From contig CM059432.1 in the NCBI GenBank assembly GCA_030390025.1, forward strand, positions 4,650,001 to 4,714,000: a DNA stretch of 64,000 bases. Direction: 5' to 3'. Below are positions 1-64,000 of the stretch, in pieces (the stretch's first letter is position 1; each line of letters opens with the position of its first letter). The position numbers were made by a program, and so were the translations under genes. Under the pieces are notes generated by a model. That model was not told the DNA's origin, did not search any database, and worked only from the letters and a program-made list of their open reading frames with translations. The stretch comes from Squalus acanthias (Eukaryota).

Positions 1-120
1 AGAAGACCCTTAGCGGGGGCACCCGGCAACATGGGTAGTGATGTACATGGTCTTAATGTACATAGTTCTTGTATATAACGAAGCCAGACCTGTGGAGGTA
101 AACCCTCTCACAGAAAGGGA

Positions 121-141
121 TTGTTGCTTTTTGTTTCATAG
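121..141 (+). promoter_or_regulatory. Putative env splice acceptor
   Basis: Pyrimidine tract TTGTTGCTTTTTGTTTCATAG ends 15 nt before the env ATG at 157, the usual position for a retroviral env acceptor. Confidence 0.55.
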
Positions 142-156
142 GAAGCCGAGGACAGA

Positions 157-2482
157 ATGGAGACAGCCCTGAGACTGAGCGTGATCTTGATGTTGGCCGG
201 AACGGGGCACAGCAGGAGAGGGGACACCGAGTCGTCCCTCCTCTATGGCTGTACTGGGGGGGACGGACCCACTGTGACTAAGGGGGGTAGGAGGGGGGAC
301 ACAGACGGGATGGCAGCCTACTTCCACGAGGGAAGATGGCCAGGGTGGCTGGGGTCCAATTCGACGAAATACTCCAGCCACGCCGGGTTCACGTACGGGG
401 AGGCTTCCCTACCATGTCCCCAACTGAAGATCACAGCCACACGGGTTAGGGTGACCTTGGGCAAGCGCGTATGCTTAAGATGCAAGAGACACATTCCCCT
501 GGGACGGTGGTGGTGGCTTAGGAAGTTGAGTCAGGACAAGGGGAGCAGGTCAGCGGACTGTGAAAGACTGGGGAACGACACGTACCGACAGATCACGGGG
601 ACGAAGGGGGGAGTGGAAGTGTGCTGGAACAAGTGGTGGAAGGAGGAACAGGGGATTTATGTGTGTGTGTGGGGGTCAGAACGGATCTGCCCAGCGGGTG
701 TGTCGATTGCTTTCATACGGCAATGGCAGGATTCCGGGGCTGGTATGGGATGGGATCGGAGTTTGGATGCTTGCGTAGTCCCAGACCCTCCCAGCACAAT
801 AAATTCCACGGAACTGGTAGTGCACGATCGGAAGCCCTGCCCACAGCCCCACCGGTACAGGAGACAGAGGTAAGGTGTCCCACCACCACACCAGGCCCAG
901 GGAATGGTTTAGTTCTAGTCCTGAGCGGGAAGGTTTTATTCCAGGATGTACATTACGCAGCCGCGTCGGTCATCTTAAATTTAACCCGGGTGCAGCTGCC
1001 CGAGTGGTGTCCGAAGGAGACTGAGCAGTTTTACGAAGCCCTTATTAAAGAAATGTTCCGCCAATTTTTTGAGCTCACCTACAGGGATGTGAGTCGGGAG
1101 AAACTGTATGGCGTGGATGCGTACGATAGAGGCAATCCGGGTAGACAAAGGCGAGGGACGGTTAATGACATGGCCATGGGCTTTTAGCACGGGCACGTCC
1201 CTCGTCAATAGTATGGATGATATCCAGCTGCAGATGCAGATTAATAGTTTAAAGGACCAGCTGCGAAAGATACTGGGGGAAGGGAACAAGGTGGAAGGTT
1301 CGGAGCTAAAAGAAGACCAGGCGATGACCATTCATTTAAAAGAGGTCATCACTGAGCTGGAGACACACGCCAAGACCATCAACGATTTGATACGGGAGAA
1401 CAGGAATGCCTCGGCACAGGCAGCCAGAAGTGATGCGTGTGTGCTGTACGGTGCGTGGTTGCTAAACGAGGGACGCAGTAATCTGGAGGACTTACAACAA
1501 GGTCGCGTCCCATCGTGGGTTCGCAGCCGGCACCTCACAGCGCTCAGCCTGTATCATAATTCAATGAGCCCGTGTCAGCTCCGATTAGCTTCCGAAGCCT
1601 ACCCAGTCCCAGTTGATTGCGGACGGTCCAACCACACGGTTATGGGGATTGTACTGCGGATGCCGGTAATGGGCGGGTCACCGCAGCCAGTGCCGATATA
1701 CCGGGTCGATAACATTGGCGTCTTGAGGGACGGGGTGCATGTGCGGTATCATGGGGCCCCACCATTTGTTATAAAGTGGGAGCATGCCATGACCGGCACT
1801 GACCTCAAGGGGTGCCAGAGCAGGGGCGCACACGTGATATTGTGTCCCCAGCACCTGAACGCTTTCGATCGACCAGTGTGTGGGTTTGAATCGGAAAGTG
1901 CAGAGCCCATTAATTGCACCATGGAGGTGATGGCCCAGAGCCACGTTCCACCTCAGGTAGCACACGCGGGCGACGGGACGTACTGCGTCACGACAAGCGT
2001 GGACCAGTATCGGGTACACAACGACACTTGGTGCCCAGTCACCGATTCGACTTTCTGCTTCAAACCCCACACAGAAGTTCAAGTGGCGCAATAGCGCATC
2101 CTTCCCACTTCAGAGCCATCCACAGTACACCTCGTGGTAAACAACACGGTACAGAATCTGCAGCAGTACGTTACACGGTCCGGGTACGAGATACAGCTTC
2201 TGCCCGAACACCTCACAAAATTAATAAAAGCCGTTGAGCTGTCACAAAAACATTTTTACACGCTCGAACAGCGAAACCGGGACACGGGAGGAAATTAAAG
2301 GGATGATTTCCCCGCCCTGGTGGGACATTGGGTTAAATGTCGAGATCCCTCCATGGATCCGGGTATGTTCGCACGCTCTTGTAATTATACAGAGTTTGGT
2401 GGGATTGTACTTGTTACGGCTCTCCTGTAAAAAGCGAAGCAAGGCACTCCGAAGTCGTTGGCAGGCCCTGATTAAAGACTAA
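157..2482 (+). pseudogene. env: Envelope glycoprotein of ERV-A, frameshifted
   Basis: Signal peptide METALRLSVILMLAGTG, furin site RQRR/GTVNDMAMGF, heptad region LQMQINSLKDQLRKIL, Cys-rich ectodomain and TM segment WIRVCSHALVIIQSLVGLYLL. Spread over ORFs 157, 621, 1108 and 2234 (about 3 frameshifts plus a stop at 2092). Confidence 0.85.
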
Positions 2483-2662
2483 CCAGGAGTTTTGTTCTCT
2501 GTAAAAATGTATTATAAGTATGTATTTGTGATTAAAGAACAGAACCTGGGGATTTTAAAGGTAATGAACGGCTTGGTTGGGGCTCACGATGTTTCTACAC
2601 AGTGGAAGAAGACAAGGATGCTTGATATTCCAGTGGGGACATTGAAATATCAAAGGGGGGTC

Positions 2663-3732
2663 TGTAAGCATCAGCGCAGGCCCCAAGGATTTTTGTATCG
2701 GACATTTTTGTATGATTGTTACTGCTGATTGACCAGCAGCCTGTTTGGAGAAGATGGGAGGGGCCCAGGTGTTCGTGATGGACAGGAGATTGCAGCCAGG
2801 CCTACAAACTGATTACGGGAGAATGTCTGAGCAGACAGAGTTCTCTGGGAAACAATGGGCCCGGGTCGGTGACTCATACGGTAACGGGCAGAAGATGGAG
2901 GGCCATTGGAAACTAATGGGAAACCACTTAACCCGGGATCGGGTAAGAAGTGCAGCCCATCATCTGCCATTAACACTAGCAGCTCGATGGGATAGCCCCG
3001 AAAGGCGGGAAACCAGACAAAGAAGGGTGATTAAAAAGACATCACTGCAATACACAGACCTTAATGAACTTTTAAGGTATAAGAGAAGGCAGCTTTGGCC
3101 ATTCTCGCTCTCGCCTTCACGTGCCCTCATCTCTGAACCAAGAACCGAGCACTCTGTCCGGGACGGAGAGAAGAAACCACCACGAGCGACAAGAGCCTCG
3201 CCTTGCTCTTCGACTGTAGGAACGAACCTCGAAACTGGGACTTGGATACTGCATCGGCGATACGGAACCAGGAGACACGCTCTACACAGGGAGCAGCGAG
3301 CAAGAAAACGGACAATCGGGGTGAGCATTGTCCGAGCCCACGCATCCTTAAGACCACCGGTACTGTGTGAGGGGGTGTTGTGTGTCCCAACCAATCCAGA
3401 GGGGTTTAGTGGGGAGGTTCTGTGTGTATTATATAGTGTATGTTCCGGGGTTTGTGGGACAAGTCCATGTTATACTCTGTACAGCAACACAGTGTGATTT
3501 TAGGCATCTTAATACGAGACAGGGGCCTGTTCAACGGGCCAAGTTGTATTGTTGTACTGTTTGTTTTACGCCACCAGGCATTTTACATACTGGAGGCGGG
3601 TGTGTGTATTAACTTTATTAAACACCGTACGGTTGAGTCTGAAAAGCTTGTCTGTGTTCAAATCCTGTTCACCGTAATTCCTGTCGTCTGTAACTAAGTA
3701 GGAGAGGTGATTCGAACCACCAAGGCAAACCA
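2663..3732 (+). repeat. 3' LTR of ERV-A (about 1.07 kb; right end approximate)
   Basis: Starts TG 2 nt after the PPT; TATA-like GGTATAAG near 3076; ATTAAA near 3616; ends CA before CR1 sequence. Confidence 0.65.
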
Positions 3733-3849
3733 CCTGTTTATGCTCCACACGAGCCTCCTCCCTCCTCTCTTCATCTCACATTATCAGCATATCCTGCTAT
3801 TCCTTCCTCCCTCAATTTCTTATCTACTGTGATAATTAAGGGGGGCAGA

Positions 3850-4812
3850 GCTAGATAAGAAATTCCTTGAATGTAGGAAGCATGATTAAGAAATTTGCAA
3901 ATGATACAAAAATTGGCCGTGTGGTTGATAATGAAGAAGAAAGCTGTAGACTGCAGGAAGATAAGAATGGACTGGTCAGGTGGGTAGAACAGTGGCAAAT
4001 GGAATTCAATCCAGAGAAGTGTGAGGTAATGCATTTGGAGAGGGCTAACAAGGCAAGGGAATACACAATAAATGGTAGGATACTGAGAAATGCAGAAGAT
4101 CAGAGGAACCTTGGAGTGCATGTCCACAGATCCCTGAAGGTAGCAGGACAGACAGATAAGGTGGTTAAGAAGGCATACGGGATACTTGCCTTTATTAGCC
4201 AAGGCATAGAATATAAGAGCAGGGAGGTTATGCTTGAACTGTATAAAACACTAGTTAGGCCGCAGCTAGAATACTGCGTGCAGTTCTGGTCACCACATTA
4301 CAGGAAGGATGTGATTGCACTAGATAGGGTACAGAGGAGATTTATGAGGATGTTGCCAGGAGTGGAGAATTTTAGATATGAGGAAAGATTGGATAGGCTG
4401 GGTTGTTTTCTTTGGAACAGAGGAGGCTGAGGGGAGATTTAATTGAGGTGTATAAAATTATGAGGGGCCTAGATAGAGTGGATAGGAAGGACCTATTTCC
4501 CTTAGCAGAGAGGCCAATAACCAGGGGACACAGATTTAAAGTAATTGATAGAAGGATTAGAGGGGATTTGAGGAGAAATTTCTTCACCCAGAGGGTGGTG
4601 GGGGTCTGGAACTCACTGCCTGAAAGGGTGGTAGAGGCAGAAACCCTCATCACATTTAAACAGTACTTGGATATACACTTGAAGTGCCGTAACCTGCAGG
4701 GCTACGGACCAAGAGCTGGAAAGTGGGATTAGGCTGGAGAGCTCTTTGTCGGCCGGCACGGACAAGATGGGCCGAATGATCTCCTTCTGTGCTGTAAATT
4801 TCTATGATTCTA
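3850..4812 (+). mobile_element. CR1 LINE, 5'-truncated RT C-terminus plus 3' UTR
   Basis: KFANDTK, LYKTLVRPQLEYCVQFWSP, RRNFFTQRVVGVWNSLP; tail TTCTATGATTCTATG. Confidence 0.9.
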
Positions 4813-4817
4813 TGGTT

Positions 4818-5156
4818 CATAGGATTACATAGGATATACGGCACAGAAACAGGCCATTCGGCCCAACCAGTCCGTGCCAGCGTTTATGCTGCACACGAGC
4901 ATCCTCCCGTCTTTCATCATCTAACCCTATCAACATAATCCTTTATTCCCATCTCCCTCATATGCTTGTCTAGCCTCCTCTTAAATGTATCTATACTATT
5001 CGCTTCAACCACTCCCTGTGGTAGCGAGTTCCACATTCTCACCACTCTTTGGGTAAAGAAGTTTCTTCTGAATTCCCTATTTGATTTCTTATCTTATATC
5101 TTATATCGATGGCCTCTAGCTTTGCTCCACCCACGAGTAGAAACACTCTCTCTGTC
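4818..5156 (-). mobile_element. CR1 3' part; appears to continue at 19791-20067
   Basis: Reverse-complement CR1 3' UTR and FFTQRVV-coding region, interrupted by the RTE tail. Confidence 0.8.
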
Positions 5157-5986
5157 TTCTTCTTCTTAGGCAGTTCCTCAGTACCGAAGATGACTTGCTT
5201 CCACATTAAAAATTAGTTCTCAGGTGACTGATGACTCCAATGCGGGACCTACAGTCTCTGTCACAGGTGGGGCAGACGGTGGTTGAAGGGGCGGGTGGGT
5301 GGGGTGCTTGGGTTGACGTGCGCTCCTTCCGCTGTTTGCGCTTGGCTTCTGCTTGTTCCCGGCGAAGAGACTCGAGGTATTCGGCGCCTTCCCAGATGCT
5401 TCTCCTCCACTTTGTGCAGTCTTGGGCCAGGGATTCCCAGGTGTCGGTGGGGATGTTGCACTTTTTCAAGGAGGCTTTGAGGGTGTCCTTGAAGCGTTTC
5501 CTCTGCCCACCTGGGGCTCTCTTGCCGTGTCGGAGCTCCGAGTAGAGCGCTTGTTTTGAGAGTCTTGTATCAGGCATGCGGACGATGTGACCCATCCATC
5601 GGAGCTGATCGAGCGTGGTCAAAGCTTCGATGCTGGGGATGTTGGCCTGAGCGAGAACACTGACGTTGGTGCGCCTATCCTGCCAATGGATTTGCAGGAT
5701 CTTGCGGAGGCAGCGTTGGTGGTACCTCTCCAGTGCTTTGAGGTGCCTGCTGTACATGGTCCATGTCTCTGAGGCATACAGGAGGGCGGGTATTACTACT
5801 GCTCTGTAGACCATGAGCTTGGTGCCGTGTTTGAGGTCCTGGTCTTCAAACACTCTCTTCCTCAGGTGACCGAAGGCTGCACTGGCACACTGAAGGCGGT
5901 GTTGGACTTCGTCATCGACGTCTGCCCTTTTTGACAGTAGGCTCCCGAGGTATGGAAAGTGGTCCACGTTTTCCAAGGCTTTGTCC
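5157..5986 (-). mobile_element. RTE-clade LINE 3' segment with (GAA)n tail
   Basis: ORF 5206-6015: LENVDHFPYLGS, LLYASETW, QLRWMGHIVRMPD, C-terminal CPTC..H zinc finger; TCTTCTTCTTC tail. Confidence 0.9.
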
Positions 5987-6231
5987 GAGGTCGGGAGGAT
6001 CACAATGCATCCCACGAAACCCAGGCAGAGCGGACCTGCGGGAAGGAGGGAGGAGGAGAGTAGGAGTATGTTTGTGTGTGTGTGCTAGGCCGATGTAGCA
6101 GAGCCTGGTCTCCAATCGTCTTGGATCCCCTTGCCATTGGACCAAGACCTTGCTCTGTCAAGCCCATGTGGTAGCTGGTGTGCTGCGGCTACATCGCGTT
6201 AAAAGAATTCACACACAGGCATCTTCCACCC
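5987..6231 (+). mobile_element. RTE LINE 5' UTR, split from its ORF by ERV-B
   Basis: Removing the provirus and one CACCC joins this segment to TTTAAAATG of the RTE ORF at 17849. Confidence 0.65.
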
Positions 6232-6662
6232 TGTTAGAGCGGACTCCGATTTCGTCCCTCTCAGTCAAGACAGACGATGGTAGATAGGTTCACAACGATC
6301 TTTATTCAAGCATATGCAGGGGAAGACTCTCACTTGACAGCTTCAAGTGGGACTTCGCCGATCTCTCTCATTTCATTTACTTATATACATTTGTTATTGC
6401 TTATGCAAGCTATTACAAAATATCACGTGCTAGTCACACTATTTGTTTATGCTATCACATTGCCCATGTTAGGGGTCTCTATCCATGAGTTGCACTCCTT
6501 AGTTCCCTGGTGATTTAATCCTTTGCTCGGTGACTATTCTTTTGCACATATATTATTAGGTTTTGACTTGTTTTTCACATTTTATCACACCACCCTCGTT
6601 AACCTCTAAAGTTCTTTATTGTTTGGTCAATCAGTAGTGTTTACTTGTTAATTACCCTTACA
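6232..6662 (-). repeat. 3' LTR of ERV-B
   Basis: Direct repeat of 17407-17837 with about 9 substitutions by eye. Minus-strand TATATAA near 6381-6387 and AATAAA at 6301-6306. Confidence 0.95.
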
Positions 6663-6663
6663 A

Positions 6664-6675
6664 TTCCCCCCTTTT
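6664..6675 (-). promoter_or_regulatory. Polypurine tract of ERV-B
   Basis: AAAAGGGGGGAA just upstream of the 3' LTR on the minus strand. Confidence 0.9.
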
Positions 6676-7508
6676 GGCCCTTGGCTCAGCCCATACAGGC
6701 CAACATAAGTATATTTGTTAGTAGTTGAGATGTTAGTACCTGATTTCCCTTTCCCGTCGGTGGCCAGCCTTCGGTCGTAGGGTCCTCCAGTCACTCCCAT
6801 CTAAACTGGCATCTCAGACCAATTTTCCTCCAGATTCTTTTTCCCTTCATCATTTACCAGTGGTGTGATTTCTTCAACTATACCACTAATTAGTCTTTGT
6901 CTTTTGCGAGGTTTATATTTTAAACAACAATCCAGTAACAAATAACATATCATACACATCTGGATTGTTACTAATACATGGGATATTATTCTGATCCATG
7001 GATGGACCTGTACATTCATACCCCAGTTCCTTAAATTTGTATACCATGGAGTTGCTTTCCAGATTTCAGCGACCTCTTCCTTAAGATCATTAATCTTCTT
7101 GCTCAACCTTATGTATGCCCCGTGTCGTTTCTCAAGTGCCCGTTGCAGCTCTTTATCTTCTTCATCTACGTATGGGATGGTTGGTCCTTCTTTAGGTAGA
7201 AATTGTTCCAAATCTCCGACCATTTTGTATCATCGAGAGTAACATTGATCTCAATGTCCTTCAACCTCATTGAGATAATCTGATCTCCGATCTGCGTTTT
7301 TTCTTTTGGGTCAAAACAAAAGTCTGTCACTGTAATATTACAGGTGGTTGTCCCATATGTGTAACTGTTCTTTTTAGTGCTCACACACCATGTCCATTTA
7401 CCAGGTCCCAACGGGGCCATCCTGGTTATTTCTCCGGATTCCAGTGATGTGACCTTTAGCATGCATCCCTCCGTCCGACTTATTCCGCAATAGCCTCTCC
7501 GTGACATT

Positions 7509-8252
7509 GGCCCAAAAATTAGTGAGGGCGCCTTCGTGCGAGGGTAAGGCTTCCCCGCGATCTCTCACTGCGCGCTGGCTTTTTCATTCCCAGCTCGCAC
7601 GAACTTGATGTTCTGGACAGCAGCTGTGCAGGGCTTCCGTATCCCACAAGCGCAGTTAATTCGTGCGAGCTGTGGGATCACGTGACTCAGTTAGAGCCAA
7701 TGGCAGCACACCATCTTTCATTCATAGCTTTCACAACAAGTGCTGTGAAAGCTATGAATCTATACCCCCCCAAAAGAACAGCTAAACCTCAATTAAATTT
7801 TAAAAAAAAACCATCACATTAATAAAATAAGTATAGTTAAATAAATTAACCATTTTAAACAAAAAATTAAATTTTTCAAAAAATTTAAAATCTTTTAAAA
7901 AGTTATAAAAATAAACTTACCTTTCTTTAAAGTCTCTAAAAAAGATATACCTGTTGAAATTTTTTTTAAATAATACTTAATTAACTACTTACCTTTTTAA
8001 AAGAGGGTCTTACGCCTCCTTTCTTTATGTGCAAAATCTTCCATACTTACCTGCGCGTTCAAAGCACTAAGTGCACTGTGTGCGCGCAGCCTGTAGCGCG
8101 CACGCGGTTCACCTAGGAACCGCCCCCTTTTGAAATCACCAAGTGCCGGTTTTCAGCGCATGCGCAGTGCATGCAGAAAACCGGCAATTGGAGACAGAAT
8201 ATGCGAGAGTACACAGTGCGTACTCTCGCGTAGCAACACTAATTTTTGGGCC
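7509..8252. mobile_element. MITE with 3-bp TSD (Harbinger-like), copy 1, inserted in env
   Basis: 16-bp TIR GGCCCAAAAATTAGTG/CACTAATTTTTGGGCC, TSD ATT, close match to 10766-11507. Confidence 0.9.
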
Positions 8253-8367
8253 ATTGTCCATTCTTGTGGGCACAAGAGATGTTTGTTCTTCCAGGCACAC
8301 TGTTCGGTTCTCACTCCTTGTTTGGTAAAGTTTTGGTCGACCTGTGGTTGAGGTAAGGGTTTGTTAT

Positions 8368-8755
8368 AAAATTGTAAAATTCTAACAGAGCTAGACAGAC
8401 TGGATGCAGGAAGGATGTTCCCGATGGTGGGTGAGTCCAGAACAAGAGGTCACAGTCTAAAGATAAGGGGTAAGCCATTTAGGACAGACATGAGGAGGAA
8501 TTTCTTCACCCAGAGAGTGGTGAACCTGTGGAATTCTATACCACAGAAGGCAGTTGAGGCCAATTCATTAAATAGATTCAAGGATGAGTTAGATATATTT
8601 CTTAAGGCTAAAGGTATCAAGGGATATGGGGAGAAGGCAGGGACAGGGTACGGAGTTTGGATGATTAGCCATGATCTCATCGAATGGCGGAGCAGGCTCG
8701 AGGGGCCGAATGGCCTACTCCTGCTCCTATCTTCTAAGTTTCTATGTTTCTATGT
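8368..8755 (+). mobile_element. CR1 3' fragment inserted in env
   Basis: RRNFFTQRVVNLWNS, tail TTTCTATG repeats, apparent TSD GTTTGTTAT. Confidence 0.9.
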
Positions 8756-9930
8756 TTGTTATCTCTCCCTACGTTTACTGCATAATCTGGTACTTCATGG
8801 TATTTTATCCTTGTTTTATTTTTAATTTCTCCTATATTGTGGACTCTCAGTAGTTTACTAGCCTTATCTATATCTACTTGTGGTATTGCTAGTACAACTC
8901 CAATAATAGCTTCATGTCCTGTGAGACATTACCCATGCCGTACAGAGGGTTCTAATTTTACATGTTTTTGACTTATTTTTATTCTTAGTCCATTGTGTCA
9001 GTACATTATTACTCACCCAGTCAGGCACTTGGTGAATCTGCATCTGTTCCAAATTCTTAGCTACTTCCAGTCCCCGTAAGCTGCACATATATTAGCTTTG
9101 TTTTGCTCTTTAGTTTCATTACGTTCTGCACCTATTGATTTATTAATTGTTCTGGCATGTGTCTTTAAAATGTCATTTATTGTAAACAGTTCCTCATTAG
9201 TTCCACTTCCTAGTTCGCTCACTTGGCTGGTAACACTAGTTTCTTTACTCATGATTTCTTTCATTCTTTTTTCCATTTGTTGTACAGAATCATACATATT
9301 TCTTAGATCTATGGTATGTACAGTGGCTACTCCTGCTGCATACACTGCTCCTGCCATTTCTATTGTCCCTCGTTTGCTCCGCTTAGAGGGTTTTTGTTCC
9401 TTCTTTAGGCGCTTTGTCAGGTTTTTGTATAAAGTTCTGATATTTTCTTGACACATTTCTGGCAGTTGTAATTCAGATAGGTTGATATACATTTTCACCA
9501 ATTGGGTTGATACTCCAAAGTTGACGAGTAGCTCGTCAACTTCATAGACCAAACCTCCCTTTACTCCAGGCCTCACACTAGGGCACACTGGGTCAGGGAT
9601 TTCTGTGGTGGTTGGCATCTCTGTAATGGTACTGGGAGTTGTGGGTTTTGGTCTCGGGCCCTTACTAACCACCCATATTAGGTCTCGGCAACCTCCTAAT
9701 CCATTTGTACATCCATACTTGGTTGTACCATTTATGTCACCTGATGATATTTTGTGTGGATACTTCCCTGAGCATTGCACACAATCTATCTCGTTGTCAT
9801 ATGCCTCATACCAGGTTGCCATACTTGTACATATCACCCATTTAGTCCCGTTCGTTATTCTATTTTCCCCAGTCGTTATCCCCGGACCTGCTATCCCAGT
9901 ATTCATCTTTTCCTCATTCCTTTGAGTTCT

Positions 9931-10762
9931 AAACATAGAAGATAGGAGCAGGAGTAGGCCATTCGGCCCCTCAAGCCTGCTCCGCCATTCAATGCGATCA
10001 TGGCTGATCATCCAAATTCAGTACCCTGTCCCTGCTTTCTCCCCATATCCCTTGGTCCCTTTAGCCTTAAGAAATATATCTAACTCCTTCTTGAATATAT
10101 TTAATGAATTGGCCTCAACTGCCTTCTGTGGTAGAGAATTCCACAGGTTCACCACTCTCTGGGTGAAGAAATTCCTCCTCATCTCAGTCCTAAATGGCTT
10201 ACCCCTTATCCTTAGACTGTGACCCCTGGTTCTGGACTCCCCGGCCATCGGGAACATCCTTCCTGCATCTAGTCTGTCTAGTCCTGTTAGAATTTTATAA
10301 GTTTCAATGAGATCCCCTCTCATTCTTCTAAACTCTCGTGAATATAAGCCTAATCGACCCAATCTCTCTTCATACGTCATTCCTGCCATCCCAGGTATCA
10401 GTCTGGTGAATCTTCGCTGCACTCCCTCCATGGCAAGAACATCCTTTCTCAGATAAGGCGACCAAAACTGCACACAATACTCAAGGTGTGGTCTCACCAA
10501 GGCCCTGTACAACTGCAGCAAGACATCCTTGCTCCTGTACTCGAATCCTCTTGCTATGAAGGCCAACATACCATTTGCCTTCTTAACCGCCTGCTGCACC
10601 TGCATACTTACCTTCAGCAACTGGTGCACAAGGACACCCAGGTCTCGTTGCACTTCCCCTTTTCCCAATCTATTGCCGTTCAGATAATAATCTGCCTTCC
10701 TGTTTTGGGCACCAAAGTGGATAACCTCGCATTTATCCACATATGTTTCTATGTTTCTATGT
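9931..10762 (-). mobile_element. CR1 5'-truncated copy between IN and env, with an inverted tail microsatellite at its 5' end
   Basis: ORF 10018-10740 is an uninterrupted CR1 RT C-terminus; 10743-10762 ATGTTTCTATGTTTCTATGT is the tail repeat in the opposite orientation. Confidence 0.9.
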
Positions 10763-10765
10763 AAT

Positions 10766-11507
10766 GGCCCAAAAATTAGTGAGTGAGCCTTCGTGCGAGG
10801 GTAAGGTCTCCCCGCGATCTCTCACTGTGCGCTGGCTTTTTCAGTCCGAGCTCGCACGAACTTGATGTTCTGGACAGCAGCTGTGCAGGGCTTTCGTATC
10901 CCACAGGCGCAGTTAATTCGTGCGAGCTGTGGGATCACGTGACTCAGTTAGCGCCAATGGCAGCACACCATCTTTCATTCATAGCTTTCACAGCACGGCT
11001 GTGAAAGCTATGAATACTATACCCCCCCAAAAGAACAGCTAAACCTCAGTTAAATTTTTTTTAAAACCATCACATTAATAAAATAAGTATAGTTAAATAA
11101 ATTAACCATTTTAAACAAAAAATTAAATTTTTGAAAAAATTTAAAATCTTTCAAAAAGTTATAAAAATAAACTTACCTGTCTTTAAAGTCTCTAAAAAAG
11201 ATATACCTGTTAAAAAAATTCAAAATAATACTTAATTAAGTACTTACCTTGTGAAAAGAGGGTCTTACGCCTCCTTTCTTTATGTCTAAAATCTTCCATG
11301 CTTACCTGCGCGTCCAAAGCATTAAGTGCACTGCGTGCGCGCAGCCTGTAGCGCGCACGCGGTTCACCTAGGAACCGCCCCCTTTTGAATTCACCAAGTG
11401 CCGGTTTTCAGCGCATGCGCAGTGCATGCAGAAAACCGGCAATTGGAGACAGAATACGCGAGAGTACACAGTGCGTACTCTCGCGTAGCGGCACTAATTT
11501 TTGGGCC
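10766..11507. mobile_element. MITE copy 2, inserted in integrase
   Basis: Same 16-bp TIR as 7509-8252; TSD AAT. Confidence 0.9.
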
Positions 11508-12089
11508 AATACATCAGCCCATCCTTTTCCTGACTCATGTATGCTTTTGGCCAATGCTAACTTTAGGGTGCGGTTCATTCTTTCTACCATCCCCGAGCTC
11601 TGCAGGTGGTATGGTATGCGATACTTCTGTTTGATACCCAGAAACTTACAAGTTTCCTTAATTACCTTTCCTGTGAAGTGCGTGCCTTGGTCTGAGTCCA
11701 TTTGTAGGGTTACACCCCATCTCGGCACGATTTCCTCTGCCATAATTTTGGCTACTGTAGTGGCTGAGCAATCTCGTGTTGCAAATGCCTCTACCCAACG
11801 AGTAAATTGATCAATTACTACTCGGCAATAGGTTTTGCCTCTACTGTTTGGTAGTGGGCCAGTAAAATCAATCTGTAAATTCTCCCATGGTCCTTTGGGC
11901 CTGGATTGATGGCTTATTCTGATTTTTACAGGTCTTCCTGGGTCGTGTTGTGCGCAAGTAACACATCTATGGCAATATTTTGCCACATCCTTTCCCATAC
12001 CCGGCCACCACCAACATCTCCTCATGTTGTATAACATGTTGTCTCTCCCTTGGTGTTGGCGGCCATGGTATAGTTCTAACAGCTGCTGT

Positions 12090-12866
12090 CAAAGAGCAAG
12101 TTATTATCTAAATGGAAAGAAACTGCAAAGTGCTACAGTACAAAGGGATCTGGGGGTCCTGGTGCATGAAACACAGAAGGTTAGTATGCAGGTACAGCAG
12201 GTGATCAGGAAGGCCAATGGAATCTTGGCTTTTATTGCAAGGGGGATGGAGTATAAAAGCAGGGAAGTCTTGCTTCAGCTATACAGGGCCACACCTGGAG
12301 TACTGCGTACAGTTTTGGTTTCCATATTTAAGAAAAGATATACTTGCTGTGGAGGCAGTTCAGAGAAGGTTCACTCGGTTGATTCCGGAGATGAAGAGGT
12401 TGACTTATGAGGAAAGGTTGAGTAGGTTGGGCCTCTACTCATTGGAATACAGAAGAATGAGAGGCGATCTTATCGAAACATATAAGATTGTGAGGGGGCT
12501 TGATCGGGTGGAGGCGGGGAGGATGTTTCCACTGATGGGTGAGACTAGAACTAGGGGGCATAATCTTAGAATAAGGGGCTGCCGTTTCAAAACTGAGATG
12601 AGGAGAAACTTCTTCACTCAGAGGGTAGTAAATCTGTGGAATTTGCTACCTCAGAGAGCTGTGGAAGCTGCGACATTAAATAAATTTAAAACGGAGATAG
12701 ACAGTTTCCTAGCTGATAAGGGAATTAAGGGTTATGGGGAGCAGGCAGGAAAGTGGACATGAGTCTAGGTTCGGATCAGCCATGATCCTATTGAATGGCG
12801 GAGCAGGCTCGAGGGGTCGTATGGCCGACTCCTGCTCCTACTTCTTATGTTCTTATGTTCTTATGT
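12090..12866 (+). mobile_element. CR1 5'-truncated copy inserted in pol
   Basis: PHLEYCVQFW, RRNFFTQRVVNLWN, tail (TTCTTATG)n. Confidence 0.9.
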
Positions 12867-12887
12867 TGTATGGATTCGGGAGCAGCT

Positions 12888-15800
12888 ACCCTACCTCCCG
12901 GATTTCTCCAGATTCGGTCATCTCCTTCTTTCGCCCCTGATTTATACAACAAGGCCTTTTCTTCCTTTGTGGCTTCTTGATGTAATTTATGCACATTCAC
13001 TTCCTCAGGTCCTATGGCACTTATAGCTACATTCACTTGGTTTACCTCTTCTGGCTTTAAGTCTTGCTCCACTACCTGGTTTGCTGTTTCGTCTGCCCAC
13101 TGGTTCCCCAGCTGTTCTGGGCTGTCTGCTTTACGGTGAGCATTTATTTTGGTTACTGCAGCTTGGCTTGGCTTCTTGGCAGCTTCTACCAAGTCCCTAA
13201 TCCTATTTCATGCTGTATGGGTGTTCCCCCTGAAGTTACATATCCTCTTCTACTCCACGCCGTCATATAGTCATGCACTACACCAAAGGCGTAACAACTG
13301 TCTGTATATATATTTACTCTCTGGTTAGCTGCCATTTCTGAAGCTCTAGTTAATGCTACTAATTCCGCTACTTGAGCTGAGTGTCCTCCATCTAATCTTC
13401 CATGGACTCTTATTTGTCCCATTTCATCTACTACTGCCCATCCAGTCCTTGGTGTCCCATCAACATATTTACGGGATCCATCCACATAAAGAGTCATATC
13501 TACTTCTGGTATAGGTTGTTCTTTAATCAAACTACTTGCCTCTTCTCCCTCTTCTGTTGCACAGATATGTTCCTCCCCTTCATGCATCATCATTGCTGCA
13601 GGGTTCCTTCCTATGTCTCGTATAATTTGTACTGACTTATCTTTTGGGATTAAAATTGCTTCCATGTTGCCCTTCGGCTATCTGATACGGCTCTCAGCTT
13701 TCCTGTATTTAGTAGCTCTACTAAAGTATGGTGGGTGTGTAAAATTATCACACCCATCAGTGTCAGTGGTTCACCAACCCTGGCTGTCCATGTTGCACAA
13801 TCTATTGCAGCGACACAGGTTGCCATTCCTGCTGCTACAGGCTCCCTCTTGGTTGAATAATAGGCGATCGGTCTCATGTAGTCACCGTGTTCTTGGGTCA
13901 CTACAGCTGTATAATGTCCCCCTTCATTATGACAGTGGAGGTGAAATGGTTGACTGTGGTCTGGCAGACCCAGTCCTGGGGCAGAGATTAATGCTCGTTT
14001 TAATTCCCTAAATGCTTGTTCGTGTTTACTTTCCCAATTAACAGGTTCATCTGATGCCCTCCCCACCTTTGATCAACTCGTACAAAGGCTCCGCCTTTTG
14101 GGAGAAGTTGTCAATAAAATTCCTACAGTAATTAAACAATCCCATCACCTTTCTGACCCCTCTAACGGTGGTGGGTCGGCACATTTCCATAATGGCCTTT
14201 TTCCTGTCCACTGGCATTTCTCTCTTTCCTTCTGAGATTGTATACCCCAAAATAGGCTGCCTCTTTCTTCCCTATTTGTGCCTTCTTGGGGTTTACTTTC
14301 AGTCCTGCATCTTGCAGCGCCTCAAATACCCTTATCAGTGCCTGCACATGTCCTGCTGGCGTTTCTGAGGCTATTAGTATGTCATCTACATACTGCAGGA
14401 GGGTACTCTTATTTTGGTTCAATCTACTTCCTCCAAGGCCTCTGCCATTGCCTTGTGAAATATTGCTGGACTATTATGAAAGCCCTGAGGCAATCGTGTC
14501 CAGGTATACTGCTGATTCCCCACTGTAAAAGCAAATTTGTCCTGTGACTCTTGTTGCAATGGTATCGACCCTACCTCCCGGATTTCTCCAGATTCGGTCA
14601 TCTCCTTCTTTCGCCCCTGATTTATACAACAAGGCCTTTTCTTCCTTTGTGGCTTCTTGATGTAATTTATGCACATTCACTTCCTCAGGTCCTATGGCAC
14701 TTATAGCTACATTCACTTGGTTTACCTCTTCTGGCTTTAAGTCTTGCTCCACTACCTGGTTTGCTGTTTCGTCTGCCCACTGGTTCCCCAGCTGTTCTGG
14801 GCTGTCTGCTTTACAGTGAGCATTTATTTTGGTTACTGCAGCTTGGCTTGGTTTCTTGGCTGCTTCTACCAAGTCCCTAATCCTATTTCATGCTGTATGG
14901 GTGTTCCCCCTGAAGTTACATATCCTCTTCTACTCCACGCCGTCATATAGTCATGCACTACACCAAAGGCGTAACAACTGTCTGTATATATATTTACTCT
15001 CTGGTTAGCTGCCATTTCTGAAGCTCTAGTTAATGCTACTAATTCCGCTACTTGAGCTGAGTGTCCTCCATCTAATCTTCCATGGACTCTTATTTGTCCC
15101 ATTTCATCTACGACTGCCCATCCAGTCCTTGGTGTCCCATCAACATATTTACGGGATCCATCCACATAAAGAGTCATATCTACTTCTGGTATAGGTTGTT
15201 CTTTAATCAAACTACTTACCTCTTCTCCCTCTTCTGTTGCACAGATATGTTCCTCCCCTTCATGCATCATCATTGCTGCAGGGTTCCTTCCTATGTCTCG
15301 TATAATTTGTACTGACTTATCTTTTGGGATTAAAATTGCTTCCCATGTTGCCCTTCGGCTATCTGATACGGCTCTCAGCTTTCCTGTATTTAGTAGCTCT
15401 ACTAAAGTATGGTGGGTGTGTAAAATTATCACACCCATCAGTGTCAGTGGTTCACCAACCCTGGCTGTCCATGTTGCACAATCTATTGCAGCGACACAGG
15501 TTGCCATTCCTGCTGCTACAGGCTCCCTCTTGGTTGAATAATAGGCGATCGGTCTCATGCGGTCACCGTGTTCTTGGGTCACTACAGCTGTATAATGTCC
15601 CCCTTCATTATGACAGTGGAGGTGAAATGGTTGACTGTGGTCTGGCAGACCCAGTCCTGGGGCAGAGATTAATGCTCGTTTTAATTCCCTAAATGCTTGT
15701 TCGTGTTTACTTTCCCAATTAACAGGTTCATCTGATGCCCTCCCCACCTTTGATCAACTCGTACAAAGGCTCCGCCTTTTGGGAGAAGTTGTCAATAAAA

Positions 15801-16239
15801 TTCCTACAGTAATTAAACAATCCCATCACCTTTCTGACCCCTCTAACGGTGGTGGGTCGGCACATTTCCATAATGGCCTTTTTCCTGTCTGCTGGCATTT
15901 CTCTCTTTCCTTCTGAGATTGTATACCCCAAAATAGGCTGCCTCTTTCTTCCCTATTTGTGCCTTCTTGGGGTTTACTTTCAGTCCTGCATCTTGCAGCG
16001 CCTCAAATACCCTTATCAGTGCCTGCACGTGTCCTGCTGGTGTTCCTGAGGTTATTAGTATGTCTGCAGGAGTGTACTCCTATTTTTGGTTCAATCTACT
16101 TCCTCCAAGGCCTCTGCCATTGCCTTGTGAAATATTGCTGGACTATTATGAAAGCCCTGAGGCAATCGTGTCCAGGTATACTGCTGATTCCCCACTGTAA
16201 AGGCAAATTTGTCCTGTGACTCTTGTTGCAATGGTATCG
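12888..16239. repeat. Tandem duplication of about 1.68 kb of pol (units 12888-14567 and 14568-16239)
   Basis: Near-identical units, paired ORFs in the track, ACC microhomology at 12888, 14568 and 16240. Confidence 0.95.
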
Positions 16240-17385
16240 ACCAATATCCGTTTGCTATGTCCAATACTGTAAATATCTTATGTTTCGGTCCCAAATCATT
16301 AAAGATAGTTGCCGGACTCGCCACTATCGGCAGCTCCGGTTTTGCCACTTTATTTAGGGCTGTATAATCAATCGTTAGCCGATATGTCCCGTCTGGCTTT
16401 TTGACTGGCCACACTGGCGAGTTGGTTGTGGTGCTAGTTTGCCGTACCACACCTTGTACCTCTAATTCTTTCACAATTCGTTTCACTGCCCTTTGAGCCT
16501 CTACCTGAATCGGATACTGTTTATGGGGTTTGTGTTCAGGTCCCGGTATATTCAATGCTTCCATTTTTACTGAGCCGCAATCATTTTTATGGGTTGCCCA
16601 TAATTTAGGGTCCTGTTGACATAGTACTCCCCAGGCTCCCTTACCTTTCCAATCGGGATCTATCAACTTTAAAGATCCTATCTGTACCACACTGTCCCCT
16701 GGCTCACCATATTTTCGGCGTGTTTCATGTTTGTCTGGCCAGATTACAGTATTCTCTTTAGGGTTGATTATTCCTCCTAATTCTCTGAGGATATCTATGC
16801 CCAAAATGGTTCCCTCGGGATTTTTACATACCCATACACATACAGGGACCATTGCATCTTTCGTTTCCAATAATACTGTTTCACTTTTATATGCTATAAG
16901 GGTTTCCCCTCCCACTCCTTGGATTTTAATACAACTATTTGTTGTTGGGAGGGGGAGGTCTGTCTGGGTCATCTCTCGGATCCCACGCCTTTTTCTCCAT
17001 TTTATTAATCATTTTATCTTTCTTTTCTGCGAAATAGCGAGTTATGGACTCTTCCGAGCCCCAATCCATTTTGGCCATTATAAAGATCGCTAGCAGGGAC
17101 TTTCCAGTTTCCATCTAGGAAGTTGTCTACTTTGTTTTGGCTGTTGATTAGTAACTCTGACTCACTCAGATACTATCTGCGTTTCGGGTTACAGTTATAC
17201 AGCTCTACATCACCTATGACACACTCAATCGCACCCTCTGCCAAGTCTGTCTATTTGTTTTGTTCGGATACCAAGTCTTACCAGAGAAAACTGTCAACAA
17301 TGATTACGGACACTAACTATGGGTGGTAATATAAATGTACTCACCCTTGATTGCCCTTCATTGTTGCCACTCTGGGTGCTTCGGT

Positions 17386-17403
17386 ATCCTGCCAACTACG
17401 CCA
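17386..17403 (-). promoter_or_regulatory. Primer-binding site, tRNA-Ser
   Basis: TGGCGTAGTTGGCAGGAT lies 3 nt inside the 5' LTR and is complementary to the vertebrate tRNA-Ser 3' end (ATCCTGCCGACTACGCCA, from memory) with one difference. Confidence 0.85.
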
Positions 17404-17406
17404 ATT

Positions 17407-17837
17407 TGTTAGAGGGGACTCCGACTTCCTCCCTCTCAGTCAAGACAGACGATGGTAGATAGGTTCACAATGATCTTTATTCAAGCATATGCAGGGGTAG
17501 ACTCTCACTTGACAGCTTCAAGTGGGACTTCGCCGATCTCTCTCATTTCATTTACTTATATACATTTGTTATTGCTTATGCAAGCTATTACAAAATATCA
17601 CGTGCGAGTCACACTATTTGTTTATGCTATCACATTGCCCATGTTAGGGGTCTCTATCCATGAGTTGCACTCCTTAGTTCCCTGGTGATTTAATCCTTTG
17701 CTCGGTGACTATTCTTTTGCACGTATATAATTAGGTTTTGACTTGTTTTTCACATTTTATCACACCACCCTCGTTAACCTCAAAAGTTCTTTATTGTTTG
17801 GTCAATCAGTAGTGTTTACTTGTTAATTACCCTTACA
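17407..17837 (-). repeat. 5' LTR of ERV-B
   Basis: Direct repeat of 6232-6662, adjacent to the PBS. Confidence 0.95.
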
Positions 17838-17848
17838 CACCCTTTAAA

Positions 17849-19790
17849 ATGAAGTTTGGAACCTGGAACATCAGGACCCTCGTGGACAACCTCAACAGTG
17901 ACAGACCGGAACTCCGTACTGCTATTGTTGCCCGGGAGCTCAGACGTTTCGACATTGACATTGCCGCCCTAAGCGGGACCCGGCGGGCAGGAGAAGGCCA
18001 GCCTAAGGGCAAGGCGGTGGCTACACTTTCTCCTGGAAAGGCAAACCTGAAGAAGAACACCGCCTCCATGGGGTAGGCATCGCCAGAAAAAATGAACTAG
18101 TTAGGCGTCTCAGAGACTCCCCTAGCGGTATAAACGAGCCACTCATGACTCTTCGGCTCACCCTAGCCCGGAACCAGTGCGCTATGATCATCAGTGCGTA
18201 CGCCCCAACACTGGAAGCCACAGACAAGACCAAAGAGGAATTCTATTCCAGCCTCGAACAATCCCTGTCCCGAGTCCCAACGGGCGACAAGCTGATCCTC
18301 CTTGGCGACTTTAACGCCAGAGTTGGAAAGGACACAGACCTCTGGGGAGGTGTGATCGGCAGAGAGGGGGTAGCGAAAGCCAACTCCAACGGTACCCTCC
18401 TCCTGATGAAATGCTTAGAACATGGCCTTGTCATAACCAACACCTTGTTCCGGCAGAGAGACAAGTACAAGGCTTCATGGCAGCACCCTCGCTCCAAGCA
18501 CTGGCATCTGCTGGACTACATCATCGTCTGAGCGAGGGACCGCAAAAACGTCCGCATCACCCGCGCCATGACAGGAGCTGACGACTGCTGGACAGACCAC
18601 CACCTAATCCGCTCTGTCATCTCCATCAATGTAGCCCCAAAACAGCGGCGGCAACAGATGCAATGCCGCAGGAAAATCAATGCTGGAGCACTCAAAGACC
18701 CTGCTAAGAAAGCCCTATTCAGCCTGCGCCTCACAACCAACCTGACGACTCCCAGTGATGCAGAGACACAGAGTGCCCACAGCGCCTGGTCTGCACTCAA
18801 GGCCTCCATAATCAGCACCTGTGAAGAGACGCTCGGTCACTCGACCAGGAAACACCAAGACTGGTTCGACGAGAATGACCAGGAGATCCAGGAGCTAATA
18901 AGCCGCAAGCGCAAGGCATTCCTGATCTGGAAACAGCAACAGAACTCGAGAGCAAGAAAGCAGCTCTACAGACGCCTGAAGGCCGAGGTCCAACAAAAAA
19001 CTCGCGACCTAAAGAACAGATGGTGGGTGGAGAAAGCGCAGGAGATCCAGCAGCTAGCCGACAACCACGGCGTGCGTGGATTCTTTAGCGCAGTCAAGAC
19101 CATCTACGGCCCAAGCACCCAAGGCTCTACCCCACTGCGGGCCAAGAACGGAGTGGTACTCATCAAGGACAGAGAGACAGTCAGTGCCTGCTGGAAGGAG
19201 CACTTCGAAGATCTCCTTAACCGCGACTCTGTCTTCGACGCGAGTGTCCTCAACTCCATCCCGCAGCATGCTACCCGCCACCATCTCAGCACAACCCCAG
19301 CCCGGCATGAGGTTGAAAAGGCCATCCGACAACTGAAGGACAAGAAGGCCTCAGGAGCAGATGGAATCCCCGCCAAGGCACTAAAGCATGGCGGAGAAGC
19401 ACTACTGGCGTGAATTCATGAACTCATTGCTCTTATCTGGAAGGAGGAGAGCATGCCAGGGGATCTCAGAGATGCCGTAATTGTGACCATCTTCAAGAAA
19501 GGTGACAAGTCCGATTGCGGTAATTACAGAGGAGTTTCCCTGCTGCCTGCCACAGGGAAAGTCATCACAATAATCCTCCTCAATCGCCTTCTCCCAGTGG
19601 CCGAAGAGCTCCTCCCAGAGTCGCAATGCGGATTCTGCCCACTAAGGGGCACAATGGACATGATCTTCACCGCGCGCCAATTACAAGAGAAATGCAGGGA
19701 ACAGCGCCAACCGCTGTACATGGCCTTCTTTGACCTCACAAAGGCCTTTGACACTGTCAACCGTGAGGGATTATGGAGTGTCCTCCTCAA
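17849..19790 (+). pseudogene. RTE LINE ORF, 5' part (APE endonuclease plus RT N-half), disrupted
   Basis: MKFGTWNIRTL, ISAYAPT, LILLGDFNARVG, WTDH, NYRGVSLL, ESQCGF, FFDLTKAFDTVNR; ends abruptly at GLWSVLL. Confidence 0.9.
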
Positions 19791-20067
19791 TTGCTATGTC
19801 CTTTTTAGAAATATGGCCACCAGAACTGTTCACAGTACTCCAAGTGTGGTCTAACCAAAGTTCGATACAGGTTTAGTATAACTTCCCTACTTTTCAATTC
19901 TATCCCTCTAGAAATAAACCCTAGTGCTTGATTTGCTTTTGTTATGGCCTTATTGACCAGCGTCGCAACTTTTAGTGATTTGTGTATTTGTATTGCCAGA
20001 TCCCTTTGCTGTTCTACCCCATTTGGATTCTTATTTTTTTAAGTAATATCTGACCTCCTTATCTTTC
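19791..20067 (-). mobile_element. CR1 fragment continuing the element at 4818-5156
   Basis: Reverse complement encodes a PHLEYCEQFW-type CR1 region. Confidence 0.7.
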
Positions 20068-20474
20068 AACAACAACAACAACATGTATTTATATAGCGCC
20101 TTTAACGTAGTAAAACGTCCCAAGGCGCTTCACAGGAGTGTTATAAGGCAAAAAAATTGACACGAGCCACAGAAGAAATTAGGGCAGATGACCAAAAGCT
20201 TGGTCAAAGAGGTAGGTTTTAAGGAGTGTCTTAAAGGAGGAGAGAGAGGTAGGGAGTCGGAGAGGTTTAGGGAGGGAATTCCAGAGCTTAGGGCCTCGAC
20301 AGCTGAAGGCACGGCCGCCAATGGTTGAGCGATTATAATCAGGGATGAACAAGAGGGCAGAATTGAAGGAGCGCAGATATCTCGGGGAGGTTGTGGGGCT
20401 GGAGGAGATTACAGAGATAGGGAGGGGCGAGGCCATGGAGGGATTTGAAAACAAGGATGAGAATTTTAAAATCA
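20068..20474 (-). mobile_element. L2-clade LINE 3' end with (TTG)n tail; resumes at about 21990-22075 and 23356-23380
   Basis: FKILILVFKSLHGLAPPYL..GPKLWNSLP..FKTLLKTYLFDQAF. Confidence 0.85.
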
Positions 20475-21988
20475 GTACAGGCCATAATCTTCCAATCCTC
20501 CTTGGATACGGGGCTGGTGCCAGAGGACTGGAGAATTGCAAATGTTACACCATTGTTCAAAAAAGGTGTAAGGATAAACCCAGCAACTACAGGCCAGTCA
20601 GTTTAACCTTGGTAGTGGGGAAGCTTTTAGAAATGATAATCCGGGACAAAATTAACAGTCACTTGAACAAGTGTGGATTAATTAAGGAAAGCCAGCATGG
20701 ATTTGTTAAAGGCAAATCGTGTTTAACTAATTTGATTGAGTTTTTTGATGAGGTAACAGAGAGGGTTGATGAGGGTAATGTGGTTGATGTGGTGTACATG
20801 GATTTCCAAAAGGCGTTTGACAAAGTGCCACATAATAGGTTTGCCAGCAAAGTTGAAGCCCATGGAATAAAAGGGACAGTGGCAGCAAGGATACGAAATT
20901 GGCTAAGTGACAGGAAACAGAGAGTATTGGTGAACGGTTGTTTGTCAGACTGGAGGAAGGTATACAGTGGTGTTTCCCCAGGGGTCGGTACGAGAACCAC
21001 TGCTTTTCTTGATATATATTAATGACTTGGACTTGGGTGTACAGGGCAAAATTTCAAAATTTGCAGGTGACACAAAACTTGGAAGTATAGTGAACAGTGA
21101 GGAGGATAGTGATGGACTTCAGGAAGACATAGACAGGCTGGTGGAATGGGCGGATACGTGGCAGATGAAATTTAACGCAGAAAAGTGTGAAGTGATACAT
21201 TTTGGTAGGAAGAATGAGGAGAGGTAATATAAACTAAAGGGTACAATTCTAAAGGGGGTGCATGAACAGAGAAACCTGGGGGTATATGTGCACAAATTGT
21301 TGAAGGTGACAGGGAAGGTTGAGAAAGTGGTTAAAAAAGCATACGGGATCCTAAGCTTCATAAATAGAGGCATAGAGTACAAAAGCAAGGAAGTTGTGAT
21401 GAACCTTTATAAAACACTGGTTCAGCCTCAACTGGAGTATTGTGTCCAGTTCTGGGCACCGCACTTTAGGAAGAATGTGAAGACCTTGGAGAGGGTGCAA
21501 AAAAAAATTACAAGAATGGTTCCAGGGATGAGGGACTTCAGTTACGTGGATAGACTGGAGAAGCTGGGATAGTTCTCCTTAGAGCAGAGAAGGTTGAGAG
21601 GAGATTTGATAGAGGTGTTCAAAATCATGAGGGGTCTGGACAGGGTAGATAGAGAGAAACTGTTCCCATTGGCGGAAAGTTCGAGAACCAGAGGACATAG
21701 ATTTAAGGTGATTGGCAGAAGAACCAAAGGCGACATGAGGAAAAACTTTTTTACGCGGCGAGTGGTTAGGATCTGGAATGCACTGCCTGAAAGGGTGGTG
21801 GAGGCAGACTCAATCGTGGCTTTCAAAAGGGAATTGGATAAGAACCTGAAGGAAAATAAATTGCAGGGCTACGGGGAAAGGGCGGGGGAGTGGGACTAGC
21901 TGAGGTGCTCTTGCAGAGAGCCGGCACGGGCTCGACGGGCCGAACGGCCTCCTTCTGTGCTGTAACCATTCTATGATTCGATGATTCT
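20475..21988 (+). mobile_element. CR1 LINE RT region and 3' UTR inserted in L2
   Basis: NYRPVSLT, SQHGFVKGKSCLTNL, DFQKAFDKVPH, PQGS, FFTRRVVRIWNALP. Confidence 0.9.
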
Positions 21989-22075
21989 AAGGTGTTGCTT
22001 AACCAGGAGCCAATGTAGGTCAGCGAGCGCAGGGGCGATGGGTGAACGGGACTTGCTGCGAGTTAGGACACTGGC

Positions 22076-23355
22076 TGTGAAGGAATAAGCAATATACCTA
22101 TTCAGAAAAATACACCATCCTATAAAAGAATTCTGACTTTATTAAAACATGACAAACTGGGCTTGAAAATCTAAAAGCCTCAACAATGGAAAAGCTGTAA
22201 ACAGCATACAGGCTTTTGAGATAAGATACGTTGTTGACACTGAATCAATAGCCTTAATGAAACAGAAGGTTAAAGGTTCCTGGAAGTCTGAAGCCTTGGA
22301 AAGAACACAATAGTATACCCTGTTAAGGTGTCTTAAACCAACACTTTGGAAAGAATCACAGAAAATTAAAGAAACATATGCCTTCATAAAAATGACATCA
22401 AATGAAAGACAGGAGACACGATTATGTGTTGCAACCAACTGAGGTAACTAAGAAGACAATGGTGCATCTGATTGAGGTGTTCTCAATGCAAAAGATACAA
22501 ACAGAAGACCTTGGTAAGAATGGCATCAAGTGGGGGAGGCACCACCTGTCACATTGTTTTTGTGTTGAACTTGAAACACCTAAAGGAGAGACACGAGTCT
22601 GCATGCTACAAGTTGATCTAACTGTAAGAATAGAAGGGGTCAACAGAAAAATGACTAGAGATAATTAGCTAACATCAGCAGAAAACTTCAAAGGATATAC
22701 CACTGAGAAAGGGTATAAAAATTGAACTTTCAAATGGGAAGATAGATTCGCTGTAAAGGGGCAAAGTGATTCTCGGCTTCAGAGGCAAGCTCTGTAAGTC
22801 TACAACTCTTCGAGTCTCAGGGATCAAGGTATTTGTATTTGATTTTGGTGGATATCCTGGAATAGACTAAGAAATGTAAAAATGTAACGAAGTTAAGATT
22901 TGAGAATAAGGATCTCTGACAATAGAATTGTAAGATTTTTGTATTTGGAACTGTTAATGTTGCGATTGAATCACCAACTGTAAATTACATGTCGGTTCTT
23001 TAATAAATCTATATATTTTTAGAATTGTCTCACATAGTACTTCTGTATCAAACTCGCAAACTTAATCTCTGTACACTGTTTGGTGAGGAGTTGCAGAATT
23101 CTGAGGGAGTTTTCCGGACCCTCATAATATCCGGAACATTACAGTCTAGCTAAACTTATTAAAAGTGCTATCTGGAGGACGGTAACATCTTCAGGCTGTT
23201 CCTTTCCTTTAGGGAGAGATAGTCTGGACCTTTAGACCCAATTAAGCGTCTTTAGGATTTGGCTACCTCAAACTTTAGTTGAAAGTGAACGTCTGGGGAA
23301 TACGCCTGATCCGGGGTAGCCCTAAAAGGGGCTAGGACTAGTAATTACCCCTTCA
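22076..23355 (+). repeat. Solo LTR, family S1
   Basis: TGTGAAGG..CCTTCA ends, near-TSD TGGC/GGGC, TATAAAA near 22714, AATAAA near 23002; homologous to 29031-30138. Confidence 0.8.
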
Positions 23356-24183
23356 GGGCAGCCGAGTTTTGGATGACCTCACTAAAATTTTCTTACTAAA
23401 ATGTAAAACCTCACACTTATCAGCTTCATTCCACTTCCCTGTTGGTCTTCCTCAAGTTCACGGCTCTGTCAGCGTGAAGTAAATCTTTGTTTCAAGGCTG
23501 TTTCCGATAAAGCTTTTTGTTTCATTCGGATCAGCAGTTATCCTGGATTCCTGTATGACGGCAAAAAGGTTACAAGCAACCATTCTTCATTCTCCCCGTT
23601 CATAACCAGCTTCAAGCAATAAAATTATATTAAGCAAATGCAAAAACACAACTTCTGACTTGGTGCGATAATGTAAAACGGGCCAAAAGCGAGTCGGCAG
23701 CCCGTTTTACATCTCACCCGATTTATATTTCCGTTGAAGTCATAGGTCAAAGCCGGCAGGACTTCTCAGTAACTCTCTCGATTGCCCAAACACCAAGTCT
23801 CCTTCCCTTCCCCTTTAAAGACTTCCCTAAAGGGACGCTGCCGGCCAGACAGAGGCCCGATATTGGAAGTCTCTTCGCCGGCAAGTTGCCAGGGGAAATG
23901 TACTTTTAATGAGGCCAGCGACCCGATCTCAAGTAAACATCAGGCCTACTCGTTCAGGCACAGGGACCGATGCTTGAGCCCCACTCACATTGGCAGGCAA
24001 TGTTCAACCCCGGAATTATTATTATACTGATGCTATCCTGGCTGGCCTCCCACCTTGCACCCTCTGTAAACTTGATCTCGTCCAAGACTCGGCTGCCCAT
24101 ATCCTAACTCGCACCAAGTCCCTTCATCCATCTCCCCCTGTGCTCGCTGACCTACGTTTACTCCCGGTCCAGCAAAGCCTCGA

Positions 24184-25020
24184 CTCCTCTATCACCCCCA
24201 GCACCCCTTCCCCTTCACCCGGCACCTTCCCGTGCAAGCACAGGAGATGTAACACCTGCCCTTGTACCTCCCCACTTCACACTCTCCAGGGCCCCAAACA
24301 CCCCTTCCAGGTGAAACAGCGATTTACTTGTACTTCTTGCAATCTAGTATACTGTATTCGCTGCTCCCGATGTGGTCTCCTCTACATTGGGGAGACCAAA
24401 CGCAGATTGGGTGACCGCTTTGCGGAACACCTCCGTTCAGTCCATAAGGGTGACCCCGAGCTTCCGGTCGCCTGTCACTTTAATTCACCGCTCCACGCCC
24501 ACTCAGACCTCACCGTCCTCGGCCTCTTGCATTGTTCCACAGAAGCTCAGCGTAAGCTCGAGGAACAGCACCTCATCTTCCGATTAGGCACTCTACAGCC
24601 TTCCGGACTCAATATCGAGTTCAACAATTTCAGATCATAACCTCGACCCCTACCATATATATACATTTTATCCACACTTTTGGTTTGTGCCTTTTCCCTT
24701 TTTTCTCTCTCTCCCACATGGCAGCTGTCTTTCATTCTGCCAGCGCATTTCACACTCCTAGAGCCATCTTTTGTCTCTTAACCTGTCCTATTACCATCTC
24801 GTCTCGCCTTGAACATCTCTTAATGTCTCTTCTTCTCACAGACCTCCCCTTTTGTTTTTTCATTCCCTCCCCCAGCCTCCAAACTTGCTTTTTCATCTGT
24901 TTAATTTCCTGCTTTTTTCTCAGTTCTGACGAAAGGTCTTCGACCTGAAACGTTAACTCTGTTTCTCTCTCCATGGATGTTGCCTGGCCTGCTGAGTTTT
25001 TCCAGCGCTTTCTGTTGTTA
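24184..25020 (+). mobile_element. Penelope-like element 3' fragment (GIY-YIG endonuclease plus terminal repeat) inserted in an L2 fragment
   Basis: CNTCP..NLVYCIRCSRCGLLYIGETKRRLGDRFAEH..PVACHFN..LEEQHLIFRLGTLQPSGLN with stop at 24640; L2 resumes at 25021. Confidence 0.9.
24922..24958 (+). ncRNA. Minimal type I hammerhead ribozyme (Penelope family 1)
   Basis: AGTT-CTGACGA-A-AGGTC ttc GACCT-GAAA-CGTT-AACT: catalytic core, stem I, stem II and a palindromic stem III. Confidence 0.8.
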
Positions 25021-25996
25021 TTTTAAAATTCTCATCCTTGTTTTCAAATCCCTCCATGGCCTCGCCCCTCCCTATCCCTGTGACCACCTCCAGCCCTATA
25101 ACCCTCCGAGATCTCTGCCCGCCTCCAATTCTGGCCTCTTGAGCATCCCCGATTTTCAGCACTCCACCATTGGTGGCCGTGCCTTCAGCTGCCTGGGGCC
25201 CTAAGCTCTGGAATTCACTCCCTAAACCTCTCCACCTCGCTACCTCTCTACCCTCCTTTAAGATGCTGCTCAAAACCTCCCCCTCTGCCCAAGCGTTTGT
25301 CACCCTGACCCAATATCTCCTTGTGTGGCTCGGTGTCAAATTTTGATCGGCAATCGCTCCGGTGCAGCGGCTTGGCACGTTTTACTACGTTAAAGGCGCT
25401 GTATAAATGCAAGTTGTTGTTGTTGTTGGATATGCAAGTCAAATGGACAATATTCAAAGTCTGAGTAAATTATGTACAAATATAGATTGAAAACAGTGCA
25501 GCTCTTCAGTTTCAAACAGAGAGCTTTTGGATCAGTCAAAAGATTTCAACCAATAGGTAGACAGTTTGAGAAATGCAGGTAGGCAAAATGCACTTAATAA
25601 CCTTTGGGAGGTTCAAGAACTGCAGTATAATGAAACCGGCTTATTATCCATAATTATAAATGGGGTGGAGATAGTTTAACCGTAGTCAGCAATTTTACAA
25701 ATGATCAAAGAGGTGGATAATTGCCCACCTGATCATTGAACTTTGTCGGCCAACTCCTTATGGTTAACACGCCAAATCCTGACTCGCGACAGCAGACAAC
25801 AGGGAGAAAAGTGGCAAATGCTGGACACACGCAGCAGATTCATCAGCTTCTGAAAAATGGAGTGAAAGGTTAACTTTTCGAGGGGATAGCCTTTGTCAGA
25901 ACTGAAAAATTAAGGAACGGCGAGTTGCTTTACAGGACTGACCAAAACCAATCGAGGAAAGGGAGAAGGACAGGTAAAGGTTGTGAGCCAACCAGG

Positions 25997-26330
25997 TTAA
26001 AAAAAAAGGGCTTGCATTTCTATAGCGCCTTTCACTACCTCGGGCCGTCTCACAGCACTTTGCAGCCAATGAAGTACCTTTTTGAAGCATAGTCGCTGTT
26101 GTAATGTGGGAAACGCGGCAGTCAAATTGCGCACAGCAAGCTCCCACAAACGGCAATGTGATAATGGCCAGATAATCTGTTTTTTTGGGATGTTGATTTG
26201 AGGGATAAATATTGGCCCCAGGACACCGGGGAGAACTCCCCTGCTCTTCTTCGAAATAGTGACCGTGGGATCTTTTACGTCCACCTGAGAGAGAGCAGAC
26301 GGGGCCTCGGTTTAACGTCTCATCCGAATG
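25997..26330 (-). mobile_element. DeuSINE-like SINE, 3' part
   Basis: GTGGGATCTTTTACGTCCACCTGAG core and an L2-like 3' end, shared with 47767-48222 and 60289-60750. Confidence 0.7.
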
Positions 26331-27119
26331 GCTAAGTGTAGTTTTTTTAAAGCCATTCTCAGTGATTTTTAAATCAGGTTAATCACAGGTGGTGGACGGG
26401 ACACTCTTATTAAAAAGGCTTATTTTTTGGTGAGAAACCCATTTTCTGTATAATTAAAGCTGTACCAGGCCACCGCTCTTAAACACATGGAGCAATTCTT
26501 TCTGATGCAAAGAGACAAAAGAGAACCGATCACGTTCTATTCCGCTGCCCGATCGCGCTGGTTCGCGGAACATTTTACGTTGGTGATTATGCGAGTGAGT
26601 TTGGCCGGAAAAATCAACCCAAACTTCACTTCGGAAAAAAACCGGCGCAATTTGCACCCAGATCGCCGACTGTGCCCAAAGTGGAAACTCGACCCCAAGA
26701 TCTGTTCAAAACACACGTTCCACCTTAAGTGAGGCGATTTTTTGAGGGCGCACAAGGAGCTCACACAGGGGAAAGTTGTTTTCCCACGAGAACGGAACAC
26801 TATTAACTATTTAAGATAAATGAGCAGTTTCCTGTGACGGCATGTTTCTGCACGTTTGCCGATCTCACACGATTACATAAAAGAAAGATTTAAAATATCA
26901 TGCTGCATGGGCTGTGTTAAAAGCGAGCAAATTCCGTCTTGAGCTTAGCTTTCATTTGAAAAAGACACTTTACTATAAGCTGCAAAGCAAAACGAACTAT
27001 AAGGACATACTTTTTAAGCTAACGTGGTTTGTACTATGATTAAGCATAACATTTGAGAGTTAACAGTCAAGTTGCGATTTTGATTTGCCTCTGAAATAAA
27101 GTTATAATTTTCCAGTTTA

Positions 27120-27615
27120 TCATAGAATCATAGAGATTTACAGCACAGAAGGAGACCATTCGGCCCATCGTGTCTGTGCCGGCCGACAAAGAGCTCTCCA
27201 GCCTTATCCCACTTCCCAGCTCTTGGTCCGTAACCTTGTAGGTTACGGCACTTCAAGTGCATATCCAAGTACTTTTTAAATGTGATGAGGGTTTCTGCCT
27301 CTACCACCCTTTCAGGCAGTGAGTTCCAGACCCCCACCATCCTCTGGGTGAAAAAAGTTCTCCTCAACTCCCCTCCAATCCTTCTACCAATTACTTTAAA
27401 TCTCTGCCCCCTGGTTATTGACCTCCCTGCTAAGGGAAATAGGTCCTTCCTACCCACTCTATCTAGGCCCCTCATAATTTTATACACCTCAATCAAATCT
27501 CCCCTCAGCCTCCTCTCTTCCAAAGAAAACAACCCCAGCCTATCCAATCTTTCCTCATAGCTAAAATTCCCCAGTCCTGGCAACATTCTCGTAAATCTCC
27601 TCTGTACCCCCTCTG
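27120..27615 (-). mobile_element. CR1 3' fragment
   Basis: RRLRGDLIEVYKIM, FFTQRMVGVWNSLP. Confidence 0.9.
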
Positions 27616-27950
27616 GGAGGGTACTTTTAAAAAATTCATTCATGCGATCTGAGCGTTGCTGGCAAGGCCAGCATTTATTGCCCTCAAGAAGGTGGTGGTG
27701 AGTCACCTTCTTGAATACTGCTGGGTGGCTTGTGAGGCCATTTAAGAGCCAACCACATATGGGTCTGGAGTCACATATAGCCAGACCGGGTAAGGTTGGT
27801 AGGTTCCATTCCCTAAAGGACATCAGTGAACCAGATGGGTTTTTAACAACGATCTCATCTATTTAATGAACTGAATTTAAATTCCCCAGCTGCTGTGGTG
27901 GGATTTGAACTCGTGTCTCCAGATCATTAGTCCGGGCCTCTGGATTACTA

Positions 27951-28200
27951 CATACAAAAGCAAAATACTGCGGATGCTGGAAATCTGAAATAAAAACAGA
28001 AAAGGCTGGAAATACTCAGCGGGTCAGGCAGCGTCTGTGGAGAGAGAAACAGAGTCAACGTTTCAGGTTGGGATGACCCTTCATCACAGAACTCTGTTCT
28101 GACGAAGGGTCGACGACCTGAAACTTTAACTCTGTTTCTCTCTCTCTCTCCACAGACGCTGCCTGACCCGCTGATATTTCCAGCATTTTTCTGTTTTTAA
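27951..28200. mobile_element. Fold-back Penelope-terminus insert with hammerhead motifs
   Basis: Inverted pair of the 24920-25020 terminus; 14-bp TSD CCTCTGGATTACTA. Confidence 0.85.
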
Positions 28201-28477
28201 CCTCTGGATTACTAGTCCAGTAACATAACACACTATGCCACCGTTCCCCACATGATGAAACAGGTTGCTTGATTTAATTCTAAACAACTGAAAGACAAAT
28301 GCATTTTTTTTTTTTGCAGATACTCTGCCAATAAACGTGTGGGCATCGGTGAAGTGAAAGGCGGCAGCGAACGGCCCCCCGTGTGACGCGGCCTGCTACG
28401 ATTGAGCGATTCGACAAAAAAAGGAAACCGTGCCGAGAAAATGAAATCCGTGATTGAGTCAACAAAAGATGTGGCTT

Positions 28478-28705
28478 AATAACAGAAAACGCTGGAAGAA
28501 CTCAGCAGGCCAGGCAGCATCCGTGGAGAGAGAAACAGAGTTAACGTTTCAGGTCGAAGACCTTTCGTCAGACCTTTCGAAAGGTCTTCGACCTGAAACG
28601 TTAACTCTGTTTCTCTCTCCACGGATGCTGCCTGGCCTGCTGAGTTTTTCCAGCGTTTTCTGTTGTTATTTCTGATCTCCAGCATCCGCAGTATTTTGCT
28701 ATTGT
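28478..28705. mobile_element. Fold-back Penelope-terminus insert; hammerhead core on the minus strand at about 28539-28572
   Basis: Near-perfect palindrome; 13-bp TSD AAAGATGTG(G/A)CTT. Confidence 0.85.
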
Positions 28706-29030
28706 AAAGATGTGACTTGTTGCGTGCTGTACAGAAGGTGCGTGGAGTCGGGAATCCCCTGCCCACAAGCAACGTAAGTGGGGTGGGGCGGTTTAAGATT
28801 TAAGAATGAGTTCACATTTTGGCAAGCATTCATTCCCTATTGCTAACACAATTGTGACTACCAATTTAAAGAGCCAATCTCGACCTTTCTCTCCTTTAAG
28901 TTGCTCCTTAAAACCTACCTTTTTGCCCACCTGTCTGAATGTCTCTTAATGTGGTTTGGGGTCAGTTTTTGTCTGATAACGTTACTATGTTCAAGGCGCT
29001 ATATAAATGCAAGTTTATATAGTAATCTAG

Positions 29031-30138
29031 TGTGAAGGAATAAGCCATATAACCTATTCAGAAAAATACACTATCTTTTGAAAGAATTCTGGCCTTATTA
29101 AAACATGACAAACTGGGTTTGGAAATCTAGAAACCTAACTATGAAAAAGCTGTGAAAGCATTCTGGCTATTGAGATAAGATAGTTGTTGACACTGAATCA
29201 ATAACCTTATTGAAACAGAAGGTTAAAGGCTGAACCTTTCGGAATGAAACACTGGTTCACCCTGGATAAGGTGTTCTAATTTACACTTCATAAAGAAGCA
29301 CATAAAAGTAAGAAACATCTGCCTTCGTAAAAATGACATCAAGTAAAAAACACACCTGCCGTAACACCGTTTTTTATGGTAAACTTAGAACACCTAGAGA
29401 GGAGACATAATTCTGTAATGCTACCAGCTGAGGTGACTGTAAGAATTGCAGAGGTCAGCAGAAAAATGACTGGAGATTATTAGTTACATCAGCAGAAAAC
29501 TTTAAAGGAAATACCACTGGAAAAGGGTATAAATATTGAACTCTCAAATGGGATAGTAGACTCGCTTTAAAGGGGCAAAGCAATTCTCGGCTTCAGAGGC
29601 GGCTCTGTAAGTCTCCAACTCTTTGTACCTCGGGGATCAAAGGTATTTGATTTTGGTGGATATCCTGAATAGAACTTTAAGAACTGTAAAACTGTAGAGA
29701 AGTTAAGATCTGAGAGTAAGGTTCTCTGATAATAAGATTGTAAGCTTTCTCTTTTTGGAACTGTTAATGTTGCGATTGACTCACCAACTGTAAATTACAT
29801 GTCGGTTCTTTAATAAATCTATATATTTTTAGAATTGTCTCACATAAGACTTCTGTATCAAACTCGCAAACTCAATCTCTGTACACTCTTTGGTGAGGAG
29901 TTGCAGAATTCTGGGGGAGTTTTCCGGACCCTCATAATATCTGGAACGTTACAGTCTGGAGGATGGTGACATCTTCAGGTTGTTCCTTTCCTTTAGGGAG
30001 AGATAGTCCAGACCTTTAGACCCAATTAAGCGTCTTTAGGATTTGGCTACCTCAAACTTTAGTTGAAAGTGAACGTCTGAGGAATACGCCTGATCCGTGG
30101 TAGCCCTAAAGGGACTAGGACTAGTAATTATCCCTTCA
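29031..30138 (+). repeat. Solo LTR, family S1
   Basis: TGTGAAGG..CCTTCA ends, perfect 4-bp TSD CTAG. Confidence 0.85.
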
Positions 30139-30306
30139 CTAGAAACTGAAGATATATTAAAGAATAAAGTTTATCTAGACACTGAAAACATAATAAAGAG
30201 TAGTCAGCACGCATTTCAAAAGGGAAGGTTATGCTTGACCAACCTTATTGAATTCCTTGGAAGAAGTAACAGAGAGAGTAGCCAAGGGACATGTAGTAGA
30301 CGTAAT

Positions 30307-32448
30307 GTCCCCGGAATTTGCGGTCGAGGTGACAGCAAACTGGCAGCGTTCGCCGCCAATACACCTTTGAAACTGACCGCAGGCGCGTGCGGAAATCCTG
30401 AAGTTGCAGTCTGTCACTGACAGGTCCGAAACTGGCTGTGCTGTGGCCCCCGCAGCCCCCTCCCCCCCAACAGAGCCGGCAATCAGTGAAATCAGCCAAA
30501 TCAGGGAATCTGATGAAAACTTCGGCTCTTCCGCAGTAATACCTGGAATACTGCATACAGTTTTGGTGTCCATACTTAAGAAAAGACATACTTGCTCTTG
30601 AGGCAGTACAAAGAAGGTTCACTCGGTTAATCCCGGGGATGAGGGGGTGGACATATGAGGAGAGGTTGAGTAGATTGGGATTCTACTCATTGGAGTTCAG
30701 AAGAATGAGAGACGATCTTATTGAAACATATAAGATTGTGAAGGGGCTTGATCGGGTGGATGCGGGGAGGATGTTTCCACTGATGGGTGAAACTAGAAAT
30801 AGGGGGCATAATCTTAGAATAAGGGGCTGCTCTTTCAAAACTGAGATGAGGAGAAACTTCTTCACTCAGAGGGTAGTAGGTCTGTGGAATTTGCTGCCCC
30901 AGGAAGCTGTGGAAGCTACATCATTAAATAAATTTTAAACAAAAATAGATAGTTTCCTAGAGGTAAAGGGAATTAGGGGTTACGGTGAGCGGGCAGGAAA
31001 TTGGACATGAGGCTGAGTTCGGATCGGTCAGGGCCCTGTGGGTGGCGGAGCGGGCCCAGGGGCTGAGTGGCCGGGTCCTGCTCCTACTTCTTGTGTTCTT
31101 TAGATTTGAGGTTAGGATCAGATCAACCATGATCTTATTGAATGGCGGAGCAGGCTCGAGGGGCCGATTGGCCTACTCCTGCTCCTATTTCTTATGTTCT
31201 TATGTTCTTATGTTAATACCGCTGTTAAATTCCCCACTAAAAGTTAGATCCAAAAGGATTAGGTGTAACTGGGGTTTTAACAGCGCATTGACTGCTAAAC
31301 AAAGGTTAAGGGCCTGGAAAACTCATTTTAATTTTGTGCAGTGTGAAATTTGTCCATTTTAATAAAAAATTTAATTTTTAAGAAACTTTTCAAAAAAAAA
31401 TGTTTATCATTTTTTTTTAAAGTTTGTTCATCTTTATTTCAGGTTTGCCTTTTTCCCATGTGAAAGCCCCAATCTTTCTTTTGCTCTCTCTAACATTTTA
31501 AAAAAGTTAGGGCTAAACATTGAGGGGTACTAACTTCGCCAGGGCGCTACTTTTAGCGCCCCGGAAAAATTAGCGCCCCCCGCGCCAGAAATTGAGTGGT
31601 TGCACCCCAAGAGGGAAGCGGGACGCGACTGGAAGCACCCCACATCCCTCTTGGGGCGCTGCGAGTCAATATCGCGGTGCCGCAGCGCCACAGTATTGCA
31701 GGCCTTCCTCCCCTTCTTAAAGAGGAGGGGCCTTGCGCAGCACGACCCGGGGCCCAGCTGCGCCCCCGGGGATCAGGAGTGCCGGCAAAAGATCCCGGCA
31801 CTCAAGAGACGTGCCGGGCTCTTGGAGCACAGCAGGCACGCCGCGGGGCAGGGGGGGGTGGGCGATTCAGGAGGCCGGGGATGGGAGCGCAGGCAGGTGC
31901 TGGCAGGCGGCCAGCAACAAAAATGGCCGCCCCCCACCTCGCCTTTAAATAGGCCCCTTGACCCCGTCGGACATGGCGTCCGGCGGTAAGTCAGGGGGCG
32001 CTCCCGAAGATTGCGGCCGGGGCGTTGCACACGGCGATGACGTCATCATCGTCGGCGCTGCACCGCGGGGCGCTACCAGTTGGCGCCGCCGCTAACCTCC
32101 CGCTGAATTTTGCGGGAGGCGTGGGCGGCGCCACGCCCCGGCGCTGGTTGCTTTGCGCCCCGTTAGCGCCCTCTTAGGAGCAAAGCAACCCAATTTTTTC
32201 CACTTAGAATTTTAAGAGCTTCCTTGTTCACTGGCTGTGAGAATTCTGCCTTTTGATTGGCTACTGAGACAGCCTGTTGACGTCACAGAAGCTCGCACAT
32301 GGGGAACCCCATTAACTTCCTTTGATTTGAACTGAAGGTCGAAAAACCCGAAGTTCTCGACACAGGGACCGCGAGGTCCTTGTGCGAACTGTATTTCCGG
32401 GCCAACAGCAAACGCCTTCGCTTCGACGCTGACCGCAAATTCTGGGCC
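30307..32448. mobile_element. MITE (Harbinger-like) inserted in a CR1 fragment, containing a nested CR1 and a GC-rich element (about 31523-32203)
   Basis: TIR ..GAATTTGCGGTC/GACCGCAAATTC.., TSD AAT; related copy without the insertions, inverted, at 40775-41510. Confidence 0.75.
30541..31213 (+). mobile_element. CR1 3' fragment with a duplicated 3' UTR
   Basis: RRNFFTQRVVGLWN, tail (TTCTTATG)n, apparent TSD TAATACC. Confidence 0.85.
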
Positions 32449-32548
32449 AATATATTTGGATTTTCAAAAGGCCTTCAATAAGGTCTACTGCGATAGTAGA
32501 TGCACGATGAGGGTCAGAAAATGTGGCGTCAGGGGACAAGTAGCAGAA

Positions 32549-33285
32549 AGGAAGATGGTTGTGGTGGTTGGAGGCCAATCATCTGAGCCCCAGGACATCG
32601 CTGCAGGAGTTCCTCAGGGCAGTGTCCTAGGCCCAACCATCTTCAGCTGCTTCATCAATGACCTTCCCTCCATCATAAGCTCAAAAGTGGGGATGATCGC
32701 TGATGATTGCACAGTGTTCAGTTCTATTCCCAACTCCTCAGATAATGAAGCAGTCCGTGCCCACATGGAGCAAGATCTGGACAACATTCAGGCTTGGGCT
32801 GATAAGTGGCAAGTAACATTCGCGCCACACAAGTGCCAGGGAATGACTATCTCCAACAAGAGAAAGTCTGACCTCCTCCCCTTGACATTCAACAGCATTA
32901 TCATCGCCGAATCCCCCACCATCAACATCCTGGGGGTCACCATTGACCAGAAATTTAACTGGACCAGCCACGTAAATACTGTGGCAACAAGAGCAGGTCA
33001 GAGACTGGGTATTCTGCGGTGAGTGTCTCACCTCCTGACTCTCCAAAGCCTTTCCACCATCCACAAGGCACAAGTCAGGAGTGTGATGGAATACTTTCCA
33101 CTTGCCTGGACAAGTGCAGCTCCAACAACACTCAAGAAGCTCAACACCATCCAGGACAAAGCAGCCCGCTTGATTGGCACCCCATCCACCACCTTAAACA
33201 TTCACTCCCTCCACCACCGGCGTACCGTGGCTGCAGTGTGTACCATCTACAAGATGCACTGCAGCAACTCGCCAAGGCTTCTTTG
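32549..33285 (+). mobile_element. CR1-clade LINE RT fragment, second subfamily
   Basis: GVPQGSVLGP, ADD, KLNTIQDKAARLIG; related pieces at 41880-42375 (-) and 61328-61875 (+). Confidence 0.85.
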
Positions 33286-34880
33286 GAAGCTGTTTGTGGG
33301 AACTTGCTGTGCGCAAATTGGCATTGCCTACATTACAACAGTGACTACACTTCAAAAAATTACTTGGCTGTAAAGCGCTTTGGGACGTCCTGAGGTCGTG
33401 AAAGGCGCTGTATAAATGCAAGTCTTTCTTTCTTTCATTTGCTAGTTTCATTGCTGTACAGTAGTCAGTTTCTTAGCAACCTAAATATTTTGAATATGCG
33501 TCCCGACTAGTGTCTTCATTCACTGTGAAACGTCTTGGGATGTCCTGGGGCACTCTATAAATGCAACTCATTTCTTTTGATTATCATCCTGCAAGCATTG
33601 CATTGCCAATGAGGAAATCTTAAGTGAATACCATGGAAAAGGTTGTGGGCGTATTACTGCACTGACGACAGATCTCCAAGACTGAGTGGAGTTGTCAAGC
33701 ATGTTCTACACCTGGCGTCATTGACAGATTGCCTTTGCAGACAAGGAATTTTGCTGAGCCAGCTCCCTTTGGAGACGAGAGCACCTTTGCTCTCGTTTAA
33801 CACTGCAACAAATTTCAGTCGTCCTGGAGCCAATCCACGTGCCGATTATTAGCCAAACTCTGAATCGCATAATTTGGCCACATAGGTAAATAAAAATTAA
33901 AAAATCGAGAAAACAATGTGACTGCACCAGCCATGAAATCATCTACCGTGGGTTTATGGTATCAAAAAAAATAGTCCAGTTACTTGGTGCTATGGTCTTG
34001 TCCTCACCGCCTGGGCGGTGACTTTACCAGAACAGATCGCCCGCCCTTTACAGAACCTGCCCAAGTTTTATTCCAAATTTTATTCCATGGACCTTTTCTC
34101 GTATCAGTAAAAGTGACCAATGAGGCAGTTGGATTGTAGTAAAAACCCAACTAGTTCATTAATGTCCTTTAGTGAAGGAAACTGCCTTCCTCACCCGGTC
34201 TGGGCCGACATGTGACTCCAGCCTCACTTCAACGCGGTTGACTCTTAACTGCCCTCTGAAGAGGCCTAGTTAGCAACTAACTAGTACCTTCTCTGGGAAA
34301 CTAGGGACAACAACAACAACAACAACAACTTGTATTCAGATAGAGTCATAGGGCTGGATTTTCATCGGGCCGTTGAGGTGGGATTGGAGGCATGTGGGGG
34401 GTTAAAATTGCAGAAACTGGCGGGCGGACCCGATCCCGCCTCCAACCCGCCTCCACGCAATTTTGAAGAAATCGTGTCGACTGGTCCCGTCTCCGTCCCG
34501 CCTCCAAGAGGCGGGAGAGGCCATTAATGCCCTTAACAAGCCCTAAATTGGCTCTGTAATGCCATTTTGATAGTTTTTTGCTAGTTCAACCCTTTTCCCA
34601 CGTGAAGCACGCCTGATCTGAAACACGCCAGTGAAACCTGGCGGGAGCACAAGTGGACTGCTGACTCTCAGCTGCAGCTCAACCATTAAATAGGAGATTT
34701 GATCAGCCATCATTTGCAGGTGGCAGGACTTTGTTGTCACAGGTCTGGGGGAACTTTTAGAAGGCATAACCACAGCTCTGGAAGTTTGGAGCCTGACACC
34801 CATCTCCAGTGTGACCTCCTGGGAAACCCCTCTCGCCACCCTCATTGAGCGCTTCCTCAACTGAGGCATATACCAGAGGC

Positions 34881-36221
34881 ATGGGAGCCATTTATTTCCT
34901 TCCCTCCTGGGCATCAGATGAGGACGAAGACCAGCCGTGGCACCAGCAGAACCATAAACAACAGCAGCACCAACAGCAGCAGCAACAGCAGGAGCGCCAA
35001 GCTGCTGCTCACCCGCCTGAAGCTGCACAGGCCAGAAGGGGCCAGCACATGGAAGGCCGTCGGCACAGGAGATACCCCCCAAACAGGGTCTACAGACACA
35101 GGGTCAGCTACCTCAACATGTCTGAGCAGCAGTGCCAAAGGCGACTCTGACTTTCACAAGAGGTAGTGGGTGACATCTGCGCAATGCTGCAACAAAACCT
35201 GGAGCCCAGAGGACCAGGTGGACACCCCTTACCAATGGCCGTCAAAGTCACCACCGCACTCAACTTTTTTGCTTCAGGCTCATTCCAGGGATCAGCAGCA
35301 GACATCAGCGGCATCTCCCAGGCGGCCGCACACACCTGCATCACGCAGGTAACCGATGCCCTCTTTGCCATCGCGCACAATCACATCCATTTCACCAAGG
35401 ATCGAGCAAGTGTCACGGCACGTGCAGTTGGATTAGCTAATCTGGCAGGCTTTCCAAGGGTGCAGGGCGTCGTTGACTGCACACATGTGGCCCTTAAGGC
35501 ACCCCATCGCAATCCAGGTATTTTTGTCAACCGCAAGGGCTTCCACTCCCTCAACATTCAGCTGGTGTGTGACCACAAGAAGGAAGTTCTGCATGTTTGT
35601 GCCAAGTACCCTGGCATTTGCCATGACACCTTCATACTGCGTCAGTCTTGTGTGCCTCCGCTATTCAGTCCGCCAGAACAACTTAACGGATGGCTACTTG
35701 GAGACAAGGGCTATCCCCTGAAGACGTGGCTAATGACGTCGTTGAGGAGCCCATCCAACGCAGCTGAGGAGAGCTACAACTCCAGCCACATTTCCACCAG
35801 AGCCATAATCGAGCAAACGATCGGTATGCTGAAGATGCGCTTCAGATGCCTGGATAGATCAGGTGGAGCCCTGCAATACTCAGCAGCCAGGGTCTCCAGA
35901 ATCGTCGTGGTTTGCTGTGCACTTCACAACATGGCACAGTGTCGTGGCTTGCAGATGCCGGAGGACCAAGTGGCTCCTCACATAGCCTCCTCAGATGAGG
36001 AGGAGAAGGCGGAGGAGGAGGAGGAGGAGAGAGAGAACGAACAACTTGCAGAGACCCATCAACCAGCGGCAGCATTACGCGAGACCATAGCTGCCCGGAA
36101 TGCAAGGACGCACTCATCTTGGCCTGATTTGCTTAGCCTAGACAATCAAGCACTTTTGCCTCGCAGTTTCTTACCAGAGCTACGACAATGGCCCAGACCC
36201 AGCGGATCCCTAACAATTTGA
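34881..36221 (+). pseudogene. Harbinger transposase (HARBI1-like DDE nuclease) with an in-frame stop at 35148-35150
   Basis: [64 protein letters not shown]; ORFs 34845 and 35166 share a frame. Confidence 0.92.
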
Positions 36222-36393
36222 CCACCATACTGACAATTGCAAGTTATCCTAAGGCCTCATTGTGGAAGTCCCATTAGCGAAATGACAGACGCCACAACTG
36301 CAGCTGTAGCCATCAGAGTTTTTATTTACACTTAACATCTGATGGCTTTTTTACAATAAACATCAAATTTCACCCAAGTGACTACCCTTGTGA

Positions 36394-38296
36394 CTATTTG
36401 TGCAGTATCTTTCTCTTACGCGTGCTCCTACGTGGTGCTTCCCCTGTGGCTTCAGCAGAGGTGGAGGCGCCCTGCTCAGTTTGTTGCTGCTCCTGTCTCG
36501 ACACCTTTGGCGGGCGTCCTCTGGGGTTACGAACCTGCGAGGGCTCGGCAACAGTCTGCTGCTCCTGCGGCTGGGCAGGGGTTGAGACGCCTATCTCAGT
36601 TGGGTGCGGACTCTGGTGGGGCTCTGACCGAGAACTTGTCAGTGGCATGGAAGTGTGAGCGCTTGGAGAGGAGCCCACACCTCCTTGTTGTCTGCAACCA
36701 ACATCCCTCTCATGGGTCAGGTCCACCTCCGCGCTTGCAAGTGGATTGAGAGCACCTTGCTGCACATCGGGGGGCCATGGGGACCCGTATCTGCACTGGC
36801 AGTCCTACTCAGAAGGACTTCCATGAAGGTCTGGTTTCTCTGTTCAATAGATGTCTATCGCTCCTCCAGAGATGTCATTCTATTCAGAACACTCACCATG
36901 TTTTCTGCACTCTGGCGACTTATCACCTCCATGGAGGTTGCCATCCTTTCCATGGTGATGCGTTCATGCGCCAATGACTCCACAAAGGCTCTGCTCATGT
37001 TTGCTATGGACTCCTCCATTCGCTCCACACTCGCAGCGACCCTGGAGACAAAACCTGTCAGAGACTCCTGCATCTGTTCCTGGAGTCCCAGCACCGCTGA
37101 TCTTATGGATGGACCCAGAGGCAGAGGGTCGACATGCAGCTGTGCCGAGCTAGGAGAGTCCTGCGCCCTCCAACGAGGACTCTCCATTGCTGTCCCTGTC
37201 TCCACCATCTGCTGATGCTCACTTGTGAGCTGTGATACACCAGGTGACAACACTACTCTATGTCCCGAGGGTCCCACCGAGGTGTGAGTCTCTGCGCTGG
37301 TGCTGGGTGTGCTGAATTCTGCTGACGCTGCGCCCTCAGAGGTTGCAGCTTCCTCTGAGGAGTCTGGATGCTCAGGCTGGTCCTCCTGGCTAGTGGGGAC
37401 GGGTGCTTGCGATGGTCCTGTGGGGGAGTAAAGGAAAGAGTCAGAGATGTGATGCCAAGGTTACATGATCATAAATCCATCTGTTAGAGCTTCAGATTCA
37501 TTATCAGCAACTCATGCAATGTCAATGAGAGAGATGGAACACTATTCAGTCACCAGCTTGCTGTGATGCACCCGTCTGTCCATCCCCCACTTGTGTATCG
37601 CCCTCCACTCCCACGATCTCTAGGACCGCATCCTCCCAGGGGGTAAGCTGGGCTAATGAGGGTGGGCCTCCTCCTGTCCTGGCTCTTTCCCTTTTATTGT
37701 GAGCTCTCTTTTCCTGCAATGAGGGAGACAAGTGGAGTTTGAGTGAGATTGAAGGAGTGAGTGTAGAGAGTCCATAGCATAGATGCTTAGAAGGAGACAA
37801 AGATGGAGTGAGGTGGTGAGACCAAGGGCCCTCCCTGTGTGTTGTAAGTTGTTTTCATAGCATGACAGCGACAGGGAGTGTGAGGGCTGCATAGTCGAAT
37901 AGTAAGGTGAATGTGACCATAGAGGGAGAGGGAATGGGTAAGGGTGCATGGATGTCAGTGTCAAGTGGGATATGGAGGAAGAGGTTGCTAAAGCTGAGTG
38001 CTGGTAAGGAGAGGCAATGGGGATCAGATTGAGGGTGAAGGGAAAGTCATACTCACTTTTGCAGTGCGTAGAAGGTAATGAAACCTCTTCCTGCACTGGA
38101 GCCAGGTTCTGCAGGTGATGGATAAAGAGTTGACCTCCTGGGCGACCTGGACCCACACAGCCTTGGTCTGCTGTGGAGGCTTCTTCCTCCCTGAGGAAGG
38201 GAAGAGCACCTCTCTGTTGGCTCTTGCTCCCTCCACTAAAGCTTGCAGGGCAATGTCATCGAACCTGGGAGCAGACCTGGGTCTTTGGCTGGCCAT
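36394..38296 (-). pseudogene. Harbinger Myb/SANT-like DNA-binding protein, 3 exons (38296-38057, 37713-37554, 37417-36394)
   Basis: RSAPRF..W..VAQEVN..RTWLQCRKRF and RTGGGPP motifs; GT-AG introns with matching phases (0, 1); stop at 36855 and a frameshift; basic C-terminus RRSTRKRK. Confidence 0.85.
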
Positions 38297-38575
38297 TCCT
38301 CCTGCAGTTGCCTCTAAGATACAAGCCCAAAAGCTTGGCAGTCTGCAGAAGAAGCAAGGCTTGTTGCAGACCTTAAATGCAGCAGCAATGATGACGTCAT
38401 CGGAGGCGACTTTCAGACTGGAATAACTCATTGGCCATGGATTCCCACACGTTGGAACTCAATTGGCCAATTAAGTTAAAATCGCATCACTCTCCCACAT
38501 CGATCTAGATTCGGGTGGGCAACACGAAAAGCGGATAACACGACCCCAACCCGCCCCAGTATCAAAATCCAGCCC

Positions 38576-40165
38576 ATAGAGTCATAACGGCACAGAAGGA
38601 GACCATTCGGCCCATCAAGTCCATGCCGGCTCTCTGTTGAGAAAACCAGTCAGTCCGATTCCCCCGTTCTATCCCCGTAGCCCTGTAAGTTTATTTCCCT
38701 CAAGTGCCTATCCAGTCTCCCCTTGAAAACATTGAGTGTCTCCACTTCCACCACTTCCGTCGGCAGCAAGTTCCAGGTCCTCACCACTCGCTGCGTAAAA
38801 AGTTTTTCTTCACATCTGTAGGGGGTGGTGGTTTGTGTCAGCTTCACCTCTGACTTCTGAGCGGTTCGAATCGCTCCCACTCCCTTGGTTCTAGACCTTG
38901 GACTTATTTGGGGGTTGTGACAAAAAGTGCAGCAGACAACTGGTTTTGATGCAAGAACTTTGATCTTTATTCAAGAGAGTAAAACACAACACAAACACTC
39001 TTAACACTCTAAAAGTGGGGAACACTTCGGTACAAGCGAGGGAAATAACATTAGAAGAATACTTCACCCCTCCCAATCCCACTTCACCAGCTAGGTTGGA
39101 CTCCAGAGGACCAGGGATGATACTCACCAGAATCCTTGACGGTTAGGTTAGTTCGCGGTTTTGAGGTTCGCTCTATATGTTGTTTGGTGTCTGCCGTACC
39201 CCGTCCACGGTAGAGGACTTCAACTGTGTATCTGGTCAGTCTTCGCGAGTCCGCTGATGCAGTAGGGTGCGTATTGGACCTATCAGGTGAGTACCCACTT
39301 TTCTTTGGTTTAGAAGTAGGGTTTAGAGTTTTTTAGGGAAAATCTTACCCAGGGGTAAGTCAGGAGTAAATTTGCCACTTAATCGTAGTTGATGGTTCCC
39401 AAGTTTTGGGTTTCTTGACTGGGCGTGGGATTTCTATAGAGTAGGCCGAAGTGATCTGTTTTATGCATGTTTTGATGGGCTCTGTAAATTGGGGTGAAGA
39501 CTGTTTTTCCTCGGGTTTATTGTAAGGATGTTAATGTCTGATAGGGGCCGATTTAACTCCCAGCGAGGTCATGCGGTTCCCCAGACAGTTTGCTTTAATT
39601 CCAATATCCAAACTGGTTTAACAGATGTTGACCCCACCTTCCTCTACAGCCTTTTCTCCCTTACAAGTCCAGACATGTCTTTTAAAATACCAAATCTTGG
39701 TTTTTGCTCTATAATGTCCTTCGGTTAGGCCCAATGCATTTCACCACCCTGTAATAGTTAGGAAAAGAGTCTCAAGTCTTTTTCCTTAGGGTTTGTCTTC
39801 GAGTTTTGGGGGATCTGTGAATTTTGAGAATCTTACACATCCCCCCCTGTATCTCTTGCCTAAAACCTTAAATCTGTGTCCCCTAGTCCTTGTGCCATCA
39901 ACTAGTGGGAACAGCCTTTCCCCGTCTAGCCTATCCAAACTCGTCATAATCTTGTACACCTCTATCAAATCACCCCTCAACCTCCTTTGCTCTAATGAAA
40001 ACAAATCCAGCTTCTCCAAACTGTCCTGGTAGCTAAGATCCCCCATCCCCGGAACCATTCTGGGAAATCTCCTCTGCACCCTCTCAAGAGCCTTCACATC
40101 CTTCCTGAAGTGTGGTGACCAGAACTGGACGCAATACTCCAGTTGTGGCCTAACCAGTGCTTTAT
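38576..40165 (-). mobile_element. CR1 3' fragment split by a solo LTR
   Basis: LYKALVRPQLEYCVQFWSP; same subfamily as 63453-63906. Confidence 0.85.
38817..39837 (-). repeat. Solo LTR, family S2 (1021 bp)
   Basis: TGTA..TACA ends, 4-bp TSD CATC, minus-strand AATAAA near 38966; CR1 is contiguous on both sides. Confidence 0.85.
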
Positions 40166-40614
40166 ATAGCAACTTTAATGTAGTAAAACATCCCAAGGTG
40201 CTTCACAGGAGCGATTATCAAAAAAAAAATTGACACCGAGCCACATAAGGAGATATTAGGACAGGAAAGAGGTGGGTTTTAAGGAGTGTCTTAAAGGAGG
40301 AGAGAGAGGCGGAGAAGTTTAGGGAGGGAATTCCAGAGCTTAGGGCCCACCCAGCTGAAGGCAGGGATGGGCAGGAAATGTCAGCCTTGCCTGCGATGCC
40401 CACATCTCGGGAATTAATTTTTTTAAAAATATTTCAGTGAAGTAAGAGGCGTGCATTCCTGTGATAGGGATACGTAGCCAGATCGTGATAGTCTTACAGG
40501 GATGAGAGAGGCAATCCTGTGATGACATTGTGACTGATGCTATTTGGTACCAGTCAAAATGACAGCAGTGTTTTGCATAAGCTGAACTGTTCCACCTACA
40601 TCTCGAGCATCTCC

Positions 40615-40715
40615 CAGTGCTGTCGAAAGGTCACCGACCAGAAACGTTGACTCTGTTTCTCTCTTCACAGATGCTGCCTGACCTGCTGAGTATTCCCAGC
40701 GTTTTCTGTTTTTAC
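40615..40715 (+). mobile_element. Penelope family 1 terminus fragment with a degenerate hammerhead
   Basis: CTGTCGAAAGGTCACCGACCAGAAACGTTGACTCTGTTTCTCTC. Confidence 0.65.
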
Positions 40716-40774
40716 TATAGAGACAAGAGATGCAGGCTATTGGGGTACAATTTACAATTAGAAGTCTTCCTTGT

Positions 40775-41510
40775 GGCCCGGAATTGGCGGTCAGCGGCGA
40801 AGCGAAGGCATTCCCCGCCGGCCCCCCCGAAGTACGCTGCGCACAAGGACCTCGCGGTTCTTGTGTCGAGAACTTCAGGTTTTCCGACCTTCGGTTCAAA
40901 TCAACGGACTGTAGTGGGGGATCCCCATGCGCGAGCTGCTGCTGTGACGTCAACAGGTTCTCTAAGCAGCCAATCAAAATAAAATAGTTAGAGAGGGTAA
41001 AACAAAAACTGGGGCTCTCACATGGGGAAAGGCAAAGCTGAAATAAAGAGGGACAAACTTAAAAACAAAAATTGTAATTATTTTTTGAAAAGTTTCTTAA
41101 AAATTTTAATTTTTATTAAAATGGACACCTTTCACCCTGCGCAAAATAAAAATTTGTTTTTCAGGCCCTTAACCTTTGTTTAGCAGTCAATGCGCTGCTA
41201 AAACCCCAGTTACACCTAATCCCTGTGGGTCTAACTTTTAGTGGGGAATTTGACAGCGTAATTGTTGCGGAAGAGCCGAAGTTTTCGGTAGTTTCCCTGA
41301 TTTACGAGATTTCACTGTTTTCCAGCTCTGTGTGGGGGGCGGGGTGGGGGCGCGGGGTGGGGGGAGGTACAGCGCCACCTGTGTCGGAGCGGTCAATGAC
41401 AGACCGCAACTTCGGGATTCCCGCATGCGCCAGCGCCAAATCCCGGAGTTGCGGTCAGTTTCAAAGGCAGAATGACGGCGTACTCTCGCACCGACCCCAG
41501 ATTCAGGGCC
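40775..41510. mobile_element. MITE related to 30307-32448, inverted
   Basis: GGCCCGGAATT..ATTCAGGGCC ends; internal homology. Confidence 0.7.
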
Positions 41511-41879
41511 TTCATAGCATATATTAAACTTAATTAGAGTTAGAAAGGTGCATTTAATGATGCACTAGATTCCCTTGTGGTGAGGCTCCACTCGAGCGGA
41601 AGGCAGTGTGAGTGCTAATTAGTTCATGTTGGCGTGCTGCAGATTAAAATATTTATACTCAGAGTCTTCGTTTTGAATTAACTTTAAGGAAAACAGTCGC
41701 AGTTTATTCAAATATGGCTCGACAAAATCTTCACCAAAACATAAAGGGGCAAAAATTCGGTCGTGCCCCCTTTGGGTCGCTAACTTTGCCGCGGCGTTAC
41801 TTTTAGCCTCCCTCCAACCCTCTCCCGCCCATCATGGGAGGGGTTTAATATCGAGACCATTGTATTTCTTCAAGTTTTT

Positions 41880-42375
41880 TTTAATTTGTTTATGGGATGT
41901 GGGCGTCGCTGGCAAAGCCAGCATTTATTGCCCATCCCTAATCGCCCTCGAGAAGGTGGTGGTGAGCTGCCTTCTTGAACCGCTGCAGTCCGTGTGGTGA
42001 AGGTGCTCCCACAGTGCTGTTAGGGAGGGAGTTCCAGGATTTTGAGCCAGCGATGATGAAGGATCGGCCGATATATTTCTAAGTCAGGATGGTGTGTGAC
42101 TTGGAGGGGATCTTGGAGGTGGTGGTGTTCCCCTGCGCCTGCTGCCCTTGACCTCCTAGGTGGTAAAGGTCGTGGGTTTGGGAGGTGCTGCCGAAGAAGC
42201 CTTGGCGAGTTGCTGCAGTGCATCTTGTAGATGGTACACACTGCAGCCACGGTGCGCCGGTGGTGGAGGGACTGAATGTTTAAGGTAGTGGATGGGGTGC
42301 CGATCAAGCGGGCTGCTTTGTCCTGGATGGTGTCGAGCTTCTTGAGTGTTGTTGGAGCTGCACCCATCCTGGCAA
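41880..42375 (-). mobile_element. CR1-clade 3' fragment, second subfamily
   Basis: TTLKKLDTIQDKAARLIG..SPRLLRQHLP. Confidence 0.85.
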
Positions 42376-42839
42376 GTACAACCTGGATTTTGTGAATTAA
42401 TCAATCAGTCGTGGGATCGAGGCTCACAGAATGAATTGTTTTTTTGTGTGACTTTCGATACAAAGGGAAAATGTCGTTTAACCATTGGCTTCTGCCAGCA
42501 GTGTCTCTGATACTTTGAATGCCAAGTCTATGAGAAATGAAGCATTACATTCAAGAAGAAGTCAACCGTTAAAGCCTTAGGACTCTGAAAACATTATATG
42601 AGATTTATTCTGTTTGTGATAGTTAATTACCAGGCTTCAAGCAAGCATAGTTACTAGCCAATGATTAGAATGGTATTTTAAGTTAAGCCTAGGGGGTAGA
42701 GATTCTCGTGGGGATTCTCCTGATTTCTCAGGATAAGGGGTCAGCCATTTAGGACTGAGATGAGGAGGAATTTCTTCACTCAGAGGGTGGTGAACCTTTG
42801 GAATTCTCTGCCTCAGAGAGCTGTGGATGCTGAGTCATT

Positions 42840-43524
42840 GGGCTGGATTTTCATTGACCCGTGGAGGTGGGCTGGAGGCGTGTGGGGGGTTAAAATTGCG
42901 AAAACTGCCGGGCGGGCACAGGCCCGCCTCCATCCCGCCTCCACGCAATTTTCATGAAATCGTGTCTGCTGGTCCCGACTCCGTCCCACCTCTAAGAGGC
43001 GGGATAGGCTGTTAAGGCCCTTAACAAGCGCTAAATTGCCTCTATAATGCCATTTTGAAAGGCCTTTGTGATTTTAACCCTTTTTCTACGTGATGCACGC
43101 CTGTTCTGAACCACGAATGTGAAACCTGGCGGGAGCACATTTGGATTGCTGACTATCGCTGGCTGGCTGGCTATGGGGATGCATATATGGATGGCTATGT
43201 GGATGGATGCATATATGGATGGATGCGGAGGAGACATATCTGGGAGCAGACTTAGGGCTGCTGCTGCTCATTTTGCATCCAGGTCCTCTCACAGCAAAGG
43301 CCAGGCAGTCTCTGAAGACCTTCAATGCAGTAGCAATGATGACATCATCAGAGGTGACTTTCAGACTGAAAACACTAATTGGTTCATGGGTTCCCACATG
43401 CTGGAACTCAATTGCCCAATTAGGTGAAAATTGCATCAGTCTCCCACATCCAATTGCAGTCGGGTGGATAACACGAAATGCGGATGACACGACCCCAACC
43501 CGCCCCAGTATCAAAATCCAGCCC
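42840..43524 (+). mobile_element. Non-autonomous deletion derivative of the 34351-38575 Harbinger family, inside a CR1 3' end (about 42730-43705)
   Basis: Same TIRs, TSD ATT, both subterminal regions homologous. Confidence 0.92.
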
Positions 43525-44009
43525 ATTGAGTATATTCAAGACAGAGATCGATAGATTTTTGGACTCTAGAGGAATCGAGGGATATGGTGATCGGGCGGGA
43601 AAGTGGAGTTGAGGTCGAAGATCAGCCATGATCTTATTGAATGGCAGAGCAGGCTCGAGGGGCTGTATGGCCGACTCCTGCTCCTAATGCTCATGTTCTT
43701 ATGTACCTCTGGAGGAAGACTGGCAAAACTCCAGAGGAACAACGTAAATGACAGGGTCTCTGCCAATCGTCCACTAAAGGTACAGCAGGAGCTCAGGAGA
43801 AGAAGCCCCCCTGGATTCAGCCCCATTGCCTCAAATGATTATAACTGCATATATTGGCAAAGCAATTTTGTTAAGGCATAGTGCCAGCATTTACCATGAA
43901 CAAATATGTTAGTTAATATTTTTAGTTAGACAGGCAGGACTTGTTTCTACAATAACCCATTGTTAGTGGAGCGTGAAGCCTGCAGGATCGAACGGATACG
44001 CCTTATTAC

Positions 44010-44740
44010 AGCGCTCTCGCCCCTCAGTTGTGGATTCAAGTCCCACTCCAGGAACTTGACCACTAAATCTCGGCTGGCACTCCCAGTGCGGTTCGGGGGA
44101 GTGCTGCACTGTCTTTCGGATGCGGCCTTAAACCGATGCCCTAGCTGCCCTCTCAAATGGATGTAAAAGATCCCACCGCACTGCTTCGTAGGAGTGCGCC
44201 CCAGTCTCCTGGGGCCAATATCCAGCCCTCAGCCAACACCTGAAAACAGATTATTTGCTCATTATCACATTGCTGTGTGTGGGATCATGCTGTGCACAAA
44301 TATTCTGCCACGTCTCCTACATTACAACAGTGATTACACTTCAAAAGTACTTCATTGGCTGTAAAGTGCTTTGGGATGTCCGGTAGTCACTGTTGTAATG
44401 TAGGAAACGCGGTAGCCAATTTGCGCACAGCAAGCTCCCACAAACAGCAATGAGATAAAGACCGGATGGTCTGTTTGTTTCATGCTGTTGGTTCAGGGAT
44501 AAATATTGGCCAAGGCCACCTCTGCTTTGCTTCGAAATAGTGCTGTGGGATCTTTTACATCCACCTCAGAGGGCAGGCGGCGCCTCGGTTGAACATCTCG
44601 TCCGAAAGACGGCAGCTCCGACAGGGCAGCACTCCCTCAGCACTGCCCCTCCGACAGTGCAGCGCTCCCTCAGCACTGCCCCTCCGACAGTGCAGCGCTC
44701 CCTCAGCACTGCACTGGGAGCATCAGCCTGGATTATGTGA
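44010..44740. mobile_element. Two DeuSINE-like copies, tail to tail (+ about 44010-44385, - about 44385-44740)
   Basis: B-box-like GGATTCAAGTCC and the Deu-like core; 33-bp tandem repeat at about 44634-44711. Confidence 0.65.
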
Positions 44741-44955
44741 CCGACACACAAGTCCTGCAGAGTCAGCCCTGCCCACGGTTGTCAAAGTCACCAGCTCATC
44801 GATCTTTTATGGCACCAGTTCAGTTCAAGCCAACACTGTTGACATTTGCCAGCTGAGTCAGACACCCTTTCACAGCTGAATCAAGCAGGTCACTGCAACT
44901 TTGTTTATCAGGGACAACACATAAGTCACTTTCCCCATGGAATAAAGGGAACAAC

Positions 44956-44992
<37 letters not shown>

Positions 44993-45169
44993 TGCGAAAC
45001 TTCATCCATGTGGCTGGAGTCCTGAAAGTCCACGCCATAATTGATGGCAACCACATTAGCAATCAGAGTGCCTAACAATAACACGGTGCCATATATAAGT
45101 CGGAGAAAATGTAATTTTGTCAATATCCAAGTCTCAGACTACCACACCAGAATAATGGCCCCGAAATAA

Positions 45170-45670
45170 TACAGTTACATAGTATTTACAGCACAGGCCA
45201 CTCGGCCCACCTGCTCCGTGCCGGTGTTTCTGCTCCACACGAGCCTCCTCCCACCCCTACTTCATCTCACCCCATCAACATATCCTTCTATTCCTTTCTC
45301 CCTCATGTGTATATCTAGATTCCCCTTAAATGCATCTGTGCTATTCGCCTCAACCACTCCCTGTGGTAGCGAGTTCCACATTCTCACCACTCTCTGGGTA
45401 AAGAAGTTTCTCCTGAATTCCCTCTTGGATTTATTAGTGACTGTCTTATATTTATGGTCCCTTGTTCTGGTATCGCCCGCAAGTACAAACATCTTCTCTA
45501 CGTCTACCCTATCAAACCCTTTCATAATCTTAAAGACCTCCATTAGGTTACCCCTCAGTCTTCTCTTTTCCAGAGAAAAGACCCCCAGCCTGTTCAATCT
45601 TTCCTGATAGTTATACCCTCTTGGTTCTGGTATCATCCTTGTAAATCTTTATTACACCTTCTCCAGCGCG
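45170..45670 (-). mobile_element. CR1 3' fragment
   Basis: RRNFFTQRVVRMWNSLPQ. Confidence 0.88.
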
Positions 45671-47038
45671 TCTTTTTGTCTGTCCTCTGCCTCAGGAGAA
45701 TCGTTCGCCAACTTCAATTAGGTCTCTCCATCTCAATGGGTTCTCTCTCTTTTCCTCCAATTTGATCACACAACCTCTCTCCCTCTCTTTTCTTCCCTTT
45801 CTCTCCACTCAACAGGTTCTCTCGCTCTATTTCTCTTCCCCACGCCCAAATAGGGTCTCTCTCCCTTTCTCTCTCTCTCTCTCTCTCTCTCTGTTTCTTT
45901 CCCTCTCCTACCGCAACAGAGTGACTCACGTGGGACAATCGAGGGAGTGACATATTGAAGCCTTGGTAGAAACAACAGGTGCGCTCTTGCGTACTTATGA
46001 ATCAAGGTGAAGCCATCTATCTCCACCCTGGAAACAATAAACAATAAAGCCGACAAGCCTCTAGGCACTCGACCTAACTAATCCTTACAATAGTGATTAA
46101 AAACACTGAGGAACAACACTTCAAGGCTGGAAAAAAATCTTTGCTAAATTTGAGATTAGTTTGTGAGTTTTAATATGTTATATAACAAATGTTATTTTGG
46201 GGGATTTACAGTATGGTGCATCATGGTAGCTGCATCTTAATGGTTTTTGCTGGAATGTGACTGAGTGACAAAAAAATTGGCTTAAATATGATTGAGAAGA
46301 AAATTGAGATGGGGGGGGCAAAGATTTTGTATAACATCATTGGTGAATAATGTAAAAAGCACCATCGACTTAACCATGAAGGCGGAAAAGAATTGGTCGA
46401 GAGGCTCTGATGGTCATGGTATTAATAATAGACACAAAAACACAGAAATTCCACTGTTAATAGGGCAGAACCCTCGTGGACTCGGAGCAGAAGGGAAGGA
46501 AATTGGAGAGAAACTTGCTTAACCAGAGGAAGTTGCAGCTCATCCAGGACTGGATGTCGGACAAGCAGTCTGACAACACAGAGGCCATGGAGGGGTCGAG
46601 AGAGGTGGTGGTGGTGGTGGTGGTGAGGTAGAGCTGGGTGGCTTCTGTCATTGGAATCATAGGATCACACCGCACAGAAGGAGGCCATTCGGCCCATCGT
46701 GCCTGTTGCTGGCTGTTTGAAAGAGCCGCCCAGTTAGTCCCAGTCACCTGTTCTTTCCCCGTAGCCCAGCAAATTTCTCCTTTTCGGAAGTGGGGTGAGT
46801 GCGTAAATGGGTCCCGCACCAAATGTCACCCCCGCTCACGTAATGGTAGCTTTGCTTCCCCCCGCCCCCCTCGCCCCCCAAGCCGAAGAATTTGTTACTG
46901 CTGCATTTTTCTATTTTAAGAATGATCAGCTGGCAAAAATGGTGCGTTTTCTGTTACGAGAACTGAGAGGTTGAACAGGCTGGAGCTCTTTCCTCGAGAG
47001 AAGAGAAGGGTGAGAGGTGACCTGATAGAGATCTTTAA

Positions 47039-47248
47039 TGTGAGAAGTCGCACAACACCAGGTTATAGTCCAACAGTTTTATTTGAAATCACAAGCTTTC
47101 GGAGTTGCTGCTACTTCGGCACTTCACCTGAGGAAGGAGCAGCCTCTCCGAAAGCTTGTGATTTCAAATAAAGCTGTTGGACTATAACCTGGTGTTGTGC
47201 GACTTCTCACATTTGTCCACCCCAGTCCAACACCGGCATCTCCGCATC
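47039..47248. mobile_element. Fold-back Penelope-terminus insert (family 2) in a CR1 fragment
   Basis: Inverted repeat arms; 12-bp TSD AGAGATCTTTAA; homologous to about 53664-53755. Confidence 0.85.
47124..47161 (+). ncRNA. Minimal hammerhead ribozyme (Penelope family 2)
   Basis: TCAC-CTGAGGA-A-GGAG cagcct CTCC-GAAA-GCTT-GTGA. Confidence 0.75.
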
Positions 47249-47266
47249 AGAGATCTTTAAGGTTAT

Positions 47267-47535
47267 GGCCCGGATTTTCCGATCGGAGGCTTCCCGATTG
47301 CGGATGCCTCCGATCTGGAAAAAAATCTACGAGCTTACCTGCTGGCTGCGTAGGTCCGGACACTTCCGCTCCTGGGCCTCTCCTGGTGTCCGCGCGCGCA
47401 GAGGCCCAGGTATCCCAAGGGGCACAGGCGGTTCGCAAGCGTCCCTGGGATCACATGGGCGATGGGGCACTTGCGAGGCCCCTACGGGTGGGTACACAGC
47501 GCATACACACCCATAGGCATCAGAAAATACGGGTC
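47267..47535. mobile_element. Short MITE
   Basis: TIR GGCCCGGATTTTC/GAAAATACGGGTC, TSD TAT; CR1 resumes afterwards. Confidence 0.7.
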
Positions 47536-47766
47536 TATGAAAGGGTTCAATAGGATAGACGTAGAGAAGATGTTTGCACTTGTGGGCGAGACCAGAACTC
47601 GGGGTCATAAATTTAAGATAATCACTGTTGGCTTCACTCCCAGACATCGCGCTCCTAACCTTCAGTGGAAGTGGGTGAGCGCAGGCGACATATACAGGAA
47701 AATTGAGTCCAACGAGTGCTAGATCTACAGTCGTCGGTTTCAGCGCCTGCAAGCATGCTTAAGTCA

Positions 47767-48222
47767 GTGTCAGCTGTGGCTCTGTGGGTAGCACCCTCGC
47801 CTCTGCGTCAGAAGGTTGTGGGTTCAAGTCCCACTCCAGCGACCTGAGTGCGTAATCCTAGGCTGACACTCCCAGTGCAGTGCTGAGGGAGCGCCGCACT
47901 GATCGAAGGTGCTGCTTTTCAGATGAGACGTTAAACCGAGACCCCGTCTGCCCCTCAGGTGGACGTAAAAGATCCCACGGCCACTATTTTGAAGAAGAGC
48001 AGGGGAGTTCTCCCTTGGGGCCAGTATTTATCCCTCAATCAACATCACTAAAACAGATGATCTGGTCATTATCATATGGTTCTTTGTGGGAGCTTGCTGC
48101 ACGCAAATTGGCTGCCGCATTTCCCACATTACAGCAGTGACTGTACTTCATTGGCTGTAAAGGGCTTTGGGACGTCCAGTGGTCGTGACAGGCGCTACAG
48201 AAATGCAAGTCTTTCCTTTTTT
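47767..48222 (+). mobile_element. tRNA-derived DeuSINE-like SINE, full length
   Basis: A-box TGGCTCTGTGG, B-box GGTTCAAGTCC, Deu-like core, L2-like tail. Confidence 0.8.
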
Positions 48223-48429
48223 TTATGATAATCATCAATTAGCTCAAAAATTGGGTGCTAAATCCAGACTTTCAATGAGGCGTTTCTTAATAGGGCAGCA
48301 CCCATTTAGTGTCTGATTTCACCCTTTGGCCAAAATAGTCCTTTTCCACTGAGCTCTGTCCAAATTATCTAAGTCTGGGTTTTTTTTAAAAGCAAAATTT
48401 CTCATTCGCATCAGCTTTTCACTGGAAAT

Positions 48430-48822
48430 CCACCCAATGAATCTGTGAAGGGAAATCAGCCAGGGAACCGTTCCGCCAACTCCCTGCTGGTTGTCTCCAC
48501 TTCCAGGACGTTCTCGCCAGAAATAACAACGTTCCTAGATGCTTCACAGGAGTGGCAGCATCCACCGTTAACCGTCTCAGAACCGGTCATGGTCGATGCT
48601 GCCACCTTCTCCAGCGGTGGAAGATTGAAGCATCCCCATCATGCGACTGTGGAGCTCCTGATCAGACCCTGGAGCACATCATTGAGCACTGCCCTCAAAG
48701 AGGAAATTCACAGGCAGCCTACAAGATAGCCATGCTGTTACACCGGAAGCTTTGGCCTGAATATCCGACTCAGATATTGACACTTGATTTTGCTTTGCTG
48801 CTACCATACGAAAGAAAGAAGA
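48430..48822 (+). mobile_element. Non-LTR retrotransposon 3' end (Vingi/Ingi-like by inference)
   Basis: NRLRTGHGR..SPSCDCGAPDQTLEHIIEHCP CCHC knuckle followed by a GAAA/GAA tail. Confidence 0.65.
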
Positions 48823-51800
48823 AGGAGTGTTATAAGACAAAAAAATTGACACCGAGCCACATAAGAAATTAGGGCAGATGACCAAAAGCTTGGTCAAAGA
48901 GGTAGGTTTTAAGGAGCGTCTTAAAGGAGGAAAGAGAGGTAGAGAGGCGGAGAGGTTTAGGGAGGGAATTCCAGAGCTTAGGGCCTCGGCAGCAGAAGGC
49001 ACAGCCACCAATGGTTGAGCGATTATAATCAGGGATGCTCAAGAGGGCAGAATTAGAGGAGCGCAGATATCTCGGGGGCGGGGGGGGGCTTGTGGGGCTG
49101 AAGGAGATTACAGAGATAGGGAGGGGCCAGACCATGGAGGAGTTTGGAAACAAGGATGAGAATTTTGAAATCGAGGCATTGCTTAACCGGGAGCCAATGT
49201 AGGTCAGCAAGCACAGGGGTGATGGGTGAACGGGACTTGGTGCGAGTTAGGACATGGGCAGCCGAGTTTTGGATGACCTCAAGTTTACGTAGGGTAGAAT
49301 GTGGGAGGCCAGCCAGGAGTGCGTTGGAATAATCAAGTCTAGAGGTAACAAAGGCATGGATGAGGGTTTCAGCAGCAGATGAGCTGAGGCAGGGGCGGAG
49401 ACGGGCGATGTTACGGAGGTGGAAATAGGCGGTCTTAGTTGTGCTGCGGATATGTAGTCGGAAGCTCATTCCGGAGTCAAATATGACGCCAAGGTTGCGA
49501 ACAGTGTGGTTCAGCCTCAGACAGATACTAGGGAGAGGGATGGAGTCAGTGGCTAGGGAACAGAGTTTGTGGTGGGGCCCGAAGTCAATGGCTTCGGTCT
49601 TCCCAATATTTAATTGGAGAAAATTTTTGCTCATCCAGAACTGTATGTCGGACAAGCAGTCTGACACCGTGGAGGGGTCGAGAGAAGTGGTGGTGAGGTA
49701 GAGCTGGGTGTCGTCAGCGTACATGTGGAAACTGATGCTGTGTTTTCGGATGATGTCGCCAAGGGGCAACATGTAGGTGAGAAATAGGAGGGGGCCAAGG
49801 ATAGATCCTTGGGGGACACCAGAGGTAATGATGCGGGAGCAGGAAGAGAAGCCATTGCAGGTGATTCTCTGGCTATGATTAGATACATAAGAATGGAACC
49901 AGGCGAGTGCACTCCCACCCAGCTGGATGACGGTGCAGAGGCGCTGGAGAAGGATGGAGTGGTCAACCGTGTCAAAGGCTGCAGACAAGTCAAGAAGGAC
50001 GAGGAGGGATAGATTACCTTTGTCACAGTCACAAAGGATGTAATTTGTGACTTTGATGAGAGCCATTTCGGTACCATGGCAAGGGTGGAAACCTGATTGG
50101 AGGGATTCAAACATGGAGTTGCGGGAAAGATGGGCACGGGTTTGGGAGGCGACAACACATTCAAGAACTTTGGAGAGGAAGGGAGGTTGGAGATGGAGCG
50201 GTTAAGGGTTGTTTTTTTGAGGGGGGGTGATGACGGCAGATTTGAGGGAGAGGGGGACAGTACCTGAGGAGAGAGAACCGTCAACAATGTCAGCTAACAT
50301 GGGAGCCAGAAAAGGAAGTTGGGTGGTCAGCAGTTTGGTGGGAATAGGGTCCAGGGGGCAGGAGGTCGGTCTCATGGACAAGATGAGCACGGAGAGGTCA
50401 TGAGGGGAGATCGGAGAGAAACTGGAGAAAAATGTGAGTTCAGGGCTAGGGCAGGGGGGAACCTTAGAGGAAGTTTGGCCCGGTGGGCTAGGGGAAGGAA
50501 GGGAAGTGGCAGAGGCAGCTGAACGGATGGTCTCAATCTTAGAGATAAAAAAGTCCATGAGCTCCTCACACTTGTTATCGGAGGTGAGGGTGGAGGAGAC
50601 AGGGGAGAGGGGTTTAAGAAGACGGTTAGCAGTAGAAAATAGTAGCCGGGGGTTATCTTTGCATTCCAGAATGATTCTGGAATAGTGAGCAGTTTGGCAG
50701 ACAAGAGTAGGACCCGATAATGTTTTATGTGGTCCAGCCAGATCTGGCGGTGAATGGTTAAACCAGTTGTCCGTCATATCTGTTCAAGTCTACGTCCCTT
50801 GGACTTGAGGGAGCGGAGATGAGGGCCGTACCAGGGGGAACGGCCAGGGTGAGAGAGAGTAATGGTTTTAATAGGGACTCAGGCATCAAAGGTGGTGGTG
50901 AGGGTGTGGCTGAGCAGATCGGTAACTGCAGAAATGTCGTGGTGAATGGAGGGCCAGAGGCTGGACAGTTGGGATTTCGCAAGTGCAGTTGCAAGAGAGT
51001 TGGGGGAGAGTTTTTTCCAGGGGCGGACACAGAAGGAAGTAGGTTGGGTGGGGGAAGGGGAATGTGGGTGGAAAGTGATACAAGGAAGTGGTCAGAGATG
51101 GCCTTATCTTCGATTGACACAGTGGGAGTAGCAATGCCACGAGAAGGGGGTGGCCGTGAGTATGGGTTGGGGAGTTTACATGGAGGGAGAGATTAAGGGA
51201 GGATAGGAGGCTAGTGAACTCAGGGGAGAGAGAGCATGATGAATTGAGATGGAGGTTGAAATCACCGAGGATGAGAAGTGGCTCGGTGCAGAGGCTGAGG
51301 GAGGAACGCAGTGAAGATATCTCAGTAATAACATTTTTATGGTACTTGGGTGGGCAGCAGAGAACTAAAATTTTAAATGAGAGGTGAGAGGTGGAATAAG
51401 GTGCAATGCTCAAAGGAGGAGAAAGTGTCGGAGGAGTAGGGGGACAGGCCAAGGTGTGATTTGGTGATGAGAGCCACACCGCCACCACGCGGTCTGAGCG
51501 GGGCAAGTGGTGGAAGGTATAGCCGGGCGGGGAGGCTTCATTTAAGGGTAAGGTGTCATCACCCCTCAACCAAGTTCCTGTCAGGACCATGATGTCGATG
51601 CAATCATCTACGATAAGTTCATGGATGGCAAGGGCCTTGTTCGCAAGTGAACGGACACTCTGCAGGGAGATGCACAGCGGATCAGTGATGGCTGATCCAC
51701 TACCAGCGTCCACAGGGTCAGCGCTTGAAGGGGTGAGTTGGGCGGGGCGGTGATTGGCAAGATTAGCCTCCCCCCCCACCCCCGCCGGCGCGCTGGACGG

Positions 51801-52640
51801 GAAGGTCGGTGAGAGAGTAGGATGGGACAGTTGGGGTTGCTGCTCGTGAGGAGACAGCGATGAGTTCCTCGATGGGCCCTTCATAGGAAGCCAAGAGAGG
51901 CACAGAGGGAAGCTGTGGGCTTATCTAAGAGGGAGTCAAGCCTGGGACGGCGGCAGGAGAGTAGGAAGGTCGAAGAGTAATGAAGGATTGGGGTAGGGAT
52001 TTGGGAGGGCAGAGTATCCGATAGGGGAGAGATGAAGGGCGGCATGACGACAGGAGAGAGCGGTCAGGGAGGGATAGAGAGAGAAGAAAAAGGGGAGAGA
52101 AAAAGGTGGAAATAGAAGTGAACGGCTCGAGTCCGGAGCGGCAGCCAATGTGTGCACGCGAATAGACACAGGAAAAAACTCAAGTTACAGAGGCCTGGTT
52201 ATGTAGCAATTATAGGGATGCATATTTCCTGGCAGCAGGGAATAGGTTGGTGACAATAGTAGGGAGTCCAGAGTTAAAGTCGGAGGTCCCGCAGAGGGAA
52301 AATGTTGACACAGGTAGGATGGAGTCGGCGTGGAGCATCGTCAGACTGTTGTCCAAGCTCGGAGACAGGAGTCGCAGATGAGTGAAGTCCAGAAGCTATT
52401 TGAAGGGTTGAGAATTGAAGGATGGAGGTTATTGCCGTGGTAATGAGAAACGGTTGCGGTGCAGGAAGATGATGCCGAAGTTGGCACGAGGTTGGAGGTC
52501 ACCGTAGATCAGAAGCAGCGGAGAAAATGTAAAACCACAAGCCAGCGACCAACAAAGCAGAAAAACCAGTAGAATGAGTCTCCCGGCTCAGCATAGAAAC
52601 AGCAGCAACTAGCAGAAACCAACAAAGCTGAAAAACCAGT
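48823..52640 (-). mobile_element. L2-clade LINE, long decayed copy (APE plus RT, frameshifted; 5' boundary approximate)
   Basis: SVRSLANK, LILGDFNLH, ISDH, LDLSAAFDTVDH, GVPQGSILGP, YADDTQLY, SRLDYSNALL. Confidence 0.9.
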
Positions 52641-52724
52641 CGAACTGGCATTTATTTAGCACCTTTTATGATCTCAGGACATCCCAAATCGCTTTACAGC
52701 CTTTGAAGTACTTTTTGAGGTGTA

Positions 52725-53650
52725 GGGGAAACCAGAGGACACAGATTTAAGGTAATTGGCAAAAGAACCAGAGGAAATGAGAAGAAACTTTTTACGCGGC
52801 GAGTTGTTGTGATCTGGAACGCGCTGCATGAAAGGGCGGTGGAAGCAGTTTCAATAGTAACTTTCACAAGGGAATTAGAAAAATATCATCACTAAGACCG
52901 CCTATTTCCACCTCTGTATCATCGCCCGTCTCCGCCCTTGCCTCAGCCCATCTGCTGCTGAAACCCTCACCCATGACTTTGTTACCTCTCGGTTTGTCTA
53001 TTGCAATGCACTCCTGATCATCCAAAACTCGGCTGCCCGTGTCCTAACTCGCACCAAGTCCCGTTCGCCCATCACCCCCTGTGCTCGCTGACCTACACTG
53101 GCTCCCGGTTAAGCAACGCCTCGATTTCAAAATTCTCATCCTTGTTTTCAAATCCCTCCATGACCTCGCCCCTCCCTATCTCTGTAACCTCCTCCAGCCC
53201 CACAACCCCCCGAGATCTCTGCGCTCCTCTAATTCTGGCCTTTGAGCATCCCTGATTATAATCGCTCCACCATTGGCGGCCGTGCCTTCAGCTGCCTGGG
53301 CCCTAAACTCTGGAATTCCCTCCCTAAACCTCTCCGCCTCTCTCTCCTCCTTTAAGACGCTCCTTAAAACCTCCCTCTTTGACCAAGCTTTTGGTCACCT
53401 GCCCTAATATCTCCTTAGGTGTCAAATTTTGTCTGATAATCGCTCCTGTGAAGCGCCGAGGGACGTTTTACTACGTTAAAGGCGCTATATAAATACAAGG
53501 TGTTGTTGTTGAAGGGGAAAAATTTGCAGGGCTGTGGGGAAAGAGCAGGGGGGGAGTGGGACTAATTGGAGAGCTCGGCCAAAGAGCCGGCACAGGCACA
53601 ACGGGCCGAAAGGCCTCCTTTCGTGCTGTAAGAATCTATCATTCTATGAA
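52725..53650 (+). mobile_element. CR1 3' end interrupted by an L2 3' fragment (about 52886-53510)
   Basis: CR1 FFTRRVV region, L2 3' UTR with a TTG tail, then the CR1 3' UTR. Confidence 0.75.
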
Positions 53651-53652
53651 TA

Positions 53653-54157
53653 TGATGTGGAGAAATGTGAGAAGTCGCACAACACCAGGTTATAGTCCAA
53701 CAGCTTTATTTGAAATCACAAGCTTTCGGAGCGCTGCTCCTTCCTCAGGTGAAGTGAAGAGATGCATATAGGCACAGCATATATAGTCAGAGAACACTGC
53801 CAGATGATTACAGTTAATCTTTCCAACTGCCCTTTATCACACCTCGGCAGAGAGATAATCACGGCAATCAAAGGTGTGGATGGTGTCCAAACAGGTCAGT
53901 CAGGAAAACATTCCATCAAAGACAATGAGGTGGGGTCACAAGGGGTCAAATGTGGCAGATGCTGGGGTCTGGATGGAAAACAAAAAACTGTTTTTGCTGG
54001 AAATCACAGCAGGTCCGGCCGCATCTGTGTCGAGAGAACAAGCCAATGACGACTCGAGTCTGGATGACTCTACGTCAGGTGGGGTTACATGTAGCGTGAC
54101 ATGAACCCAAGATCCCGGTTGGGGCCGTCCTCATGGGTGCGGAACTTGGCTATCGGT
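53653..54157 (-). mobile_element. Penelope family 2 3' fragment
   Basis: Minus strand reads IAKFRTHEDGPNRDLGFMSRYM* (GIY-YIG C-terminus like); 11-bp TSD TTCTATGAATA. Confidence 0.75.
53716..53752 (-). ncRNA. Minimal hammerhead ribozyme (Penelope family 2)
   Basis: Minus strand TCAC-CTGAGGA-A-GGAGC agc GCTCC-GAAA-GCTT-GTGA. Confidence 0.8.
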
Positions 54158-54497
54158 TTCTATGAATAGTTTGTTATTGCTCCTCACTGTAACCTTGCAA
54201 CTGTATCGCAAAGAGGGATTGTTTGCCCACTGCGAATTTTGATAAATGATCAGCTATACACATTTCTTTTCCTCTCAATCAGCTACATTACCACATTCGA
54301 GTGGCTTGACCAACATTTATCCTTCAATCAACACCCCCCAGAACTGGCCATATCTGGTCACTTATTGATGATTGTGGGACCTTGCTGTGCGCAATTTAGC
54401 TGCTCTAATTCTCTACATTATAACAGTGACTACACTTCAAAAATAATTTTGCTGGCTGTAAACCCTTTCAGGAGATCCTGAGGTCACGAAAGACATT

Positions 54498-57337
54498 GGC
54501 CGCGAGCTTGCTGACCTCGGCGGGTCCGTGGCGGGCGATGTCGGTGGCGGGTCCATCCCGCTGTCTGAAATGAATTTCCCTTGACTGGGCTTGTTAAGCC
54601 CCGCCCAGCGCATTTCCCGGCCAATTAGAGGAAGCGGGTCTGGTGACGTCATTTGATGACGCGTCATCAGCCGGTTTCCTTAAAGGGACCACGCCAAATT
54701 GATTTTGACATTTGTGCTGTCAGTGTTCTACAGCATTGAGATGCTGCAAACACTGACAATGACTGTACAAAGGCACAGGGCTGCACCCAGGCTCTCCCAT
54801 GACTCACTCCATATGCTTATGGAGGGAGTCATAGCACACAGGGAGGTCCTCTTCCCCTCCCATGGGTGGAAGAGACCTCCCAAGGACAACAAAACAGCCT
54901 GGTTGCACATTGCAGAGAAGGGCACAAGCAAGGCTGTGGTCAGGAGGACCTGGGTGCAGTGCAGCAAAATTTCAATGATCTCTGGCTGTCAGATAGAAAA
55001 CAGAGAGTTGGAATAAACGGCTCATTTTCTGAATGGCAGGCAGTAACAAGTGGGGTACCACAGGGATCTGTCCTGGGTCCCCAGCTGTTCACAATTTACA
55101 TTAATGACCTGGATCAGGGAGTCGGATGCAGCATTTCCAAATTTGCAGACGACACTAAACTAGGAGGGGGGGTGGGCTCAGAGGAGGAGACCAGGAAGCT
55201 CCAGAGCGATTTGGACAGACTGGGTGATTGGGCGGATAAATGGCAGATGCACTATAATGTGGACAAGTGCGAAGTTATCCACCTTGGGTGCAGGAACGGG
55301 AGGGCAAATTATTATTTAAATGGCAATAAATTGGGAGAGGGGGAAGTACAGAGAGACCTGGGTGTTCTTGTACACCAGTCACTGAAGGCGAGCATGCAGG
55401 TGCAACAGGCGATCAAGAAGGCAAACGGTATGCTGGCCTTCATAGCAAAAGGGTTGGAATACAGGAACAGGGATACCTTGCTGCAGCTGTACAGGGCACT
55501 GGTGAGACCACACCTCGAGTACTGTGTACAGTTTTGGTCGCCTTATCTGAGGAAAGATGTTCTTGCCATGGAGGGGGTGCAGCGGCGATTCACCAGGCTG
55601 ATACCAGGAATGGCGGGATTGACCTATGAGGAGAGACTATGTAGTTTAGGGATGTACACACTGGAGTTTAGAAGATTGAGAGGGGACCTCATAGAAGTGT
55701 ATAAAATTCTGACAGGTCTAGACAGACTAGATGCAGAAGGAATGTTTCCCTTGGCGGGTGAGAACAGAACTAGAGGACATAATTTAAGGATAAGGGCTAA
55801 ACCATTTAGGACAGAAATGAGGGGGAATTTCTTCACTCAGAGGGTGGTGAACCTGTGGAACTCATTGCCACAGAGGGCAGTGTACGCCAGCTCATTAAAA
55901 ATATTTTTAGAGGGAATTAGATATATTTCTACAGGCAAAAGGGGTTAAGGGTTACGGAGAGAAGGCGGGGACGGGGATACTGAATTGGAGGATCAGCCAT
56001 GATCTCATTAAATGGCGGAGCAGGCTCGAAGGGCCGGATGGCCTACTCCTGCTCCTATCTTCTATGTATCTATGTATCTATGTATCTCAGTAGATCACAA
56101 AACGTTGGTACAAAGCCACACTCAACCTCATCCTCCTGTACCTCTCATCACATTCCCATCACTCTGCCTTCCCTGCCCTACTCCTGCACATCCTTCTCCC
56201 ACCAACTTACCTTGCACCTCCACCCATCCCTCTCTATCTATTTTATCACATCCCCATCTCACTAGCCACCCCTCACACTCACCCTCATCTTAGTGCAATC
56301 ATACCAACTAACAACACACAAGGGTAGACACTTGGGTGTTTTATGCAATGTTCATGTGAAGTTTCTGGTAATGTGGTGTCAAACATTGAAACCTTTATTT
56401 TCAACACTTTGCGTTCTTGGACAGATTTGTGTGCACCTTTGGAAGTGGCTTAGTGAGTAGCAGTGAATGGTGAGACATAGTGGTACCCCCCGCAATGGCG
56501 ATGAGTGTGAAAGGAATGGCTTGGGCATTGTAGGGATGCTTTATGGTGTTGGTGTGGGGTGGTGCCAACCTGGTGCATCATGTGGCAGCCCGGGTGTAGA
56601 GCGTCAAGTGAAGTAAATCTGGCCGTGGTGAGGCCATCCCTGGCCTCCTGGGCAGCAATGTGGTCGTGTGCTGATGCCCTCTGTCGTGTGCAGCATCAGG
56701 TGATTGCAGAGAAGGTTGGTGTTGTTGTTGGTGCTGCTGGTGTTAGGGCTGATTGTGGTCGGATTCTGAGGACCAAGGTGAGAGAGTATAGAGGGCACCC
56801 ATGCTGATGGAATAGATGGCAGGTGAAGTAGAGATGACAGAAGCGACCTGTCAATGATGAGAGAGGTAATGAGGTCAGACTGGATGGAGACTTGTGGAAA
56901 GACTTGCAGCAAGGTGAATCTGTTGTGGAAATGCAGTGAGGAAGAGCTTGTGGCTGAGGGAAGATATCTCTGTAAGGTGAAAGCTTTTACTGCACATTTG
57001 AAGCTGTCAAATCAACAGCTGATTCAATGGCCACTGAACTCCCACCTCAGCTTGACAGACGTGGTCCACGAGCAGCGAGGACCCTGTGGGCGAGCTGTCA
57101 AATGCGAAAGGTGAGCTGAAATTCATTCTCAAGTGGCTCTAAACAAGCCACTAATGACCTGAATTGGGTCCCCCGCTGCTGCCTGTCGGGTCTGCTCAGC
57201 GCTGACAGACCCGCCATCGGGGAAAGGCGCGTGGCGGCGGGTTCACAGCGAGGTCCCGACCCGCTGGGGGAAAAAAACACTTTCCCACCCGACCCGCCAC
57301 CGATCGCGCCCGCTGACCCCCCTGGAAAATTCTGGCC
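54498..57337 (-). mobile_element. Second Harbinger family, internally deleted, containing a CR1
   Basis: Myb/SANT remnant RAAPRL..REVLFP..RTWVQC (+, about 54760-54980) and transposase N-terminus MGALY.. (-, from 56802); weak GGCC termini. Confidence 0.65.
54982..56085 (+). mobile_element. CR1 RT C-half and 3' UTR
   Basis: GVPQGSVLGP, FADDTK, PHLEYCVQFWSP; (TATCTATG)n tail. Confidence 0.92.
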
Positions 57338-58001
57338 TATTATATAAATACAATCTCCTTTCTAAATTTTTTTACTTACTTTATTTGCCCCCATCTTGAT
57401 TAACACTGTAAATGTTTTTTGTCATCAAAATCCTTCCATGGCCTCGCCTTTCTCCATTTCTGGCCTCTCGAGCATCCCCGATTTGCATCGCTCCACCATT
57501 GATGGCCGTGCCTTCAGTCGCCTGGGCCCTAAGCTCTGGAATTCCCTCCCTAAACCTCTCCGCCTCTCTCCTCCTTTAAGACGCTCCTTAAAACCTCCCT
57601 CTTTGACCAAGCTTTTGGTCACCTGTCCTAATATCTCCTTAGGTGGCTCGGTGTCAAATGTTGTCTGATTCCGCACCTTCGGACGTTTTACTATGCTATG
57701 CAAAAGCAAGTTGTTGTTGTTCTGTCTTCTCAGCCACGGCCCCGCTTATATCAGCCCCCTCCTCAAAAAATACCCACCCACAATCCCTTTATCCCTACAA
57801 ACTACCAGCTCATCTCCAACCTCCCTTTTTTCTCCAAAGTCCTTGAACGTGTTGTTGCCTCCCAAATCCATGTTTGAATCTCTCCTATCAGGTTTTCTTC
57901 CCCACTACAGCACTGAAATGACCCAAACCAAAGTCACAAATGACATCCTCTATGACTTTGACCATGGGGCATTATCCCCCCCCCTCAATCTCTCTGCAGC
58001 C

Positions 58002-58569
58002 TTTCTTCTTCTTCTTCTTCTTAGGCAGTCCCTCGGAACCGAGGATGACTTGCTTCCGCACTAAAAATGAGTTCTCAGGTGCTGTTGAGTCCAATGTGGG
58101 ACCTACAGTCTCTGTCACAGGTGGGGCAGACGGTGGTTGAAGGGGTGGGTGGGTGGGGTGCTTGGGTTGATGTGCGCTCCTTGCGCTGCCTGCGCTTGGC
58201 TTCCGCTTGCTCCCAGCGAAGAGACTCGAGGTGTTCGGCGCCTTCCCGGATGCTTCTCCACCACTTTGTGCGGTCTTGGGCCAGGGATTCCCAGGTGTCG
58301 GTGGGGCTGTTGCACTTTTTCCAAGGAGGCTTTGAGAGTGTCCTTGAAGCGTTTCCTCTGCCCACCTGGGGCTCTCTTGCCGTGTCGGAGCTCCGAGTAG
58401 AGCGCTTGTTTTGGGAGTCTCATATCGGGCATGCAGACGATGTGACCCGTCCATCGGAGCTGGTCGAGCGTGGTGAAAGCTTCGATACTGGGGATGTTGG
58501 CCTGAGCGAGAACACTGACGTTGGTGCGCCTATCCTGCCAATGGATTTACAAGATCTTGCGGAGGCAGC
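58002..58569 (-). mobile_element. RTE LINE 3' fragment
   Basis: Close match to 5157-5713, (GAA)n tail, flanking repeat GCAGCCTTTC. Confidence 0.9.
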
Positions 58570-59369
58570 CTTTCACACGATCGATCGCACCATCTCCTTT
58601 CATTCCTTTCCTCTGTTGTCCAGCTCGATGAGCCTGCCCTCGCTCGATTCCACTCTTACCTATCCAATGGTACTCAGAGCATCTCCAGCAATTGCTTCTC
58701 TTCCCTCATCCCCCAACCCTTCACCATCACCTTGGCTGTCCCCTAAGGATCAATTCTTGGCCTTTTCCTCTTCCTCCTCTACGTGCTACTCCTTGGCGAT
58801 ATCATCTGCAGATACTGAGTCAGCTTCCACATATATGCTGATGACACCCAGGGCTACCTCTCCATCACCTCTCTGGTCCCCGCCACTGTCTGTGTGCTTG
58901 TTCGACATCCAGCCAAATATTGGAAGGCTGAAGTCATCATCTTCAGCACCTGCCACATACTCCAAACCTTCAACAATGACTCCGTCCCCCTCTCCAGCCA
59001 CTCTCTGAGGCTGACCCCATATTCTCTCCCTCACAAAAACTGCATACTTCAACTCCGTAACATCACCTGCTTCCACACCTACTTCAGCCCATCTGAGGCT
59101 GAAACCCTCGTCGACGCCGTTGTCACCTCTAGACTTGATTACTCCCATGCTCACCTGGCTGGCCTTGCATCCTCTACCCTTTGTAAACAGTAGCTCATCC
59201 AAAACTATGTATCCTATCCCGCATTAAGTTCCAATTGCCCATCAACCCCTGTCCCTAACACCTCAAATTTAAAATTCTCATCATTGTGTTTAAATCCTCC
59301 ATGGCTTCAGCCCTCTCTATTTCTGTATCCTTCTCCTGCACTATTGCCCCCTCCCCCTATTCAAACTTG

Positions 59370-60104
59370 GTGTTCAGAGGGACCTGGGTGTCCTTGTACA
59401 TGAATCACTGAAAGTTAACATGCAGGTACAGCAAGCAATTAGGAAAGCAAATGGTATGTTGGCCTTTTATTACAAGAGGATTTGAGTATAAGAGTAAAGA
59501 CGTCTTACTGCAATTATATAGGGCCCTGGTGTGACCACACCTGGAGTATTGTGTACAGTTTTGGTCTCCCTACCTAAGGAAGGATATACTTGCCACAGAG
59601 GGAGTGCAACGAAGGTTCACCAGACTGATTCCTGGGATTGGGGGATTGTCCTATGAGGAGAGATTGAGTAGACTCGGCCTATATTCTCTGGAGTTTAGAA
59701 GAATGAGAGGTGATCTCATTGAAACATACAAAATTGTTACAGGGCTTGACAGGGTAGATGCAGGGAGGCTGTTTCCCCTGGCTGGGGAGTCTAGAACCAG
59801 GGGTCACAGTCTCAGAATAAGTGGTCGGCCATTTAGGACTGAGATGAGGAGAAATTTCTTCAGACAGAGGGTGGTGAATCTTTGGACTTCTCTACCCCAG
59901 AGGGCTGTGGAGGCTCAGTCGTTGAGTATCTTCAAGACAGAGATCGATAGATTTTTGAATATTAAGGGAATCAAGGGATATGGGGATAGTTCAGGAAAAT
60001 GGAGATGAGGTAGAGGATCAACCATGATCTTATTGAATGGCGGAGCAGGCTCGAAGGGCCAAATGGCCAACTCCTGCTCCTATTTCTTATGTTCCTATAT
60101 TCTT
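59370..60104 (+). mobile_element. CR1 3' fragment
   Basis: RRMRGDLIETYKI, RRNFFRQRVVNLW. Confidence 0.9.
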
Positions 60105-60288
60105 AAACTCTTGTTCCTCATACTCCAGCCTCTTGTGCACCCCCTTCCATTCGCCCTAACATTGGCAGCTGTGCCTTCAGCTATCTAGGCCACGCATTCC
60201 CCAAGCCCTTGCGCCTCTCAACTTCCTTCTCCTCCCTGAAGATAATCCTTAAAACTCATCTCTTTGGCTAAGCTTTTGGTCACCCATA

Positions 60289-61015
60289 GTGTCAGCCGTG
60301 GCTCAGTGGGTAGCACTCTCCCCTCTGAATCAGAAGGTTGTGGGTTCAAGTCCCACTCCAGAGACTTGAGCACATAAATCTAGGCTGACACTCCAGTGCA
60401 GTACTGCGGGAGCGTTGCACTGTTGGAGGTGCCATCTTTCAGATGAGACGTTAAATCGAGGCCCTGTCTGCTCTCTCTCAGGTGGACGTAAAAGATCTCG
60501 TGGCACTATTTCAAAGAAGAGCAGGGGAGTGATGTCCTAGGCCAATATTTATCCCTCAGCCAACATAACAAAAAACAGATTATCTGGTCATTATCACATT
60601 GCTGTATGTGGGAGCTTGCTGTGTGCAAATTGGCTGCCACGTTTCCCACATTACAACAGTGACTACACTTCAAAAGAACTTCATTGGCTGTAAAGTGCTG
60701 TGAGACGGCCCGAGGTAGTGAAAGGCGCTATAGAAATGCAAGCCCTTTTTTTTTAACCTGGTTGGCTCACAACCTTTACCTGTCCTTCTCCCTTTCCTCG
60801 ATTGGTTTTGGTCAGTCCTGTAAAGCAACTCGCCGTTGCTTAATTTTTCAGTTCTGACAAAGGCTATCCCCTCAAAAAGTTAACCTTTCCCTCCATTTTT
60901 CGGAAGCTGATGAATCTGCTGCGTGTGTCCAGCATTTGCCACTTTTCCCTCTATAGCGCTTTGGGATGTCCGGTGGTCGTGAAAGGCGCTGTAGAAACGC
61001 AAGTCTTTCTTTTCT
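60289..61015 (+). mobile_element. tRNA-derived DeuSINE-like SINE with captured sequence in its 3' end
   Basis: A/B boxes and Deu-like core; the 3' end occurs twice, around a copy of about 25801-26070. Confidence 0.8.
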
Positions 61016-61327
61016 TTATATCTGCTCTTTGGTTCACCATCCAATTTCTCCTTACGCTTTTGGGATATTTTCCTACAATAAAAGGAACTAAATAACTGCA
61101 GGCTGCTGTTGTACTCGATGCTGGAGAGGATCACTTGTCTTCCCTGAGAGGCCCATTTGGTCCGTTGGTATCAGAAGACCCGGAGAGGACATGTTTCTTT
61201 GGGGCCTTGCTGGGCACCGTTCCAGTGTTGGAGCAGCAGCATGGGGGTGATCCAATAATCCGCCAATGATTCAAGGTGGGCCCTTATGCATGGACCACCA
61301 GTGGACAAATGCACCGATTGGTTGCAG

Positions 61328-61875
61328 AGAAACAACGTAGAAACAGGAGGCACAAGTCAGGAGTGTGATGGAATACTCTCCACTTGCCTGGATGAGTGCA
61401 GCTCCAACAACACTCAAGAAGCTCAACACCATCCAAGACAAAGCAGCCCTCTTGATTGGCACCCCGTCCACCACCTTAAACATTCACTCCCTCCACCACC
61501 GGCGTACGGTGGCTGCAGTCTGTACCATCTACAAGATGCACTGCAGCAACTCGCCAAGGCTTCTTCGGCAGCACCTCCCAAACCCGCGACCTCTACCACC
61601 TAGAAGGACAAGGGCAGCAGGCGCATGGGAACACCACTACCTCCAAGTTCCCCTCCAAGTCACACACACCATCCTGACTTGGAAGCATATCGCCGTTCCT
61701 TCATTGTCGCTGGGTCAAAATCCTGGAACTCCCTCCCTAACAGCACTGTGGGAGCACCTTCACCACATGGACTGCAGCGGCTCAAGAAGGCGGCTCACCA
61801 CCACCTTCTCAAGGGCAATTAGGGATGGGCAATAAATGCTGGCCTTGCCAGCGACGCCCACATCCCATAAACTAA
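61328..61875 (+). mobile_element. CR1-clade 3' fragment, second subfamily
   Basis: MEYSPLAWMSAAPTTLKKL. Confidence 0.85.
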
Positions 61876-62690
61876 TTTTAAAAAAAGGAGTAGGCCATTC
61901 GGCCTCTCGAGCCTGTTCCACCATTCAGAAAGATCGTGGAGGATCTTCTACCGCAACTCCACAGACTGGAGAGACTTGGGGAGCGGGAGGGTGAAGTTCG
62001 ACTTGTGTGGGGACGCAAATTGAAGTCAATGGCGCTGAATATCGAACGGGAAGCATAAAGGGCAGCATAGGAACAGGAGTAGGTCATTCCGCCACTCGAG
62101 CCTGTTCCGCCATTCAAATAGATCATGGTTGATCTGTAGCTTAACTCCATTTTCCTGCCTTTGATCCATGTCCCGAGATACCCTTACCTAATAAAAATCT
62201 GTCAATCTCAGTCTTGAAAATTTCAATTGTACCAGCGTGGTAATAAGTGAGAGAGTTCTGATTTCCAGCACCCTTTGTGTGAAGAAGTGCTTCCTGACAT
62301 CACCCCTGAACGGCCTGGCTCTAATTTTTAGGCTAAAGCAGATGAGATACCACCCATTTTGCATCCCTGACCAAGTCGAATTTCACCCTCAAGGGCTCTT
62401 TAGCTTAAGAAAAGAGGCATATGAGTGGTGAACTTATAGTTCGATATGTGATAGTTTATCTGGAACATTACTTTAAGCTGAAGAGTGGGAGAAGGACAAA
62501 GGGGCACTCGTCTAAAGAGAGCTTTAGGACTGATATCAAAAGGTTACTATTCAACAATAACAACAAATTGTAATTGTACAGCGCCTTTAACGTAATAAAA
62601 CATCCCAAGACGATTAACAGGAGCATTATAAAACAAAATTTAACACCGAGCCACATAAGGAGATATTTTTGGACAGGTCATAGAGTCTTT

Positions 62691-62957
62691 GGGCTGGATT
62701 TTGTCTTGGGGTCGGGTTGGGGTCGTGTCATCCGCATTTCGTGTTATCCACCCGCCTGCAATTGGATGTGGGAGATTGATGCAATTTTCACTTAATTGGG
62801 CAATTGAGTTCCAGCCTGTGGGAACCCATGAACCAATTAGTGGTTTCAGTCTGAAAGTCGCCTCTGATGATGTCATCATTGCAGGTCAGAGACTGCCTGG
62901 TCTCAGAGATTGCCTGGCCTTTGCTGTTAGAGGACCTGGATGCAAAATGAGCAGCAT

Positions 62958-62996
<39 letters not shown>

Positions 62997-63452
62997 TTTT
63001 TTTTCCATCCAGGTCCTCCAAAGGCCCAGGCAGTCTCTGAAGACATTCAATGCAGCAGTATCAAAGGCGACTTTCAGACCTAATACTACTACTACCTTCA
63101 TCACATCTCCGTTGTAATAGTGGACCTGCAGCTGATAGTCAGCTATCCACTTGTGCTCCCGTCAGGTTTCACTGGCGTGTTTCACATCAGGCGTACTTCA
63201 TGTCAGAAAAGGGTTAAACTAGCTAAAACGTTTCAAAATGGCATTACAGAGCCAATTTAGGGCTTGTTAAGGGCTTTAATGGCCTCTCCCGCCTCTTGGA
63301 GGCGGGACGGAGTCAGGAACACCGCACACGATTTTATCAAAATTGCATAGAGGCGGGTTGGAGGCGGAATGGGTTCGGGACCCCCGAATCTGCAACTTTA
63401 ACCCCCCACACGCCTCCAAACCCGACTCCACGGGTCATTGAAAATCCAGCCC
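62691..63452 (-). mobile_element. Non-autonomous Harbinger derivative, same family as 34351-38575
   Basis: TIR GGGCTGGATTTT/AAAATCCAGCCC, imperfect TSD TTT/ATA, internal (AG)n. Confidence 0.9.
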
Positions 63453-63906
63453 ATAGAGTCACAGAGTCATAACGGCACAGAAGGAGACCATTCGGCCCAT
63501 CAAGTCCGTGCTGGCTCTCTCTAGAGCAATCCAGTCAGTCCATTCCCCCGCTCTATCCCCGTAGCCCTGCAAGTTTATTTCCCTCAAGTGCCTATCCAGT
63601 CTCCCCTTGAAAACATTGAGTGTCTCCGCTTCCACCACTTCCGTCAGCAGCTAGTTCCAGGTCCTCACCACTCGCTGCGTAAAACAGTTTTTCCTCACAT
63701 CCCCCCTGTATCTCTTGCCAAAACCTCAAATCTGTGTCCCCTAATCCTTGTACCATCAACTAGTGGGAACAGCCTTTCCCCGTCTAGCCTATCCAAACCC
63801 GTCATAATCTTGTACACCTCGATCAAATCACCCCTCAACCTCCTTTGCTCTGATGAAAACAAATCCAGCTTCTCCAACCTGTCCTTGTAGCTAAGATCCA
63901 CCATCC
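63453..63906 (-). mobile_element. CR1 3' fragment nested in an L2 3' end
   Basis: RRLRGDLIEVYKIM; L2 3' UTR on both sides. Confidence 0.85.
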
Positions 63907-64000
63907 AAAATCTTGATCAAAGAGGTAGGTTTTAAGGAGCGTCTTAAAGGAGGAGAGAGAGGCGGAGAGGTTTAGGGAGGGAATTCCAGAGTGTAGGACC

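Follow-up and report, generated by a model that had tools for sequence, protein, structure and literature searches.

A broken envelope gene of Squalus acanthias belongs to an endogenous retrovirus family that very probably lies outside the lokiretroviruses and encodes a predicted paramyxovirus-F-type fusogen

The broken env gene described here lies in a 64,000-nt stretch of DNA, hereafter the window (G000:C8:4650001-4714000, within a 3.7-Gb genome). It is very probably the dead env of an endogenous retrovirus (ERV) outside the lokiretroviruses, one that likely falls in the grade of viruses like snakehead retrovirus (SnRV; class III, 'clade Huo') and that specified a predicted F-type fusogen with a probable Ig-like head. 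The original prediction had described a lokiretrovirus-like Env with an F-protein-like architecture instead of a gamma-type TM. The architecture is supported by profile and structure matches to paramyxovirus and pneumovirus F proteins. The loki-like identity is not: the element falls outside loki by its pol, Gag, primer-binding site (PBS), PR-RT spacing and fusion peptide, and also in the Env tree.

The env frame in the window is real, and the anatomy originally ascribed to it is accurate. The gene (157–2482; all features of the element are on the + strand) comprises ~770 codons in five pieces. Its frame, its breaks, its homologues and the fold of a natural unbroken relative identify it as the predicted precursor of an F-type, or class Ib, fusogen, and with 132 matching places in the genome the frame is not a chance one. 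It opens with a signal-peptide-like start (157–225), judged by eye, and similar starts are seen in relatives. A probable V-like Ig domain (418–675), recognized from profile matches and in the full model and putatively the attachment module, lies within an N-terminal extension of ~210 residues. The F2-like subunit (870–1154) runs from a CP..GP.NGL motif to the furin site RQRR (1143–1154), and is followed by a polar fusion-peptide segment with heptad repeat A (HRA, 1155–1410). The Cys-rich F1-like head (1411–2200) contains a helix with CxxYG, a GrVPsW motif and beta domains, and the gene ends (2200–2482) with heptad repeat B (HRB), a Trp-rich membrane-proximal PPWWD, a transmembrane segment (TM, ~2375–2430) and a short basic tail. 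RQRR is the sole furin-type site in the homologous env frame; a second candidate at 862–870 was rejected, as the Arg-rich run at 853–870, before a stop at 871–873, lies in an out-of-frame tail that the first break leaves behind. About 403 codons separate RQRR from the start of the TM, close to the ~400-residue Cys-rich ectodomain predicted, and ten Cys codons fall within 1183–2091. The reported lack of CX6CC and ISD motifs holds for the five env pieces and for the three forward frames of positions 1–2700, and CX6C is likewise missing from the five pieces. With no ISD or CX6CC and an ectodomain that is not short, a gamma-type Env was rejected.

The lesions, estimated beforehand at about four, are frameshifts near 838, 1180 (in the fusion-peptide segment) and 2285 (in HRB) and an in-frame stop at 2092–2094 (in the head). 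Breaks were called by comparing the window env with ten close natural copies, 92–96.5% identical to it, and the three frameshifts were seen against 9/10, 10/10 and 7/10 of these, respectively. Two features were absent from the original description: the N-terminal extension with its probable Ig domain, and the polarity of the segment after RQRR, which has a mean hydropathy of -0.29 to +0.39 in three shark copies vs. 1.82 in one natural loki.

Env is preceded by a pol-env intergenic stretch (1–156) and, just upstream of the window (G000:C8:4646726-4649998), by a pol with RT, tether, RNase H, H2C2 and rve that is interrupted by stops. On the other side, a polypurine tract (2652–2660), read from the sequence, is followed by the 3' LTR (2663–3735), which begins with TGT; its final bases are clipped or altered, and no target-site duplication can be recognized. 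A 228-bp remnant of the 5' LTR, 97.4% identical to the 3' LTR (differences at 5/227 sites), lies about 3.3–3.5 kb upstream of the window start. This remnant directly abuts pol, so the PBS, gag and pro have been deleted. Given four env breaks, the loss of gag, pro and PBS, and the stops in pol, this copy cannot work and is a dead example of its family. Just past the LTR are fragments of two LINE-type reverse transcriptase ORFs (3855–4732 on the + strand and 5206–6084 on the - strand), which we take to be CR1-like and RTE-like.

Pfam and PDB searches with single pieces of the window returned nothing significant. With a profile of 14 natural shark pieces, the best six of 11 PDB matches were parainfluenza F (E of 9e-4 to 6e-3), and this shark-only alignment was collinear across the F2 cysteine, the cleavage site and the head. 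A profile of 56 rows matched parainfluenza F at an E of 8e-6, followed by metapneumovirus F. The protein modeled was that of a natural unbroken relative (L015:1408-3675), with 65–69% core identity to the window's family. Its AlphaFold model has a pLDDT of 68.6 and a pTM of 0.46, with pLDDT below 50 in the fusion-peptide region. The Foldseek check that had been proposed came out in favor of an F-like fold: 228 PDB matches were obtained at E ≤ 0.001, with TM-scores of 0.2–0.3, and all 38 matches listed were paramyxovirus or pneumovirus F proteins, the best being 1ztm (E of 4.3e-10). In a VIA comparison, the relative's model aligned with postfusion Nipah F over 290 residues (Z of 12.2, rmsd of 5.3). 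The predicted model also has the nested DI-DII-DIII core built from both subunits by which class Ib is defined. The Env product of the family is thus predicted to be a paramyxovirus-F-type (class Ib) fusogen.

A viral structure library was headed by an unnamed protein (A0A384ZVF2), followed in order by WEHV1 Env (rank 2, E of 1.6e-14), mononegaviral glycoproteins, WDSV Env (rank 10, E of 1.1e-10), baculovirus F, paramyxovirus F and feline foamy Env (rank 38, E of 4.4e-5). No foamy Env chain was among the PDB matches listed, an absence that is uninformative. Matches to foamy or epsilon Envs had been put forward as grounds for refutation, which was mis-set, since foamy Env is itself described as F-like (PMC11468914) and the walleye Envs share the fold. 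Both the F proteins of paramyxoviruses and pneumoviruses and foamy Env, grouped as 'class Ib' in the same source (PMC11468914), resemble the shark Env in the predicted nested F2/F1 core, furin cleavage, HRA and HRB, and the TM, at 8–15% identity.

Where these proteins differ is in how a receptor-binding module is supplied. Paramyxovirus and pneumovirus F needs a separate attachment protein, and foamy Env inserts its receptor-binding domain (RBD) between the subunits, according to PMC11468914; the extra module of the shark Env is N-terminal. This extension probably contains an Ig-like domain. Its profile matches the Ig superfamily at E values of 4e-6 to 7e-4 (DIP-alpha, 4e-6; CD8a, 3e-4), and the Ig motifs of a B-strand Cys, a C-strand Trp and an F-strand YxC are present; the Pfam Ig_3 match is weak (E of 0.08–0.18). 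Within the full model, the N-terminal part matches BTLA with a Z of 8.7. Modeled in isolation it is poor (pLDDT 48, best Z 4.2), and this isolated model gave no fold match at E ≤ 0.001. By analogy, the extension is likely a receptor-binding head; among gamma-type Envs there are known cases of an IgV-like RBD at the N-terminus (bioRxiv 2024.03.17.585361). In the N-terminus of SnRV Env, the only sign of an Ig domain was a weak perlecan-Ig match (E of 0.12).

The family is large. A genome search, in which 130 of 8,816 candidates were scored, matched env in at least 132 places. The intact copies that the original prediction had suggested seeking do exist: 7 of 132 matches have an open frame of at least 740 aa and no stop within the match. 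Six of these seven were inspected, and four lie in gag-env elements without a pol ORF, one in a gag-pol-env element. Such pol-less elements (L014:5057-10000 with L015; L018/L019; L020; L016) are organized as LTR-gag-short ORF-env-LTR, their gag and env frames being long and open, and the LTR pairs of the three measured diverge by 1.1%, 1.1% and 3.9% (K2P). Their short ORF, past the gag stop, has a pro-like start and repeats part of the Gag coiled coil. These elements are likely non-autonomous satellites. Target-site duplications are 4 bp in 4/4 bounded elements checked (the ends of L014/15, L018/19, L020 and L022/23). Between natural copies, dN/dS was 0.06–0.22 in the Env core (13/21 pairs measurable, dS being saturated in 8/21) and 0.07–0.30 in the N-terminal part (15/15 pairs measurable), which places Env under purifying selection while the subfamilies diverged.

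In relatives of the window copy, from which the PBS is deleted, the PBS matches the 3' end of tRNA-Arg(TCG). Tandem arrays at G000:C26:38.99-42.2 Mb (L061-L063) have a ~1,623-bp unit that carries this primer tRNA, and the tRNA-Arg(TCG) pattern has 424 matches genome-wide. In contigs of four runs, no env splice joint was found on a related full-length copy; pieces of it were covered, which cannot show transcription. The genome also holds a second, divergent ERV family with 151 matching places (among them L044/L045, L047, L050-L053 and L019:5746-6501). Its Env core is ~25% identical to that of the first, its N-terminal domain is different, and its RT, 49% identical, groups with a Xenopus tropicalis ERV (100/98).

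We then asked where the pol belongs. Loki RTs carry the motifs NSPIWPVLKP..K and PFGY.NSPAEF. The shark RT has LDISNGFWS, QQYTWT.LPQGFH.SP.IFHQ and QYVDD, like the SnRV row of the alignment of Wang & Han (PMC7947760). QGFHNSP had no match in the motif comparison with loki RTs, and the loki RT pattern had none in the shark genome, although a search for an exact pattern is weak evidence. The window RT is 43% identical to SnRV, 48–53% to frog and coelacanth ERVs, and 36% to loki. As references we used two loki elements, SnRV, a WDSV-type genome and foamy genomes. The SnRV reference (L068, 10,688 nt) is 99% identical to P0171 and matches the SnRV row in the PMC7947760 supplement; L064 and L065, in contigs of a metagenome collection, are two nearly complete natural lokiretrovirus elements. 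The RT trees comprised two natural loki RTs and were built without class II and fish foamy-like rows, after removal of 23/59 rows (near-duplicates and surplus gypsy) or, in an earlier tree, of 8/123 rows for short coverage and all but 20 of the non-retroviral ones.

All five RT trees make loki the sister group of every other retrovirus and put the shark family across that split from it, with support for the non-loki clade of 96/96, 96/92, 100/98, 98/95 and 100/99. For a shark+loki grouping, AU tests returned p=0.036, 0.103 and 0.090 with the RT core (250 columns) and p=7e-5 with RT+tether (401 columns); for shark+foamy, the values were p=0.166 and p=0.01 on the same two regions. The RT+tether tree places the shark family outside foamy+class I (99/97). 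It falls in a grade with SnRV and with frog, coelacanth, turtle and ostrich ERVs, whose branching order is poorly supported (45/10), so that no shark+SnRV clade stands out; this grade matches clade Huo as described in PMC6001957.

The Gag of relatives has a coiled coil and one CCHC, the latter absent from 2/2 loki, and the PR-RT spacing is 206 in the shark family vs. 193 in SnRV vs. 599 in loki. Gag and pol share one frame across one stop in relatives (gag is deleted in the window copy). The upstream pol has a dual RNase H (tether and RH), which is common to all retroviruses and hence not diagnostic of loki, and PDB searches gave Pol about the same score against MLV RT as against foamy RT. A word-index protein search found only three Env relatives and five Pol relatives. 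Viral contigs contained no relatives of the shark RT, and two loki-motif matches in them proved to be phage genes and were dropped. An errantivirus or Ty3/gypsy element with an F-type env was rejected, the RT not being of Ty3/gypsy type and a second RNase H being present.

SnRV, in clade Huo, shares with the shark family its RT motifs, an Arg PBS, though Arg(ACG) rather than Arg(TCG), a Gag with a coiled coil and a single CCHC, a common frame for gag and pol across a stop, a short PR-RT spacer, a collinear F-type Env core and a polar fusion peptide. It differs in the N-terminal part of Env, ~500 aa with three RxRR sites vs. ~240 aa with one site. Loki (PMC7947760; L064, L065) shares an F-homologous Env with a signal peptide, one RxKR/RR site, heptads and a TM but no CX6CC, as well as the dual RNase H. 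In contrast to the shark family, it has a PFG in place of the PQG motif, another PBS and a hydrophobic fusion peptide; the N-terminal extension is a shark addition.

To what extent is this type of Env found elsewhere? A profile search of 1.84 billion proteins returned 85 Env matches, 20 of which are named and come from sharks, frogs of six genera, chicken (LOC422926), lamprey (loki-type Envs) and, as its glycoprotein, Sanxia water strider virus 4. The nearest named relatives are those of Rhinoraja, Pristiophorus, Chiloscyllium and Mustelus. Six motif-assigned loki-type Envs are among the 85 (E of 5e-7 to 9e-4), so the proposed homology to loki Env is real by profile, at ~15% identity. LOC422926 is ORF3 of Ovex1 (873 aa), collinear with the profile over 409 columns (HHalign 97%, E of 1.5e-11). 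Its identity as an envelope was called uncertain by its authors (PMC2717909). In HHalign, SnRV Env reached 96% and WDSV Env 89%, both above 500/500 shuffles with either profile, but the shark-only profile scored loki Env higher, at 32.9 bits, than WDSV at 20.2 or SnRV at 9.8, a ranking that speaks against the reading favored here. In the Env tree, shark, frog, SnRV and Ovex1 sequences group together (97/99) apart from loki (100/100), with an AU p of 0.01, long SnRV and Ovex1 branches, a profile seeded on shark sequences and a weak root (56/10). The Env and RT trees agree in placing loki outside.

Ovex1, as described in PMC2717909, is like the shark family in its SnRV-related RT, coiled-coil Gag and lack of CX6CC or ISD. 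Unlike the shark family, it is single-copy, LTR-less and conserved in birds, with a hydrophobic anchor at the N-terminus in place of a signal peptide; ORF3 is conserved across galliform birds (P0063 in chicken, and P0124-P0137). The walleye epsilonretrovirus Envs (WDSV, WEHV1) resemble the shark Env in their structural matches and a collinear profile match, but these viruses have a class I pol and a much longer Env. Epsilon Env was set aside as a 'distinct structure' in PMC3758190. One WDSV-type Env (L072:5962-9648) aligns end to end with the F-type profile at 31.5 bits vs. a shuffle maximum of 4.5. Several frogs hold many near-identical long F-type Envs, in clusters of 16 (Mantella) and 32 (Discoglossus), annotated as uncharacterized (P0012, P0020, P0031, P0035, P0058, P0121).

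The F-type Env could instead have been gained laterally rather than inherited from an ancestor, if in fish an SnRV-like gag-pol took up the env of a loki or an F/G of mononegaviral origin. We regard such a recombinant as unlikely, though deserving of attention. Anamniote retroviruses are described as swapping Env often (bioRxiv 2021.11.23.469661), the scores of loki Env and lispivirus-type glycoproteins come close to that of Ovex1, and the long deep branches and weak root of the Env tree leave room for it. However, SnRV, Ovex1, frog ERVs and WDSV all have this Env type, the Env tree repeats the RT tree in leaving loki outside, and identity to loki Env is only ~15%; a capture would have to be very old. 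That the element is a fish foamy-like or epsilon-like ERV, with an Env that is F-like for that reason, is very improbable. The ranks of WEHV1, WDSV and feline foamy Env in the viral library, the similar Pol scores and the RT-core test of shark+foamy agree with such a placement, but the family branches outside foamy+class I and shark+foamy is rejected on RT+tether, in trees and a sample that exclude fish foamy-like ERVs. Foamy membership was also rejected on the CCHC of Gag, on the shared gag-pol frame, and on Env, in which no foamy-type RBD separates the F2-like part from the cleavage site (PMC11468914). Finally, a true lokiretrovirus, the first from cartilaginous fish, is the most improbable of these readings: Env homology, the dual RNase H and two of three RT-core AU runs speak for it, but the dual RNase H is common to retroviruses, five trees and the RT+tether test place the family elsewhere, and RT motifs, PBS, CCHC, PR-RT spacing and fusion peptide all differ. 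The supposition that loki had not been reported from cartilaginous fishes agrees with Wang & Han, whose Fig. S1 gives 0/6 chondrichthyan genomes (PMC7947760).

For an intact member of the SnRV-like shark family, the predicted fold and the known biology of F and foamy Env suggest how Env may have worked. The precursor would enter the ER by its signal peptide, trimerize and be cleaved by furin at a single site, RQRR. The N-terminal part (the Ig-like extension, a Pro/Thr linker and an F2-like strand and helix) would stay on the F1-like part, probably held there by the conserved F2 cysteine. As there is no separate attachment gene, cell binding likely falls to the Ig-like module; the class Ib scaffold is described as taking receptor modules at its N-terminus or between its subunits (PMC11468914). 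The polar peptide after RQRR would then insert, HRA extend, and HRB fold back to form a six-helix bundle. We infer cleavage, disulfide, receptor role and fusion alike by analogy. Repeated insertion into the germline spread the family, the pol-less gag-env elements likely borrowing Pol in trans.

Wang & Han (PMC7947760) left four scenarios open for the origin of Env in loki and other retroviruses. That sharks, frogs, SnRV, Ovex1 and walleye viruses combine an F-type Env with a pol outside loki, together with the agreement of the Env and RT trees, favors scenarios in which this Env was already in the common ancestor, and F-likeness is no longer a hallmark of loki. We consider the chances about even that the F-type (class Ib) Env is the ancestral retroviral envelope, kept in loki, in foamy viruses, in the SnRV/Huo grade (the shark and frog ERVs, SnRV and the co-opted Ovex1 ORF3 of chicken) and in walleye epsilonretroviruses. 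Each group would have gained an attachment module of its own, in the shark family a captured Ig domain, and the gamma/beta-type TM would have replaced the F-type later. If so, Ovex1 ORF3, expressed in the bird ovary, would be an F-type fusogen that has been domesticated.

F-like Envs are already on record in loki, in foamy viruses and in errantiviruses (bioRxiv 2023.10.26.564294). Among the papers accessible to our search, none assigned an F-type Env to SnRV, Ovex1, walleye viruses or shark class III ERVs, though an earlier mention may exist. In their accessible parts, Viro3D (PMC12583693) does not mention walleye and snakehead viruses, a survey of anamniote Envs (bioRxiv 2021.11.23.469661) used gamma- and beta-type queries only, and PMC13709493, PMC8278194, PMC11521997 and PMC4131045 hold nothing on an F-type Env in these elements. 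A likely fold can now be assigned to three unexplained envelopes, those of SnRV, WDSV and Ovex1 ORF3, and is therefore testable. Sharks hold a large, young family of predicted F-type Envs, kept under purifying selection and carrying an added, probably Ig-like, head.
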